A stretch of 64,000 nt of DNA from the NCBI GenBank assembly GCA_002811645.1, contig PDIP01000022.1, positions 107,417 to 171,416 on the forward strand. The letters are read 5' to 3'. Positions 1 through 64,000 of the stretch are shown here, piece by piece. Below the pieces are notes generated by a model that did no database searches, was not told the origin of the DNA, and saw only the letters and a list, made by a program, of their open reading frames with translations. How positions within the stretch are numbered: position 1 is the first letter of the stretch; each line of letters begins with the position of its first letter. The translations under genes and the position numbers were made by a program. Source of the DNA: Corallochytrium limacisporum Hawaii. Its lineage: Eukaryota; Protista; Pluriformea.

Positions 1-3000
1 GCATTTCTCTGCCCGGCACACGGAATCAGCAGCTCGGGAACCACGGCACTTCCACCTGATCTCTCTGCCAAAGGGAAAGCAATGGCAAGAGTCAGAGCAT
101 GCTCTGACTCTTGCGTTTTCGAATACACAAACTGACAAATGGGTGCGACCGGAAGCATGCCGTTCTCTCTGCCGGTCAGAACCTTCTTCAAACCAAAAGT
201 GTGGAAGAACAGAAGCAGAATCCACGGTAATTGTGCATGGAATCCACCAAACTAAGAAGGCTGATGTGTTGCTGTGGTACTTGTTACATTCTAGCATCCC
301 CGTTATTGTATATTGGAAGGCAGTACCGTGATTCCGTTTGGTGACGACTCCACTTTGTGTCGCTGGCCCACTAGTTTTCTTAGTTTATGCAGTTCCTTAT
401 ACACACACAATCGACGCAAGATATCAGGGCAAGGGCACAATAGTATACGGCAGAGAGAGAGAGAGAGTCAGGTGAAGCACAAAGTGACGAGAAGAGGAGC
501 GTTCTGCCGCAGGAAAACATTGACCGCTGTTGCACAAGAACGCCTTCTGCGCGGGGTTAGCATTCCGTGCCCGGCGAAACCACGCCGATCGAGTCCTGAT
601 TTTTCGGGGCTCCCGCGAGACATGTGCTCCCGCGAGACATTTCTATTTGGTTTTCTTTATGGACATGCACGTATCACACAGGTGTGCCTCCCCGCCTGTG
701 TGGTATATGGGCCAATTTGACAAGGTGGTGTTCAACGAGAACCGGAGATGAAGCACGAAGAAGGTCTGCTTGTAGCGGGGGCCAAAGTTGCGTTCACCAC
801 ATTTACATTCTCTGCGACCTGTCAATGCAATGCGAGAGTAAAATAAACAAGAAGAGCATGCTTGATTTGAACTGTTAGATATTCTGTGCCGGGAGGCGTT
901 CCGGAGGATTTCACTATACGGTTACCTACGGTAGCGATCTCCATAGTTTTCGTTTAAGTTTCTAGCTGCAAATAAGAGTATTGCCAGATACTAGCAACAT
1001 TAGTGAGAAGTTGCTGTGACAGTGTGTGTTCCTACTACCAACCCTATCAAAAGCATGCATAAAGTGGCTGTATATGCTGGCATTCTCATTCACCACGGTT
1101 GCCTTAAAACCGAGCTTATGCCCCATCCCGCAACATGATGGTGGTGATCATCGTCGCCCCAGTTGTCGCACCAGGTACCCACTTTGCATGCCACGGTTTC
1201 TCTTCGATAGCAACTGGGCATGTTACCGTATGCACGCTCGAGAATCTGGCCCTCTTCGTCTTTTGTTTGCAGCCCTTAGGATACCATCATGCATCAAGTA
1301 TGAAACAATAGGTTTTAGCAAGGCAAAGGCAAAAACAGTAGCCAAGGATGGTTTGTCCGTTGCAACATTCAATCAAAGCCCTGCAGTGTGGGTTGCTCCT
1401 TTACGCTTTCCACAGAGCCCCACCTGCCTCGTTCCCGCACAAGTGCGGGCCAAAAATATACGTAAAAAAACCACGCGCGCGTGTTTGTATCGACACGGAC
1501 TGTTCAACTTTCCGTTGAACTGTTGTTGTTAGGCAGCTCCGCGCGGGTTGCGACGGTGGGTTGGGCCAGAGGTTGGGGCTAGACGAAGGGGGGACACGGG
1601 CAACGATATGGTCCAAAGAGGACCCCAAGACCCGGCCGAATTGGAGGGCGACAAGCCCCCAATCATCGTACTATTATCTTTTATCTACTGTCTATGGATG
1701 CATCAACTGACAAAGTGGGCTGCTGTGGTCATGCAGAGTACACCCATAAGAGCTCCCATGCAGATTAGATAGGCCCTACAGCAGTCTTCTTTCACATGGG
1801 TTCTCGTCGCTTGCTGTTGCAGCTTTCCTCGCAATTCAATAGTGACACATAGTGTTTTGGTACAACAACGTGTAAATTGTAGAATAACTTACCATGTTGG
1901 TGCACCTAACTGCGCACATGTTTAAGGCGGCAAAGCCGGCCATGTGCACGCTCCATGGCTGGTCATAGGCATGGTGTCGGGAACAACCACAGACGGGAAA
2001 CGGGAGGAGACGGAGCGATTGTGGTCCCGCACGTCCAAACACATCAGTCTCTCAATGCCATAGCCTTTGCAAGCAAAAATTTAACGTCACCGACGTGAAA
2101 GCCAACAAGTCAATATCTTCCGCCCAGTCAGTAGAGAGAGGAACATGGCTAAAGAAAAATGAAGGCCGTTGACACGAATCCTGAACTTCCAAAAGAATCG
2201 TATCTGCTTGTTATCTTCGAAAGTTATCCACGGTGGCTCGGCAAAAAGATCCATGTTCCTGGCGACGGATGGATGCTGGTTGATTTAGGCGGGCTGTTCA
2301 GACGTCGTCGGCTTCAATCCTGTAACGACAGTTGAACACACCGCGGGCATCTAGAGAGCCTAGAAAAGAAGGTTATATCGCCATGAAACTCGGTCAAAGA
2401 GCATGGGTAAATCGGTGACCAACCCGGGTGCCCTCAACAGGACGGTCTTATTGGGCTGGAACTCGGAAGACACTGTTCAAATTGTGCTGCTCTAGCTATC
2501 AGATGTTCTCCTGGTGTCCATTCTGTCCTTCATCCGCCCAGCCCCCTTATTTTTTTAGTCAACATGCCCCATTCCACAGCAACCCGCAGTGGCTGTTGTG
2601 GAGTCTCCAAGTTGATTCAGTGTTGCAGCGCGTGTTAAAACGACCTTGCGCTGCCTTCGTTGTCTTCGTTTGTCGATACTGTCCTTGGAGGTTGTGGAAC
2701 TGAGTTGATTAGGATTTAGCATGTAGTTGGCAGCGACGGAGGTTCAGACATCCACTGTTACATGCGCACAGATTTGTGTTCTCAACAGTACCTTTCTCTT
2801 CCTCTCGTTGATTAATTAGAACCCATCTTGGAAGTACGTTCTGCTGCATGCGAAGCACGATGGCCAGCAGAGAATTTTCCCCATCCACTGAGGTGCAGTA
2901 CACTGATGGGATTGATCCTGCCCTCTACCTGCAGCTAATTCAAAACGATAATGTTGTGTCGATTATTAGGTGATCAGTTAATTTTCACACCTGGCATTTC

Positions 3001-3625
3001 CACGGGTCACACAGGTGAAGGAAGGGAGCCTCCATCTGTTTTTCTGCCGCATGCGCTCCCCTCAACCACCCCCCCCCCCCGGGGGGGGCCCTTCCAAATC
3101 TCTGGTGGGAAGGGGCCGGTGGCTTTAGCACTTGAGACCCCTAGGAAAGTGGCGGGGGCGCACTAGTCACTGTCTCCCTTCTCCGTTCGTGTGCCACCCC
3201 CCTTGTCGGCACCCCCCCCTCTGAGTCCCCACCTCCTCCATCAGTCAGCAAGAGAGCGCAAAGCCAAGAGAGATGCGTGGGTGTGCTAAGATTCTTAGCG
3301 CTCTGAGCAGTTTTAGACCGTGCGCGCTAACAAACTGGGCAATAAGACCAGTGGGACATGGTTTGAGGGGAGCGGGGCCCACGGGCGAAGTACGTGAAAG
3401 GCGAGGCTGACCGCTGAGGGAGATAGAATCTATTGTTGCTGCATCTGCAGTTGTTGCACAAATTATTCAGGATTGTTATGTGCCTATGTTGGTCTCCAAT
3501 ACTGGTCACCCTCACCAACGTATAAAGACACACGTAATCAGTAAGAAGTGAAAAAGGAGCTCATCCAAAACAAACAAACTCATCTTTTCGCGTCAATTGT
3601 TGTTACCATTGGGTAAGTAAGAACC

Positions 3626-6490
3626 ATGGCGGATACACAGTGGACTGCAAAGAATGTACGCGATGCGTACATAAACTTTTACAAAGAACGGGGACATACC
3701 TTCTGGCCCAGCAGCAGCACCATTCCCCACGATGATCCAACCTTGCTGTTTGCGAACGCGGGCATGAACCAGTACAAGCCCATTTTCCAGGGGATTGTCG
3801 ATCCCAAGAGTGAAATGGCTAAGTTGAAGCGTGCTACTAACAGTCAAAAGTGCATTCGTGCTGGAGGCAAACACAACGATCTTGACGACGTTGGTAAGGA
3901 TACATATCACCACACTTTCTTCGAGATGTTGGGAAACTGGTCGTTCGGGGACTACTTTAAGCAAGAGGCCATCGAGTGGGCCTATGAACTATTGACCAAG
4001 GTCTATGGCCTAGATCCGGAGCGCATGTATGCGTCATACTTTGGTGGTAATGAGGAGGCAGGTCTGCCCGCCGATCTGGAGGCGCGCGACATTTGGCTTG
4101 GCATCGGTCTGCCGGAGTCTCGCGTGCTGCCGTTCGGAATGAAGGACAATTTCTGGGAAATGGGAGACACGGGCCCATGCGGTCCATGCTCAGAAATCCA
4201 CTACGACCGCATCGGAGGCAGAGATGCGGCTGCGCTGGTAAATGCGGACGATCCTAATGTGATTGAGATCTGGAACCTCGTGTTCATTCAATTCAATCGT
4301 GAAGCTGACGGGAGCTTGAAACCTTTGCCCATGAAACATGTAGACACAGGCATGGGTCTTGAGCGTGTTGTGTCCATCCTGCAGAACAAGACGTCCAACT
4401 ACGACACGGACGTGTTCATGCCAATTTTCAAGGCGATAGAAGAAAAGACGGGATCCCCGGCCTACCGTGGTCGCCTTGGCGCCGACGATACAGACGACGT
4501 TGACATGGCATACCGCGTTGTAGGCGACCACATCCGCACTCTCTGTATTGCTCTGGCCGACGGTGGTCTGCCAGGCAATGCTGGACGTGACTACGTCCTC
4601 CGCCGCGTGCTGCGCCGTGGCATTCGCTACGCGACGGAGAAGCTGAACGCCGAACCAGGCGTATTTGCATCTTTGCACGAAATCGTAGCTGATTCACTGG
4701 GCCATTTCTTCCCAGAACTGTGCAAGGATCCCGAACACATTAAGGAGGTCATCAACGAAGAGGAGGAGCAATTCCTGCGCACCCTTGCTCGCGGTCGACG
4801 TCTCTTGGAGCGTGCCGCGGCAAAGACAGACGGTGACACCCTGGCTGGTGACGTGGCCTGGAAGCTCTACGACACATACGGTTTCCCCGCCGATCTGACG
4901 GAAATGATGGCCAACGAACGGGGCTTGAAGATCGATAAGGTCGCCTTTGAGGAGGCACGTGCACAAGCCATTGAGGCGTCCAAGGGTGCGGGAAAGGGTG
5001 CTGGTGAGACAGTGGCACTGGACGTCCACGCCATTGCCAAGCTCAAGGAGGACGGCGTCGCACCGACTAACGACGCCATCAAGTACGACTACGAGGACGG
5101 TGATTTTAAGTCGGCCAAAGCCAAGGTGATCGCAATTCACAATGCCAATGGCGAGTTTCTCGACCGCATCGATGACAGTGTCAACAATCGCATCGGTCTC
5201 GTGCTTGACTGCACGTCGTTCTACGCCGAGTCTGGTGGTCAGATTTACGACACGGGCTTCATCACATCCTCTGCCGGTGACAACGAGACAGAATTCGCTG
5301 TGGAGAATGTTCAGGTCTACGGTGGGTACGTCCTGCACGTCGGTACTATTGGCACCGGTGCACTGGCACTCGGCGACGAAGTCGTGACAACCATCGACAC
5401 CGACCGGCGCAAGCCCGTCATGAACAACCACACGGCGACGCATGTTCTGAACTTTGCACTGCGCAAGGTCCTGGGTGAGGCAGATCAGAAGGGATCCTTG
5501 GTTCTTGCTGACCGTCTGCGTTTTGATTTCACTTACGGCAAGGCTATGACTGCGCAGCAGATTGCTGAGGTGGACAAGATCTGTAAGGAAGTTATTGATG
5601 CCAACAAGAAGGTCTATAAGGACTTCGCACCGCTAGCCACCGCCAAGGAGATTCATGGCCTGCGTGCAATGTTCGGCGAGACTTATCCAGACCCAGTGCG
5701 TGTAGTGAGCGTTGGTGTGCCTGTCGCGGACGTTGTTGCGGATCCCTACAACAAGGAATGGGCTACTACCAGCATTGAATTCTGTGGAGGCACACATGTG
5801 GTAACGACTGGAGACATTGATGACTTTGCCACCATCAGTGAAGAGGCTATTGCTAAGGGCATTCGTCGCGTCAACTGCGTGACCGGCAAGAAGGCACGGG
5901 CTGCCCGGGCTGTGGCTGCCGAGAAGCAGAAACTAATCGATGCGCTCAAGGCACTGACTGTTGAGCAACGCATGAAAAAGATCGTTGAGGTCATTTCCGA
6001 GATTGACCAGGCCGTCATTCCATACGCAGACAAGGACCGGATGCGTGAGGAACTCAAGGGGCTCAAGAAGGAGTGCGACAACTTTGACAAAAAGCGCAAA
6101 GCTGCGCAGGCCGCCGAGGCTGAAAAGGCGATGAAGGCTGCCATAGAGGCAAGCCCGGAAGCCAAGTTTTACATTCTAAAGCTGGACGTCGGCGCAAACC
6201 AGAAGGCGTTCCAGGGCTGCTTCAATCTGTGCAAGAAACAGGCACCCAGTGCTCCTGTTTGTCTATTGTCTGGCGATGCCGAGACCAGCAAGTGCATGGT
6301 CAGTGCTGCTGTTCCGAAGGCAGTCACTGGCACCATCAAAGCCAACGAATGGGTCGACCAAGCTGCTGCGTTGATCGAGGGCAAGTCCGGCGGACGGGAG
6401 ATGCAGGCCATGTGCAACGGTTCCAACTACGCCGCCCTCGAGGATGCTTACAACGCTTGCAAGGCCTACGCTGAAAAGATCCTTGCCTAG
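3626..6490 (+). CDS. AARS1: Cytoplasmic alanyl-tRNA synthetase (954 aa, intronless)
   Basis: DPTLLFANAGMNQYKP, QKCIRAGGKHNDLDDVGKDTYHHTFFEMLGNWSFGDYFK, DNFWEMGDTGPCGPCSEI, DTGMGLER; editing-domain HTATH and EFCGGTH; C-Ala end. Confidence 0.98.
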   Translation: MADTQWTAKNVRDAYINFYKERGHTFWPSSSTIPHDDPTLLFANAGMNQYKPIFQGIVDPKSEMAKLKRATNSQKCIRAGGKHNDLDDVGKDTYHHTFFEMLGNWSFGDYFKQEAIEWAYELLTKVYGLDPERMYASYFGGNEEAGLPADLEARDIWLGIGLPESRVLPFGMKDNFWEMGDTGPCGPCSEIHYDRIGGRDAAALVNADDPNVIEIWNLVFIQFNREADGSLKPLPMKHVDTGMGLERVVSILQNKTSNYDTDVFMPIFKAIEEKTGSPAYRGRLGADDTDDVDMAYRVVGDHIRTLCIALADGGLPGNAGRDYVLRRVLRRGIRYATEKLNAEPGVFASLHEIVADSLGHFFPELCKDPEHIKEVINEEEEQFLRTLARGRRLLERAAAKTDGDTLAGDVAWKLYDTYGFPADLTEMMANERGLKIDKVAFEEARAQAIEASKGAGKGAGETVALDVHAIAKLKEDGVAPTNDAIKYDYEDGDFKSAKAKVIAIHNANGEFLDRIDDSVNNRIGLVLDCTSFYAESGGQIYDTGFITSSAGDNETEFAVENVQVYGGYVLHVGTIGTGALALGDEVVTTIDTDRRKPVMNNHTATHVLNFALRKVLGEADQKGSLVLADRLRFDFTYGKAMTAQQIAEVDKICKEVIDANKKVYKDFAPLATAKEIHGLRAMFGETYPDPVRVVSVGVPVADVVADPYNKEWATTSIEFCGGTHVVTTGDIDDFATISEEAIAKGIRRVNCVTGKKARAARAVAAEKQKLIDALKALTVEQRMKKIVEVISEIDQAVIPYADKDRMREELKGLKKECDNFDKKRKAAQAAEAEKAMKAAIEASPEAKFYILKLDVGANQKAFQGCFNLCKKQAPSAPVCLLSGDAETSKCMVSAAVPKAVTGTIKANEWVDQAAALIEGKSGGREMQAMCNGSNYAALEDAYNACKAYAEKILA

Positions 6491-6707
6491 TGGCCCTTAA
6501 AAGGAATCCTGCTCATACATAGTTCCAGGACAACACGTCGTTCCGCGTCAGCTCCAAAATCACTATCGTGTCACAATACAAAGTTCTAACAGGCGCGCCG
6601 ATTTCTCCTTCTCCCTCTTTCAGCGGTTTCGTGACGTGGTAACACCTCCTTGCTCACCACGGCCCCTTTGGCTCCCCCCGGCCCCCCACCCCCCGGACCA
6701 GCGGGCC

Positions 6708-6903
6708 NNNNNNNNNNNNNNNNNNNNNNNNNNNNNNNNNNNNNNNNNNNNNNNNNNNNNNNNNNNNNNNNNNNNNNNNNNNNNNNNNNNNNNNNNNNNN
6801 NNNNNNNNNNNNNNNNNNNNNNNNNNNNNNNNNNNNNNNNNNNNNNNNNNNNNNNNNNNNNNNNNNNNNNNNNNNNNNNNNNNNNNNNNNNNNNNNNNNN
6901 NNN
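6708..6903. other. Assembly gap (N run) inside a C-rich tract
   Basis: N run; CCGGACCAGCGGGCC occurs on both flanks. Confidence 0.99.
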
Positions 6904-7362
6904 CCGGACCAGCGGGCCGTCCCCTCCCCCCCTCCGTTCCAGAAGAAAAGGCACTCGCACCGACAATTTGATTTCCATGGGGATGTTGACACGTGAAGCT
7001 GCTTGTAGAAGAGCAGATGTGTGACATGAATGCAAGGTACTTCTCGAGATGTGTACTTTGTTTGATCCTTTTTCTCTTTGGCCTGTAAATATTGCATCAG
7101 CAATAAAGAGATACTTTGGATTTGTGCTAATCGGGGACATACAAACCGGACAATAGTATAATCCGAGGTTGGCCTTACTGGTTACAAAGTTTTCGACAGC
7201 AGGTTTCACATGAGGGACTAAACATGTGTGTCAGACTGTTCCGTGAATTTTAGCTTGCGGCAAAGAGTTTCTAGTGCAACACTGCATACTTTCAGAAGTG
7301 GATCGTCTTCGACGAGATTGTAAGGGAAATTGGAGTAGCCGTAGAGAGCAATCAACGGACCC

Positions 7363-8289
7363 ATGTCCCTGGCACAGCAACCAAGGATGAGCTCACAGGA
7401 GATGTCACTGGGCTTGCTGGATCATAAGCCGTCTCGCTTGCTCATCATGAGCATTGCGATGGTGTCCTTCTTGCTCTTCACTTTCTCGCAGTATGCTATT
7501 GAAAGCAGCTGCGGCTATCCTCAGTACAACCGCTACGAGAATCCGGACCACCTTGGCGACGCATGGCTTCACAAAGGCTGGCGTAGTCTCATGTTTATCT
7601 GGATGCCGCGGTTCATAATGTTTTCGCAAGCCTTCTTCCTGATTTACTTGAGCCGGTTGCCGTTCTGCGAAGTCAAGGCCGCACACGCCGCCCAGGCCGG
7701 ACCGTACATTAGCATCAGTTTTCGCAATGCCTTTGGGATTGGTCTTGACTACGCGGTCGCGACAGTGACTTACTTCGTGGGCGAGGCACTTGTGCACTTC
7801 TACAAACGCAGGTACAGCATGGACTATGCATGTAAGAAGGACGGCCAGGGCAACAGTCCCAGTGGGCATGCTTTCTACGCCGCGTGGATGATGATCATGC
7901 TCATATTTTTCCATGTACAGTACGTAGCACGTATCCCGGAATGTCGGAACCCACCATCAGTAGTAGTCGGCTCCACACCGCGCATCCTCACAGCTGCACA
8001 GGTCTTTGGTACCCTGTTGGTCATGCTGCCCGAGCTCGTTACCACATACCACTACGGCTACCACTCCACGGCACAAATGATACAGGGCGCATCGCTCGGT
8101 GTGTGCTGGGCCGTTGTGTGCGGTTTCCTGGTCGCGCAAGCACAGAAAAGCAGCCTGCACCTTACTCGACACGACGGACGTCTGGCTTCTTCAACGGTAG
8201 GTGATGATGGCCATGGCAACAGAAAATCGGAGCCACATCAAGGGAAGCAGATTCATCCGCTCAACGGTCGCCGAGGAAAGCGAGAATGA
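7363..8289 (+). CDS. PAP2/lipid phosphate phosphatase superfamily multi-pass membrane protein (308 aa)
   Basis: Several hydrophobic helices; C2 motif SPSGH; C3-like YGYHSTAQMIQG; C1 Kx6RP and the C3 Arg are not evident. Confidence 0.65.
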   Translation: MSLAQQPRMSSQEMSLGLLDHKPSRLLIMSIAMVSFLLFTFSQYAIESSCGYPQYNRYENPDHLGDAWLHKGWRSLMFIWMPRFIMFSQAFFLIYLSRLPFCEVKAAHAAQAGPYISISFRNAFGIGLDYAVATVTYFVGEALVHFYKRRYSMDYACKKDGQGNSPSGHAFYAAWMMIMLIFFHVQYVARIPECRNPPSVVVGSTPRILTAAQVFGTLLVMLPELVTTYHYGYHSTAQMIQGASLGVCWAVVCGFLVAQAQKSSLHLTRHDGRLASSTVGDDGHGNRKSEPHQGKQIHPLNGRRGKRE

Positions 8290-9306
8290 AGGCGTTCGTG
8301 TCAGCGGATGTGATTCGGATGCGTTCGGTTATCACCATGAGTGCAGGCTTAGAACCATGCATGCAGACGCGGATACGGGGGAAAGCCACGATGGAAACCG
8401 TATGTCACCACCATCGTGCCCAGGCAATCAAAAGCCGCTCGTTGCAACCCCCCCCCTTCTCCTGCTCACACTCTGATGAGGCATTCAGTTCCTGATTCTG
8501 ATGGGATCTAGCAATTTTTGTGACGTGTCTTCCAATACACTTTGTACGTGAACCGCTCCGGGGGAAGAAACCTGGGGAGGGGTGGCTGGTGGGGAGGAGG
8601 GAGAACACCACCCCACACTATGCAAACAACCTAAAATGGTTATAGCCTCTCCCGCAACAAATCCAAGATATCATAAATCAATTAAATATATAAAATTTCG
8701 ATCAACTAGTATATATTATTTACCGGTATATAATGATCAATCAAAAGAACAACTACAAACACAATTTGCAATCTGGATTCTTCTTTCCTCTCCGAAAAGA
8801 TGAGCAGGGGAGAGAGACTGGGCCGGGACTTTTTCTCTGTTTTCGCTATTATTCCACTCCCCCCCCCCGGGCGGGGGGGGGCGGGGGACTGGGCAGCCCG
8901 GGTAACTCCTCAGTACCCACCCTTCCTTTTTTTTTTTTGCGGTGGAAGGCCGGTTGGTTGGTTCCGAAAGACATTCTTTGTTTGAGGCAACCATAAAAAT
9001 ACCCCCCATCGCCGCAGTTACGCGCAAAACCTCCCCCTTCCTCCCGGGGGATCTTCGGCTCTCTCTTTCTTTCTGTTTGATTACATTTTTCTTGGTAATT
9101 GCGAGTCTTCCCACCAACCCACTTCCCCCTTCCTGCTCTCTTTGCCTGCCCCCCCCCCCGCGGGGGGGGAATATCTCAATTACTGCGATCGCTGTTTGCT
9201 TAGTGAAGTGTTTTATTCATTTTTTTTTTCTTTTTGGGTTCCGATCCAAGGGTGGCCGTACGTGTTTACGCCTATCACCAAAGACGGGCGAAAAATAAAA
9301 ACGGGA

Positions 9307-9392
9307 GACGACGACGACGACGACGACCACGAGTGCGAGCGAGCGAGCGACAGAGAGAGCGAGAGAGAGAGAGAGACAGAGAGAGAGAGAGA
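9307..9392. repeat. Compound microsatellite (GAC)n/(GCGA)n/(GA)n
   Basis: Read directly from the sequence. Confidence 0.9.
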
Positions 9393-9897
9393 GGGGGAGA
9401 AGGCAACACTTCACTTAATCCCGACCAAGCCAAAAAAAAGCCAATAAGAAATACAAAGGAAAGAAATTGGAATGAAAGATCAAACACCCACCAACCCACA
9501 AAGGATGCTGCTGCTATGTTTCAAGGACACCAGTTTTCTCATCGCATTTTCCAACAAAGAAAGGGAAGACAGGTTTTAGGCACGATCTTCCTTTGCTGCG
9601 ACAAAGTTCCAAGGTAAAAAGTAGGTAATGCGGCCAGTGGTCAACAAAACACATGGGCCATACTGGACAAGATTGCACAAAAATGGGGCGAGAGAAGTTG
9701 GAGGGTGGGTGGAGGAGGGAGAGGGGGAGGGGTGGGGAGGCGATGATGGACCAGAAAGATAAGAGGGACACAGGCGATTTCAGGGGCAGCCGTTTCTTGA
9801 AAGAAGCAGGAAGAGGCGGACAAAACGCAAAGAGCGAGCCACGGTTTTGAGGTTTGGGGAAAGGCGGTAGCCAGCGAGACGCGAGAGAGTGTACACG

Positions 9898-9928
9898 CAC
9901 ACACACACACACACACACAGAGAGAGAG
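9898..9928. repeat. (CA)n(GA)n microsatellite
   Basis: Read directly from the sequence. Confidence 0.9.
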
Positions 9929-10210
9929 GAGAGCTCCAGACCCGACCCACCCAAGAATTTTTATGGCGTTCGCGGTAGTGAACATTGTTCCTTGGTTGGT
10001 GGAATGGACCATGAATGGGCAAGGAAGGAAGGGGAGCGATATCTTTTGGGTTCTGAAAGGAAGACAGTCACCGGCACCTGCTATTTCATGCGATGGTACA
10101 AGTCGTGACTTACAATAGTACACGCGAATGTGGTGTTCTATATAGGTTCGATTGATCTACAGAACGGTGGACATAACGGTAGAACCCAACTGGATCGCTC
10201 GGCACACAGG

Positions 10211-11107
10211 ATGAGTACCAACCCGTACGCTCAACAGCCCGCACCAGGTGGCTACCCTGCGCAACCGCAGGCAGGCTACCCTCAGGGCTACAACCAGGTT
10301 CCCCCTGGATATCCAGGTGCTGCTCCTGCCTACCCCGCGACTGCACCGGCTCCCGGTGGCTACCCTGGTGCACCTCCCCCGACCTACCCAACAGCGGGTC
10401 AGCCAGTGCCGCCAGCAGGAGGCTATGCCGGGCCCACGGCAGGGATGCCTGTGCCACAGCCCGGGATGCCCCAGGGGGGGCCACCGACGGCCATGACGCT
10501 GACATTGTTGTGGACAGACATGCAAAACCTTGGTCTCTATTCTGAGGTTTTCCCGGACGCTTTGCTCAAGGACAAGATTGCGCCCCAGGAGTATCAACGG
10601 GTCATGCAAGCCATTAATGCCATCCTCCGGAAGTGGAACAGCGAATTTTCTGAGTACGCCAATAAGCAGAACAAGGTCTGGTGCTGTGCACTGCTGACAT
10701 GCTGCCTGCTGTGTCCGTGTGCATGCATTTGGACAACGTGCGCGGCGCCCGGTGTGCAGAAGCGGTCCCAGGAACATCAGCAGCGTCTCCAACAGTTTGT
10801 CGCGGACACAAACAGCGCGTGGATGAGTCAAGCGGGTGTTTCTATCTCTGTTCAGATGAAGCCGGCCAATGAAGTCCATCCCGAAGGGGCACCGCAGGGC
10901 AACCCGGAGCTCATGAAGGCGCAAATGTATCGCAAGCTCATCCAGCAAGAACCGGTCCTCTACTTTAACGTCAACAGCACTGGTGCTGCTACTGGTGCGG
11001 GTGCTAAGCCTCCGGCCGGCGGATACGGAGCTAACGGCCCACCGCAACCTCAGCCTGTCGTGAATACTAACACCAACCCACCTCCTTCCGCAGCCACAGG
11101 TGCGTGA
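10211..11107 (+). CDS. CHIC/Erf4 (Golgin A7)-domain cysteine-rich protein with Pro/Gly/Tyr-rich N-terminus (298 aa from first ATG)
   Basis: GYP/PGGYP repeats, then YSEVFPDALLKDKIAPQEYQRVMQAINAILRK and WCCALLTCCLLCPCAC, resembling the CHIC1/2 Erf4 domain. The ORF-track start at 10130 is GTG; first ATG is 10211. Confidence 0.75.
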   Translation: MSTNPYAQQPAPGGYPAQPQAGYPQGYNQVPPGYPGAAPAYPATAPAPGGYPGAPPPTYPTAGQPVPPAGGYAGPTAGMPVPQPGMPQGGPPTAMTLTLLWTDMQNLGLYSEVFPDALLKDKIAPQEYQRVMQAINAILRKWNSEFSEYANKQNKVWCCALLTCCLLCPCACIWTTCAAPGVQKRSQEHQQRLQQFVADTNSAWMSQAGVSISVQMKPANEVHPEGAPQGNPELMKAQMYRKLIQQEPVLYFNVNSTGAATGAGAKPPAGGYGANGPPQPQPVVNTNTNPPPSAATGA

Positions 11108-11485
11108 GTGTGGTAGCTCGTGGTCATCAACCACTGCCAATACATGTCTTATAGACCAATACTGGTGCTTATTACATGAGTTAGAAGTCGATGAAAGACG
11201 ACATGGGCTATAGAGTTCATGTCACTAAGATATCTCTGGCTCAAAACATCATGATCCGAAGCATGTCCTGTGCATGGATACAGCTACAGGGACCCATCTC
11301 CTCGAGGCATTTCTTTTGTGCTGGAGGGTCCCCTTTCAAGTGCTTTTCTGCTGCGTAGTTTATCACAAAGACTAACATGCTAGGAACATGCAGAAGTGTT
11401 CAAATTCCACCAGATAGTTGTGAAGCTCATGCATAATGTCTTGGTGCAAAAATGCAAAAAAAAAAAAAAAAAACAGGAAAAAAAA

Positions 11486-11534
11486 TGGCTCGGCATCCGG
11501 GAATCGAACCCGGGTCTTCCGCGTGACAGGCGGA
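11486..11534 (-). pseudogene. 3' half copy of tRNA-Asp (anticodon arm to CCA)
   Basis: Identical to the 3' 46 nt plus CCA of the adjacent tRNA; lacks the 5' acceptor strand and D arm. Confidence 0.8.
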
Positions 11535-11575
11535 AAAAACGAAAAAAAAAAAAAAAAAAACAGGAAAAAAAATGG

Positions 11576-11647
11576 CTCGGCATCCGGGAATCGAACCCGG
11601 GTCTTCCGCGTGACAGGCGGAGATACTTACCACTATACTAATGCCGA
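11576..11647 (-). tRNA. tRNA-Asp(GTC), 72 nt, followed by encoded CCA (11573-11575) and oligo-T
   Basis: TCGGCAT/ATGCCGA acceptor stem, TAGTATAGTGG A box, TCCGC-CTGTCAC-GCGGA anticodon arm, CCGGG-TTCGATT-CCCGG T arm, discriminator G. Confidence 0.97.
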
Positions 11648-12065
11648 TGTGTAACGCCAGCTAATGGGTAGCTGTTAAAGGATGGAGAAAAATAAATATA
11701 TAAATAGCTGGGCAATCTGCTAGGTCCCATAGCACCCGTCCACTCTGGCTTGTCTCGACCGCCCGAGTACCTGGGCTAGACCGATAGTAACTTGATGTTT
11801 GGCAACCATCAGAGACAGCAGGTTGATGCAAGACGCATGTTCCTGTTCAGTATGGATTGGATGTCATGATGGTACATGTGTCCAAATGCTACCCTGATAT
11901 CTCACGTCCGGTGGGATGGATCTCGAAGGCAACTGATTCTGCCAGCCAACCAGGGGCCTCTAAAAAAAAAGGAAAAAAAATAACTCGTTGAGAGAGAGGA
12001 GTGGGCACATTGGTGGGCCGATGACTGATAAACACAATACAACGACGACATTACTGTAATGATGG

Positions 12066-12314
12066 ACATGTTCGGAGCATGCAGAAGTGCTCAAACTCCA
12101 CCAGATGGTTGTGAAGCTCATGCATAACGTCTTGGTGCAAAAAAAAGAAAAAAAAAAGAAAAAAAAAAGGAAAAAAAAATGGCTCGGCATCCGGGAATCG
12201 AACCCGGGTCTTCCGCGTGACAGGCGGAGATACTTACCACTATACTAATGCCGATGTGTTACGCCAGCTAATGGGTAGCTGTAAGGAAGGGAGAAAAATA
12301 AATATATGAATAGC
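12066..12314. repeat. tRNA-Asp cassette copy 2
   Basis: Homologous to 11375-11708 without the extra half-tRNA. Confidence 0.9.
12183..12254 (-). tRNA. tRNA-Asp(GTC), identical second copy, encoded CCA at 12180-12182 then oligo-T
   Basis: Same cloverleaf as 11576-11647. Confidence 0.97.
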
Positions 12315-12630
12315 AGATAGACCTCCTGGGCGGGAAAATGTCGAGTTAGTGGGACATGGTCTTTCTTTAGAGGCAATTGGCCGTCCATTTGCGAAACGAT
12401 TAGCTACATCTGGCGAGAAGATGATGCCGTGTGCATGCACTGCATGCTCGTGATACAGATCTGAAGTCTGAGCTGGCAAACCCATTCCGCCCCCGGACCA
12501 CAGCGCGACCTCTGTGTTGTCGGGTTGGGTGGCCCCCATGGTCAGTTTTCTGTCCGTTGCGAAGGTGAGTTTTGGGAGACGGGAGCAGAGGACGGGGGAG
12601 AATCATCGGGGGGACAATTTTCTTTTTTTC

Positions 12631-12664
12631 TCTCCCTCTCTCTCTCTCTCTCTGTGTGTGTGTG
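12631..12664. repeat. (CT)n(GT)n microsatellite
   Basis: Read directly from the sequence. Confidence 0.85.
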
Positions 12665-12908
12665 TCTGGTGTGGGTGGGCTGGTCTGAGTCCCCGGGGAG
12701 CGTCCGATCTCGCTGTGGAGATATCGAAACGCGCAAATAACAAACAAACGAAACTAAGCTGCGAAAAGGTAAAGCTATGTCACGGATCTTACGGAAACAG
12801 GCAGTGGCAAATCCAAATAAAAAACATAGACCAGGGAAATAACACTTACCACAGAAAATAATCATGACTTAGGGATATCGTAACAGTAGAAACAATAACT
12901 GACCAGAG

Positions 12909-15900
12909 ATGACGTCGCCGACCAAGACGTACAGTGTCCTCACCAGGAACGACTCGTTGGTTGTGCGGCACAATGACCGACTGGATTCGCTCGTCTTTAC
13001 CACCCATGGTGTAAGCAAATACACTGTGGACGACACATCCATCATCCAGGAGGAGAGTACGTCCCTATTGGACTGTTCATACGTGCTGGGTCTCTTGGAT
13101 CTGCGCAACAGTAACCTACTTTCCGTGTCTGGCCAGTATGTGAATGAATATCTTGTGGTGGTCACATTTGCATCGACCATGTTCAACGGTGTTAGCGAAG
13201 GCATCGGCCTCGACGGACACGACGCCATCTTTTTCGGCGTCCGTAAAGTTGCGCTCGTGCCGATCGGTCACCGCCGGCCTCAGGTCCTCGATGGGCCGCG
13301 TCTGAGTGCACTGTCCCGGGACCGCAGCGGCGGTGGTATGAACGACTCCCAGCCACAATCATCGTTACAACAGTCACCGTCACAATCACGAGCACCACTA
13401 AACAGCAATGGGCCATACGCAGGTGAGACCCCAGCAGACTCAGCCGATCGGTTCTCAGTTCCGCCGGAATACGTGAGCTTGTTAAAGAATGTGGTTAAGC
13501 TGCTGGAGGATGGGAGTTTCTATTTTGCAAGCGGGTACGACCTAAGCCACCGCATGGAACGCCAGCCGAACGCGGTGGAGGCCGAGCAACATAACTACGC
13601 TCTAAGCCACGACGCCCGGTTCTTATGGAACGAAAGTCTGGTGGAACCATTGCGTGATACAGGACTGGACGTCAGCCCGTGGACAGTGCGGTTGATACGC
13701 GGGCACTTGGCGTACGCCAAACTGTTTTTGGGAGACTCACAGCTGCACATCATGTTGATTTCACGCCTGAGCGGGGGACGGGCTGGTCGACGGTTCCAGA
13801 CGCGCGGTGTCGATGACGATGGCAACGTGGCCAATTACGTGGAAACGGAGGTCATTCTGTACACAGATGAGTTTACCACAGCCATGGTTCAGGTGCGCGG
13901 GTCCGTGCCGCTCTTTTGGGAACAAACCGGTCTGCAGCTCGGGGCCCACAAAGTAAAATTTCCTCGCACCGACGAGGCATCGGCCCCGGCGTTTCAAAAG
14001 CACGTCGACCGTATGCTCGAGGATTTTGAGAAATTATATATTTTGAACTTGTTAGGCAGTTCCAAGGAGGGTGAGAAACTATTGACAGACAAGTTTGAGT
14101 TCGCAGTCAAGAACTTCGGGCGGCAAAATGACCTCATATACCAATGGTTTGACATGCATTCCAAGACCAAAGGCGGCAGGTACGACGACGGTGTGCGGCA
14201 AATGATTGAAAAGGTGGGCAGCCAGTTACACGACTATGGCTTCTACGTGAGCCACTACGGCAGTCCGCTTCGTTTCCAGTTGGGGGTGGTGCGAACCAAC
14301 TGCCTCGACTGTTTGGACCGCACTAACATGGCCATGTCGTACATGAGCTTTGAAATGTTGTCAGAAATGATGATCACCGTGGGTGTCACGGAGGAGCGGT
14401 ACCTGCACCAGGTGCGTGAGAAAATGAAGCAAATGTGGGGTCTCAACGGTGACCGGCTGTCTATAATTTACGCTGGAACGGGAGCCATGCGTGCTGACGT
14501 GACAGCCAAGGGCAAACGGACGTACACCGGCCGTCTGCAGGACTTTGCCAAAAGCGCGACTCGTTTGGTGCAGAACAATCTGGGTGATCGCAAGGTACAG
14601 GACACTATTGACTTGTTATTGGGCAAGGCGAAGGAGAAGGATGATTTGATGATTGCCGGAGGCGGCGGCGGTTCTGAGGATTCACGTAGTATGGCCGACG
14701 CGCCCTCCTTTGGTGGCGCCGCGCCCGGTTCAGATTTGAATTCGGTTTCGTCCGGCTTAGATATGGGTTCGCTGAGTTTGCTCGACGCTGGCGGTGCTGG
14801 CGGCGTCACTGCCTCCCCCACGAAAACGAGTAGCGCATTTCCAACTACCCAGTCATCGTCGTCACCGATTCCCCCACCAACGCAGTCCACTGGTGTCAAT
14901 CTAATGGTACAGACGCTAAACGCACAGCTGCAGAGCAAACTGGCTGAATACGAACACGAATTCAGCCAGTACCAGGACGTTATTGTTCATATTGGCACCT
15001 GGAATGTCAATGGAGGCAAAAACTATGGCGCTGAAGACATGCTCCCTTGGCTGCACTGCATGGTCGAGAATAGCCTGCAGCAATCCGATATGGGATCGGA
15101 TGACCCCGGCTGGTCCAGCAACGGTAGCAGCCGTGGCGTCCTTCCGCATGTGTATGTGATTGGCTTTCAGGAACTGGTAGATTTGACTGCAGGCAACATG
15201 ATGGCCGCGGATGCACAGAATCGCAACATGTGGGAGCAGGAGCTGGTCCAGGCCATGAACAAGCTGGGTGAAGTTGATCAGGCGCATCGCGCAAATTTGA
15301 GCAGCACAGCATCGGCGCAGATTCAGGCTGATCCATACGTGTTGGTGCGGTCAGAGCAGCTAGTTGGCGTGGGTCTCTTTGTGTTTGTCAAGCGTTCATA
15401 TACGGCACATGTGCGGGACATGGTCGTGTCTAAAGTCAAAGTCGGAATGCATGGCCTGGTAGGCAACAAAGGAGGCGTTGCGTGTCGCATGCGACTCTTT
15501 GACACTCGAATCTGCTTTATCACGGCACATTTGGCGGCAGGCCAGTCTAATGTTCATGACCGCAACGAAGATTTTCATGATATTATGAAGCAATTGAGAT
15601 TCGGTAAGGGGCGGAGGGTCGCGGGCCACGACATGATCTTTTGGTTTGGCGATTTCAACTACCGTATCGACAATACGCCCATTGATGAGGTCAAAGAATT
15701 GATCAAGACCCAGGAATGGACCACGCTGTGGGCACATGACCAACTACGCACGTCACGTTCGGCGAAGAAGGCGTTCGTGGGTTTCCAAGAAGGGGCATTG
15801 ACCTTTGCTCCAACTTACAAATATGACATTGGCACGCAGACGTATGATACTTCGGAGAAGCAGCGCATTCCGGCGTGGACGGACCGCGTGCTTTGGCAAG

Positions 15901-17192
15901 GCAAGGGGGTGCGCCAGCTGCTCTACAATCGCGCCGAGCTAGTGAGCAGCGATCATCGACCCGTCATGGCCGTTTTCAATGTCTCCTGCCGCATTGTTGA
16001 CCAGCGCCGTTACAACGAAGTCAAGCAGCGAGTTGCACGCCAACTCGAGGAGGACGCACTCGCTGTGACACTCAAGCCAATTGCGCCTGAGGTACAGGAA
16101 AATACCGTGCTCGAGTTGTTGCAAGCCCATGGCATTGGCATTACAGGGATAAAGATCTTGGGCGGACGGGCTGAACTGCGCGTGCCGTCGCGGGTCCATG
16201 CGAAGCTCATCTTGGAGCTGAGTCAGCAACAGCCGACCACACCTGGATCCGCGTGGCCTGGGGATCCCGCAACCGCTTCTGGCGCCGGATTGGAGTTGGC
16301 TGGATTCCCGCTCGAGGCAATGGTGAAGGATAGCGAGGGCCAAGCTGTCGATCTTTCGGACGTTCAGTTGGAATCATCATCCTGGCCGGTCGGTAACGGG
16401 AAGTTAGTCGGCGACGGAGACACTACCACGATGCATTCCATGGTGTCACTCGAAGTGGGCACGGGATATGGAGGTTCTCCTGGAGCAGCATCACCCGTCA
16501 TGCCACCCTCGCGTCCAATCAATCCGAAACGACTCTCTGCACTTACTGCTACAGGTGGTAGCGCTGCTGGGGTCGGCGGCGGTGGCGACAATGCGTCGCT
16601 GTACTCATTTGATTCCGGCGCCGGCGCCGACAACCGCAGCGATTTTGATCCCTTCGAGGAGTATGACCGCTCGCAGCAACCCCAGCAGCCTGCGTTGGGC
16701 AGCGGCAGCGCGGGTATTGGCTCGCCCCCCCGTCCTTCTCCACCACCGCAGGCGCAATCTCCGCCGGAGTCGCGGCCTGGACCGAACCGACCAGCCCTCC
16801 CGCCGCCGATGCCGCCACAGCGACCGCAGTCCCAGCCCCCAATACCGCCTCGTCGACCAGAGATGCCGCCTACGGGTAATGTCTTTATTCAGCAGTCGCT
16901 ATCCCCACAGTCGTCGCCGCGGGGCTGGCCACCAAAGCCACCAGCCCAGCATCAGCAGCAACTACCACCACAGCTGCAGCCACAGCAACCACAGTACAGT
17001 GAAGTTGACCAATTGCTGGGAAGCATTGACCAAGAGCTTCCGCAGCATCGGTCGGCGCCTGCTGCACCGATTGCGGCACCCCGGCGCGTGCCCCCGCCTT
17101 TGCCAGGGAATCATCCTAATCGGCCCCCGTCTTCCGTACCCACTAGGCCGCCCCGGCGCATTCCGAGACCCGGCGAGCAGCAGCCACGTTGA
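12909..17192 (+). CDS. SYNJ: Synaptojanin (Sac1 domain + inositol 5-phosphatase + proline-rich tail; 1427 aa)
   Basis: RGVDDDGNVANYVETE, QVRGSVPLFW, CX5R RTNCLDCLDRTN; GTWNVNG, FWFGDFNYRI, PAWTDRVLW, SSDHRPV; PxxP-rich C-terminus with DPF. Confidence 0.96.
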   Translation: MTSPTKTYSVLTRNDSLVVRHNDRLDSLVFTTHGVSKYTVDDTSIIQEESTSLLDCSYVLGLLDLRNSNLLSVSGQYVNEYLVVVTFASTMFNGVSEGIGLDGHDAIFFGVRKVALVPIGHRRPQVLDGPRLSALSRDRSGGGMNDSQPQSSLQQSPSQSRAPLNSNGPYAGETPADSADRFSVPPEYVSLLKNVVKLLEDGSFYFASGYDLSHRMERQPNAVEAEQHNYALSHDARFLWNESLVEPLRDTGLDVSPWTVRLIRGHLAYAKLFLGDSQLHIMLISRLSGGRAGRRFQTRGVDDDGNVANYVETEVILYTDEFTTAMVQVRGSVPLFWEQTGLQLGAHKVKFPRTDEASAPAFQKHVDRMLEDFEKLYILNLLGSSKEGEKLLTDKFEFAVKNFGRQNDLIYQWFDMHSKTKGGRYDDGVRQMIEKVGSQLHDYGFYVSHYGSPLRFQLGVVRTNCLDCLDRTNMAMSYMSFEMLSEMMITVGVTEERYLHQVREKMKQMWGLNGDRLSIIYAGTGAMRADVTAKGKRTYTGRLQDFAKSATRLVQNNLGDRKVQDTIDLLLGKAKEKDDLMIAGGGGGSEDSRSMADAPSFGGAAPGSDLNSVSSGLDMGSLSLLDAGGAGGVTASPTKTSSAFPTTQSSSSPIPPPTQSTGVNLMVQTLNAQLQSKLAEYEHEFSQYQDVIVHIGTWNVNGGKNYGAEDMLPWLHCMVENSLQQSDMGSDDPGWSSNGSSRGVLPHVYVIGFQELVDLTAGNMMAADAQNRNMWEQELVQAMNKLGEVDQAHRANLSSTASAQIQADPYVLVRSEQLVGVGLFVFVKRSYTAHVRDMVVSKVKVGMHGLVGNKGGVACRMRLFDTRICFITAHLAAGQSNVHDRNEDFHDIMKQLRFGKGRRVAGHDMIFWFGDFNYRIDNTPIDEVKELIKTQEWTTLWAHDQLRTSRSAKKAFVGFQEGALTFAPTYKYDIGTQTYDTSEKQRIPAWTDRVLWQGKGVRQLLYNRAELVSSDHRPVMAVFNVSCRIVDQRRYNEVKQRVARQLEEDALAVTLKPIAPEVQENTVLELLQAHGIGITGIKILGGRAELRVPSRVHAKLILELSQQQPTTPGSAWPGDPATASGAGLELAGFPLEAMVKDSEGQAVDLSDVQLESSSWPVGNGKLVGDGDTTTMHSMVSLEVGTGYGGSPGAASPVMPPSRPINPKRLSALTATGGSAAGVGGGGDNASLYSFDSGAGADNRSDFDPFEEYDRSQQPQQPALGSGSAGIGSPPRPSPPPQAQSPPESRPGPNRPALPPPMPPQRPQSQPPIPPRRPEMPPTGNVFIQQSLSPQSSPRGWPPKPPAQHQQQLPPQLQPQQPQYSEVDQLLGSIDQELPQHRSAPAAPIAAPRRVPPPLPGNHPNRPPSSVPTRPPRRIPRPGEQQPR

Positions 17193-17921
17193 AGCCGGAT
17201 GCAAAATGGTGCTGGGGAAGATCCAGGATCACTTTCGTCCGTGACGGGCTATTCAGGCACAGAACGATAATGAATAATGAACTTAGTAGTGAATCGATTT
17301 GGTCTTTGTTTTGATGCTTGATTGATGTGGTCCCAGGTTCAACGGTATGCCTTTCCACCCCTGCGCCCGATGCATTTTATGTCACACGGTTTCCGCGGTC
17401 GTTCTGGACCGACCTCCCCTCCCCGAGCGGGGGGATCCCTTCCCGCGCGTCTGGACGACCGTTGGGTCTCGCCGAACGGTGGCACAGCGGGCGAGCGGAT
17501 TTGAGGGGCAGAGGAAGGCGTAGTGGGCACCCAAAGGAAGGGGAACCAGTTGGGCACCATCATTGTGTCTTCGTCAATAGTGGTTTGTTTGTGTTATATT
17601 ACGGGGTGCTCTCCACGACTTCTTAAGAGGGCTTAGGACTGGTGATCTACGTAGTGGTATAACAGGATCCCGGGCATAGATTTTGTTTTTCAAAGATCTG
17701 TCGCTTTGTGTGGTGGAAATGCAACATGTAGAGAACAATTATGGGCCAGGTCCGCTAACGAATGCTGACCCTATGGGATATAGTCATGACTCACAACTAA
17801 AACCATGAAAGCACGATAAGTGACATAGAACTACTATCAAACCATGCAGAAATGCAAACGAGAACAGGCAAAGTGAAGAATTTAGAGCGCACAACCCGCG
17901 GATACGAAGACGCAAACAGAC

Positions 17922-20588
17922 ATGAGAGCACCACGGGGATCGATGGAGATCTTTATTCTCTCAGAATCCGGAAAACCTGTGTACGCACGATACGGTGATG
18001 CTAGTGGACAGTCTGATGTCTTTGCCCTCATATCATCCATCATGTTCACTGGAGTCGAGATCGGTGGCAGTCTTCGCTTTGTTGATGTCGAGGACCCAGA
18101 CACGGTGGGTGGGGTCATGCGCACGGCGTTTCTGTTCCGGGCTGGGCTCGTCTTCGCGGCGGTGGCGCGGTCCGGGCCGATGCTTACGACCGATGATCTG
18201 CAGATCAAGAGCGATACGCAAGCCGATGCTACTGCCTCGTCAGGGGTGCTGCTGCAATTGGCAGTACCCCGGCCGGAGCTTATGGCGAGCTACCTGCGGA
18301 TTTGCTATGAAGAAATCGTCCTTACCTTGAGCGGAGCGCACATTCGCCGGACGCTAGACCGGTCTCCTGGGTTTGACTTACGCCGCATGCTCGTCGGTAA
18401 TGATCTCATTCTCAAGCGTATGCTTCAGGATGGCCATGACAGTTCCGATTTGTTGGCCCAAGATGGTATGGAGTCTAGCAACGAGGGTAGAGATGCGGGA
18501 GAAGAAACGACAGAGGGACTACCAACATCACAACCATTAGTATCGATGCAGAAACATCTGCTGCTCAACGGAGACGATGCCACTATGGTACACCGTCTGT
18601 GCCATGCAATGGCCACACCGACGGTGATACCCATGGCTGAGTTCTGGCGCACACGGATTGTGCAGGCCATGACCGCGGCAGCAAAGGGCAAAGCCGCCGG
18701 AGGACCGGGCGATGCCTCCGGACCCCCACCACCCCCGGGAATTTATGCACAAGTCCGAGCTGCACGGTATCGATCCGCGAGGCAGGCGACGACGGCCAGC
18801 ACAGGAAATTCAGACACAGACACCGAAGAAGCGTCGATACCAATGCTTCCTCGAACTCAACCACCTGACGCAGCCCCGAACCGTCTGATGCTCAGCTGTC
18901 TGTTCGTGGCTACGCAGCCGCTGGCCTGCGTTCGTGGCCGTGGGTTTGAGAGCAGCAGTGGTGGAGGACCCAGCGGTGGCAGTGGGACCGGCTCGTCCGG
19001 GAACCGGGGCAGTGGTACTAATGCTACCAGCGTCAAAGGCACAGAACCCAGCGGCGACCGCACAGTAACAATGGAGGATCTCATGCTTGTTCTCTCCTGG
19101 ATTCACGCCAATCGTTCCTTCCGCACAGGCATCGGCGGTGGTGAGATGTGGGTCCCTATCTGCCTCCCTCGCTTTGACGACAGCGCATTTGTGCACTGCT
19201 ACGTTGCGTTCATTGATGCCGAACTCAAGATTGGCCTGGTCTGCCTTAGTCCCCACCGCGACGATTTCTTTGAAGTCGCGCGCTATCGCGCGGCTTTGGA
19301 AGGTAGACTCTTCGCTGGACTACCACAGCAAATGGTCAATACGCACAATCTGCTGGAACGAAGCCATGGCACCTATCTCCGTGCCCTCCGAAGGAACGCC
19401 TCCAGTGGAGCGCTGAACACTGTTGCGGTATCAGAAGGGGTGGAACAGACGCAGCAGACCGAATTGACGGCTGGAACGGCAGGCGTCGTCGATGCCTCTA
19501 CCACCTCTGCTGACACCCGCTCCCAGGGTACAAATAGCAACGCCAGCGCTGCGGGAAGCACAGGCAGTACAGTGGACGTGACCTGGACGCTCATGGACAT
19601 TATTCTCAGCGAGCTGCAGGAAACGAATATGGTACGTCACCATCGGAACATGCTCCGCATTCCGTTGGTCCGTCACTACGTCATCCGTCATCGCACGCTC
19701 CGGCAAATTATCGTCGCTCCGACGGCACCGCCACGCACTTTGGAACGTTCTGAGACGCTGCCGGAGGTATTGCGCTGGTATTTGGACGATGCAACCTGGC
19801 TGGAGGATGGCAAAGATGAGAGCGGGCCTGTGAGATGGCAGTCTCCGGAGGATAGTCGACCATACGGCATGAAGGCTTCAAATCAGATATCTCAGGACAA
19901 GCCGGTGGTCTCCGGCGCTACTGGCACTACTGTCGCAGATGACAGTGCGGGCTGCAAAAAGGAGACGATGAAGAATTGTGGCATATCACAGTCTACCCCT
20001 GAAGATGAACGAGAGCTTTGCGGTGGTCATTCGCTGTCCCCCACGCTGCTCGATCTCAACGAAGACCAAATCGCCCGCCTACACCTCCGCGTGCGCCACC
20101 TAAACTGGCAGATTGCTACAGAACGATACCTGCAGACCAGGACGCGACTCACAGGCACAGCAGTGGAGGCCGGTGGTGACAGTGCATTCGGAGATGCGCT
20201 GCAGACCGAAGTACGACAGCGTATGGAACGTTCGTATGTCCGCGCGGAGCAGCAGGCACATGCTCACCACAACCATTCCTCGTCATTCCGGCATAGTAGA
20301 AGTGGGAGTGGCACATCATCGACATCGGCGACAAATCCTGCCTCTAGCGCCCTTGCGAAACCGCCTGCGGTGCCAGCTTTAAAGGGACAAGGGTCGCGTA
20401 CACTGAAGTTCTACGAATTACGCACGAAAGACGGTGTGACGGTCGGCGTTAGCAGTGCGCAATACGAAATCTACGCTATGTTCAGCCCAGTGGCGTCCAA
20501 TACCACTATCAACAGTTCAATCAATTCCCTCGCCAAGGCCTTGGGCGAGAATGAGCGAAACCTCTTCATGTCACGTGCGGTACTTTGA
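17922..20588 (+). CDS. MON1: Mon1 (Mon1-Ccz1 Rab7 GEF subunit) with low-complexity insertions (888 aa)
   Basis: IFILSESGKPVYARYGD, FDLRRML, EMWVPICLPRFD..AFVHCYV, YEIYAMFSP, ERNLF C-terminus. Confidence 0.9.
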   Translation: MRAPRGSMEIFILSESGKPVYARYGDASGQSDVFALISSIMFTGVEIGGSLRFVDVEDPDTVGGVMRTAFLFRAGLVFAAVARSGPMLTTDDLQIKSDTQADATASSGVLLQLAVPRPELMASYLRICYEEIVLTLSGAHIRRTLDRSPGFDLRRMLVGNDLILKRMLQDGHDSSDLLAQDGMESSNEGRDAGEETTEGLPTSQPLVSMQKHLLLNGDDATMVHRLCHAMATPTVIPMAEFWRTRIVQAMTAAAKGKAAGGPGDASGPPPPPGIYAQVRAARYRSARQATTASTGNSDTDTEEASIPMLPRTQPPDAAPNRLMLSCLFVATQPLACVRGRGFESSSGGGPSGGSGTGSSGNRGSGTNATSVKGTEPSGDRTVTMEDLMLVLSWIHANRSFRTGIGGGEMWVPICLPRFDDSAFVHCYVAFIDAELKIGLVCLSPHRDDFFEVARYRAALEGRLFAGLPQQMVNTHNLLERSHGTYLRALRRNASSGALNTVAVSEGVEQTQQTELTAGTAGVVDASTTSADTRSQGTNSNASAAGSTGSTVDVTWTLMDIILSELQETNMVRHHRNMLRIPLVRHYVIRHRTLRQIIVAPTAPPRTLERSETLPEVLRWYLDDATWLEDGKDESGPVRWQSPEDSRPYGMKASNQISQDKPVVSGATGTTVADDSAGCKKETMKNCGISQSTPEDERELCGGHSLSPTLLDLNEDQIARLHLRVRHLNWQIATERYLQTRTRLTGTAVEAGGDSAFGDALQTEVRQRMERSYVRAEQQAHAHHNHSSSFRHSRSGSGTSSTSATNPASSALAKPPAVPALKGQGSRTLKFYELRTKDGVTVGVSSAQYEIYAMFSPVASNTTINSSINSLAKALGENERNLFMSRAVL

Positions 20589-20736
20589 TCATATTGTATT
20601 GCCAATATAAGTGTGTCCGTCCATCCCCGTTTCTACAATGTCCTCATCCTGACAACCATATCCCCTGTTCACTAGTTGGATATTGATTTTCTTTGTACTA
20701 CTATTCTTTATTGGCCACAATTTGTCGATGCATCAA

Positions 20737-21510
20737 TTAGTGCACTCCCGAATTGTCCACGACCACATCGAGCTTAACGGTTAGTGTCTGATCAAACTTC
20801 ATAGCCGGCGTCACAGGTGTTAGAGAGCACAGCGCCAATTCGCACGGGTAGCGGTTCAATTGATGGTTCCGTGACTTGGCTGTCTGCGCCAGCGTGAACT
20901 CTGCATGAGCTTTACCCACCACTCCGTCTAAGTATATTTGAATCATTTCGTCCTCAGTATAAACATCTCCAGAGCTCGAATCGCAGAAAAAGGACCGCTC
21001 AAATACCGAGAGGTCCGCAGCGCCTTCGTCGTTCATGGCAATTACCAGCGCTGCGTCTGAGGTTACTGTGTGCGAGGACCGACTGTCGATTGATGACGAG
21101 GATCCACCACTGTTGTCGCCATTCTGTTGTGCTGAGTCGACCCCACCGTCCGTGGTACTGAGCTGGCGGTAACCGCTGCCGTGCGCGCTGATCGTCGCAG
21201 CGGGCAAGGATTTCTTGTCCGGAACAATGTGGTTGAGGAAATGCAACCTCTCCTGCAGTGGTATATGCCAGATTGGAGTTGACACATTAACCCGACCGTC
21301 CCCCTTAAGCACCAGGGACTGGATGGACCCGCAGTTGAGTGTAACTTCATACGTGACATAGTAGCCCTGTGCTGATACCTGATGTAGGAACTCAGGTTGC
21401 TTGGACAGGGCTTTGTCCGTCTCCATAGATGCCAACGCATTGGTGGAAGTGAAAATGATCAGCAATAGTGCCCATACGCACAGCGTCGTCCTGTGCAGTG
21501 GATCTGACAT
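20737..21510 (-). CDS. Hypothetical protein with predicted signal peptide (257 aa)
   Basis: ATG ORF converging on Mon1; LCVWALLLIIFTSTNALA signal-like segment. Confidence 0.7.
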   Translation of the reverse strand: MSDPLHRTTLCVWALLLIIFTSTNALASMETDKALSKQPEFLHQVSAQGYYVTYEVTLNCGSIQSLVLKGDGRVNVSTPIWHIPLQERLHFLNHIVPDKKSLPAATISAHGSGYRQLSTTDGGVDSAQQNGDNSGGSSSSIDSRSSHTVTSDAALVIAMNDEGAADLSVFERSFFCDSSSGDVYTEDEMIQIYLDGVVGKAHAEFTLAQTAKSRNHQLNRYPCELALCSLTPVTPAMKFDQTLTVKLDVVVDNSGVH

Positions 21511-23030
21511 TTCCTCGGTTTTTCTGTTGCAAAGTATCCAACGAGATCTCTGTTGTCTGTTCGTCTCACATCTGAGGCTCTGTTTGTAGTTTACGTTCTA
21601 TCAACGGTACAGGTATGTTTTCTGTTGACCAAATCTACTTTCATGTACATATTCATTTTATATTTACAAATACCATTTTATTCCCTCAACTTATCACTGC
21701 ACACTGCAACCTCCGTGTCATTGCTGTCACCCGGAAGCCCGGTGCCAACAACCATTGCTGCCGCTTTGTGCTCCAACAATCGTCGTGCAGTGAAAGATGC
21801 GGGTTTCTCTTCTCCCCCCTTCCCCGGGTGAGGAACGGGGGAAGTCCCCCTTGCTATACAGCCCGCTGGGGAGGGGGGGGGGCGGGGAGAGAAAGGGGCC
21901 GAGTTTTTCCCCTTTCTCTCCTCCTTGCTCTCTTTGCGCGGATCTAAGTTTTAGCCTTTTTTTTTTGGGGGGGGGGGCAGGTAAGTGCGGATGTGGAGAC
22001 ACCGCACCGGGTGCGCGTGGACCCCTCTACACCGGGGGGAGGAGTTGAGTAAAGCAAAGCAGTCGTCTCTCCCGTTTATGTGTGTGTATGTGCGGTTGGT
22101 GTGCGTAGGGATCCCATGGATATATTGTGTGCAGGACCAAGGAAGAAAATATTACCGGCCGAGGCTGATGTGGGGTGCGCTGGGGTGTTCACAGGCGTGG
22201 GCGCTCGGATATGGGGAGCTGTGACAGGTGGTATGGAAAGTATGGAGACATGCTGTGCGGTAGTTGTGTCATTGTGTGCAAAGTAAAACGCGAGCCAGGG
22301 CAGGCGTGAATAATGCGTGGTGATTCAGAAATTTTGCCGACCTGGCCTAGATGAACAGGATTGCTGGCGTGTCCAAAGCACCACCATTTTCCAATCTCCG
22401 AACTTTGGTCGTCGTGTAGCGAACGCGCCTGTGCCCAACTGGCACAACAACAGACTGCTGAAAATCGGGCGACATCCAAGGGAACGATGGGGTTGGAATT
22501 CCGTACGTAGTAATGCATGACGATGGGTATTGAATACCATCCCCATGGGAGGAAGGCGCTATTTTCGAGCAATCTCCTGCTGCTGTCCGTTTCTAATTCT
22601 AATTCTCGTCCGGGGCCTATTTTATCCGCAGCAAAAGCGGGGGCCGGTGCGGGTCGATTTTCTGCCCTCGGACGGGTGACGACAGAGCTCGGACAGGCAC
22701 ACTCCCCCCCGGGGGGGGGCCCTCCGGCCAACGAGACCAGAGTGGCTGTTGTGGCCCCAGCTCAGCAGGTGGGTGCCGTTGTGGCTGAGAGGTGGGTTGG
22801 GCACTTACACTGTGCCCTTGTGAGGTTCGGTCAGGGAGCTGTATCTGTGTAGGTAGAAGGGTTGCCAGGTTGATCGCATGAAATCAGGATACTGTTGCTC
22901 GTTGTAAATTTTAGTGTACACTACTACGACAGCGATGATCCGGGGATAGCGCAGGTTTTGCATATCTGCTGAAGTCTTATAGAAACAGCAAGGAAGGGAA
23001 CCACAATTGCACGAACCTGACACCAAGAAA

Positions 23031-23918
23031 ATGTTTAGACTGACAGTTTTCAGTTCTTTGAAGCAGAGAGTATCATCAGGTACTGCGCCACGAATGCGAA
23101 GCAAGCTGGCCTACAGGGCGTACGCCACCCGACCAGATTCGGCAGCTCAGTCAAGTGGCTCCTTTGATCCGGGCTTTGATATGGGTACCGCCGTACTATA
23201 CGTGATACCATTGATCACTTTTGGTCTAGGAAGCTGGCAGATCAAGCGTCTGTTTTGGAAGCGAGAGTTGCAGGCTAACATTGATGGGAACGTGACTAAG
23301 GAACCGATCGATATTTCCAAACGATCCGATTTCGACCAACTAGGCCAGGACTATACCTTCCGTCGCGTGCGTCTGCACGGCACAATCGAGAACCAAAACG
23401 AGTACTATCTCGGGCCTCGTGCTCTGGTTGGTGATGATCGGGTCATCATGAACGCTGGTGAGCAAGGTTATCAGGTAGTCGTTCCCTTTGTGCTCAAGGA
23501 TGGGACACGGATCATCCTCAACCGCGGCTGGGTGCCCATGTCAAAGATGGAGCCGGCCACACGACCCAGTGGACAGATCGAGGATGAAACAGAGGTGGTG
23601 GCCGTGACACGTAAGGGAGAGAAAGCTAATTCGTTCGTGCCTGACAATCAGTGGGAGAACCGTCGATTGTTCAGCATGGACGTCGATAGTTTTGCGGCCA
23701 AGAATAACACTCTACCTTTCGTTATGGATGCGGATGCGGTCTCAGCTCCTCCCGGAGGGATTCCGTACGGCAGCCAGACCAACATTAAACTCCGTGACGA
23801 GCACCTGCAGTACGTGATCACTTGGTACAGTCTGACCGGGTTCTTGCTGTACGGCCTCTACGTCTTCCGGAATCAACGCAGAGCGGCCGCGGCACTCCGA
23901 GCACCGCCGAAGTTCTGA
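23031..23918 (+). CDS. SURF1: SURF1/Shy1 cytochrome c oxidase assembly factor (295 aa from first ATG)
   Basis: Arg-rich presequence; TFGLGSWQIKRLFWK, LGPR, ILNRGWVP, HLQYVITWYSL. The ORF-track start at 23007 is TTG. Confidence 0.95.
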   Translation: MFRLTVFSSLKQRVSSGTAPRMRSKLAYRAYATRPDSAAQSSGSFDPGFDMGTAVLYVIPLITFGLGSWQIKRLFWKRELQANIDGNVTKEPIDISKRSDFDQLGQDYTFRRVRLHGTIENQNEYYLGPRALVGDDRVIMNAGEQGYQVVVPFVLKDGTRIILNRGWVPMSKMEPATRPSGQIEDETEVVAVTRKGEKANSFVPDNQWENRRLFSMDVDSFAAKNNTLPFVMDADAVSAPPGGIPYGSQTNIKLRDEHLQYVITWYSLTGFLLYGLYVFRNQRRAAAALRAPPKF

Positions 23919-24261
23919 ACAGTGTTTTTGTTGAAGTTCACATCTTAATCCGTAATTAGACGCAATTCAAAAGAAACATATCCGTCTTAATGTTAAAGCT
24001 CTGTTCATGCTTGTGTCTCATGTGGAGGGCCCGCCTAGGGCCCCGCACAGCCTCCCTCCCGGACTGTTGAGCCCACCCACCCTCCCGGAGTGCCACGCGG
24101 TAGTTGGGTACTTCAGTCACGAGAGCGGCATTGGTTACACAACGCAAGTTGTTTCTTTGTATTCACCAGGCAGGAGAAGTATGTGATCTAAGAACTACTA
24201 GTCAAACTCGGGATGTACCGAAAACTCCATTATTTTGAAGTGAACACTTGAATACAGGAAT

Positions 24262-24864
24262 ATGGCAGCAGTGCGTGCTGTACCAGTCTTTGAGCGGTAC
24301 TACTACAGTTGTATGCACAGTGTCGACACGGAGGGCAAGCCCGAGGAAGATCTGTATCTGCGATACCACAACAATGGTCTAGTAATCCTAGGAATTGATC
24401 GCAGCCACTGGTTATACCAACAGAAGAATAGCATAGAGATCAAAACTGTCGACTTTGGTAACCGCTTGAATCAGCAGGCCAAGGGTAAATCGAAGAAAGG
24501 GTCAGTACTCTTGGCCAAAAACACTGTCGTAGGTCGCGTATTTCTGAAAGATGGCCGAGAAATTCAGATCCGTGCCGGCCTCAAAGCACAGCTGCTTGAG
24601 GTGAATGAGCGCCTGATCAAGGAACCGGAACTGTTGCTGCAGTACCCAGAGGAGGAAGGTTACCTTGCGGTGCTGTCGCTGCGAAAGGGACAGAGGCCGG
24701 AAAATGCTCCAGGACTGCTAAATGAACAAGCTTACTTGGACCATCTGAACAGCCGGAAGGGTAGAGCAGGTGGTGCAGGGGATGGTCTAGTGTCCACTGC
24801 AATAGAACACGATGAGGGAAGGAATCACGATAGTGATCCAAATAAAATGGAGCAAGAAATCTAG
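24262..24864 (+). CDS. ABITRAM: ABITRAM/FAM206A (Simiate) family, GcvH-like fold (200 aa)
   Basis: HNNGLVILG, GKSKKG, IRAGLKAQLLEVNERL..EPELL...PEEEGYLAVL. Confidence 0.85.
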   Translation: MAAVRAVPVFERYYYSCMHSVDTEGKPEEDLYLRYHNNGLVILGIDRSHWLYQQKNSIEIKTVDFGNRLNQQAKGKSKKGSVLLAKNTVVGRVFLKDGREIQIRAGLKAQLLEVNERLIKEPELLLQYPEEEGYLAVLSLRKGQRPENAPGLLNEQAYLDHLNSRKGRAGGAGDGLVSTAIEHDEGRNHDSDPNKMEQEI

Positions 24865-24966
24865 AGGAAAAGTGAAGCAGAATACGGTTAGATCATAAGA
24901 ATAAAGCTATATTGTAATCATCATTAGAGATAATGAAATAGGCAAAGTGTTAATATGGAGGATACT

Positions 24967-26847
24967 TCACTGAATAAAGAGGAAGTTGGGGGGTCCACTG
25001 TGGGCCTGCAGCTCTGCCATGGCGGTCTCCAAAGCGTGCTTCAACTCCCTGTACGTAATGAAGACCACCGTCTGTTCGTCCCGGCTCATCATGCAGATGC
25101 GTTCACCATACCCAGTGTCGAGCTTGTTCAGGTGGTGTACAATGTGCGCCAGGTTTAGCACGACCTCACCCTTTTCGTTCTGTTCGTGGAAAACGAAGTC
25201 ACGGAATAGCTTGAGCATGTAGCGATCGCCAGTCTCGGACCACTGGGGGTCCATGTTATAGGCGCTGCGCTCCACCACCATGTTCAGCTTCACCAAGAGA
25301 CGGAATAAGCGGCCGTTTTGCAATTCTTTGCTGAGATCAGATTCTAGAACGTCAACGTACAGATTAGTACAATCCTGGAATGTGTAAAAGCGTGTGCCAA
25401 TCAGCGGCATAATGTCTACAATGCTTTTGCGCATCGGTTCCGTGTCTTCGCCTTCCCCGCTGGAGCTCTCCAGGTCATAGAGGAGATAGCCCAGCAACCT
25501 CTGCATGTCCACGCTGAGGCGCTTCTCCAATTTACGAAGCGTTGTTTCCCAAGTATGAGGCTGGGACGCGGCAATCGATCCCGACGCCAGCTGTAGCAAC
25601 AGCACACCAAGCGCTTGGTAGTCGGCCTGCTGACATTTTTGCAATACTCCAGGTTTTTGCAGAGCGTCATAATTCAAGAGGTCCACCACACCTACAGAAC
25701 CAATTCGCAAGCGGTTCTTACCGGTGATCAACACCTTGCTACCATCTAGAACATGACAAGCCAGGCCCTGCGCATGGATCATCCGCAAGGCGGACGTGAG
25801 TTGGATCACGTACGACCACAGGATGCTTTCTGACACCATTTGGCTTGCACCGCTTCCTCCATAGCGGGGATCAAGGCCGTGGTGGGCCAGCACGTTGCGC
25901 GCCATGGGATGGTAGTCGTATACGAAACACACGCTAAAGTCACCGAAATCCCTTGTCGTGAAGCATTCCCGCAGATTGACGATGCCACTGTGGCTGAACC
26001 GACGCCATTTTTCAATGGCCTGCATACTGCGCTCCTTGAGCAAGCGGAAGTATTCAATGCGCCGCACGCAGTACGTCAGACCATCTACATGGCTGAAAGC
26101 TTTGTATGTCGAAGTTGGGTAGCCAAATATACCATGCTGTCCACTGCCACCTTCTGGGATCAGGCCGGAGCTGTTCAGTTGGTTCAGATGGCTGTGGATA
26201 CCCGATGTGGACTGCTGACGCTTGATTGCGGGACTCAGGCTCAGACGCAGCAGAGTGTGGTAATTGTCTACATTCTGCGGCAGAATGTTTTTGCCACCAT
26301 CATTGCCGCTCACTGTTGAGGTTGCGACGGTAGTAAGGTGCCGTTGTATCAACTCCTGGCGCAACTGCGGGCTCATGAAGAACGTCTGTGATGCCTTCTG
26401 AGTGTCTGGTGGTAGGTAGACATCCGGTTGAGGATAGAACATTTCAAACTCTGCTGGTTCAAGGCCAGTCTGCTGCAGTTGAGCAGTATTGCGAAGCTGG
26501 TGCTGAATCTGCGCTGCTGTGTTCATTCCTGGACCCGGCTGCCCAGGGTAACTGTAGCTTCCACCAAGGCTGCCAGTTGACTGTTGCTGCTGTGCATAGC
26601 CTTGTTGTCCGTACGATCCTGGTGACACTCGTCCTCGTGAGCTACCAGTGCTCTGTCCGAGGTTCAGTTGCTGCATGCCTTGCGAGATATCGGGCGTAGA
26701 GGAGCCCGACCCGTAACTGCCATTCTGGCCTCCCGAATGTGACTGCTGTTGTTGTTGACCACTGACACCATGACGACCACCACCGCGACCTCGTCCGCGA
26801 CTACCACGACCACCGCCCGGTGGCCGAAATGCTGGCCGACCCGACAT
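24967..26847 (-). CDS. PAN3: PAN3 poly(A) nuclease pseudokinase subunit (626 aa)
   Basis: FFMSPQLRQEL, FGYPTSTYKA, FVYDYHP, LWSYVIQL, LSKELQNGRLFRLL, WSETGDRYMLKLFRDFVFH, SRDEQ. Confidence 0.95.
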   Translation of the reverse strand: MSGRPAFRPPGGGRGSRGRGRGGGRHGVSGQQQQQSHSGGQNGSYGSGSSTPDISQGMQQLNLGQSTGSSRGRVSPGSYGQQGYAQQQQSTGSLGGSYSYPGQPGPGMNTAAQIQHQLRNTAQLQQTGLEPAEFEMFYPQPDVYLPPDTQKASQTFFMSPQLRQELIQRHLTTVATSTVSGNDGGKNILPQNVDNYHTLLRLSLSPAIKRQQSTSGIHSHLNQLNSSGLIPEGGSGQHGIFGYPTSTYKAFSHVDGLTYCVRRIEYFRLLKERSMQAIEKWRRFSHSGIVNLRECFTTRDFGDFSVCFVYDYHPMARNVLAHHGLDPRYGGSGASQMVSESILWSYVIQLTSALRMIHAQGLACHVLDGSKVLITGKNRLRIGSVGVVDLLNYDALQKPGVLQKCQQADYQALGVLLLQLASGSIAASQPHTWETTLRKLEKRLSVDMQRLLGYLLYDLESSSGEGEDTEPMRKSIVDIMPLIGTRFYTFQDCTNLYVDVLESDLSKELQNGRLFRLLVKLNMVVERSAYNMDPQWSETGDRYMLKLFRDFVFHEQNEKGEVVLNLAHIVHHLNKLDTGYGERICMMSRDEQTVVFITYRELKHALETAMAELQAHSGPPNFLFIQ

Positions 26848-27724
26848 TTGACAAGTGCACTAACCCCACTCAATTATGCGTCCAAAACTAGATGAAGAAC
26901 CTGAATTAGAATCTAAAGAACGTGGCATGTAATCAACCACTTCCGAATTCAAATTTTGAGAAGAAGTTTAGTTAGATCGTGCCGTAAACAGGGGGCATCG
27001 TCAAACCAAGGCCACCGATTGTGGCCAGTTTCCTTCGTGCACCTACACGTAAACTATGTGACCTTGCAATTTCAATGTGTACCTGCTATACAGACTTGAC
27101 TCATCCTAAGATCGCGGCATCTTCAAATAGGACAGGACTCTGAATTACTACATTGGTCAATCAGCAGACAACCCACACAGCAGTGCTTTATCTCGTTCTC
27201 GGCACCGAATGGCAGCCAAAACAAGGAGGCCCGCAGTCGCAGAAAGAAAAGGGGCTTCCTCCACACAAAGCCCCTCGGTTTGCATTCCGAAAGGGTAGAG
27301 AAGGACCCGGGGGTGGGGCGGGGAGAGGGGACGCAAGCTTTTGTTTTCGGATGCGTTCGGACCGCACCGGGGCCCCCCTTCCTCGTCTCTCTCTCTCTCC
27401 CCCCCCCCCGGGGGGGGCCGTCGGTCCCGGCGTCGTTCGCTCTGAAATCTCCCCTCCTCCGATTCACCCCACTCGGACGGTGCAGGTGGGTGTGCGTGGC
27501 CCCCGAGTTCCGTGGTGTCGGTCTGCCCTCCCGGCGAAGTTCGCAAGGCTTGTACGCGGAGAGAAATACCACCTGCTATTTGAGGAATTTCGGGTAGTTG
27601 GAGATGCTACACCTTAGATTGAAAGCATGGAAGCACATTTGAGACAAGGTCTTGTGCGATCGATGCGATGGGGTGTATTACATGAGAACTGGATGAAACA
27701 GACGTACCACATGCGCTAGCAACC

Positions 27725-28870
27725 ATGTCGGGGCGTGCGATGAAAATTATTATGCAGACCGGAAAGCGGTTGAAAAAGGACCAAATCTTACAGGGACAGG
27801 CCAACAAGCAGCCAAGGTTTGGTGCAGATTTACCCCTGAAGTTTGTGAGTGCGTTATGTATCGGTGACCTTCGAGACCCATGGACGTACCTCGGAAAGCT
27901 AAGACTAGAAAAAGCTGCGCAACTAATGTCTGAAGGAACAGATGCGTTGCCAAACTATCGAGGGATTCAAGTAGGGATCCAGTACCTTCCGACAGAGATC
28001 TTTGAAGGAGTTCGCCATCAGCCAAAGACTGTGGAGTCTCCTTCGTCATCCATGGCCGATCACTCAAACGAGCAGAACCAACGGGAAGGGCAGCCGGATC
28101 CCGGAGAGTCATCATCGACACAAACAAACTCGGGCCCACCTTTAACTGAAAGCGTCTCAGATCACTTCAATGCAGTGCTACGCGGAAATGGACCGGTAGC
28201 AATCAAAGCAATCGAGAAAGCAGCCAACGACTTGGGAGTGCAGGTGCGGGACATGTACGGCCCTCTCCCGCCATCGGAGGACCTGAACAAAGCCTACGGA
28301 TGTATTGAGTACACACGTCGATCAGCAGGGCACCTGCACCTACTCTTTTTTAGTCATTTGCTCAAACTCTATCATGATGGAGACGCCTCCCTCGCTGATG
28401 AAATGGCGCTGAGAGAGGCACTGAAGCGAGCGGAAGCAGAGGCTAAGGTTGAGAAGTTTGTGCATCAGGGACAACTTTGGCAGAGGCCGAATGTTGACCC
28501 AGCAGAAATGCTCGCATGGATTGATGTACCTGAGAATTGCAAGTGGATTCAGACTGTCATTAGCGAGCACCAACGACACTTCCCTGCGTCTCCCTATATT
28601 TCATTTGGCAACTCAAGCCTGTCAATCCTTGGCGTGCATGGAGTTGACCGCATGGCGACGCTGATTGCCACGCTAGCAGACGGTGACCACACCACTTTCG
28701 ACCCATGGTACATGCAGGGCATCCGAGAGGAGGATGGATACCTGCCAGAGGAATTGCAGGACCACGACTGGCAGGAGTTCTTGACGGACTTGCAGAAGGA
28801 GACGCCAGAAGAAACTGAGCAGGAGATTGCACGGCTGCGAAAGGAGCATGATGCGCTCCATAACTCATAA
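27725..28870 (+). CDS. Hypothetical protein (381 aa), no recognised motif
   Basis: Long ATG ORF, divergent from PAN3, ending 48 bp from the next gene's stop; acidic C-terminus. Confidence 0.7.
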   Translation: MSGRAMKIIMQTGKRLKKDQILQGQANKQPRFGADLPLKFVSALCIGDLRDPWTYLGKLRLEKAAQLMSEGTDALPNYRGIQVGIQYLPTEIFEGVRHQPKTVESPSSSMADHSNEQNQREGQPDPGESSSTQTNSGPPLTESVSDHFNAVLRGNGPVAIKAIEKAANDLGVQVRDMYGPLPPSEDLNKAYGCIEYTRRSAGHLHLLFFSHLLKLYHDGDASLADEMALREALKRAEAEAKVEKFVHQGQLWQRPNVDPAEMLAWIDVPENCKWIQTVISEHQRHFPASPYISFGNSSLSILGVHGVDRMATLIATLADGDHTTFDPWYMQGIREEDGYLPEELQDHDWQEFLTDLQKETPEETEQEIARLRKEHDALHNS

Positions 28871-28918
28871 GGGAAAATGATTACTACATTAAAGAATTCT
28901 ATATACGAAGAGATCAAA

Positions 28919-30496
28919 CTATCTTGCATTCTCACCATTAGCGGCAGCCTCTACCCCCTGGTCTCGCTCGTTTGGGTCCAACGTGGTGGTCTCTTCTGCG
29001 ACCGTACCCTCGTCGTACCCAACAGTACCTTCATCAGGCGCCCCTCCGTCGTGAATGTTGACAATGTTGCCATCATCATCCAACAAGACCTCCTCCTCTT
29101 CCAATCCTTCCATCTCCTGGCCGACTTTTTGAGCAATGAACTCCCGGTTGTCATAGGTCCAGAAGCCGTTGACATCAATTAGCATATTCAAAATCACATC
29201 ACCAGCCTGGGAATGAATCAGGTCTTTTAGAGTAATTTGGTACGGGTCTTTAGGCCTCACCATATCAAAAATTTCGTCCTTGACATCTTCAAAGTTAACG
29301 TCCTCTTGGCCCATTTCCTGCAGCATGCGCCGAATATCGCTGAAAAAGTACAAGAACGAATGAACTGTCAGTGGTTTGCTGCCGTTACCCCGAATGTCAA
29401 GCACGCGGTAGAAGTACGCAAGAGCCTGTGGCGTCTTCCGGTTCTCCATTGCCAAAACAAAATCTAGATAACTGCGGTAGTCCATTTCGCCATTGTACGT
29501 TAGGCATACTTCGAAGAGGCGATTGATGAAGGTCTGTGTGAGTGTACCATCGCCGTAGTGACTGAGTTCGGAAGCACTGAGCATGCCGTTCTGGTCCTGG
29601 TCGAGTGCAAGGTACTGGCCATAGACACGGAACGCGCTCATGGCCGTGAACCAGTTAGTGTTCTCCATATCTGGCGGCAGATCCTCGTCTCTCAATTCAA
29701 ATAGTTCACTGAGCATGGTGGAGGTCAACAAGTCCCGGATCTTGATGTGGCCCAGTCGCATGGGGTCGAGGAAAAAGATGAACTTTCGCACTGCAGTACA
29801 CACATAGTAGCTCACAAAACTTTCGTCCAATGTGTTTAAGCGAGGCAGCATCTCGACCAGACTGTAAATGTAAGATTCCAGATCCTGTTCTGTCAGGTAG
29901 CCATCTCCTGAAGAGTCAAATTGGGTAAGGTCAATGCGCGTCTTAATCAGCGACGACCTACGCATGCAGTAATTAAAGAATTGCACCACACTGCAAGCGT
30001 CGTGATCGTTCTTCGGAAGTTTCACAAAGACCTGCGGCTTGAAGAATGGTGCAAATTTTTCTTTGTCATCAAGCGCTTCGTACACTTTGAGCCAGTTTTT
30101 ATAGGTTATGTGTTCGGATCCCATCTGTGTCGCTCCTCCTGTCGCCCGTTCGCAAAATTGGTAGAGAGTGCTCCAGAGCTTCTCAAAGTCTGCATTCTGA
30201 AGTACATGTACAGCGTGATGCTGCACGGCACTTTCGATACTGGCCCGGTGTAGGCTCTGGAGTAAAGTGTTCTGTTTCCGGCGTTCCTTAGGTCGGTGGA
30301 AGGAAGGAATCAGTTTCGGTGGTGTATGAGCCTTGTTGATCCCACACTGCTCTGCTAGTCTATCATACGATTCTGCGATGCTGGCTGATCTGGACGCATT
30401 CTTGGGGATGTGCTCATTGACATAATCCACTAAATTAAGATCCACTGGCCGTTCCGCCACAGGTCGTAATAAGTCTACCCACGTCCCCACGGGCAT
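28919..30496 (-). CDS. PPP2R3C: PP2A regulatory subunit B'' gamma, EF-hand protein (525 aa)
   Basis: DSSGDGYLTEQDLESYI, YVCTAVRKFIFFLDP, LDQDQNGMLSASEL, GEMDYRSYLDFVLAMENRK, DVKDEIFDMVRP, FWTYDNRE. Confidence 0.93.
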   Translation of the reverse strand: MPVGTWVDLLRPVAERPVDLNLVDYVNEHIPKNASRSASIAESYDRLAEQCGINKAHTPPKLIPSFHRPKERRKQNTLLQSLHRASIESAVQHHAVHVLQNADFEKLWSTLYQFCERATGGATQMGSEHITYKNWLKVYEALDDKEKFAPFFKPQVFVKLPKNDHDACSVVQFFNYCMRRSSLIKTRIDLTQFDSSGDGYLTEQDLESYIYSLVEMLPRLNTLDESFVSYYVCTAVRKFIFFLDPMRLGHIKIRDLLTSTMLSELFELRDEDLPPDMENTNWFTAMSAFRVYGQYLALDQDQNGMLSASELSHYGDGTLTQTFINRLFEVCLTYNGEMDYRSYLDFVLAMENRKTPQALAYFYRVLDIRGNGSKPLTVHSFLYFFSDIRRMLQEMGQEDVNFEDVKDEIFDMVRPKDPYQITLKDLIHSQAGDVILNMLIDVNGFWTYDNREFIAQKVGQEMEGLEEEEVLLDDDGNIVNIHDGGAPDEGTVGYDEGTVAEETTTLDPNERDQGVEAAANGENAR

Positions 30497-30924
30497 TGTC
30501 GAATAGGATCTTGGCTGTAACTCTTCAGATATTCTTCTTGTTTACATCTTGGTCCGTGGTTCACATTCTCACTAATTTCAAGGTATGAATGTGACCTTTG
30601 TAGAAACTCTATTAAATACCGGGCTTAAGTAAGTGCGCTGCTGGGTGTGGAGTCGAATGGACCTTCGCAGCAACAACTGATGGAAGCGCTCACCCCAATA
30701 GCAATTCCCCTAAACGAGCCGGTTGGCGCCAAACTTTCTTTCCAGGGAGCCAAAAATGGACCCCTATTATACTGGGAGTCTAATTTTGAATTCGTTCCGG
30801 GTTTCTTCCGGCAATGGTAACAGATGGCCAGAGTGGGAGGGCAGTGCGGACGGAGCAAGCACCAATTGTGGCTGAACGAGGAGACATCAGGTGTATACGG
30901 ATGGTACTCATTTAATATTTTGAG

Positions 30925-33900
30925 TTATGACAAATGTCGCACCGCTCTCAAAAGCTGTGAATCGCGAAGATCCCAATTGAGGAAGAGAATATCCACAGCG
31001 TTATACTCATCCACAAAGGTACTCAACAACGACTGGGGCAGGCGGAAGCGCCGCAGGAAACCGGGTACATTACTCGCACGGCGGTAGAAGCAAAGTAGTG
31101 AAATGGTAGCAGGAGTCGGAGGGTTGACAATCAACGGCGCGGTTCGCTCCAGGAAGCTGCTGAACATTTCTGCCAAAGCGGAGAACCCGGGGGCCTCTTC
31201 CATGCCATCGTCGTTGTCTTCGCTAGTGTCATCAGCGTTGTGGATCGTATTGCCATCTTCGGATGCGTCGTGCATGTGTTTGTGAGGCATCCATCCTTCC
31301 CCGGTCATGTAAATGTAGACTGTGTGCAAGACAAGACCCGCAAAGGCATCTGCAAGGGCGTTCTTCGACAGGTTGGCCCCGCTCTGCATGAGGGCTCCTT
31401 CGTACTCCTCTACGACCGCCTTAACGGCGTCAAGACCGAGACTCGCAATCATTGTACCCGCGAGAGTAAGAGTGTCAAGCTCCCGCGCGTGGTTCACAGG
31501 CGCGTAGTCCGGTGCAAAGAGCAGGACGCCGGTGCTTAGTGGCATGCCTCCCGACTGCTGTTGGACCTGAGCAGCCTGTTGGCCAGGTCCACCCTCAGCA
31601 CCTTCCTTGTCAATGATTGTCCGTGTCAGACACCGCGCGACGTCTGCAGATGGCAGGGCCTCCCACAGGGACTGGACAGCTTCCCAATGCTCCCAGCAGC
31701 ACTCTTCACGGCGCCGGATGCGGTCGAACCAGCCAGCGAGCGCGCCGGGAGAATGGCCCGGCTCAGGTCGCTCCGGATGGCAGAGAAGATCAAGTGCAGC
31801 AAATCCGCTTGGGAACCAGCATGACTGTAACACACTGTCTAATTCGCGAGCATAAACTTGTTGCTGCTGGCGCTGTGCTTCAAAGGACTGTGCCGTCGAA
31901 CCGCCGTGGTAGGCTGGATTAGCAGCAGCGAGCAGAACGTCCGGCAGAGTGACCTTGAAGACAGCATCGCCGCGGTAGAGTTCGAGCGTGATGCTGTGCC
32001 ACACAGATTCACACACAAAATGAGCACCAACCACGTTCTTCACAGGCAGATCCTCCGGCATTGGCATTGATAGAGTACACAGCACCAGACCTAGGCCCAA
32101 CGGAAAGGATACTGATGCTTGTCGAATGGTTGCACCCATGTCGTCCGCATGGCTGTCCGCAGCATTTGGCGCAGCCGGTTCAAGATCGACGAGCCAACGA
32201 CGGCTGATCTGTGACCATCCGTGACTGGACTGGCCAGTTGCAGAGTCACTGTCATTTACCATCTGCTCCATGAGGACCAGACCTAAATACGGGAGCCTCG
32301 TCAACAACTCAAGTAAGCGGCGATAGATTGCGGGCAGCGGTGCCGTGTCGAACTCGAGGCTCTCAACAGCGGCCATGCCATCCTTGGCCTGAATCGCGTT
32401 ACCTAAAGCAACGGCAGTTTTGTTTACGCGGTGCAGATCCGTAAGTAAAGTGGCATACGCTTTGGGTTGATCCAGAGTTCCAATACTGTCGGTATCACCA
32501 ACCAGATAGTTGACTAGTTCAGTGCGCTCAGACTCCGGCTCATCTGCCACCTCGACACCAAGTTCCTTCAAGAGTTCAAGCCCTGTGGTGGCACAGCCTT
32601 GGTTCTTCAATGAAGCACCAATAGTGCCACTTAGTGCGGAGACATCCACATGCGGATGCGGACCATGATCGCCGGCGACGGAAAGGGCACTCCGGTGGAC
32701 GGCAAAGACAATATCGAGAATTTCCACAGCGGAATCACCGGTCCCTGAGTTGAGGCAGAAGCGACCAAGATGTTTCATGGAAGACAGCAAGGACGACAAA
32801 CGACCGGCCCATAGGACGCCTTCGAGCACGGTTGCATCCAATAGAGACTCCAAATACGCTACTTTAAGCCGTTCGTCCACACCCACCACTGCGGTGATGG
32901 ATGCAAAGTCCCCGCTGGTGTCACCGAGTCGGGACAGGGTCGCCAAGCTGCGCACAATTGCATCCACACCCGCGGATCTGTGGTCCTTAACCACAGACCG
33001 CATGGCTCCCAAGGCCGATACTCGATCGTCTCCAAGGAATGACAATACCTTGTCCTTGGCACTTGTGATATCGTCACCCTTCTGAGCAGTGACCACCAGG
33101 GCGACGAGAGCTGTGTGGAGGCCCTGCTCACCGCTGTCATCCACAGCCATTGTGTCCTCATCCTCACCTGCCCCCTTGGTAGCTCCAACAAACTGACGGT
33201 TCATGGCTTTCTGCACGTATTCGATGGCTGTGTCAACCTTTTCTTCGCCATCTGGTCCACCAAGACGGGCAGGAAGAGTACGGCAGTGCACCAATCGAGA
33301 CAGAGTTCGCAAAGCACGGTCGATTGCCTCCTTCAAATGAATCCGTGCCGCTTTGCCTACCTCGGAGTCGTCAAAGCCATTGTACCATTCCTGAATTATG
33401 AAGATTAGCCGTGACTGCGCGTAGTGCATAAGGCGCTCGTATGCAGCGGCAGCGTTGCGACGGACAGGAGCAGGAATCATACCATCGGGGGCAGTTGCTC
33501 CAGAATACACTACCTGTGCAGCTCCAAGGATGGTGTGGTACATAGCATACACCAAGGTCTCACTGCCCATACCCGCCAAGCGACCAATCGAATGCAACTG
33601 ACGACTGATCTGTCCTGGGCCTCCCCTGACACTCAAAGGTCCGTGGAAATCGAGCAGAATGAGGGCTGCAATAGCGGGAGTGGCATCGTGTGAGAGGATT
33701 GTATCATCATGGTGAGCGTGATGATGATGATGTTGGTGCTTAATACCGTGTGATGCTGTGTGATCCGCTGCCGATGTCGGCACGGCAATGGGCAGGGACA
33801 GCTGGCTTCGGTCATCAAAACGACGACCCAAAATGCGGTAGGCCAAGGTGCCAAACTCCATGGTCTTATCCCCAATGCCACTCAACATATCCTTGTCTTC

Positions 33901-34857
33901 TCGCTTACGCTGCCATTTTGCAGCTTCTGAAAACACGTTGTTCAGTTCTGTATCCAGTTTCGGGTCTTTGCTCACTACAATTCTCAGCAACGCACACAAC
34001 TGGTCATTGATGCTCAAATGCATAAGAAGCTGTCTGACATACTGCAGATGCAGACCTGTTTGGTTGTCTGTGGCCATGAGGTCGAGCATGAGTGCCGCAG
34101 TGTCCCCATTCGCTTTTTCGTCTCCCGCCTTCATTGCGGACACCGCCCAGGAAAGCAACAATACCAACGTTTCCACCACGGCCCTGCCAACAGAAAGCAC
34201 GCACGAGATATCGTCATTCAGAACTTCACCATCGTCTTCCTTCTTAAGAGAAGTGAAGCGTAACGCTGGCATGCGATAGGACGCAATCTGTGCCTGGAAA
34301 ATTTGCATGAACGGCTTCAGACTTGCGCTAATTGCTCCTTCTTCGTCGGTACTGTCGGTATCAAAGAGTCCCGACTGCCCAACATTGTGCAATGCCCTCA
34401 GAATCACGTGTGTTCCCAATAACTGTGTATCCAAAAGTGCAATCAAGTAGTCAAATAACACCGGTGACGGCTCACTATCCCGCGACAACACAAGCTGCAG
34501 CAAGTCTTCAAGTGCAAGCTGTAGGGTGGGCTCGTCAAAGTGAAACTTATTTGCCTCGCCATTGGTCCGAGTGTCCATACCATTATCTACGCCATTATAG
34601 TGCCGAAAGCGTCCCGTACTTTCTGTGCCATTGGTTGTGCCCGTTTCTTTCGTGCAGTACCGATTCAGTACATACTCCACTGATTCGACAAAGACCTGTG
34701 AATCCCTCTGTGACCGCCAGCACCCAAGGGCCAGTCGCCTCAGTACCTTTGCACTGGCATCTGTGGTACCGTCCAAATCTGCACCCGTCAATGACTTTCG
34801 CACCAGCACGGCGGCGTCAGGTCCTTCGTCATTGACCGAAAGTTTACGCTTCACCAT
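30925..34857 (-). CDS. MED24: Probable Mediator tail subunit MED24/Med5 (1310 aa from first ATG)
   Basis: N-terminal LALGCWRSQRDSQVF...PSPVLFDYLIALLDTQLL resembles the MED24/Med5 N-terminus; large helical protein. The ORF-track start at 34887 is GTG. Confidence 0.6.
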   Translation of the reverse strand: MVKRKLSVNDEGPDAAVLVRKSLTGADLDGTTDASAKVLRRLALGCWRSQRDSQVFVESVEYVLNRYCTKETGTTNGTESTGRFRHYNGVDNGMDTRTNGEANKFHFDEPTLQLALEDLLQLVLSRDSEPSPVLFDYLIALLDTQLLGTHVILRALHNVGQSGLFDTDSTDEEGAISASLKPFMQIFQAQIASYRMPALRFTSLKKEDDGEVLNDDISCVLSVGRAVVETLVLLLSWAVSAMKAGDEKANGDTAALMLDLMATDNQTGLHLQYVRQLLMHLSINDQLCALLRIVVSKDPKLDTELNNVFSEAAKWQRKREDKDMLSGIGDKTMEFGTLAYRILGRRFDDRSQLSLPIAVPTSAADHTASHGIKHQHHHHHAHHDDTILSHDATPAIAALILLDFHGPLSVRGGPGQISRQLHSIGRLAGMGSETLVYAMYHTILGAAQVVYSGATAPDGMIPAPVRRNAAAAYERLMHYAQSRLIFIIQEWYNGFDDSEVGKAARIHLKEAIDRALRTLSRLVHCRTLPARLGGPDGEEKVDTAIEYVQKAMNRQFVGATKGAGEDEDTMAVDDSGEQGLHTALVALVVTAQKGDDITSAKDKVLSFLGDDRVSALGAMRSVVKDHRSAGVDAIVRSLATLSRLGDTSGDFASITAVVGVDERLKVAYLESLLDATVLEGVLWAGRLSSLLSSMKHLGRFCLNSGTGDSAVEILDIVFAVHRSALSVAGDHGPHPHVDVSALSGTIGASLKNQGCATTGLELLKELGVEVADEPESERTELVNYLVGDTDSIGTLDQPKAYATLLTDLHRVNKTAVALGNAIQAKDGMAAVESLEFDTAPLPAIYRRLLELLTRLPYLGLVLMEQMVNDSDSATGQSSHGWSQISRRWLVDLEPAAPNAADSHADDMGATIRQASVSFPLGLGLVLCTLSMPMPEDLPVKNVVGAHFVCESVWHSITLELYRGDAVFKVTLPDVLLAAANPAYHGGSTAQSFEAQRQQQQVYARELDSVLQSCWFPSGFAALDLLCHPERPEPGHSPGALAGWFDRIRRREECCWEHWEAVQSLWEALPSADVARCLTRTIIDKEGAEGGPGQQAAQVQQQSGGMPLSTGVLLFAPDYAPVNHARELDTLTLAGTMIASLGLDAVKAVVEEYEGALMQSGANLSKNALADAFAGLVLHTVYIYMTGEGWMPHKHMHDASEDGNTIHNADDTSEDNDDGMEEAPGFSALAEMFSSFLERTAPLIVNPPTPATISLLCFYRRASNVPGFLRRFRLPQSLLSTFVDEYNAVDILFLNWDLRDSQLLRAVRHLS

Positions 34858-35713
34858 GTTTTCTTTCGTTCCTAATATGCTTGCCACTGTTGTTGCACTT
34901 CTTTATGTAATTGGGTTCCCCTTCATACTTCACCTGAAAAGTGAACAACTTCCCGGATTAGAACTATTTAGAAAATATTTACGTTAAAATCGGGGTTGGT
35001 GTTTTAGATATTTTCCATTCTCATCCTCTGTCGATCCTCAAATACCCTCGCAATGAGACCCCGCAACAACAATAAAAGATGCTGCCCGCCTCAAAGAAAA
35101 TCGATAGGAAGGGTGGGGAGGCCGGCACAAAGCCCCCCGGGCAAACTTCCCCCTCTTTTTCTCGAACCAGGCGGCGCGCAGTACTGGGGAAACAGCCACC
35201 TGCCCGCGTTGTTAACTTTCCCCCTTTGCCAGGGGCCCCTTTTGCCCTTGGGGCCGGGTTGAAGGGGAGAGGTCCCCCGGGGGGGGGGGTTAGCTCCCTC
35301 CCCAACAACAAATTCTCCCATTTCTCCCTCCCTATTTTTACGCGCCGAAAAAAAAAACAAATCGATGAAGTAAGTAAACCTGAATTCTTTGGACATTTTC
35401 GCCTCCACGGTCCCCCCACTCCCCCGACCGAGAAACCATACGGGAGGAGGAGACAGGAAAGGGTTGGGTTGCGTATGTGGGGGTCTTCTATTCAATTTTC
35501 GCTGTAACTGTTCTGCACTCCTGGCCCTTCCCGTGTGGATGGGTTCGGACTATCCCTCTAGGGTGTGTGTGGAAACGAGTAAAGAAATGGGAAACGGATG
35601 GTTAAAAATGATGTATGATCAGTTGGTAGAGGTGTGTATGCAGACGAAACTGTCTTTCCCTATCAAAACGCAAAGTTTTCTGGAGTACGACCAAAAGGGA
35701 GTGTGGATCGCCG

Positions 35714-36490
35714 TCACCCGCGGAGATCGACTGCATTGTTGCCGGTACGGCTGACGCGCTCTCGCAACCATTTCAGGATTGTCTCACCGAGCATGCGTTC
35801 CGATCCACCCCAGAAATGATCAATGTTCTCGTAGAGCTTGTAGCTGAAGTCGCTCGAGCTTTGGCACTGCCGCACGCGATCCGCAAGGTCTCGCATCCAA
35901 CCCTCAAAACTTTTCGCTCCCGTGAAATTGTCTTCCACTCCCATGAGCATAAGCATGGTGCGGTTGGATGCTCCCGTTTGGCTCTCATGGTCGAGCGTCC
36001 AGCGCTCGAGGGGCTTGATAAAATGCGACGATTGACAAAGACTCAGAGCCCAGGAGACGCCGTAGGGGTAGGAGATGCCCACAAAGGAATCAACAGTCCT
36101 GAATTCACTCAGTACCGAGCCACAGACCATAGAACCGTAACTGTAGCCAATGACTGTAATCGGACTGTTGCTGCTCATCTGGACGTGGTCAATCACGGCG
36201 CGAATGTCCTTCTGTTCGGGTTTGCCTGTAAGACTGGACCATCCCTTCGAACCGCCACAGCCGCGGAAGTTGAACCGGATCACAGTGAAACCCGCCCGTG
36301 CCAATGCGTAGAATACACCGATGACCACGTTGTTATCTGCATTGCCTCCGAGTGGACCCCATGGATGGGCAATTATCGCAGTCCGTTCAAGGTTTTGTTC
36401 CGGTACCGCAGCAATTTCAAAGCACTCGATCATAGTGCCGTCCTTGGTTTGGACGCTATAACGCGTCTCTCTGTCTCTAATGCTTCTCAT
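35714..36490 (-). CDS. Alpha/beta-fold hydrolase (258 aa)
   Basis: HPWGPLGGNADNNVV, RFNFRGCGGSKG, nucleophile elbow GYSYG, GVEDNFT, IDHFW catalytic His. Confidence 0.9.
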   Translation of the reverse strand: MRSIRDRETRYSVQTKDGTMIECFEIAAVPEQNLERTAIIAHPWGPLGGNADNNVVIGVFYALARAGFTVIRFNFRGCGGSKGWSSLTGKPEQKDIRAVIDHVQMSSNSPITVIGYSYGSMVCGSVLSEFRTVDSFVGISYPYGVSWALSLCQSSHFIKPLERWTLDHESQTGASNRTMLMLMGVEDNFTGAKSFEGWMRDLADRVRQCQSSSDFSYKLYENIDHFWGGSERMLGETILKWLRERVSRTGNNAVDLRG

Positions 36491-36859
36491 GATTCTTTCG
36501 TTTCCAGTCTCAAGTTTGTTGGAATTTTCAATTCACGGAACCATGGCGTTATTGTCCCTAATCGTACCTTTGGACTGCCAGATTGCTCAATATATTCTTG
36601 TTGTACTCATAAAAACATTGATATATTTTACAAACTTTACAATTGCTTTTTGTTTCCTTTCACTCCGTGTAAACAAAAGGGATCTGAAATAGGGTTTTCA
36701 AACGCTATAGACGACACTGTCGTTTGTTCGACTTCACGCCTGAAGGAGGCTTCAACTCTCCACCCGCTGGATGCCAGCGCTCCTGTCTCACCAAAGTTTT
36801 TTCTTTGCGGGGGTGGGGCACGGTCTACACAAGAACGGCTGGGGAGGGGGAGACGGGTC

Positions 36860-39800
36860 TCAAGGACCCGTGTCTTCGGTGCTCTCTGACGGAAACTGTT
36901 GCCGCCAGCGGCCACTCTCTCCTCCACCACTGCCGCCGTCACCCATACTACCACGACTGGTCACGTTTCTGAGGCTGCTGCTGTTGTTACTCAGATGTCG
37001 CGTGCGAGGAGAAACAGGATTCGGACTCCCAAGGCTGCTACTACTCATGTCTCGGGGGGTACCAACCGCAATGGGGGGAGTCATGGGCAGAACGCCAGAC
37101 AAATTCAGTGTTCGTGGAGAGGCAGGTGGCGACGATGCGTCGGGGCTCAGCATCTGTCTTAGTGGTGTTCCACTGGCGAAATCGGACGAAGCAGACCCGG
37201 ACGGAGGAATCCAAAGGTCCTGCAACCAATCAGTCCAAAGACATCCTGTGCTGATGGAAGAGAAAGAAAGGATTGCGTTTACGACCTCGTCGATGTAAAT
37301 ATTACCCTTGGATGCTCTCGCCATTGCGGGAGACCGTCCAAGTTTGTCGCTGATCTTTTGCTTGAGATCCTGGCGGAAAAGAATCCGCACCGTAAGCAAT
37401 GGCTGTACATCTACGAGTGCAGCTCTTCGGAGCAGCGATGCCTCCACGTCGTACAGGTCCCACCTGGGATCTGTCTCCAGCACAATGGCCGCGCTCTCAG
37501 TATGGGGAGTGATGAGGACGAGCATCTCCCCATTTCGGGTGACGCCATCAGCACTATCGGAAGCGGACATAGACCGGCATAGATCCGGGAAGCGAGAGCG
37601 CAAAAAGTTAAAGCAACCACGCCAGTGAATCGGCATTGTGGCCAGTCTCTGGAGTCGGGGGTCCAATTGTGCGGCATCCACGATCTCCATCTCTTGGCAG
37701 ATTTCCGCGAAGGTGGCACGATTGAGCTCTGCATTTGGTAACTCAGATCGGGCATGATACCAAAATGCGTCCACTGAGTGGCATCGTTGAATGTTATACA
37801 GTAGGTCTGTGACTTTTTCGCGAGTGACCTGCCGCAAGTGCTCAAAACAGGAATCACGGTACTCACGCCTCTGTTGAGACAACGGATGCCCGTCAGGACC
37901 ACCAGTCAAGTGCATCGGGAAGTGATTTAGGAGATCATTGGCTAGCAGATAGGCAGTGAAGTGCAATTTGTTGCGCACTGTGTCCTCTTCCGTATTGTGC
38001 TCATCTCCTTGGAACATAACCAGAACTTGGTATCGATAAGCACACATCGAAATTGCTGCCTGCGCAATCTCCAACCCTTTCGAAGTCCTGGGGGTTCCAC
38101 CGCTTCCGACCGAGTGCGAGGATCCAGACTTACGCACGTCCCTCTCAGAACCAGACTCGATGGTTCCATCCTGATAATCATCAGTGTAGCAAATGAAGTC
38201 TAGTACTTCGCCATTGCCTTTGCTTTTTAGGGGGAGATGATTAAGACGCACAAACTCAAAGTCGGCCGCCCGACGAATGACATAGTCTGTCAGGCTTTCT
38301 CCGTCCGAAGGACGACCTCCCCCGAAGGTGTAGGTTGCACTCCATTTATACAAGAGATTGTTGCAGTAAATTGTGGGCTGCGGGTAATGCATCAGCAAAT
38401 AATCCATGCCCTCGTCTAGTCTGACTCCAGATCCTGGTTGCACCAGCTCCTGGATAAGCGCTTGGAAGAAGTGGATCTGAAAATCGTAGCTAAACGAGCG
38501 CACGTGCAACATCTCCTTGGTTTTCGCAATTTCTTGGTCGAAAAGCTTGCCCAATCGAACATTACGGGACATACCTTTGCGCACCTTTCCGCTTTGCACA
38601 GGTAGACGATCCCTCTGACCGTCCAGTTTGAGTCTCATGATCTCCAAAGCATATATGTTAACGAGGAGGAAATTATCCTGGTAGCCAACTTCGACCAGGA
38701 TGATGCCCCCTGTACTGCCTCTTTGCATGTAACTCCTCACCACCACAAAACCGTCACTTCGACCTGTCTCGCCTCCGACTACAGGATCCAATAACATGCC
38801 ATCGGGCTCAATGGACTTCGAATCCACCATCAAGTGATGTGTGTGCTTGCTTCCAGCCCGTGCTATTGACGGCGTCGCAGTATCAGGATGGTCCATATCA
38901 ATTTGTCCCGCAAAATCCATGCCCACGGACTCTAGATAGCTGAGATAAGTGTTGATTATGTCATCCAACAATTCCAAGTTTTCCTCAGTGTACACGGAGA
39001 GCTGAGTATTGTCGGGCGGCTGCGGTAGGATGATGAGGGGTGCGCGGCAGAAGTGGTGAACTCTGGCCAGGGCAATTGCCATGGGCAGTAAATGAGCTTG
39101 CACCTTCTTGTCAGAGTCGAGTGCCTTCAGGAAGGACTCCGATCGGCTCGACTGCTCAGATCCCAGCTTGTGCATGGCACAAGTGGTCTCAATAAGATGC
39201 TGTGTGATCGGATCATCCAAGAGAGGGTTCCATAGTGGAGGTTTGCTCTTCCACAACGTCGTGTACATGTGCCCACGGAAATTCATCTCTTCCAGAACAC
39301 TTAGCGCAGGAGGTGGTTGTAACTCCCCAAACTGGACCAGGTGCAGGACACCCCGGCCCCGTCCGAGACGCATGACATAATTGGATGTCTCCTCTTTGGA
39401 CAGAGGATCAATCTTGACCTTTAGCATCTGCATGGTGGCAGGTGTAAGCCGGACAGATGAGACACAATCCTGCCGACAACCAGATGGCACCTGCTGCACA
39501 AGGTCGTAAGCTGATATGATTTCGGAACCAGCATGATAGTGGTAGGCCTTTTGCATTGTCAAGGTGTTCAAGCATCTCATACGAATGGCATACCAGCAAA
39601 CATGCCTTGCCAGAACCGTTACGACGCCATCATGCGTGGACCCCCCACGGTCATAAGACATCACGCTGATGTTGTCATTTGTGAAGATGATCACTACCAT
39701 ACCCACACGATGATGGTCAACTTTGAATGTGGACGTCCTTCTGATGGGCTTATCGTCACCACTCTTCCCTGTCGCAGGATTTGCGCTGTCCCACTTGATT

Positions 39801-42800
39801 CCGATCCAATAGTGGAAGCCGTTCAGGTCTTGACCACTCGACAGACTGCCCACCGGGTCACCCTGCAACACAGGCAAAATAAAATGCGGATCGCCAATGG
39901 GCATTGCGGAAAACGAAACCTGATGAAAATCACTCAATTTTGACGACCAACGATCCCGCGCATGGGTCCAGAAGTAGCGTCTGGAAGCCGTGGGTACGAA
40001 CGACGGCAGGGTGCATCTGCGGAACTCTGGTGCCTCAAGGGCCGTCCCCGCGTCGTGGATCGCTGAAATGCTACCCAAGTACGACGGATTCAGGACCCGG
40101 AATGTACGATTTCTGTGTCTTGGTCCAGGTCCATTCTGGGAAGGAGGCAAAGCGATTTCAATGACTGGACTCAATTTGTCCAGACATAATTCTTGAGCGT
40201 AGATACATACAGTTGCCAGTACAAGAGAATTCAAGCCCGCAACAACATTTTCCATATTCGCCCAACCCACAGACCAGATGTGGACCACAATATTGTGAGG
40301 CTCATCGTCGTTCTGAGCAGTAAGATCACCAATGTCCAAAAACTCCTCCGATTCAGTCGCGAATAGCTGTACACGTATGTGACTTAGACCATTTGGTCCC
40401 CCCGTCTCCTTCATGCCCGTCTTACCATATGGCAAGGGCAACTGGCTACAGTGAACATACGACATGCAGTTCGTACTCAGTCTCTCTAACGGCAGAAGTG
40501 TTCCAGTGCGTCCTTCAATTCCGTTAAGTTGCTTCAGGATGCGAAGCACACGGCCTGGATATTTGATGTTTGGAGTTTCCCAGTCATCCGTGTTGACATT
40601 ATCAGATGCGAGTAGCGGCACATCTGGTGTCGTCGCCTCATTTCTGTTTACTATTTCCGGCATGACACTGGTCACCCTCGACAGACGTTCATGGAGGATT
40701 CTCATGAATCTGGGCTCGTGTGTAACCTCCGGGGGAATCGAATAAGAGAGAACATTGTCCGCTGCTTCCTTGCCCTGTTTGATAAAGTCTACATCGTGCT
40801 GATACAGTTTTAGATTCTTGTTGCGTATCAACATTGTGGACAACACAGTGATCACTGCTTGGTCTAGACGCCGTTGCAGCAGCTGAACCATTTCAACAGT
40901 GAGCTCTTCTGGTGCCTCGTCAATGCCTAAAACTTCCAGAAGCAGGCTCTCCCTCGTACCTGGGTCCTCCCCAAACACATCGCTCAGATTCATGGATATG
41001 TGGTCATCCTCTCCCTGAAGCATTTGTAGGTCACTTCTAGACTCGTCAAGCAAAACATCAGGCGTGTTCGGTACAGTTCTCGTTATAGAACTTCTATCCA
41101 AGTCTGTCGATCCACCTTGGTCTTCAAGGTTGCTATCATGCGCTTCACCTGTGCGAACCAATGACTCAGACACTCGAAGGATAAAAATATGGCCAGTCTT
41201 CTCATCTTGGTACACAAAATGATTCCGCACGTTCGTAACTGACATGTTTGCCAAAGTGTTGTTTACCACACCAATGGCTTGAGCGGCTGGTAGTCGCTGA
41301 TGCAGAGGGAGATGCACAGAGAACAGAGTGTCACATTGGAATTCCCCACTTCGCAGTGGTTGAGCAGGACTGTTGGCAGGATTCATTAGTTTTCGCGGCC
41401 GGTCAGGACTCGCTGTTGAGAGTGGATTTCCAGCTGGCATAAGCATGGGTGACATGTGATGGGTTTCGTGCAGCTCCCGCAAAAGCGTGCCTTGGTTGAT
41501 ATGCTTAACAATTGCTCGAATCTTGTCCGCAACAATTCCCGTCAGGAGTACAGACTGTACCTCGATTCCGTGCACTGGTTGGTTGTACTGATGGAGCCAT
41601 GCCCGATCGCTTTCAAACTCGACGACAAGCATGTATCGCTGCATGGTCGTCGGCTGGTGGTTCCCAGAGACATCCTCACCGGGTAACTGAACTTGCTCAC
41701 ATCCAAGCTCGGTCACTGCCTCTGATGATCCTGTAGGACCTGTGAACTGAGATCCGACGTCCTGCATTGAGGTGTCGACGGATCTGTAGCCGGAGATTTC
41801 GCTGCCAGCCAGTTCCCCATGACCTGCTACTGCAAGTCTGTCCGATGCTTTGGATTGCTTGCGTGGAAAGACTATGGGAACTTCATGCGAGCCGGAAAGC
41901 ACAGCGATCTTCCCCTGGACGATCCAGTCCTTGCCAAGAGGGGGATCCCGCTTCAAGCCCTTCATGATGCTCGATTCCGATCTCTCCAAGGCAAGAAGTT
42001 CCAACTTAATAATGTCACTGGACACTAGATTCGATATCGGTGAATGTGTGCGGAAGTGACGCGCAGCAAAGTGTAAGTCATTTCCTGACAAAGTCCCTTC
42101 CACCATCATCTTGTCAATTTGCTGGTGATCCACTAGCCATCTCAAATCCGCATGCAGCTGAATGGCGAGTAGCTTCTGATCCAAAGGAAGCACCTGATCA
42201 TTATCGTCGTTGTCATTCGGAATCTCAGGACCTTCACTGTCTACGTCCGAGTGCTTGTGGTCAGTTTCGCTGAGCATATAGCTATCCAAACTTTCTCCAG
42301 ATCTCTCACTTATACTACCACCTGAGCCAGAGCGAGTGGGTCGGTGAGACTGCCTTCCATTCAGCTTTTCCAATTGTACATCTTCTGAAATGTCCTCTGG
42401 CACAATAAACACCAGACAAAGCGTCACATCTACACTTGGATCATTCAAATCGAAGTCTTTGAATTCTGGCAATGACAAGCAGTCCTTAATGCCTTCTAGA
42501 AGACTCGTGACATGCCGAGTATAGAAGAAAGATTTTCCATCTCGGTTTCCTTGGCGAAAAACGCACTCAAATCTGAGAAACAGCGGCTTTAGCTCATGGA
42601 AGCCAGTTTGCAGGGCTGAGGAATCACCAGTGTCTTTGTTGGCGCTCACTAGAGCCGGATCTGCTACATGCCTTACTTGCTTTGCGCTGATGACGTCCTC
42701 AAATATTGCGGAAAGGCACGGAGGATTTGTAAAGTAGAAGAGCCCTGCAGTGGTCGGTACAAAATTTCGCTCAACTACAGTCTGGAAATGCTTGGCGAAC

Positions 42801-45800
42801 ATACTTGCGTGCACGGATGCATTTGCCGTCTCTACAACACCCGTCCCTTCAGATGCGGGAGTTGTGAGCATTCGTCGCACAAAGGAAGTGATGTCAATCT
42901 CAAAGTCAATCTCATTTCCGTGCCTGGTGATCCTCTCCACGTCCTCCTTTGCAAACTGAATACCCATCTGCATGCATACGTAAGCAGTATCGATCAGACT
43001 GCGCACGTGCAAATGCTTCAAGTGATCTGCAGTGTTCTGCGCTTCTCCATCGTCAGATAATTCGAGGTTGATATCTCGGTCTTCTGAAGGACTGGGAGAC
43101 AATAGTCCGCCTCCGGAAACCTTAAGCGACGTACTTTCCTTTGCTCCCGTCTCTAGCATTGCCTCAATGATTGGAGGTGTCATCTCAGTAAAGCCCACGG
43201 TGAATGGAAGCTTCCTTTGATCAGCCAATGTAGAGCACGGTTGTGATGAGTTGGGAATGACAACCATGATAATGGTGCCATCTGGTCTTGCCTTCACCAA
43301 AATATCAATGATGACATTGTCGCTGGAGATGGCATCATCTAGTAGCTTGTCCATATCCACCGGCTCAGAGGTTCGCCGTTCCAAACGCTTCAAGATTGTC
43401 AACAGCGCATCTTGCGCATGTGCTTGTCGGCAACGCAGGTGTACATAGCCTGCATCGATAACGTGACGTAAGAACACTTGGCGGGTCATCCATACAAGTT
43501 CTAACTGCGCAAGGGCCGCATCAGCATGAGCCTTCTGCTGACTCTCAGCTTCGTTTAAGTTAATCAGGGAAGGAGATGTCTTTGTGATCCATGACCGCTC
43601 ATGACTGAAGTTTAACTCAGTAAATCGGTGCAGTTGAACATTTGCACCTTGTACAAGTGTCGCAACAGATGGCTTGACATGGAGCACACCTTCATAGGCA
43701 GGCACCTTAAACTTGTCATCAAAAATCAAAGAATCTGGGAATCCGTGAGCGGCCACAATGTTCAACGCATCAAAGGTGACAATCAAGCGAAGCAGGCGTA
43801 CGTCTTCCTCCAAGATGACTTCAGGGATCTGATGCCATTTCAGTCCTCGCACATTTCTGTCATCACACAGGCCACTTTGCGGCTCGATCCAAATCCCCAC
43901 AGTCAACGAGTTTATGTCATCCTCTGTGGGTCGGCAGATGGTCACCTGGCAGATGGCCGGCGTGTCACTTTCTTCAGCAGTCAAGAATCCTATTGCTGTT
44001 TCCTTTGAGAATTGCAAGACCTTAGCCAAAGTCACGTACGTATCAGTCTTTGCGACTGGTGCATACGCCTCACTCAATCGGTTGCCCAGAACAATTCTGA
44101 CGTAATAGTCCATGTTTCTCGAGGGCACCCTACTCTTGCACTTCGTGATCACCTCACTCATGGAAGTGAAATCCAACTGGACTACTCGTCGCTGCTGAAG
44201 ATTGCTGAGTAACGGTGGTTCGTACTGAGTACCATCAATAGACGGCACAATCATGGACTTAATGTCACGTGCGGCCTCATCGGCAGCTGCCTTTCTAGCA
44301 ATGCCGAAACGCAGAAGATTGGAAGACATTTCCGTGATCAACGGCAGGTACACGTTCGAGCCCCACGCTCCTGTGGTGTTCCCAAGCTGTCGAACTCGAT
44401 GTCTGATTTCCCGTAATGTTTCATTAAACAGAGCACCGCTGGCATTGAACATGCCAATCATCATCTCAGTCATGAGTGGAGTCACTTTGCTCAATCCAAG
44501 GACGCAAAAGCCGGTTACACCTATGCTCTCATCCTTGATGTACCTGATGTAAATTTGGTTGCGAATGAGCACAATATTGCACCAGTCGCGAAGCATACTG
44601 TAAAGCGCATTCTGTGAGGTGTCCGTGGAGACCTTACTTGTCCACACTGTGTCCGTCTCGGTAGCCTTGCTCGCATATAGGACCATAATGCGCTTGATAT
44701 CCAGGACGTGATACCACATGTGGTAGGGCATTTGTACCAGCACTTTCCAGTAGCTGATGAACTCAGAATCTTGACCTTTCAAGCCAGCAAAGCTAGGCTT
44801 GATTAGATTCTTCAGGCGCTGGAACGACTTGGCTACCTCTGGCACCGGCTGCGTATGAATGTTTTGGCCCTGCGATGTGCTATAAAAGAGACCGTTTTCC
44901 GAGCGTAGAACCATGGTTTTTGACCCCGACCTGAAGTTGGTGAATTCGCTGAAGTGCTTTAAAAGTTTGTCGCAACTGATAATCATGTCCAGCATGACTT
45001 TAACTTCTGGGCTCCGGTCTTCAGCGTCTTTGGCCTCCAGGGTACTCACGTTAATCCACGCCTCACCGATGGCATACGGACCATGGCTAGTCTTACTCCG
45101 GATTCGATACTCAATTCTAAGCCCTGTGTTTAGTGGCAACTGCAGTACCGCTTCCATAACTGTCGGAGAAGATTCATTTTCGCTATCGAGAGGTGCTGTT
45201 TCGGGAGATACATACGGTTGGAACTGAATCAGGAAGAAACCTTCCACAGCACGCGACGCGATCAAGGTCCTTATACTACACGGCAAGACATAGCTTTTCC
45301 TTGGTTTGCGGGTCATGCGATCAAAGTCGCGCATGAACAGGTTGCTCTCACTGAACCAATCGACGTGCTGATATTTCATGATCAGAGCTCGGCGACACTC
45401 TCTCGTCAATGGTTTGCAATAGAGAGCAGTTGGAAAGGGATCCAACATCGCTGTGTTTTGGTCATCATTGATTGTCTCCAGCAGAAACAAATAACCACCG
45501 AGACGACCAGCAAGCAATCGATGACTGTCCATCTCAGGCACCAGCCCAAACGCGGAAGTGCCAATTTCATGTGCTAGGTTGGAAGTAATCACAGAAGTTC
45601 GCACACCTAACCGATGAAACTCAGCTTGTGCGTTGCCAAACTGTATCCTTCCGTCACCAAGGGCGCGACAAGAATCTACCATGAATAGAGCCACTGGGTC
45701 CGCCGACCCGCGCATGCTTTCGACGGTGGCGGACAAGGACTCTAGGTACTTGTGTGTTTCAGTCTCGAATCTTTCTTCATAAGTTTTTGACTTTGCGCTT

Positions 45801-46603
45801 GTTATTGTTACTTTTCCGAGATCCGCTACCTCCTGTTCGATGCCTCGTAGCCTAAGGCACATCACATCGAAAACGTGATCGATGTTTTCTTCCGTGATTA
45901 CGATTGGCGAGCAGAGACAGCGCACGTCGTGGGCAATATCGCCAACTCCTGTTATTTGCAAAATGACGCTCAGCACAATCTCGGGTTGGTACGAAGTAAA
46001 GCCGCCAGGGATAGCAATCGGTCTAACCATGTGGTACAAGAGGACCCGAAGAGCTTCTTTCTGCTCTTCTAACCCAATTCTAGGAAGCCGCCCGGTGTAG
46101 TTCAGGAACAGCTGCGTTGGGCTCATGTCCAGTGAGACAGTCACATGATACCGACGGGAAATAAAGATCACTGAAGTCTCCAAAGTTAATTCCTGTTGGT
46201 AGATTTGCTCGGCGGCCTGACCTGGTATCCCTGTCTCTTGGCTCCGAACGGAATCAGATTTGTCTAACCCGGGTTCTGTAACTGTGGATGCTTCCAGGGA
46301 AGGATTTTGCGCACTACCAGTTGACCAGACACCTGATCCTTGCCCATTGAATGGTATTGTTTCAGTCACCACTCCCAGCACAAAGTGTGAATCCCGTTGT
46401 GCCTTTGCGATGCCTGCATCGCCACTGAATGGAACCATTGTGTTCCCAAGGTTGCGAACAAACCAAGCCATTTGATCTTCTTCTGTGAATTCACCCTCGG
46501 GTAAAAGCACATACACAACGCTTGCCGAAACCTTTGCTTCTAGATCCGACCCCTTGGCCTCCAAGGGGCTTGGCAAAACTTCCACTTGGTCTAGAGTTGC
46601 CAT
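36860..46603 (-). CDS. SZT2: SZT2, KICSTOR scaffold (3247 aa from first ATG; single 9.7 kb ORF)
   Basis: FISRRYHVTVSLDMSP, LIASRAVEGF, RIEYRI, HLPLHQRL, SVTNVRNHFVYQD, ARVHHFCRAPL, HVRSFSYDF match recalled SZT2 blocks; size fits. The ORF-track start at 46639 is GTG. Confidence 0.85.
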   Translation of the reverse strand: MATLDQVEVLPSPLEAKGSDLEAKVSASVVYVLLPEGEFTEEDQMAWFVRNLGNTMVPFSGDAGIAKAQRDSHFVLGVVTETIPFNGQGSGVWSTGSAQNPSLEASTVTEPGLDKSDSVRSQETGIPGQAAEQIYQQELTLETSVIFISRRYHVTVSLDMSPTQLFLNYTGRLPRIGLEEQKEALRVLLYHMVRPIAIPGGFTSYQPEIVLSVILQITGVGDIAHDVRCLCSPIVITEENIDHVFDVMCLRLRGIEQEVADLGKVTITSAKSKTYEERFETETHKYLESLSATVESMRGSADPVALFMVDSCRALGDGRIQFGNAQAEFHRLGVRTSVITSNLAHEIGTSAFGLVPEMDSHRLLAGRLGGYLFLLETINDDQNTAMLDPFPTALYCKPLTRECRRALIMKYQHVDWFSESNLFMRDFDRMTRKPRKSYVLPCSIRTLIASRAVEGFFLIQFQPYVSPETAPLDSENESSPTVMEAVLQLPLNTGLRIEYRIRSKTSHGPYAIGEAWINVSTLEAKDAEDRSPEVKVMLDMIISCDKLLKHFSEFTNFRSGSKTMVLRSENGLFYSTSQGQNIHTQPVPEVAKSFQRLKNLIKPSFAGLKGQDSEFISYWKVLVQMPYHMWYHVLDIKRIMVLYASKATETDTVWTSKVSTDTSQNALYSMLRDWCNIVLIRNQIYIRYIKDESIGVTGFCVLGLSKVTPLMTEMMIGMFNASGALFNETLREIRHRVRQLGNTTGAWGSNVYLPLITEMSSNLLRFGIARKAAADEAARDIKSMIVPSIDGTQYEPPLLSNLQQRRVVQLDFTSMSEVITKCKSRVPSRNMDYYVRIVLGNRLSEAYAPVAKTDTYVTLAKVLQFSKETAIGFLTAEESDTPAICQVTICRPTEDDINSLTVGIWIEPQSGLCDDRNVRGLKWHQIPEVILEEDVRLLRLIVTFDALNIVAAHGFPDSLIFDDKFKVPAYEGVLHVKPSVATLVQGANVQLHRFTELNFSHERSWITKTSPSLINLNEAESQQKAHADAALAQLELVWMTRQVFLRHVIDAGYVHLRCRQAHAQDALLTILKRLERRTSEPVDMDKLLDDAISSDNVIIDILVKARPDGTIIMVVIPNSSQPCSTLADQRKLPFTVGFTEMTPPIIEAMLETGAKESTSLKVSGGGLLSPSPSEDRDINLELSDDGEAQNTADHLKHLHVRSLIDTAYVCMQMGIQFAKEDVERITRHGNEIDFEIDITSFVRRMLTTPASEGTGVVETANASVHASMFAKHFQTVVERNFVPTTAGLFYFTNPPCLSAIFEDVISAKQVRHVADPALVSANKDTGDSSALQTGFHELKPLFLRFECVFRQGNRDGKSFFYTRHVTSLLEGIKDCLSLPEFKDFDLNDPSVDVTLCLVFIVPEDISEDVQLEKLNGRQSHRPTRSGSGGSISERSGESLDSYMLSETDHKHSDVDSEGPEIPNDNDDNDQVLPLDQKLLAIQLHADLRWLVDHQQIDKMMVEGTLSGNDLHFAARHFRTHSPISNLVSSDIIKLELLALERSESSIMKGLKRDPPLGKDWIVQGKIAVLSGSHEVPIVFPRKQSKASDRLAVAGHGELAGSEISGYRSVDTSMQDVGSQFTGPTGSSEAVTELGCEQVQLPGEDVSGNHQPTTMQRYMLVVEFESDRAWLHQYNQPVHGIEVQSVLLTGIVADKIRAIVKHINQGTLLRELHETHHMSPMLMPAGNPLSTASPDRPRKLMNPANSPAQPLRSGEFQCDTLFSVHLPLHQRLPAAQAIGVVNNTLANMSVTNVRNHFVYQDEKTGHIFILRVSESLVRTGEAHDSNLEDQGGSTDLDRSSITRTVPNTPDVLLDESRSDLQMLQGEDDHISMNLSDVFGEDPGTRESLLLEVLGIDEAPEELTVEMVQLLQRRLDQAVITVLSTMLIRNKNLKLYQHDVDFIKQGKEAADNVLSYSIPPEVTHEPRFMRILHERLSRVTSVMPEIVNRNEATTPDVPLLASDNVNTDDWETPNIKYPGRVLRILKQLNGIEGRTGTLLPLERLSTNCMSYVHCSQLPLPYGKTGMKETGGPNGLSHIRVQLFATESEEFLDIGDLTAQNDDEPHNIVVHIWSVGWANMENVVAGLNSLVLATVCIYAQELCLDKLSPVIEIALPPSQNGPGPRHRNRTFRVLNPSYLGSISAIHDAGTALEAPEFRRCTLPSFVPTASRRYFWTHARDRWSSKLSDFHQVSFSAMPIGDPHFILPVLQGDPVGSLSSGQDLNGFHYWIGIKWDSANPATGKSGDDKPIRRTSTFKVDHHRVGMVVIIFTNDNISVMSYDRGGSTHDGVVTVLARHVCWYAIRMRCLNTLTMQKAYHYHAGSEIISAYDLVQQVPSGCRQDCVSSVRLTPATMQMLKVKIDPLSKEETSNYVMRLGRGRGVLHLVQFGELQPPPALSVLEEMNFRGHMYTTLWKSKPPLWNPLLDDPITQHLIETTCAMHKLGSEQSSRSESFLKALDSDKKVQAHLLPMAIALARVHHFCRAPLIILPQPPDNTQLSVYTEENLELLDDIINTYLSYLESVGMDFAGQIDMDHPDTATPSIARAGSKHTHHLMVDSKSIEPDGMLLDPVVGGETGRSDGFVVVRSYMQRGSTGGIILVEVGYQDNFLLVNIYALEIMRLKLDGQRDRLPVQSGKVRKGMSRNVRLGKLFDQEIAKTKEMLHVRSFSYDFQIHFFQALIQELVQPGSGVRLDEGMDYLLMHYPQPTIYCNNLLYKWSATYTFGGGRPSDGESLTDYVIRRAADFEFVRLNHLPLKSKGNGEVLDFICYTDDYQDGTIESGSERDVRKSGSSHSVGSGGTPRTSKGLEIAQAAISMCAYRYQVLVMFQGDEHNTEEDTVRNKLHFTAYLLANDLLNHFPMHLTGGPDGHPLSQQRREYRDSCFEHLRQVTREKVTDLLYNIQRCHSVDAFWYHARSELPNAELNRATFAEICQEMEIVDAAQLDPRLQRLATMPIHWRGCFNFLRSRFPDLCRSMSASDSADGVTRNGEMLVLITPHTESAAIVLETDPRWDLYDVEASLLRRAALVDVQPLLTVRILFRQDLKQKISDKLGRSPAMARASKGNIYIDEVVNAILSFSSISTGCLWTDWLQDLWIPPSGSASSDFASGTPLRQMLSPDASSPPASPRTLNLSGVLPMTPPIAVGTPRDMSSSSLGSPNPVSPRTRHLSNNSSSLRNVTSRGSMGDGGSGGGESGRWRQQFPSESTEDTGP

Positions 46604-47008
46604 TCTGAATGCGTAAAGGCAGTGCGCTCTGTTGCGCACGGACCAAATCTATCGGCTATGTCAATCGCATACTTCCCATGATTATTGACGGAACATCAGC
46701 AGATTCAGCGCCAGATTCATATGGAATTTATATTTTGGACTAGACCAGCAACTATCGTGACCGAAAGCAACAGGCCAAAGTACGAAATACCCAACCGGTA
46801 CCCTGCTAGGGGCTGTGAGGGACCTTCCCGCCGTCCCTACACAGTTTGGAGTAGACAAACGAATTGCTCCCCCTCCCTTGTATTTCCTGGATTGTTTGGG
46901 TTTAGGAGGCGTTGTACGGCCGACCTTATATATGGTTACTTTATGAAAATGTGATCGTTTATGTCATGTTCATGCTACGCAATGTTTCGAATACGATGCT
47001 TGTTGTGC

Positions 47009-47475
47009 TCAATCGTCCAAAGATATGCGACGAACCTTCTTGCGCAGAGATGCACGGGCTTGACGGTCCTTTGCTTCAGCAGCGGCACGCTCTTGGGCCC
47101 TCTCAACCATGCGATCGTAGCTAGTCTTCGTATCTTCCACAACTTTAGGTGCATCTTCCAAGATCCAAGGGTGTTTTGAAATGTAGTCTTCTTCTTTTGC
47201 ATAAAATGTGTACTTGAGGTCATCGGTGCCTCCCATGCGCCGCTTCAATTTGATTGTAGACCCGTCCGACAGCACATACGTCCATTCTTCCATGGGATAC
47301 TTCAAGTATCTCCTAACATTCCGACTGTATCATACAAAGAAAGGTTTGCAAAATCCGGGTTAGTCATACAATTCTACAATAAAGATGATAGTGAACAGCA
47401 ATTGAATACCTACATCTGTGACAGAAGGCCTGTCCGTGACACCATCTGCTCAGGGAGCAGTCGGAGCTGATTCAT
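47009..47475 (-). CDS. Mitoribosomal bL31m/mL55-like protein, 2 exons (47475-47414, 47324-47009; 125 aa)
   Basis: Spliced product MNQLRLLPEQMVSRTGLLSQIRNVRRYLKYPMEEWTYVLSDGSTIKLKRR...; presequence-like start; V-L-x-DGST motif and downstream HPW typical of bL31. Confidence 0.7.
47325..47413 (-). other. 89-nt spliceosomal intron
   Basis: GTAGGT donor, TGACTAAC branch site (47359-47366), TACAG acceptor; joins the ATG exon in frame to the downstream ORF. Confidence 0.8.
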
Positions 47476-48537
47476 GGTCTTATAGCGAGTTTCCCTATTT
47501 ATGTGATATATCTGGTAGTTTAGACTGATCACATTGTCATATTTTCATGCCCTTTCATCTCACAATAATAAATGAAAGTGATCGATCCTTAAGTGGACAG
47601 TACCATCCATTCTCCAAGTACCATACAACCTGTGTTTGCAGACCCACTCTTCGGGCCACACAAAGTCGGATGCACACGCGAGCCCCATCCCCCCCCCCCC
47701 GGGCTCTGGAGAGGGAATTAAAAACTGTTACCCTAATATTTATTAAATGAATTAGACCAGCCCCCCTCCGGGAGACAACGGGAGCAATGGTGCAATTAAC
47801 CAAGCCTTAATACACCCCACACTTACCGCTCATCGCCGCCAAAACACTAGCATCCGTTCTTTTCCCGTGTTCTTGGCAGCAGCGGTAAACGTTACACTGG
47901 CACCGCCAGAGGCTGGGGTCGACCGTCTTCCACTCTCGGAGGGCTCAAGAGGTGAGTGCGGCAGCCTAATTTTTTGGCTTTTTTTTTTTGGGCGACTGAA
48001 TACGCAGATGGGTTGGTTGCGGGCGACGACTTTGGCTACAGTTCCCTCATTTTTTTTCTTTTTCTTTTTTTTTTTTCGCCTGTAATCGCTGGCCATCTCT
48101 ACGGATGGCGTGCAGTGACAGGCGAACTCCCTCTTCCTTCCGTTGGTTGGGACTATTAACGACTCAACGATAGCGGGAGAATTGGCAATGGTGAAAGGCA
48201 GAAGGTTGAAAGCCCACAAATGGCCCATAAGGGAAAGGGAAGGGGGGGGGGGATACGCAGGGTTCATTTGGCCGGGAGTTGAGTGACAAGAATGAACGAG
48301 CCACCACTTCGCGTTTTCCTCTTCATTCATTTTCTTTTTGGTACGCCTGCGCGACTGCAGCCGGCGTCGGAGTCGGTACTGAATATATGGACTAGTGGTG
48401 TGGTTCTTGTGCGCAGAGAGTTGGTCCGCGTCATCCGCAGGAGGAAACGAGGAAACCGCGTAACCAATGCCCAGCTTTTGCGCTTCTGTCCCTCTTCACA
48501 CACCGCCCCGGCACTTAGCAGAAACTTCCCCCCCCCC

Positions 48538-48623
48538 NNNNNNNNNNNNNNNNNNNNNNNNNNNNNNNNNNNNNNNNNNNNNNNNNNNNNNNNNNNNNNN
48601 NNNNNNNNNNNNNNNNNNNNNNN
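48538..48623. other. Assembly gap (N run) after a C tract
   Basis: N run. Confidence 0.99.
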
Positions 48624-49211
48624 TTCTCCTCCCCTGCCCTCCTCTTGCCGCCCATTCCAACCGAGCGAGATGGACAGGGAGAGGTAAAGCCCAGATCCCA
48701 AAACACTCGCAAGTTTTTGCAAGGAGGAGGAACACCTACCGGAAAATGACGAGTAAGGAAGGGCAGAGGTTTAGCCCAAACGCCCGTACCTATGCTTCGG
48801 TCCCGACGCGGTAGAGCGCGAAAGTGGGGGTCGCAGAATCTGCCGGAAGCCAGGGCGGTTCGAGGTGTCAGTGCAGTTGCGCAACGAAAAGACGACGCAG
48901 TATACTGTGCCGTTCGGACGAACATCGGGTCGGTTTTTGCGTGACGTATTGGACATTACCATGACTTATTTTTGCATCGCGTGCGCTATGTTTTGACGTC
49001 AGGAAGGTATTGAAGGAGTCTCTGCATATCTGCCCCAGGCTTATTGCAATCTATTTCGTAGATTCTGTTTTTGTGTGTGTCTCCACCACGTAATAACACA
49101 TCGTGACACCAGTCTTACGAAGTATGAGGGTGTATACGTATTGTTGTCTTGCGGGATAGTACGAATTAGAGAAAATGGCATAACGGATATACACAGTGGT
49201 TCCAAGACACA

Positions 49212-51575
49212 ATGGGAATAAGTGAATCTACGCTTCGGTTAAGGTCCTCCTTAGGGCGCTTGACAGCGAATGATCCAGAAGCACTTCTCGACAGTGCGTT
49301 ATGGGATACGATTCTGGATGGAAACAAGACCTATGATGAGATTTATCAGAGCACAATTTTGTCAGAACTGCGGGACATTCGTAACAATGCACCACAAAAT
49401 CTTCGGATAATATGCAAAAAGATAGTAGAACAACTTTACGAGGTGGCTTCAAAACGGAAAGAAGGCGCGACAGAGTACGACTTTGCGCAAGTCAAAACAT
49501 GTGTGCGTCTAATCACTCGCCTGGTGCCAGTGATCTTTGAAGCAACTGACGATGAAGAAACATTTGAGGATAGCATAGAATACTACGTGTTTTGGACCCC
49601 TCCGAACAAACGGACGTCGTCGTTCAGTAGTGTTAGTAGTGTTGGCGAACCACACAGACTGCCGCCGGGTAAGTGCTTGGGTGAAGTTCTGATTGACAGT
49701 CTGGGACAGTTGGCGTTTTTCCCTGGGTATACCATCCCAAATTCTCTTGGAACAGACCCAAAGAGCGTCATCTGGGAGGTCGGTATCGGTGTCGACTACA
49801 TTGAGAGTGCCAACTCAGCCATTGAAGCAAATCGGGCGGACATTTTGAGGGCTTTCTTAGCTTGCTTCAGCCGGATTCTGAACTCTAAACCCATGAAATA
49901 CAATGCACGGGAGAACCGATGGCTTGGGTACTTTGCTAGCCACAACAACAGGCTTGCATTACCCTTCTTCCTCAGCTTGCTGAACACTGTATGTTCTTAT
50001 GACCCAGTCGGCTACGGACTACCTTACAGTTACATGTTCGTGGAAAACAGAGATCCGTTGATCAGTTTATGTATTTCAACCTTGAATGTCCTGTTGGATC
50101 ATGACATTCATGCCCGAGTCAAGAGGGGCGAGAATGCGGACCAGATGCCAGAAGGAAATCCCATCGGCTCACCAAAGGTGGAAACGAGCGACCAGAACAA
50201 TGTATCTGAAAGCAAGACCGAATCTGCAACGCGACCGGATCCATCACAGCCTAAAGCAGGTGACAAGCCCAAACCAAATGTTGGTACCGAAATCACCCGC
50301 TTTCAGTATGCAAATGTGTTTTGTGATTTCCTCAGTCGCTTGCACCGTCCTGATGACCTGCGCTTTGCCCTGCTCGGTTTCATTCGACTGATCAAGAACC
50401 CCTTCCGGAAGGTGTATTTGCCGGGTGCTGCGCGCCTCGTCTCCTTCTATCAGGAACTGTTAATCCTCTTCTGGAAGTTTTGCGATCTGAACAGGTCATT
50501 TCTGTACTTCCTGTTGAAGAGCAACCATGTGATTGATATCAGCCTGCCACTACTGGGGTTCGTTGATCGGCATAGGCATGAAGTACAGTACACGGGTCTG
50601 ACCCATCTCTGTATTTTCATTCTACTGCTGCTGAGTGGGGAGCGAAATTTTGGTGTAAGACTGAACCGGGCGTATTCGCCATCTGTTGAATTCGATCTCT
50701 TGAATCTGCGTGGTAACTATGCGGACCTGCTGATTCTTGTGTTCCATCACTTGATCACCTCGGGCCACGAGCAACTGGACAGTTTGTACGACTGCATGCT
50801 CACAATCATTGTCAACATCAGCCCGTACATCAAGTCGCTAAATCGCCAATCTGCCTCCAAACTGCTGCACCTGTTCGAGCTGTTCTCAAGCCCGAAGTAC
50901 GTACTAAGTGCGCCAAACAACCATCATCTTGTGTTCTTCTTACTGGAAATCTTCAACAACCTCATCCAATATCAGTTTGATGGCAATGCCAATGTGGTAT
51001 ACTGCATTGTGCGGCGCCGCAGGGCATTTGATGCGCTAGCCAACCTGCACGTTGGAATGTCGCAGCAGGGTAGTGGCGATCTAGCAGGTAATGTCGGCAT
51101 GCGCAACACCCTTACGCGGGGGTCAGCAGTGTACACTAAGGCGTTCTCCACCCAGCCCAAGAACGAGACTCTGGGAAGCTACAATCCCCGGGATCCTATC
51201 ACTCCGAGCAACATCAATGAAGCGGACATAGACGAGAAGGGTCTGCAGGAGTGGGTACCGACAAAGGAATGGCTGCAGAGCTGGAAGTCCAAGCTGCCGC
51301 TGCATACCATCGCGCGTCTCTTACAGGTTTTAGTACCGCAAGTTGATAAGCTAATCAACGAAAAAGGTATCAGCGATGAGCAGCAAATTGTGGACTTTTT
51401 GAAGAACGGCACATTGGTCGGGCTGCTGCCAGTGCCACATCCAATTCTGATTCGCAAATACCAGAGCACGAGCGGTACGAACCTGTGGTTCACAGTCTTT
51501 GCGTGGAGTATTATCTACGTGCGTAGCGACTCGCCTTGCATATGGGAAGGATTGGACATCCAGCTCTTCAATTGA
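49212..51575 (+). CDS. HID1: HID1 (Dymeclin/HID1 family Golgi protein; 787 aa)
   Basis: MG start (myristoylation-compatible); IWEVGIG, SLLNTVCSYDP, LLLSGERNFGVRLN, EIFNNLIQYQFDGN, WKSKLPL, GTLVGLLPVPHPILIRKY. Confidence 0.95.
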   Translation: MGISESTLRLRSSLGRLTANDPEALLDSALWDTILDGNKTYDEIYQSTILSELRDIRNNAPQNLRIICKKIVEQLYEVASKRKEGATEYDFAQVKTCVRLITRLVPVIFEATDDEETFEDSIEYYVFWTPPNKRTSSFSSVSSVGEPHRLPPGKCLGEVLIDSLGQLAFFPGYTIPNSLGTDPKSVIWEVGIGVDYIESANSAIEANRADILRAFLACFSRILNSKPMKYNARENRWLGYFASHNNRLALPFFLSLLNTVCSYDPVGYGLPYSYMFVENRDPLISLCISTLNVLLDHDIHARVKRGENADQMPEGNPIGSPKVETSDQNNVSESKTESATRPDPSQPKAGDKPKPNVGTEITRFQYANVFCDFLSRLHRPDDLRFALLGFIRLIKNPFRKVYLPGAARLVSFYQELLILFWKFCDLNRSFLYFLLKSNHVIDISLPLLGFVDRHRHEVQYTGLTHLCIFILLLLSGERNFGVRLNRAYSPSVEFDLLNLRGNYADLLILVFHHLITSGHEQLDSLYDCMLTIIVNISPYIKSLNRQSASKLLHLFELFSSPKYVLSAPNNHHLVFFLLEIFNNLIQYQFDGNANVVYCIVRRRRAFDALANLHVGMSQQGSGDLAGNVGMRNTLTRGSAVYTKAFSTQPKNETLGSYNPRDPITPSNINEADIDEKGLQEWVPTKEWLQSWKSKLPLHTIARLLQVLVPQVDKLINEKGISDEQQIVDFLKNGTLVGLLPVPHPILIRKYQSTSGTNLWFTVFAWSIIYVRSDSPCIWEGLDIQLFN

Positions 51576-51650
51576 ACAAACACTGTTTCCAATGTAAACA
51601 ATCTAAATGTACGCTATGTCATGTTATTTGAGATATATGCAACTAGTCTG

Positions 51651-52175
51651 TTAGAATGACGATGCCGAAGACGAGATTGATGGCGATATGGATACACGCT
51701 TCTTATCAATTTCATGCTTGGGAATAGGGCCTGCCTTGTCCAGGGGCCACAGCCGCCAAACTGCAACCGCCCGCACCATGCCCAGAGGGATTGGTCCGTA
51801 GAAATTGCTATCCTTGCTATTCCGCAAGTTGTCACCTTCCATCCATGCATGGCCTGCAGGTATGTCAACCTTGCCAATGTAGGGCTCTCGACGCATCACA
51901 GTCTCACCATGAGTTGCACAGATTCGTTTGATAACCGACGACCGAGGCTCGTCTGGAAGCGCCATCACAACGACATCGCCCTTTTCGTAGTTGTGCCGAC
52001 GGGCGGTCCATTTGTTGAGTAAAATTATTTCATTGTCCCGAGATTCCGCATTTAAGGATGGCTGCATGCTGTCGCCCTTGACCAGCGCTAGGGAAAAGAA
52101 ACAATCCGTAAATGCCAGACATACTGGCACTGTGTACCACAGCGCGCGGACAGCATCTCTGATTGCTTGGCGCAT
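51651..52175 (-). CDS. IMMP2L: Mitochondrial inner membrane peptidase subunit (IMP2-like, S26; 174 aa)
   Basis: GDSMQPSLN (Ser), GDVVV, IKRI (Lys), GHAWMEGDN..NSKDS..YGPIPLG. Confidence 0.85.
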   Translation of the reverse strand: MRQAIRDAVRALWYTVPVCLAFTDCFFSLALVKGDSMQPSLNAESRDNEIILLNKWTARRHNYEKGDVVVMALPDEPRSSVIKRICATHGETVMRREPYIGKVDIPAGHAWMEGDNLRNSKDSNFYGPIPLGMVRAVAVWRLWPLDKAGPIPKHEIDKKRVSISPSISSSASSF

Positions 52176-52858
52176 TGCTCCGGCGTCATCACCCTCGAGA
52201 CACGAGGTTCACTATTATATCTTTTGCTTCTTGATTGCTACTCCCTTACATATTCATACATCCTTAAAAATAGAATCATGCCACTCTGAATTGTATTCTT
52301 TGTGGTTACAATTTGACCGTACATTGCAGACAGGCACACCTCCCAAGGATTCCTTGTATTCAATCCCTTGCTTTAACTCTAAAAGTACCCAACAAAAAGA
52401 TCTCGCAGAATTTTTGTCGACAAAAAAATGATGGAAATGTATGCAAAATTTATGTGATTATGTTGTCATCCTAGGATTGGGAAATGGACATGGGATGAAG
52501 AAAGGGAACAGAGGCTCATCGCACCGTCACCCAAGCTTGAACCGCTGACCCGGGGGTGCGGTTGCAAGGCTCCACCGGCCCTCCGCGTTTCCCCGGGGGG
52601 CAGTTTGTGTCGGTTGGGGGGACCGTATGAGGAGAGGGGGTAGAGGTTGCTGGCAATGCAGTAGAGAATAGCCACTGCTTCATCAGGCCTCCATTGGTCC
52701 ATGAGAGCACCATGGAGCATCCTACATGAGTAACATGACTCTGTGAGGATCAGCTTAGCTCCTGGATGTTCAGACCAAGTACGACATTGTCACTGTTCGT
52801 TCTGTGGAAACTGGATCGGGCTCTATTCACCAGTGTTAGAAGGAGACCATCTCGCTAC

Positions 52859-52954
52859 CTAGGCAGCAGCGCAGAGCTGGCAACCAACACAGCAGAAGAG
52901 TGCTCCGACGCAGATGAAGAGCATCTTGAAGGGAAGGAAGATAAGTCCGAGCAT
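52859..52954 (-). CDS. Cys-rich hydrophobic microprotein A, 31 aa: MLGLIFLPFKMLFICVGALFCCVGCQLCAAA
   Basis: Hand-translated (below the ORF-track cutoff); paralogous to 55303-55401; A/C-rich leader; shared upstream and downstream motifs. Confidence 0.8.
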   Translation of the reverse strand: MLGLIFLPFKMLFICVGALFCCVGCQLCAAA

Positions 52955-53048
52955 GTTGAATGTGTTTGCGTTTGCTTATTGCTGATATCGTATGATATTC
53001 TGTACTTGTTCTGTTCAATGTCCTAGGTAGATCAGCGACCCGGATCTC

Positions 53049-53060
53049 CTTAAATACGTT
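53049..53060 (-). promoter_or_regulatory. TATA-like 12-mer AACGTATTTAAG upstream of microprotein A
   Basis: Identical 12-mer at an equivalent distance upstream of microprotein B. Confidence 0.6.
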
Positions 53061-55302
53061 AAGGCCAGCCCTTATCCTCTACTTCATCTCTAACACAAGT
53101 GATTGTAACATCGCTGATGAGTATCAATGCCGCCGATAGACCCTATGTGAAACACATATTCGTCAATCGCTAGCACCGGGTCAAAACCCCTGAACCCCCT
53201 TTTCCCCATCTTGATGTTCAAACACCCCCCCCCCCTTTTTCAATTGCGAAGCGACCTCTCAAGCAAGACGGGTATTGAATGGCTTGGGGTACTGAGAAGA
53301 AGCAGAAAAGAGAAGGGGGGGGGGAATCGATGGGCCACTGCTCCACCCTGCTCAACTTGTGGTCAAAAAATCAATGAAGTCACCACTGGGCCGAAAAAGA
53401 ATATCTTCCTCCGGTTGTCAATATACCACCACCAGCCGCAACTGTAAATCCACACTATAGTTTCAGACCTACTTGCAACTGCCAATTGTGCTCGCATAAA
53501 CGAAGGAGATGGACATCGTCCGTCGTACATGTGCGCCAACGGACACCTACAATATGCAATGGGCTCGGAATGATGTATAACGTAATAGTCATGTAGTTCC
53601 AACCCTTGCCTCTGTTCCTTCGGACGGGCTGACTCGATTGCCAGCTCCACAGAATCGTTGGCAAGTATATGGTGCCTCAGTAGCAATGGCAGCTATCACC
53701 AAGTACTACCTACGTCAACCACAGCAGTGCAGCCCCGACATAGTTGGACTTGAGATTGATTGTGATATGTGTATGGCCCACAGAGAGTTGCGATGGAATG
53801 TAGTTTTAGACTTGCCAAAAGCGACCATAGCTATCGGAACTCCCACCAACGCTTGCGCCTGCGCGCTGAAATGTGTGCTTACTCCAAAAATTGTCGACAA
53901 GGATGCCAATCACAGAGAGCACCGGGTACTCAAATGCCTGGTCATGCAGCCCATCGGCTCCCGGCCACCCAACACCATCCCACACTCAGCAGAAGCACGA
54001 AGTTATGCTCGGTCCCACCTGCCGCGTTTGGCAGTTTCCTCTCCGCACCACTCGTTCTCCTCACCTAAGCCGGTCGCTTCTACACCCCCCCCCCTTCCAC
54101 CCCACCGCTTCCCCGCCGTTGTCTTACTCTCGGGAGGCTGGGTGTAACGGAATAAATTACACGTTTTGCTCTGAGTGTGTTAACCCCCCCGGGGCCCCCG
54201 CTTGGGAAAGGTACCTTAAAGCTTTTGAACATGAGTGAATTACGTAGGGGACCGAAATCAAAAAAATATTTTCACCAACCCCAGGTGCGAAAGCCCCATA
54301 CATGTACTATAAAGTATATGTCTCTCAACCATGGAAGTTCATATCCATTCCTCTGCGTAGGCAATGAGAGATATCGTTGTGTGCTGATGGAAAAATTTTA
54401 CTTCAATGATGATCAAAGCAGAAGAAAAGCTGTATATTCATTATCGAAAATTCAACACCTGGTGATGATAAGGACCTTGCACACGCTTCGTCTGCGTTGG
54501 CTAGGATGAGATACAGATAAGTCCAGATATTGGCAACAGCGTACGCGTACACGCTAGCCTTCATTACAGTGAGTTGTTTGCTGGCCGAGCGGAGGCGGTA
54601 ACATTGAACAATAACGGACACAAGATAGTACTGGCAGTGGCATCTAGTGACAAGCGTTACGCATGTTGTGTCCATCCTCAAGCCCCGCTGGTCCGCTGCT
54701 GTCGTTGCGCACTGGGGCGAGTCTCTGAAACTTTGGCGCCGGTTCCGTCCTCAGGCCAAACCCGATTTCCTCATTGTTGTGATTGGCTTCACGTCTACTA
54801 CCATTCTCTTGGACAATAAGATAAACTCCAAATAGATCAGCACTGTGTGACCTGCCCCTTGGACGTCAATCTTCATGATCAGTGACAATAGCTACCTGAC
54901 GTTGGTGTACAGGTTAGACTTCATTGACCATGTAGGCCGTGGTAAAGATTTTGGAGCGGACATAAGTAGTTTAATGTAGTATTAGTTGCATGAAATATAC
55001 GATAATGGTGTCTATAATTCGGAAATGTGTATGCTATATGTGGATCTACAGAGGTTGAGTGACTGACAAAATTTCATCAGGACCAAGAAAAGTGCCAAGG
55101 GGAGAGACACGGGGCACCGTCACCTAACCTATGTGGGAGAAGGTCAGGGTTAGAGAGCCGAAAATGACTGGCGTCACCGGCTTCCATTGGTTCGGCAAAA
55201 TCAAACCAAGTGCGACGTAGGTAAAACTCTCCAAATTCTTTTGTTGTTGTGGAAACTGACCGTCGGTCAGGGTGTGGTTGTGGTACTGAGTTGACTGTTC
55301 AA

Positions 55303-55401
55303 TCAGGCCGCAATGCAGCATGCACAGCCGAAGCAAACAAGGATCGCTCCTAAGCAGGCTGCGATCAGCTTGAAGGGTGCAAGGATGATAGTCTTAAGCA
55401 T
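55303..55401 (-). CDS. Cys-rich hydrophobic microprotein B, 32 aa: MLKTIILAPFKLIAACLGAILVCFGCACCIAA
   Basis: ATG in CAATCAAAAATG context within track ORF 55303-55494; paralogous to 52859-52954. Confidence 0.8.
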   Translation of the reverse strand: MLKTIILAPFKLIAACLGAILVCFGCACCIAA

Positions 55402-55498
55402 TTTTGATTGTTTTTGTGTTCTTGGATTGTAAGATAGTATTTCTGTTCTCTTGTGAATGACTCCCGCTGGCAATATCAGATTCATGAAACGCACCTAT

Positions 55499-55510
55499 CT
55501 TAAATACGTT
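55499..55510 (-). promoter_or_regulatory. TATA-like 12-mer AACGTATTTAAG upstream of microprotein B
   Basis: Identical to 53049-53060. Confidence 0.6.
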
Positions 55511-58386
55511 TCTGCTCCCGTCATTCGAACTCGCAAATTTACAAACCGCGTGACGCCTTGCGCCACAAGCATCCACCTCATCCTCTGGATAGCGCAATGT
55601 CCTGCCAACCGTCCAAGATAACAATTATGCACACATTGGACTGCATACTCGCGTTGTTGGAGTCGTTCATGCACTCGTAGGCCCTACCCCTACCAACGAA
55701 GGATCCTTCCTAAAAGAGCAGCTCCTGAAATTCTCGCCTGTCTTTCCTTTACCTAAGGACACCCACACACCAACAGGGTCGCAAGATTGGCTCCCCCCTC
55801 TTTTCCTAGTGGGATCCTTGCCCCCCCCCCTCCCCTTTCCCCCTCGGAAATCTTTTTCGCACAAAACAGCTTAGTACGTTCTGCATATTTTTCTGGCAGT
55901 TGGGGGTTCAAGTGTGTATGAAGGTTTGCTAATGATGTAATCCAAAGGGCGGCATGGGTTTGGTATTGGGAAAATATATCGGGGGTGTCGATGCATTTTG
56001 TAATTGGGAGTTTGTCGATTCTCCCGTGTCCCAGGCATGGACGAGTTTTGGGTATGGTAGATGGCTCTTCCGTATTGCACCAGCTGCTGTCTGCTGTGTT
56101 TTGGATCTTAATTCACTGCATTGCTTGGGTGATCATGGCGGTTGAAAATCATTCGCGGTGGCGGCGCGGTACACACTTGCCAAGATTTTGTGTGATGTGC
56201 GGGTTTCTTGCCCACAAACTTTTTAGTTGTGTATGTATGCCCGCCGTGCCCGTTCCAAATTCCACACACACACACCAACTCGTCAAGCTCACATCCCCGA
56301 AGAAAAGATTTTGTTGCGTTGTCCATTTCTACCTCTGCGTGGATGAAATTGATGTGAAAACATCGAGGTACTAAGCAGATCATTGCATTCGAAAATTCTT
56401 GGAATTTCGGTGGGGTTGTTACACAGCTGCACATTTTCAGGCTATGCCCGGTGTACCCAGGCCACAACGCTTGTGTGGCCCCCCCCCCCCCGACCTGTGC
56501 GGTTGATTCATTCAGTCTCCCCCGCTTGGCCCACCCACAAACCCAACGCAATCCACCCAGGAAACAACCGGGACCCAACTTTCCAAGAATGGCAAGGCTT
56601 AGCCCACCAACCGATTTTCTCTTGCCAATAATTTAGGTATTATATAGCCCCTGTCTCACTTCCACGTCCTTTCCATTTACCTCTTGGCGTTGTGCTTATT
56701 TGTACAGAATCGAACCCGACGGGAGGGCGCGATGAAAGAAAACATAATACTGTGAGAGGGCTGTGAGTACGTATAGAAGGGAAAAAAAATACTTCCTGGT
56801 CTCCCTTGGCCCAACTTCAGAATATACCTAGCCGTACTACCGGGCGAAGAAATATACTTCGCCCGCTCCCACAATTTTTTTCTCCCCGCCGGTAACTTCC
56901 CTAGCGAAACCAAGAGTTGCTGGGAATCCATATGATTTGATTCATTTGATGATATTTTTATGACAGCCCCGGTTCCATCAACCAGAGACCTGTTGCGGCC
57001 TCTCTCCGGAATGCCCCGGCAACGGTCAGCCTTGCAGTTCAGTACTACCTTCAACACTGCAGATCGTTCACGATTGGCATGCCACCAGAGGAATACTGTG
57101 ATGCGTCCCCTCTCGTTATAGATGCTGTCCGTTTTGATCGATCTCAGCGAGCCATGCGGGAATACCTTGTCCAGATCGCCGCGAATCCATGTACATCGAC
57201 CTTGAGTACCTCGTAGCACGGCTAGATCATGGGTTCCCCACCGTCTCAATCCGTGTTCTAATCAGCCCCCTCCAACTGCGGTAGCGAATGGACTGGCTTT
57301 TTGGACAGTCCTATATTTTGACTATGACCTGGTCCGTCTCAGCAGGCGTGTCTATTTAACAAATCTTAGGAAGGGAGGTTGGCGGCCAACCACACACCAG
57401 CGGATGAGCGCATAGTTGCAAACTTCCGTCCCCCAGTATATTTATTATGACGACGTTGCATAACCAAATTGATAGGTCACAACACCAAGGTCTGGGAAGG
57501 CGCATGGACTTGTGGACTATTGTGAAAGTGTACGGTATCTCCGTTGGGGACTCGAAAGTCTCCCTTCACTTCTGGCAGTTTCGATAGGTCACATACTCCG
57601 CGTGCCGGAGGAAGGGTCTATCGCGTCCGAAGCAGAGTTTAGTACTGAATGTATGGGGAATAGTGAGACATCGGGTGCGATTCCGGGCCCCGGTTGGGCA
57701 CCAAACTCGAGGTGAGACTACGAAAAAGTTAATATACACCACTAGAGAACATAAGATCAATATATTACATATGGCAACCCAAATGAGGGAAGAATGAGAC
57801 ACCTATCCATCGATAATGACTTGGGTCCCTACCATTTCCTTTCGCAACGTTGGTCCCGCCATGGAAGATTCCTATACTGAATGAATGGGGCGGGTTCGGC
57901 TGCGGGGCACGGAAGTGCGGAGCCCGGTGCGGGAAGAGGAAGATCTCAGCCCGCCCGCGCCGCTGCCGCTTGGTTGGTGGACGGCGCGGCTGAATAGAGC
58001 TTGTCACCTTGTTGAGCTGGAAGAACGAGTCTTAGGTGTCTCTTAAGTCTAAATGCCTTCTGTTCCGCAAAATTACTCAAATTCGATGCTCATGCTTCGA
58101 GTCTGGTTCCTTGGTTCGTGGAACGTAGACTTCTGTCCAACGAAGACGCCCTTTGGCCATAGTCATACTTTGTTTGCAGGTATTTTAACAATCTGGCGCC
58201 TCGACATACTGTAGACATCGGGTTTCGTATAATGGGACTCTTCATTGTGGCCAAGGTGCTCGGATCTAAAAAAAAATGGGCACATGATAGTACGTTAAGA
58301 AACTGTTAAGACTTTCGTATAGCATGGCAAGCGTGTAAGGAAAAACAAAACACCTGATTTTCCGAAGGTTGTAGGCAACTTTCAAG

Positions 58387-60633
58387 ATGAATCGACTTCC
58401 AACATTTTCTAGCTTCGGAGCGATGGATGATGATCGCCTGCGGGATTCACCGGGTCTTCGGCTTCGTCAACAGCGGTCAGGGCCCCTCTATGAATCACCG
58501 TCCATGAGCCCTAGTCATGACAGCTTAGGAGCTAGGCAGGTGTCGTCTCGCCATCAACGGCCGACGTCCCGCAGGCAGGTGAGTGACAGAGTGACTCCGA
58601 GGCCTTCACCATTGGCAAGAGCGAGTCAGTGGAGTAGTGAGCCGGGCAGAGCTAGCGATTCCACGGATTCACCTGATGATAATGAGGATAACCGGTCTCT
58701 CATGACAAATCCAGACGAGGACGAAAATGCCCAAGACCTGGCAAGTGATTCCACCGCCACCGATGCGGATGAATCCTACGAGTCCTCTTCGTATTCACAG
58801 GCATCATACTCCGAAGCTAGCGCGGACGAAGAAATGTTAACTATTAACATTCCAAAATCTAAAGTCAGCATCGATCCGCAAACAGGGGAAGAAATTCTGA
58901 GTTTGCAGGCAGTAGAGCAGGTTCTCTTCAAGCTGGGTATTTGGGATAGTGCAGTAGACGAACTGCCGCGGACAAGACGCATGCTTCAGCGGCATCTTCG
59001 CCACCAGTGGCGCTTACGGGACCCAAACTCGGATCTGAGATTGGAAATCATGGATGATAAGGAACCACTTCTTGAAGATGATGAAAAGGCAGCTGCAAAG
59101 GCAGGTAGCGTAATGGAGATTGAGGTCGAGAGGGAGGTGAAGCACATTCCTCACCAACACATTCCCCATCAGCATCGAAAACGTCGCCGCCATCATGCAA
59201 CTCGACCAAAGCGTTTCAGAAAGAAACTGGAACTCCGCGAGGATATCGGACACAGTCGGCAAGCTACGTGGCTTGAACTCTTCTTTGACGTATTCTATGT
59301 TACAGTCGTCGGTACGTTGACCCATGATGTACAGGAGAGCAATTGGGAGTCAATGGCAAAGTTTGCTCTTCTCTTCTGGGCCATTTGGTTAACTTGGGTT
59401 TCTCATACTTTATATGCCAACCGTTTCGATACGGACGATGTTGTGTACAGACTCATCGTTCTGTTGCAGATGATGGCCTTAGCCGGCATGAGCATGGGGG
59501 TCGACGATTTCTTCAGTTCTCAAACAGACAACCTGCTCTTCTCTGCATCCTACGCCTTGTTCCACTTTGCCATGGTAATTGACTACTGCCTGGTCTTTGC
59601 GTTTGTCCTTGGAGTGCGCATGGCTGCCTTGGTACTGATTCTCGGCCACTCTTTCTGCTCTGTCATGTGGCTCATCTCCATGTTTAATGTGAGCGACGTC
59701 TTTTCCTACATTTTCCAAATCATCGGTCTCTCTGTATTGGTCATTGCCTATGTTCGTCCAAAGCGTAGTCGTTTGCTGCCTTTTAATGCACCACATCTGC
59801 CTGAGCGATTCGGTCTGTTCAGTATCATTGTCCACGCCGAATTGGTCATTGGTACAACAAGCGAAATTGCTGACGTCGACGCCGTCAGTCCGAAAATTGC
59901 CTTTGTTGGCGCATTGTTTCTGGCGTTGTCGTTTTCTCTGTGGGGTATTTACTTTGATGACTTCCGCGAAGAAGACATCTTTGCCTATCCGATCTCCAAG
60001 CAGCTATGGGTATGGTTTCATGTGTTCTTCCACGGAAGTGTGGCCTACCTTTCTAGCCAGAGCATTTTGCTCATTGCCTTGATTATTGAGAGCGAAACCT
60101 CTGAAGTCTGTCGTCGTGCCACCGGTGAGATTTGTAGGCGTGCTGGTGGTTCCACGGGCAGCCTAGATCCCGTAGAAACGCGCCGGTTCTTTTTCATTGG
60201 TGCCGGTCTTCTTTTCTTCTGCGAGGCTGTCCTTAAAACTATTGGTATCTTTGTCACCTCGTATGAGGCGAAGCATTGGAACGACAGCCCTATCCGTGGA
60301 ACGGTCATCGTCGGTGCCCGTCTGCTCGCCGCCCTTACTATGTTCATCCTCTCTGGCTTCACTGAAGACATGGGCAATGGGGGTGCGGTTGGAATTGTCA
60401 CAGGCGTTACCATTGGCCTTGCACTGCTCAACGTGATTGTCCGCTACCAAAGCCGTCAGCCTGGACTAACTGTGACCGTGGATGATAACAATGCCCTTCA
60501 GGTAGTGGAGTGGACGTATGAGCCTCCTCAGGGCACCAAGGACCTTCATGCAGTCTCTGTGTACACTGAGGCCGTCAAATTGAACAACGATCGCAAACTG
60601 CTGGACGGTTTTGTGACCGAAATGGAACTCTGA
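58387..60633 (+). CDS. LtrA (low temperature requirement A)-like multi-pass membrane protein with long disordered N-terminus (748 aa)
   Basis: ATWLELFFDVFYV, W..W.....YANRFD.DD, HLPERFGLFSII; many TM segments. Confidence 0.85.
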   Translation: MNRLPTFSSFGAMDDDRLRDSPGLRLRQQRSGPLYESPSMSPSHDSLGARQVSSRHQRPTSRRQVSDRVTPRPSPLARASQWSSEPGRASDSTDSPDDNEDNRSLMTNPDEDENAQDLASDSTATDADESYESSSYSQASYSEASADEEMLTINIPKSKVSIDPQTGEEILSLQAVEQVLFKLGIWDSAVDELPRTRRMLQRHLRHQWRLRDPNSDLRLEIMDDKEPLLEDDEKAAAKAGSVMEIEVEREVKHIPHQHIPHQHRKRRRHHATRPKRFRKKLELREDIGHSRQATWLELFFDVFYVTVVGTLTHDVQESNWESMAKFALLFWAIWLTWVSHTLYANRFDTDDVVYRLIVLLQMMALAGMSMGVDDFFSSQTDNLLFSASYALFHFAMVIDYCLVFAFVLGVRMAALVLILGHSFCSVMWLISMFNVSDVFSYIFQIIGLSVLVIAYVRPKRSRLLPFNAPHLPERFGLFSIIVHAELVIGTTSEIADVDAVSPKIAFVGALFLALSFSLWGIYFDDFREEDIFAYPISKQLWVWFHVFFHGSVAYLSSQSILLIALIIESETSEVCRRATGEICRRAGGSTGSLDPVETRRFFFIGAGLLFFCEAVLKTIGIFVTSYEAKHWNDSPIRGTVIVGARLLAALTMFILSGFTEDMGNGGAVGIVTGVTIGLALLNVIVRYQSRQPGLTVTVDDNNALQVVEWTYEPPQGTKDLHAVSVYTEAVKLNNDRKLLDGFVTEMEL

Positions 60634-61633
60634 GCACACGACTCTTCTGCTATGCTCTCCTCTATCTGCCATTTCAGCATGTTCACCATATCATACACTT
60701 TTTGAAATCCTTTAGAATTACAATGTTATTAGAGCACATACCCTCACCTCCCGACTCAGCACCCGCAACCGTAATCCTTGACTTGAACATTTGGCTGACC
60801 CTTCCCCACCGCTGCTATTTCCTCCCCGTGGCAATCAGGGCGACCCACCCTCCGTCGCTCCCTCCCGTCCGTGGTTGCCTGGCAAAAATTCGGGGGTCGG
60901 TGGGTCTCTCTGCTGTTTGGAAGGGGGGGGGGATTGCTGGGTTGGTTTTGTCATTGGGCCACTCAAGGCCTGTTTGGCCGTGTGGCCGAAATTCCCATAG
61001 TCCGCGGAAATATAGTGGAGAATGTACACAGAGCTTGGTTGGCTGGCCTGGGTGGTTCGCTCGGAGGGGGAGACAACTACCCGAGGGTAAAGGGCATACC
61101 AGACCAGTAAGAAATGACGGAGAGGGAGGCGAGAAGCAAACTAAAAAGCGCGCGCTTTGTTTGAGTGAGGGACAGTGGATCCGAAAGGAAACAAAGAAAA
61201 GAAACTGAGAGAGATCGCACGGCGGTACCAAGCGAAGGGTCTCAACAAACAGAGACGACTGGGGAAGCGCGGTCGTTAGTCGCTGGTGGCTCGGTGGACA
61301 GAGATTGGTTCTTTTGGGGTTCTATTTTCTGACGCGTCGTGCAATGCAGTACCATTCTGAATGTATTTTACAGAGACTTGTTGGATGCCTCTTGCAATAA
61401 TGCCAAACTCTGCGAAACACACAGGAAATCATATTGGTATTTTTGGAGTGAGGACAGGTTTAAAGGGCTTAACTCTGTTGTCAAGGTGAAATAGAGAGCC
61501 AGAGATCCGGAAAAAGTTGACTAAAGAAATCAAAAAGTGAATAGAATTCGAGGGCTGGGAATGACTAGGTCAGTTGCATTAAGAAGCAGAGAAGGTTAGA
61601 GCATTCGTCCCCAGCAAGAACTCTCATCCAAAC

Positions 61634-63757
61634 ATGCCAGCTGTGGAGCTGGAAACAGAAACAGTGGGCCAATTGCCCCTGAGCCAACGCGGCATTAAAT
61701 ATTTTGTACGTCACGCTGAAGAGCTCCTGGGTCGGATAGACCATGAAACCGGTCACGGTGCGGGCACTGATAACCTTGAAATTGAATGGGATCTGTTGAA
61801 TCAGGAAGGTCAACAGGTTCGGAATTTGGAAATGTACGGTACGTCGGAAGCGCGACTGGACTGCAATCGATGGAAGAACCGGGCTCAAGGCATTCTTCCC
61901 TTTGACCACAACCGTGTTGTGCTTTCACCAGTGGCTGGCCAGGAGGGCAGCGATTACATTAATGCCAGCCTCGTCCAGGACCCAGACGGTCATGTGGCCT
62001 ATATTGCTTCCCAGGGGCCTCTGTACAGCACTGCAGATGATTTTTGGCGAATGATCTGGAGCTACGATGTCGGTCTTATTGTCTGCCTTACAGAATTACA
62101 GGAAAATGGGGTTCGAAAGTGCGCACAGTACTGGCCCGACCTGAAGGAGTCCAAGAAATTCGGCGGCTTGAAAGTTACGTGCAAAAAGGAGGCCAGGAGA
62201 AAGGACTACACTGCGTGGCGGTTGCAGCTTCGTCTAGGTGCCAAACTACGCAGTGTGTGCCTTCTGATGTACACGCAGTGGCCTGACAACGGCATGCCGT
62301 ATAGTGTGCCTTCTTTCATGAATCTGTTGGAGACTGTGCGCCGGGTAATGTCTGAGGACATGGAGAAGACACCAGTGGTGATCCATGACAGTCTGGGCAT
62401 TGGGCAGACAGGCGTTATGTGCGCGATTAACATCATCGTCAGTGAACTCGAGCAACATGGAAGTAGTGCAGAGATTGACGTGTACAAGACTGTTCGGGAA
62501 CTCCGGGAATCCAGAATGCAAATGGTACAAACCAAAGAGCAATATGGTTTTATTTATGAAGTAGTTCTCAGGCTCCTGCAGGCCAATTTCGCGGCCCTGG
62601 TAGAAGAGGCCGAGTTCGGTTTCAAGAAAGCTCACCACGTGCCGACCACAGGAGATGGATACGATACCATGCGCTCGAAACTCGTTCCACAGCCCATGCG
62701 ACCGCCTCCTCCGGAGATCCAACCTGAGGCCGACATACAAGCGCACCAAGAAACCATGGAACGCACGGGGTCGTGGGTGGAGGAACATTTTGCCTCTGAG
62801 CGTGTGGAGCCGCGTTTGCCAAAGAGAGGTACGTACCGTGCCCGTCCCAGTGGCAGTGAAGCCTTCCGGAAAAGTCTTCGCAGGACGCACTCGGAAACCA
62901 AACAGAAAGATTTGGAGCAACTGCAAGCCCGCCGTCTCTCCGCCCCTGCCCGCCCGCCCCCACCAAAGAATGTACCCTTGGATCTTGGACTCAAGATGTC
63001 GCAGCGTCCATCGATGAAAGTTATTGTGCCTGCAAAGTCGCACAAAAGTGTCACATTCACCTCCGGTGCTCAAAAAGGAGACGATGATGCCGCAAAGGAA
63101 GCGCTTCTCGCAGGCAAAAGTATAGGGTCATACAAAGTGTCGGAGATGCGGTCACAAACTCAGAACTTGACAGCCGACCCCAAGTTCACCAGTGTGACAT
63201 CCATGCCCCCCACAGAGACCAGCCTGGAACATTGTGCTCCACCACCAAGTGCGCCTCTGTATCGCGGTCTGAGCCTGCTTAGTACAAATTCAATTGAAGT
63301 GCCTGGATACGTAGGGTCTGAGACCAAGGGCACAGCTCTGCCCACTGCTCAGCCGCTGGATCAAAAGAAGAACGGTGGGGGCTGGATCAAGCGGGTCTTT
63401 GGTGCTGGTAAGAGACGGTCCAGCGTGCAACCTGCGTCTTCCGGAAGCAGAAGAAATAGCATAATTGGAGGCTCTCTCCAAATGCAGATGGCCCCAGCAA
63501 TCCTGGAAGAGATGCCCCCGCCTCCAAAGCCTCTTTCGCGTGACCACAGCACAGCTTCGCTGATGCGAGGCCCACGTAAGATGCCATTTGCACCGCATGT
63601 ATCGAAGACAGACCAATTGGCCAATGAATTGGCCCAACAACAGCATGGAGATCAACACGTCGTCGACGACTACGACGACGACGACGAGGATGGGGAAGTA
63701 GACCATGAGCAGTACCTCATGAATCAGCTCGGAAGAGGCGCACCAGACTCGGATTAA
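61634..63757 (+). CDS. Non-receptor classical PTP-domain protein, predicted pseudophosphatase (707 aa)
   Basis: KNR..ILPFDHNRV, DYINAS, YIASQGP, DFWRMIW, KCAQYWP, WPDNGMP, MVQTKEQY; P-loop reads HDSLGIGQTG. Confidence 0.92.
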   Translation: MPAVELETETVGQLPLSQRGIKYFVRHAEELLGRIDHETGHGAGTDNLEIEWDLLNQEGQQVRNLEMYGTSEARLDCNRWKNRAQGILPFDHNRVVLSPVAGQEGSDYINASLVQDPDGHVAYIASQGPLYSTADDFWRMIWSYDVGLIVCLTELQENGVRKCAQYWPDLKESKKFGGLKVTCKKEARRKDYTAWRLQLRLGAKLRSVCLLMYTQWPDNGMPYSVPSFMNLLETVRRVMSEDMEKTPVVIHDSLGIGQTGVMCAINIIVSELEQHGSSAEIDVYKTVRELRESRMQMVQTKEQYGFIYEVVLRLLQANFAALVEEAEFGFKKAHHVPTTGDGYDTMRSKLVPQPMRPPPPEIQPEADIQAHQETMERTGSWVEEHFASERVEPRLPKRGTYRARPSGSEAFRKSLRRTHSETKQKDLEQLQARRLSAPARPPPPKNVPLDLGLKMSQRPSMKVIVPAKSHKSVTFTSGAQKGDDDAAKEALLAGKSIGSYKVSEMRSQTQNLTADPKFTSVTSMPPTETSLEHCAPPPSAPLYRGLSLLSTNSIEVPGYVGSETKGTALPTAQPLDQKKNGGGWIKRVFGAGKRRSSVQPASSGSRRNSIIGGSLQMQMAPAILEEMPPPPKPLSRDHSTASLMRGPRKMPFAPHVSKTDQLANELAQQQHGDQHVVDDYDDDDEDGEVDHEQYLMNQLGRGAPDSD

Positions 63758-64000
63758 AGCAAATTACCTCTAGTGAGATCGATACTATGGAAAATGAATC
63801 ACAAACTGCATCACCAGGAACCGTCGCAACCAGCCAAGGCTATTTTTTCCCCTTTCCCGCGGGGGAGGTGTTTCGGGGCCTTTTATTCGTTTGGTTGCTC
63901 TCGTACCCCGCCCTGTCCAACATATTTCGTACTATCCTCTGCGTCGAAATATTGCTCCAAATCACATTTAATCAACCGGAATAAGGAGGGAGGGAGAAAT

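Follow-up and report, generated by a model that had tools for sequence, protein, structure and literature searches.

Two short, transcribed and previously unannotated genes for predicted Cys-rich hydrophobic peptides in Corallochytrium limacisporum

The evidence presented here supports two very short open reading frames of Corallochytrium limacisporum Hawaii, A and B (Table 1), as real, transcribed and unannotated genes of predicted peptides. C. limacisporum is an intron-poor unicellular holozoan, that is, a single-celled relative of animals, and its assembly (GCA_002811645.1) comprises 24.1 Mb in 286 contigs. The two genes add to an annotation that had missed them, and their analysis also yielded candidates for a core-promoter motif and for a 3'UTR element of this species.

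A paralogous gene pair in a 6.2-kb gap

As reported in the first-pass annotation, both minus-strand ORFs were found in an apparent gene desert; they are about 2.45 kb apart, within a 6.2-kb gap (52176-58386) of the window, the 64,000-nt stretch of contig PDIP01000022.1 analysed here. The gap is bordered on the left by a HID1/dymeclin gene and a peptidase S26 (IMP-like) gene, and on the right by an LtrA-family gene. Alignment of the predicted peptides reproduced the count of 15 identical residues (15 of 32 columns), with a single gap near the N-terminus and the PFK/Cys signature gap-free as described; all six identical residues said to use different codons proved to be correct synonymous pairs. 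The BLOSUM62 score of the alignment is 82, compared to a shuffle mean of 29.4 (sd 5.9), and none of 20000 shuffles reached that value. A and B are tandem-duplicated paralogues, each with its own transcription.

Protein-level selection on real genes, as had been proposed, is borne out by the substitution pattern, by codon usage, by a shared promoter motif and by RNA-type contigs at both loci. Comparison of the two copies, suggested at the outset as a check, gave pN of 0.37 and pS of 0.67 (dN 0.5 and dS 1.7, Nei-Gojobori), resulting in a dN/dS of about 0.3 (Fisher P=0.014), and codon position 2 is the best conserved (23/32, versus 16 and 15 at the others); these conservation statistics are thin because they derive from two sequences only. 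Given the amino-acid sequence, the synonymous codon log-ratio between a coding model built on the long genes of the window and intergenic DNA was significant for A (P=0.008), for B (P=0.010) and jointly (P=0.0006). Phe is encoded by TTC in 6/6 and Ile by ATC in 6/7 cases across the two ORFs, the same preference as in a gene that we take to be RPS28. In both ORFs, the ATG has A at position -3 and is equally far from the promoter, and ORF length and stop register are equal.

RNA coverage, the other check suggested beforehand, came from two 2015 runs, X1 and X2, the RNA type of which was guessed automatically and the contigs of which show presence, not strand, ends or level. RNA-type contigs cover A in both runs and B in X2; B has no contig in X1, a hole that proves nothing. 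The contigs stop at the edges of the genes, and none lies over most of the gap. X2 displays scattered differences from the assembly, and we infer that it represents the second known strain (the known strains being from India and Hawaii). The sole X2 difference within an ORF, at 52907, falls on the third position of Val16 in A and is synonymous.

The suspicion that the genes were probably unannotated was also supported: A and B appear to be so because neither occurs in a 15-billion protein collection that does contain both tested neighbours, originating from EukProt. EukProt lists one protein of this contig under the name Clim_evm29s134. Short ORFs are rarely called in annotations, and overlooked lineage-specific micropeptides are common.

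Several other interpretations of the loci were rejected. Selenocysteine incorporation or stop read-through is contradicted by the different stops (TAG in A, TGA in B), followed by another in-frame stop 12 codons on and by extensions that are unlike each other. A 60-aa N-terminal extension of B would need an ATG that is separated by a mere 25 nt from the start of the TATA-like motif, and it has no equivalent in A. The ORFs are not uORFs of a larger gene, the contigs being devoid of a downstream ORF, and no tRNA or known ncRNA was identified at the loci. A CUGAUGA in A, readable as part of a hammerhead or C/D box, is not collinear in B.

Table 1. Features of the A and B loci (positions in the window)
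Feature	Position	Strand	Remarks
TATA-like core promoter 12-mer of A (candidate), AACGTATTTAAG	53049-53060	minus	106 nt before ATG
ORF A	52859-52954	minus	31 aa, TAG stop; first ATG after the 12-mer; ends C-A-A-A-stop
3'UTR block 1 of A	52803-52813	minus	5' strand of predicted outer helix
3'UTR block 2 of A	52771-52785	minus	5' strand of predicted inner helix
3'UTR block 3 of A	52686-52701	minus	3' strand, complementary to blocks 2 and 1
3'UTR block 4 of A	52521-52531	minus	11-mer, no conserved pairing partner
RNA-type contig over A, run X1	52412-53104	.	approximate transcript, ~450 nt 3'UTR
RNA-type contig over A, run X2	52648-52993	.	
TATA-like core promoter 12-mer of B (candidate)	55499-55510	minus	109 nt before ATG
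ORF B	55303-55401	minus	32 aa, TGA stop; ends C-I-A-A-stop
3'UTR block 1 of B	55248-55258	minus	
3'UTR block 2 of B	55202-55216	minus	two bases differ in run X2 (55208-55209)
3'UTR block 3 of B	55179-55194	minus	
3'UTR block 4 of B	55114-55124	minus	
RNA-type contig over B, run X2	55177-55389	.	

Peptide features, distribution and relation to CYSTM proteins

Both peptides are hydrophobic from residue 1 (GRAVY of 2.09 for A and 2.11 for B) and contain five Cys each; Lys residues before position 12 are the only charges, Asp and Glu being absent from A and B alike. From the two-row alignment, AlphaFold2 predicted a single helix for B (residues 3-31, pLDDT 74). The PFK motif is followed in both peptides by a doubled heptad, C-x-G-[A/C]-x-x-x, which on such a helix would align Cys16 with Cys23 and Gly18 with Gly25 in two separate stripes, and the four fixed Cys (16, 23, 26 and 29; B numbering throughout) fall within 140 degrees, on half of the helix. 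Both peptides end in C-x-A-A-stop, which places a Cys in the CaaX-box position; since this end shows no significant excess of conservation over the other residues (binomial P=0.21), a CaaX box is no more than a lead. The initial description of the products as membrane-bound or lipidated peptides fits these predicted properties.

The term 'family' used in the first-pass annotation is justified insofar as there are two paralogues, but just two copies in one genome were recovered: a profile, two codon patterns, a DNA search and the 3' motifs revealed no further copies in the assembly. No homologue was found in Pfam, NCBIfam or PDB sequences (with one match at E=0.11 in PHROGs), among 1.84-billion representatives, by a word-index search with frames N-terminally extended to the 40-aa minimum, or in scans of metagenome, prokaryote and viral contigs that were confirmed by tblastn, searches of low power in which A versus B would reach only E=16-19 at library size and which covered no close relatives. 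B alone as query missed A in its own genome. The ESM Atlas yielded no homologue when searched by features and generic helices when searched by shape, and degenerate codon patterns run against the metagenome, prokaryote and viral contigs retrieved only chance frames, either Arg-rich or with stops. The combination of a hydrophobic helix over the whole length, a doubled C-x-G-[A/C] and a C-x-A-A end thus far seen in one species appears, judging from the sequences, to be an undescribed type of micropeptide.

The suggested loose likeness to CYSTM holds only as an analogy. CYSTM/CYSPD proteins (PF12734; yeast Cpp1-3, plant PCC1 and CDT1) are likewise small and eukaryotic, and a helix rich in Cys and hydrophobic residues forms their very C-terminus. 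However, neither peptide matched any Pfam model at E<=10, the hhalign probability of CYSTM for the micropeptides was 9%, and a PF12734 search of the genome returned a canonical member (C143:98390) and one more match, with A and B not among them. CYSTM modules have 3-4 consecutive Cys among 5-6 (PMC2804304), whereas at most two of the five are consecutive in A and B. The peptides also lack both the acidic residue that follows the Cys-rich helix of CYSTM, as does the genome's own CYSTM tail, and the Pro/Gln-rich polar head of most members; conversely, CYSTM is characterised neither by an N-terminal PFK segment nor by C-x-G-[A/C] heptads such as those of A and B. Compared to the genome's own CYSTM tail, B is weakly similar (shuffle P=0.026) and A is at chance level (P=0.37); the two peptides may be distantly derived from a CYSTM-type tail. 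The canonical CYSTM gene resides on the same contig as A and B, ~62 kb away (C143, ~98390-98830, minus strand), and encodes a P/Q/Y-rich head and four consecutive Cys; its product ends C-L-F-S, with a Cys that is itself in the CaaX position, and is the one without the usual acidic residue.

Membrane anchoring and competing explanations

The interpretation that we tentatively prefer, and to which we assign slightly less than an even chance, is that A and B are lipid-anchored membrane proteolipids, S-acylated and possibly farnesylated, acting in the manner of CYSTM/CYSPD tails. Being so short, the peptide would be released from the ribosome and would reach membranes after translation, folding as one hydrophobic helix with the Lys charges limited to the N-terminal third. 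The conserved Cys 16, 23, 26 and 29 would be S-acylated, as was found for the CYSTM/CYSPD tails of yeast, and farnesylation with no subsequent trimming may occur at the Cys in position -4. By analogy, the lipidated helix would stay in a cell membrane and pack through its Gly/Ala/Cys face on itself or on a larger membrane protein, and this packing might tune the activity of the partner or the permeability of the membrane, probably in response to stress or during a certain life stage. Every inferred step is testable, since stable transfection exists for C. limacisporum (10.1101/2020.11.12.379420).

Data from yeast bear on both kinds of lipid. CYSTM tails were found to be palmitoylated rather than transmembrane (PMC10840359). 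CAAA passes the Ydj1-based score for yeast FTase (HM 4.27, cut-off 3; PMC10320760), and CIAA obeys the stated FTase rules, again on yeast data only; because most CXXX ends pass, passing yeast FTase says little. CAAA is predicted to be prenylated but uncleaved (PMC9231725), and in a Ras-based yeast screen that needs full CaaX processing, CAAA scored 0.10 and CIAA 0.20 with few reads, the cut-off being 3 (PMC4358939). Three prenyltransferase beta-type genes and ICMT matches are present in the genome, as in most eukaryotes. A counterpoint to the lipid anchor is that B is hydrophobic enough to span the membrane as a plain helix, in which case its Cys would be buried.

A and B could be unlipidated single-pass transmembrane micropeptides with a cytosolic N-terminus that serve a pump, a channel or an enzyme as accessory subunits, with the Cys used for packing or disulfides. 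Yeast Pmp1/Pmp2, phospholamban and sarcolipin are the models for such a role and likewise consist of a hydrophobic helix of 30-50 aa, encoded by a short ORF on its own mRNA and often by paralogue pairs. The 21 uncharged residues past the PFK motif, the Lys on the N-terminal side only, the small residues on one face and the continuous predicted helix are all as expected, but five Cys in 31-32 residues, four of them at fixed positions, go beyond packing needs, and by an approximate insertion scale the core of A is only a borderline transmembrane segment. Moreover, no sequence similarity was found to the Pmp1/Pmp2, phospholamban or sarcolipin families, from which A and B differ by far more Cys and by the lack of a cytoplasmic basic or phosphorylated tail, and we regard this explanation as unlikely. 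Less likely still are membrane metal or redox buffers, in which the thiols of an oligomer would chelate Cd, Cu or Zn or quench oxidants. Such a role was proposed for the CYSTM module and plant CDT1 (PMC2804304) and would suit a Cys ridge on one helix face that includes a C-x2-C pair (26/29), yet later yeast work found such Cys to be palmitoylated (PMC10840359), acidic or His ligands are missing, and the PDB matches are only chance-level Fe-S motifs (E 2-9).

A bolder proposal, improbable in our estimate, is that CaaX prenylation and multiple acylation make the peptides lipopeptide signals or organisers of membranes, of a sort undescribed outside fungi; their use would vary with life stage or strain, and their mRNA would be controlled by a new structured 3'UTR element. 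Improbable as well are precursors of exported farnesylated lipopeptide signals of the fungal a-factor type, with each paralogue giving rise to a different signal. A and B do resemble fungal lipopeptide pheromone precursors (a-factor, Ustilago mfa) in being tiny, precursor-sized ORFs, easily missed by annotation and duplicated, here in tandem, and in sharing a Cys at -4; their strong promoters also agree, as do the FTase-type and ICMT genes of the genome and the appearance of B in one of two RNA runs (with the caveat given above for X1). Unlike those precursors, however, A and B are hydrophobic throughout and carry four additional Cys as well as Ala at a2. Neither a polar pro-region nor an obvious cleavage site is seen, and any mature peptide would be rich in Cys and highly hydrophobic. 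Their ends score low in the Ras screen (on low read counts), CAAA is predicted to stay uncleaved (PMC9231725), both genes occur in the same assembly, and no STE3 receptor was identified, the best PF02076 match reaching 17.9 bits (cut-off 29.2) over 57/292 positions. A search of the literature found no lipopeptide signals on the animal side of opisthokonts. If prenylated and exported, A and B would be the first known to us there; if they are only lineage-specific proteolipids, the outcome would be a solid but modest gain in annotation.

Shared flanking motifs and a candidate RNA element

The DNA around the ORFs had been described as largely unalignable. This overlooks five short conserved blocks, namely, an upstream 12-mer and four blocks downstream. 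An upstream 12-mer common to A and B arose in 5/1000 shuffles, and AACGTATTTAAG has 7 exact copies in the genome, as against 1 for the reversed control. The five other copies are located on contigs C59, C176, C213, C263 and C275: one lies 96 nt before the RPS28 start, two about 136-139 nt before similar-looking ORFs with signal-peptide-like starts (one encoding a 175-aa Cys-rich protein), one precedes an ORF of 93-120 aa, and one is without a clear assignment. We consider AACGTATTTAAG a candidate TATA-type core promoter motif for C. limacisporum.

The downstream flanks of A and B share 8 9-mers, compared to a shuffle mean of 1.0 (2/1000), and contain the four short 3'UTR blocks in collinear order. 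Block 3 can base-pair in a nested arrangement, first with block 2 (inner helix of 8 pairs) and then with block 1 (outer helix of 7). The predicted helices would stack along a single uninterrupted 3' strand, while the 5' side has an insertion of 26-40 nt between them and the terminal loop varies. In the core blocks alone, 12 nt pair in both genes versus a shuffle mean of 7.5 (0/4000), whereas block 4, the control, has no such excess of pairing. Between A and B, one pair has both partners replaced (C-G to U-A), a compensatory change, and two further pairs have one partner replaced. Pair probabilities are 0.2-0.4 in A and for the outer helix of B, and 0.85-0.98 for the inner helix of B; the folding z-scores of the element are unremarkable. 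The X2 difference in block 2 of B is at the foot of the inner helix, where two pairs would break. Rfam covariance models applied to the 6.2-kb gap gave a single match (E=8.2), outside both 3' elements, and searches of the genome showed the blocks together at no other site. With two sequences compared, the odds that the pairing represents a real conserved structure are about even; such an element might control mRNA stability, localisation or translation. A second in-frame stop is situated exactly 12 codons past each stop (52820-52858 in A, 55264-55302 in B) and, because the intervening sequences are unlike, probably reflects a conserved spacing to block 1.

Four conserved non-coding blocks, three of them mutually complementary, are also what one would expect if the functional product were the RNA, with its structured 3' region, and the ORFs were incidental or untranslated. 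This is very improbable: dN/dS is below 1, codons are biased, ORF length and stop register are equal, the strain SNP is synonymous, and the context of the ATG and its promoter distance are the same in both genes, whereas the RNA has no Rfam match and its folding is unexceptional.

A low-depth RNA-type contig between A and B (54716-54936, run X2) may correspond to the far 3' end of B or to a separate weak transcript; it overlaps the chance-level Rfam match, to the C/D-box RNA sR44 (E=8.2, 54736-54778). At the left border, the convergent HID1 and peptidase S26 genes (49212-52327) are 75 nt apart and are covered by one RNA-type contig in both runs, which suggests that their 3' ends overlap. Upstream of B, ~2.9 kb (55510-58386) contain several G/C homopolymer runs and no long ORF, and are free of RNA contigs up to 57000; this is probably a long regulatory region common to B and the divergent LtrA-family gene.
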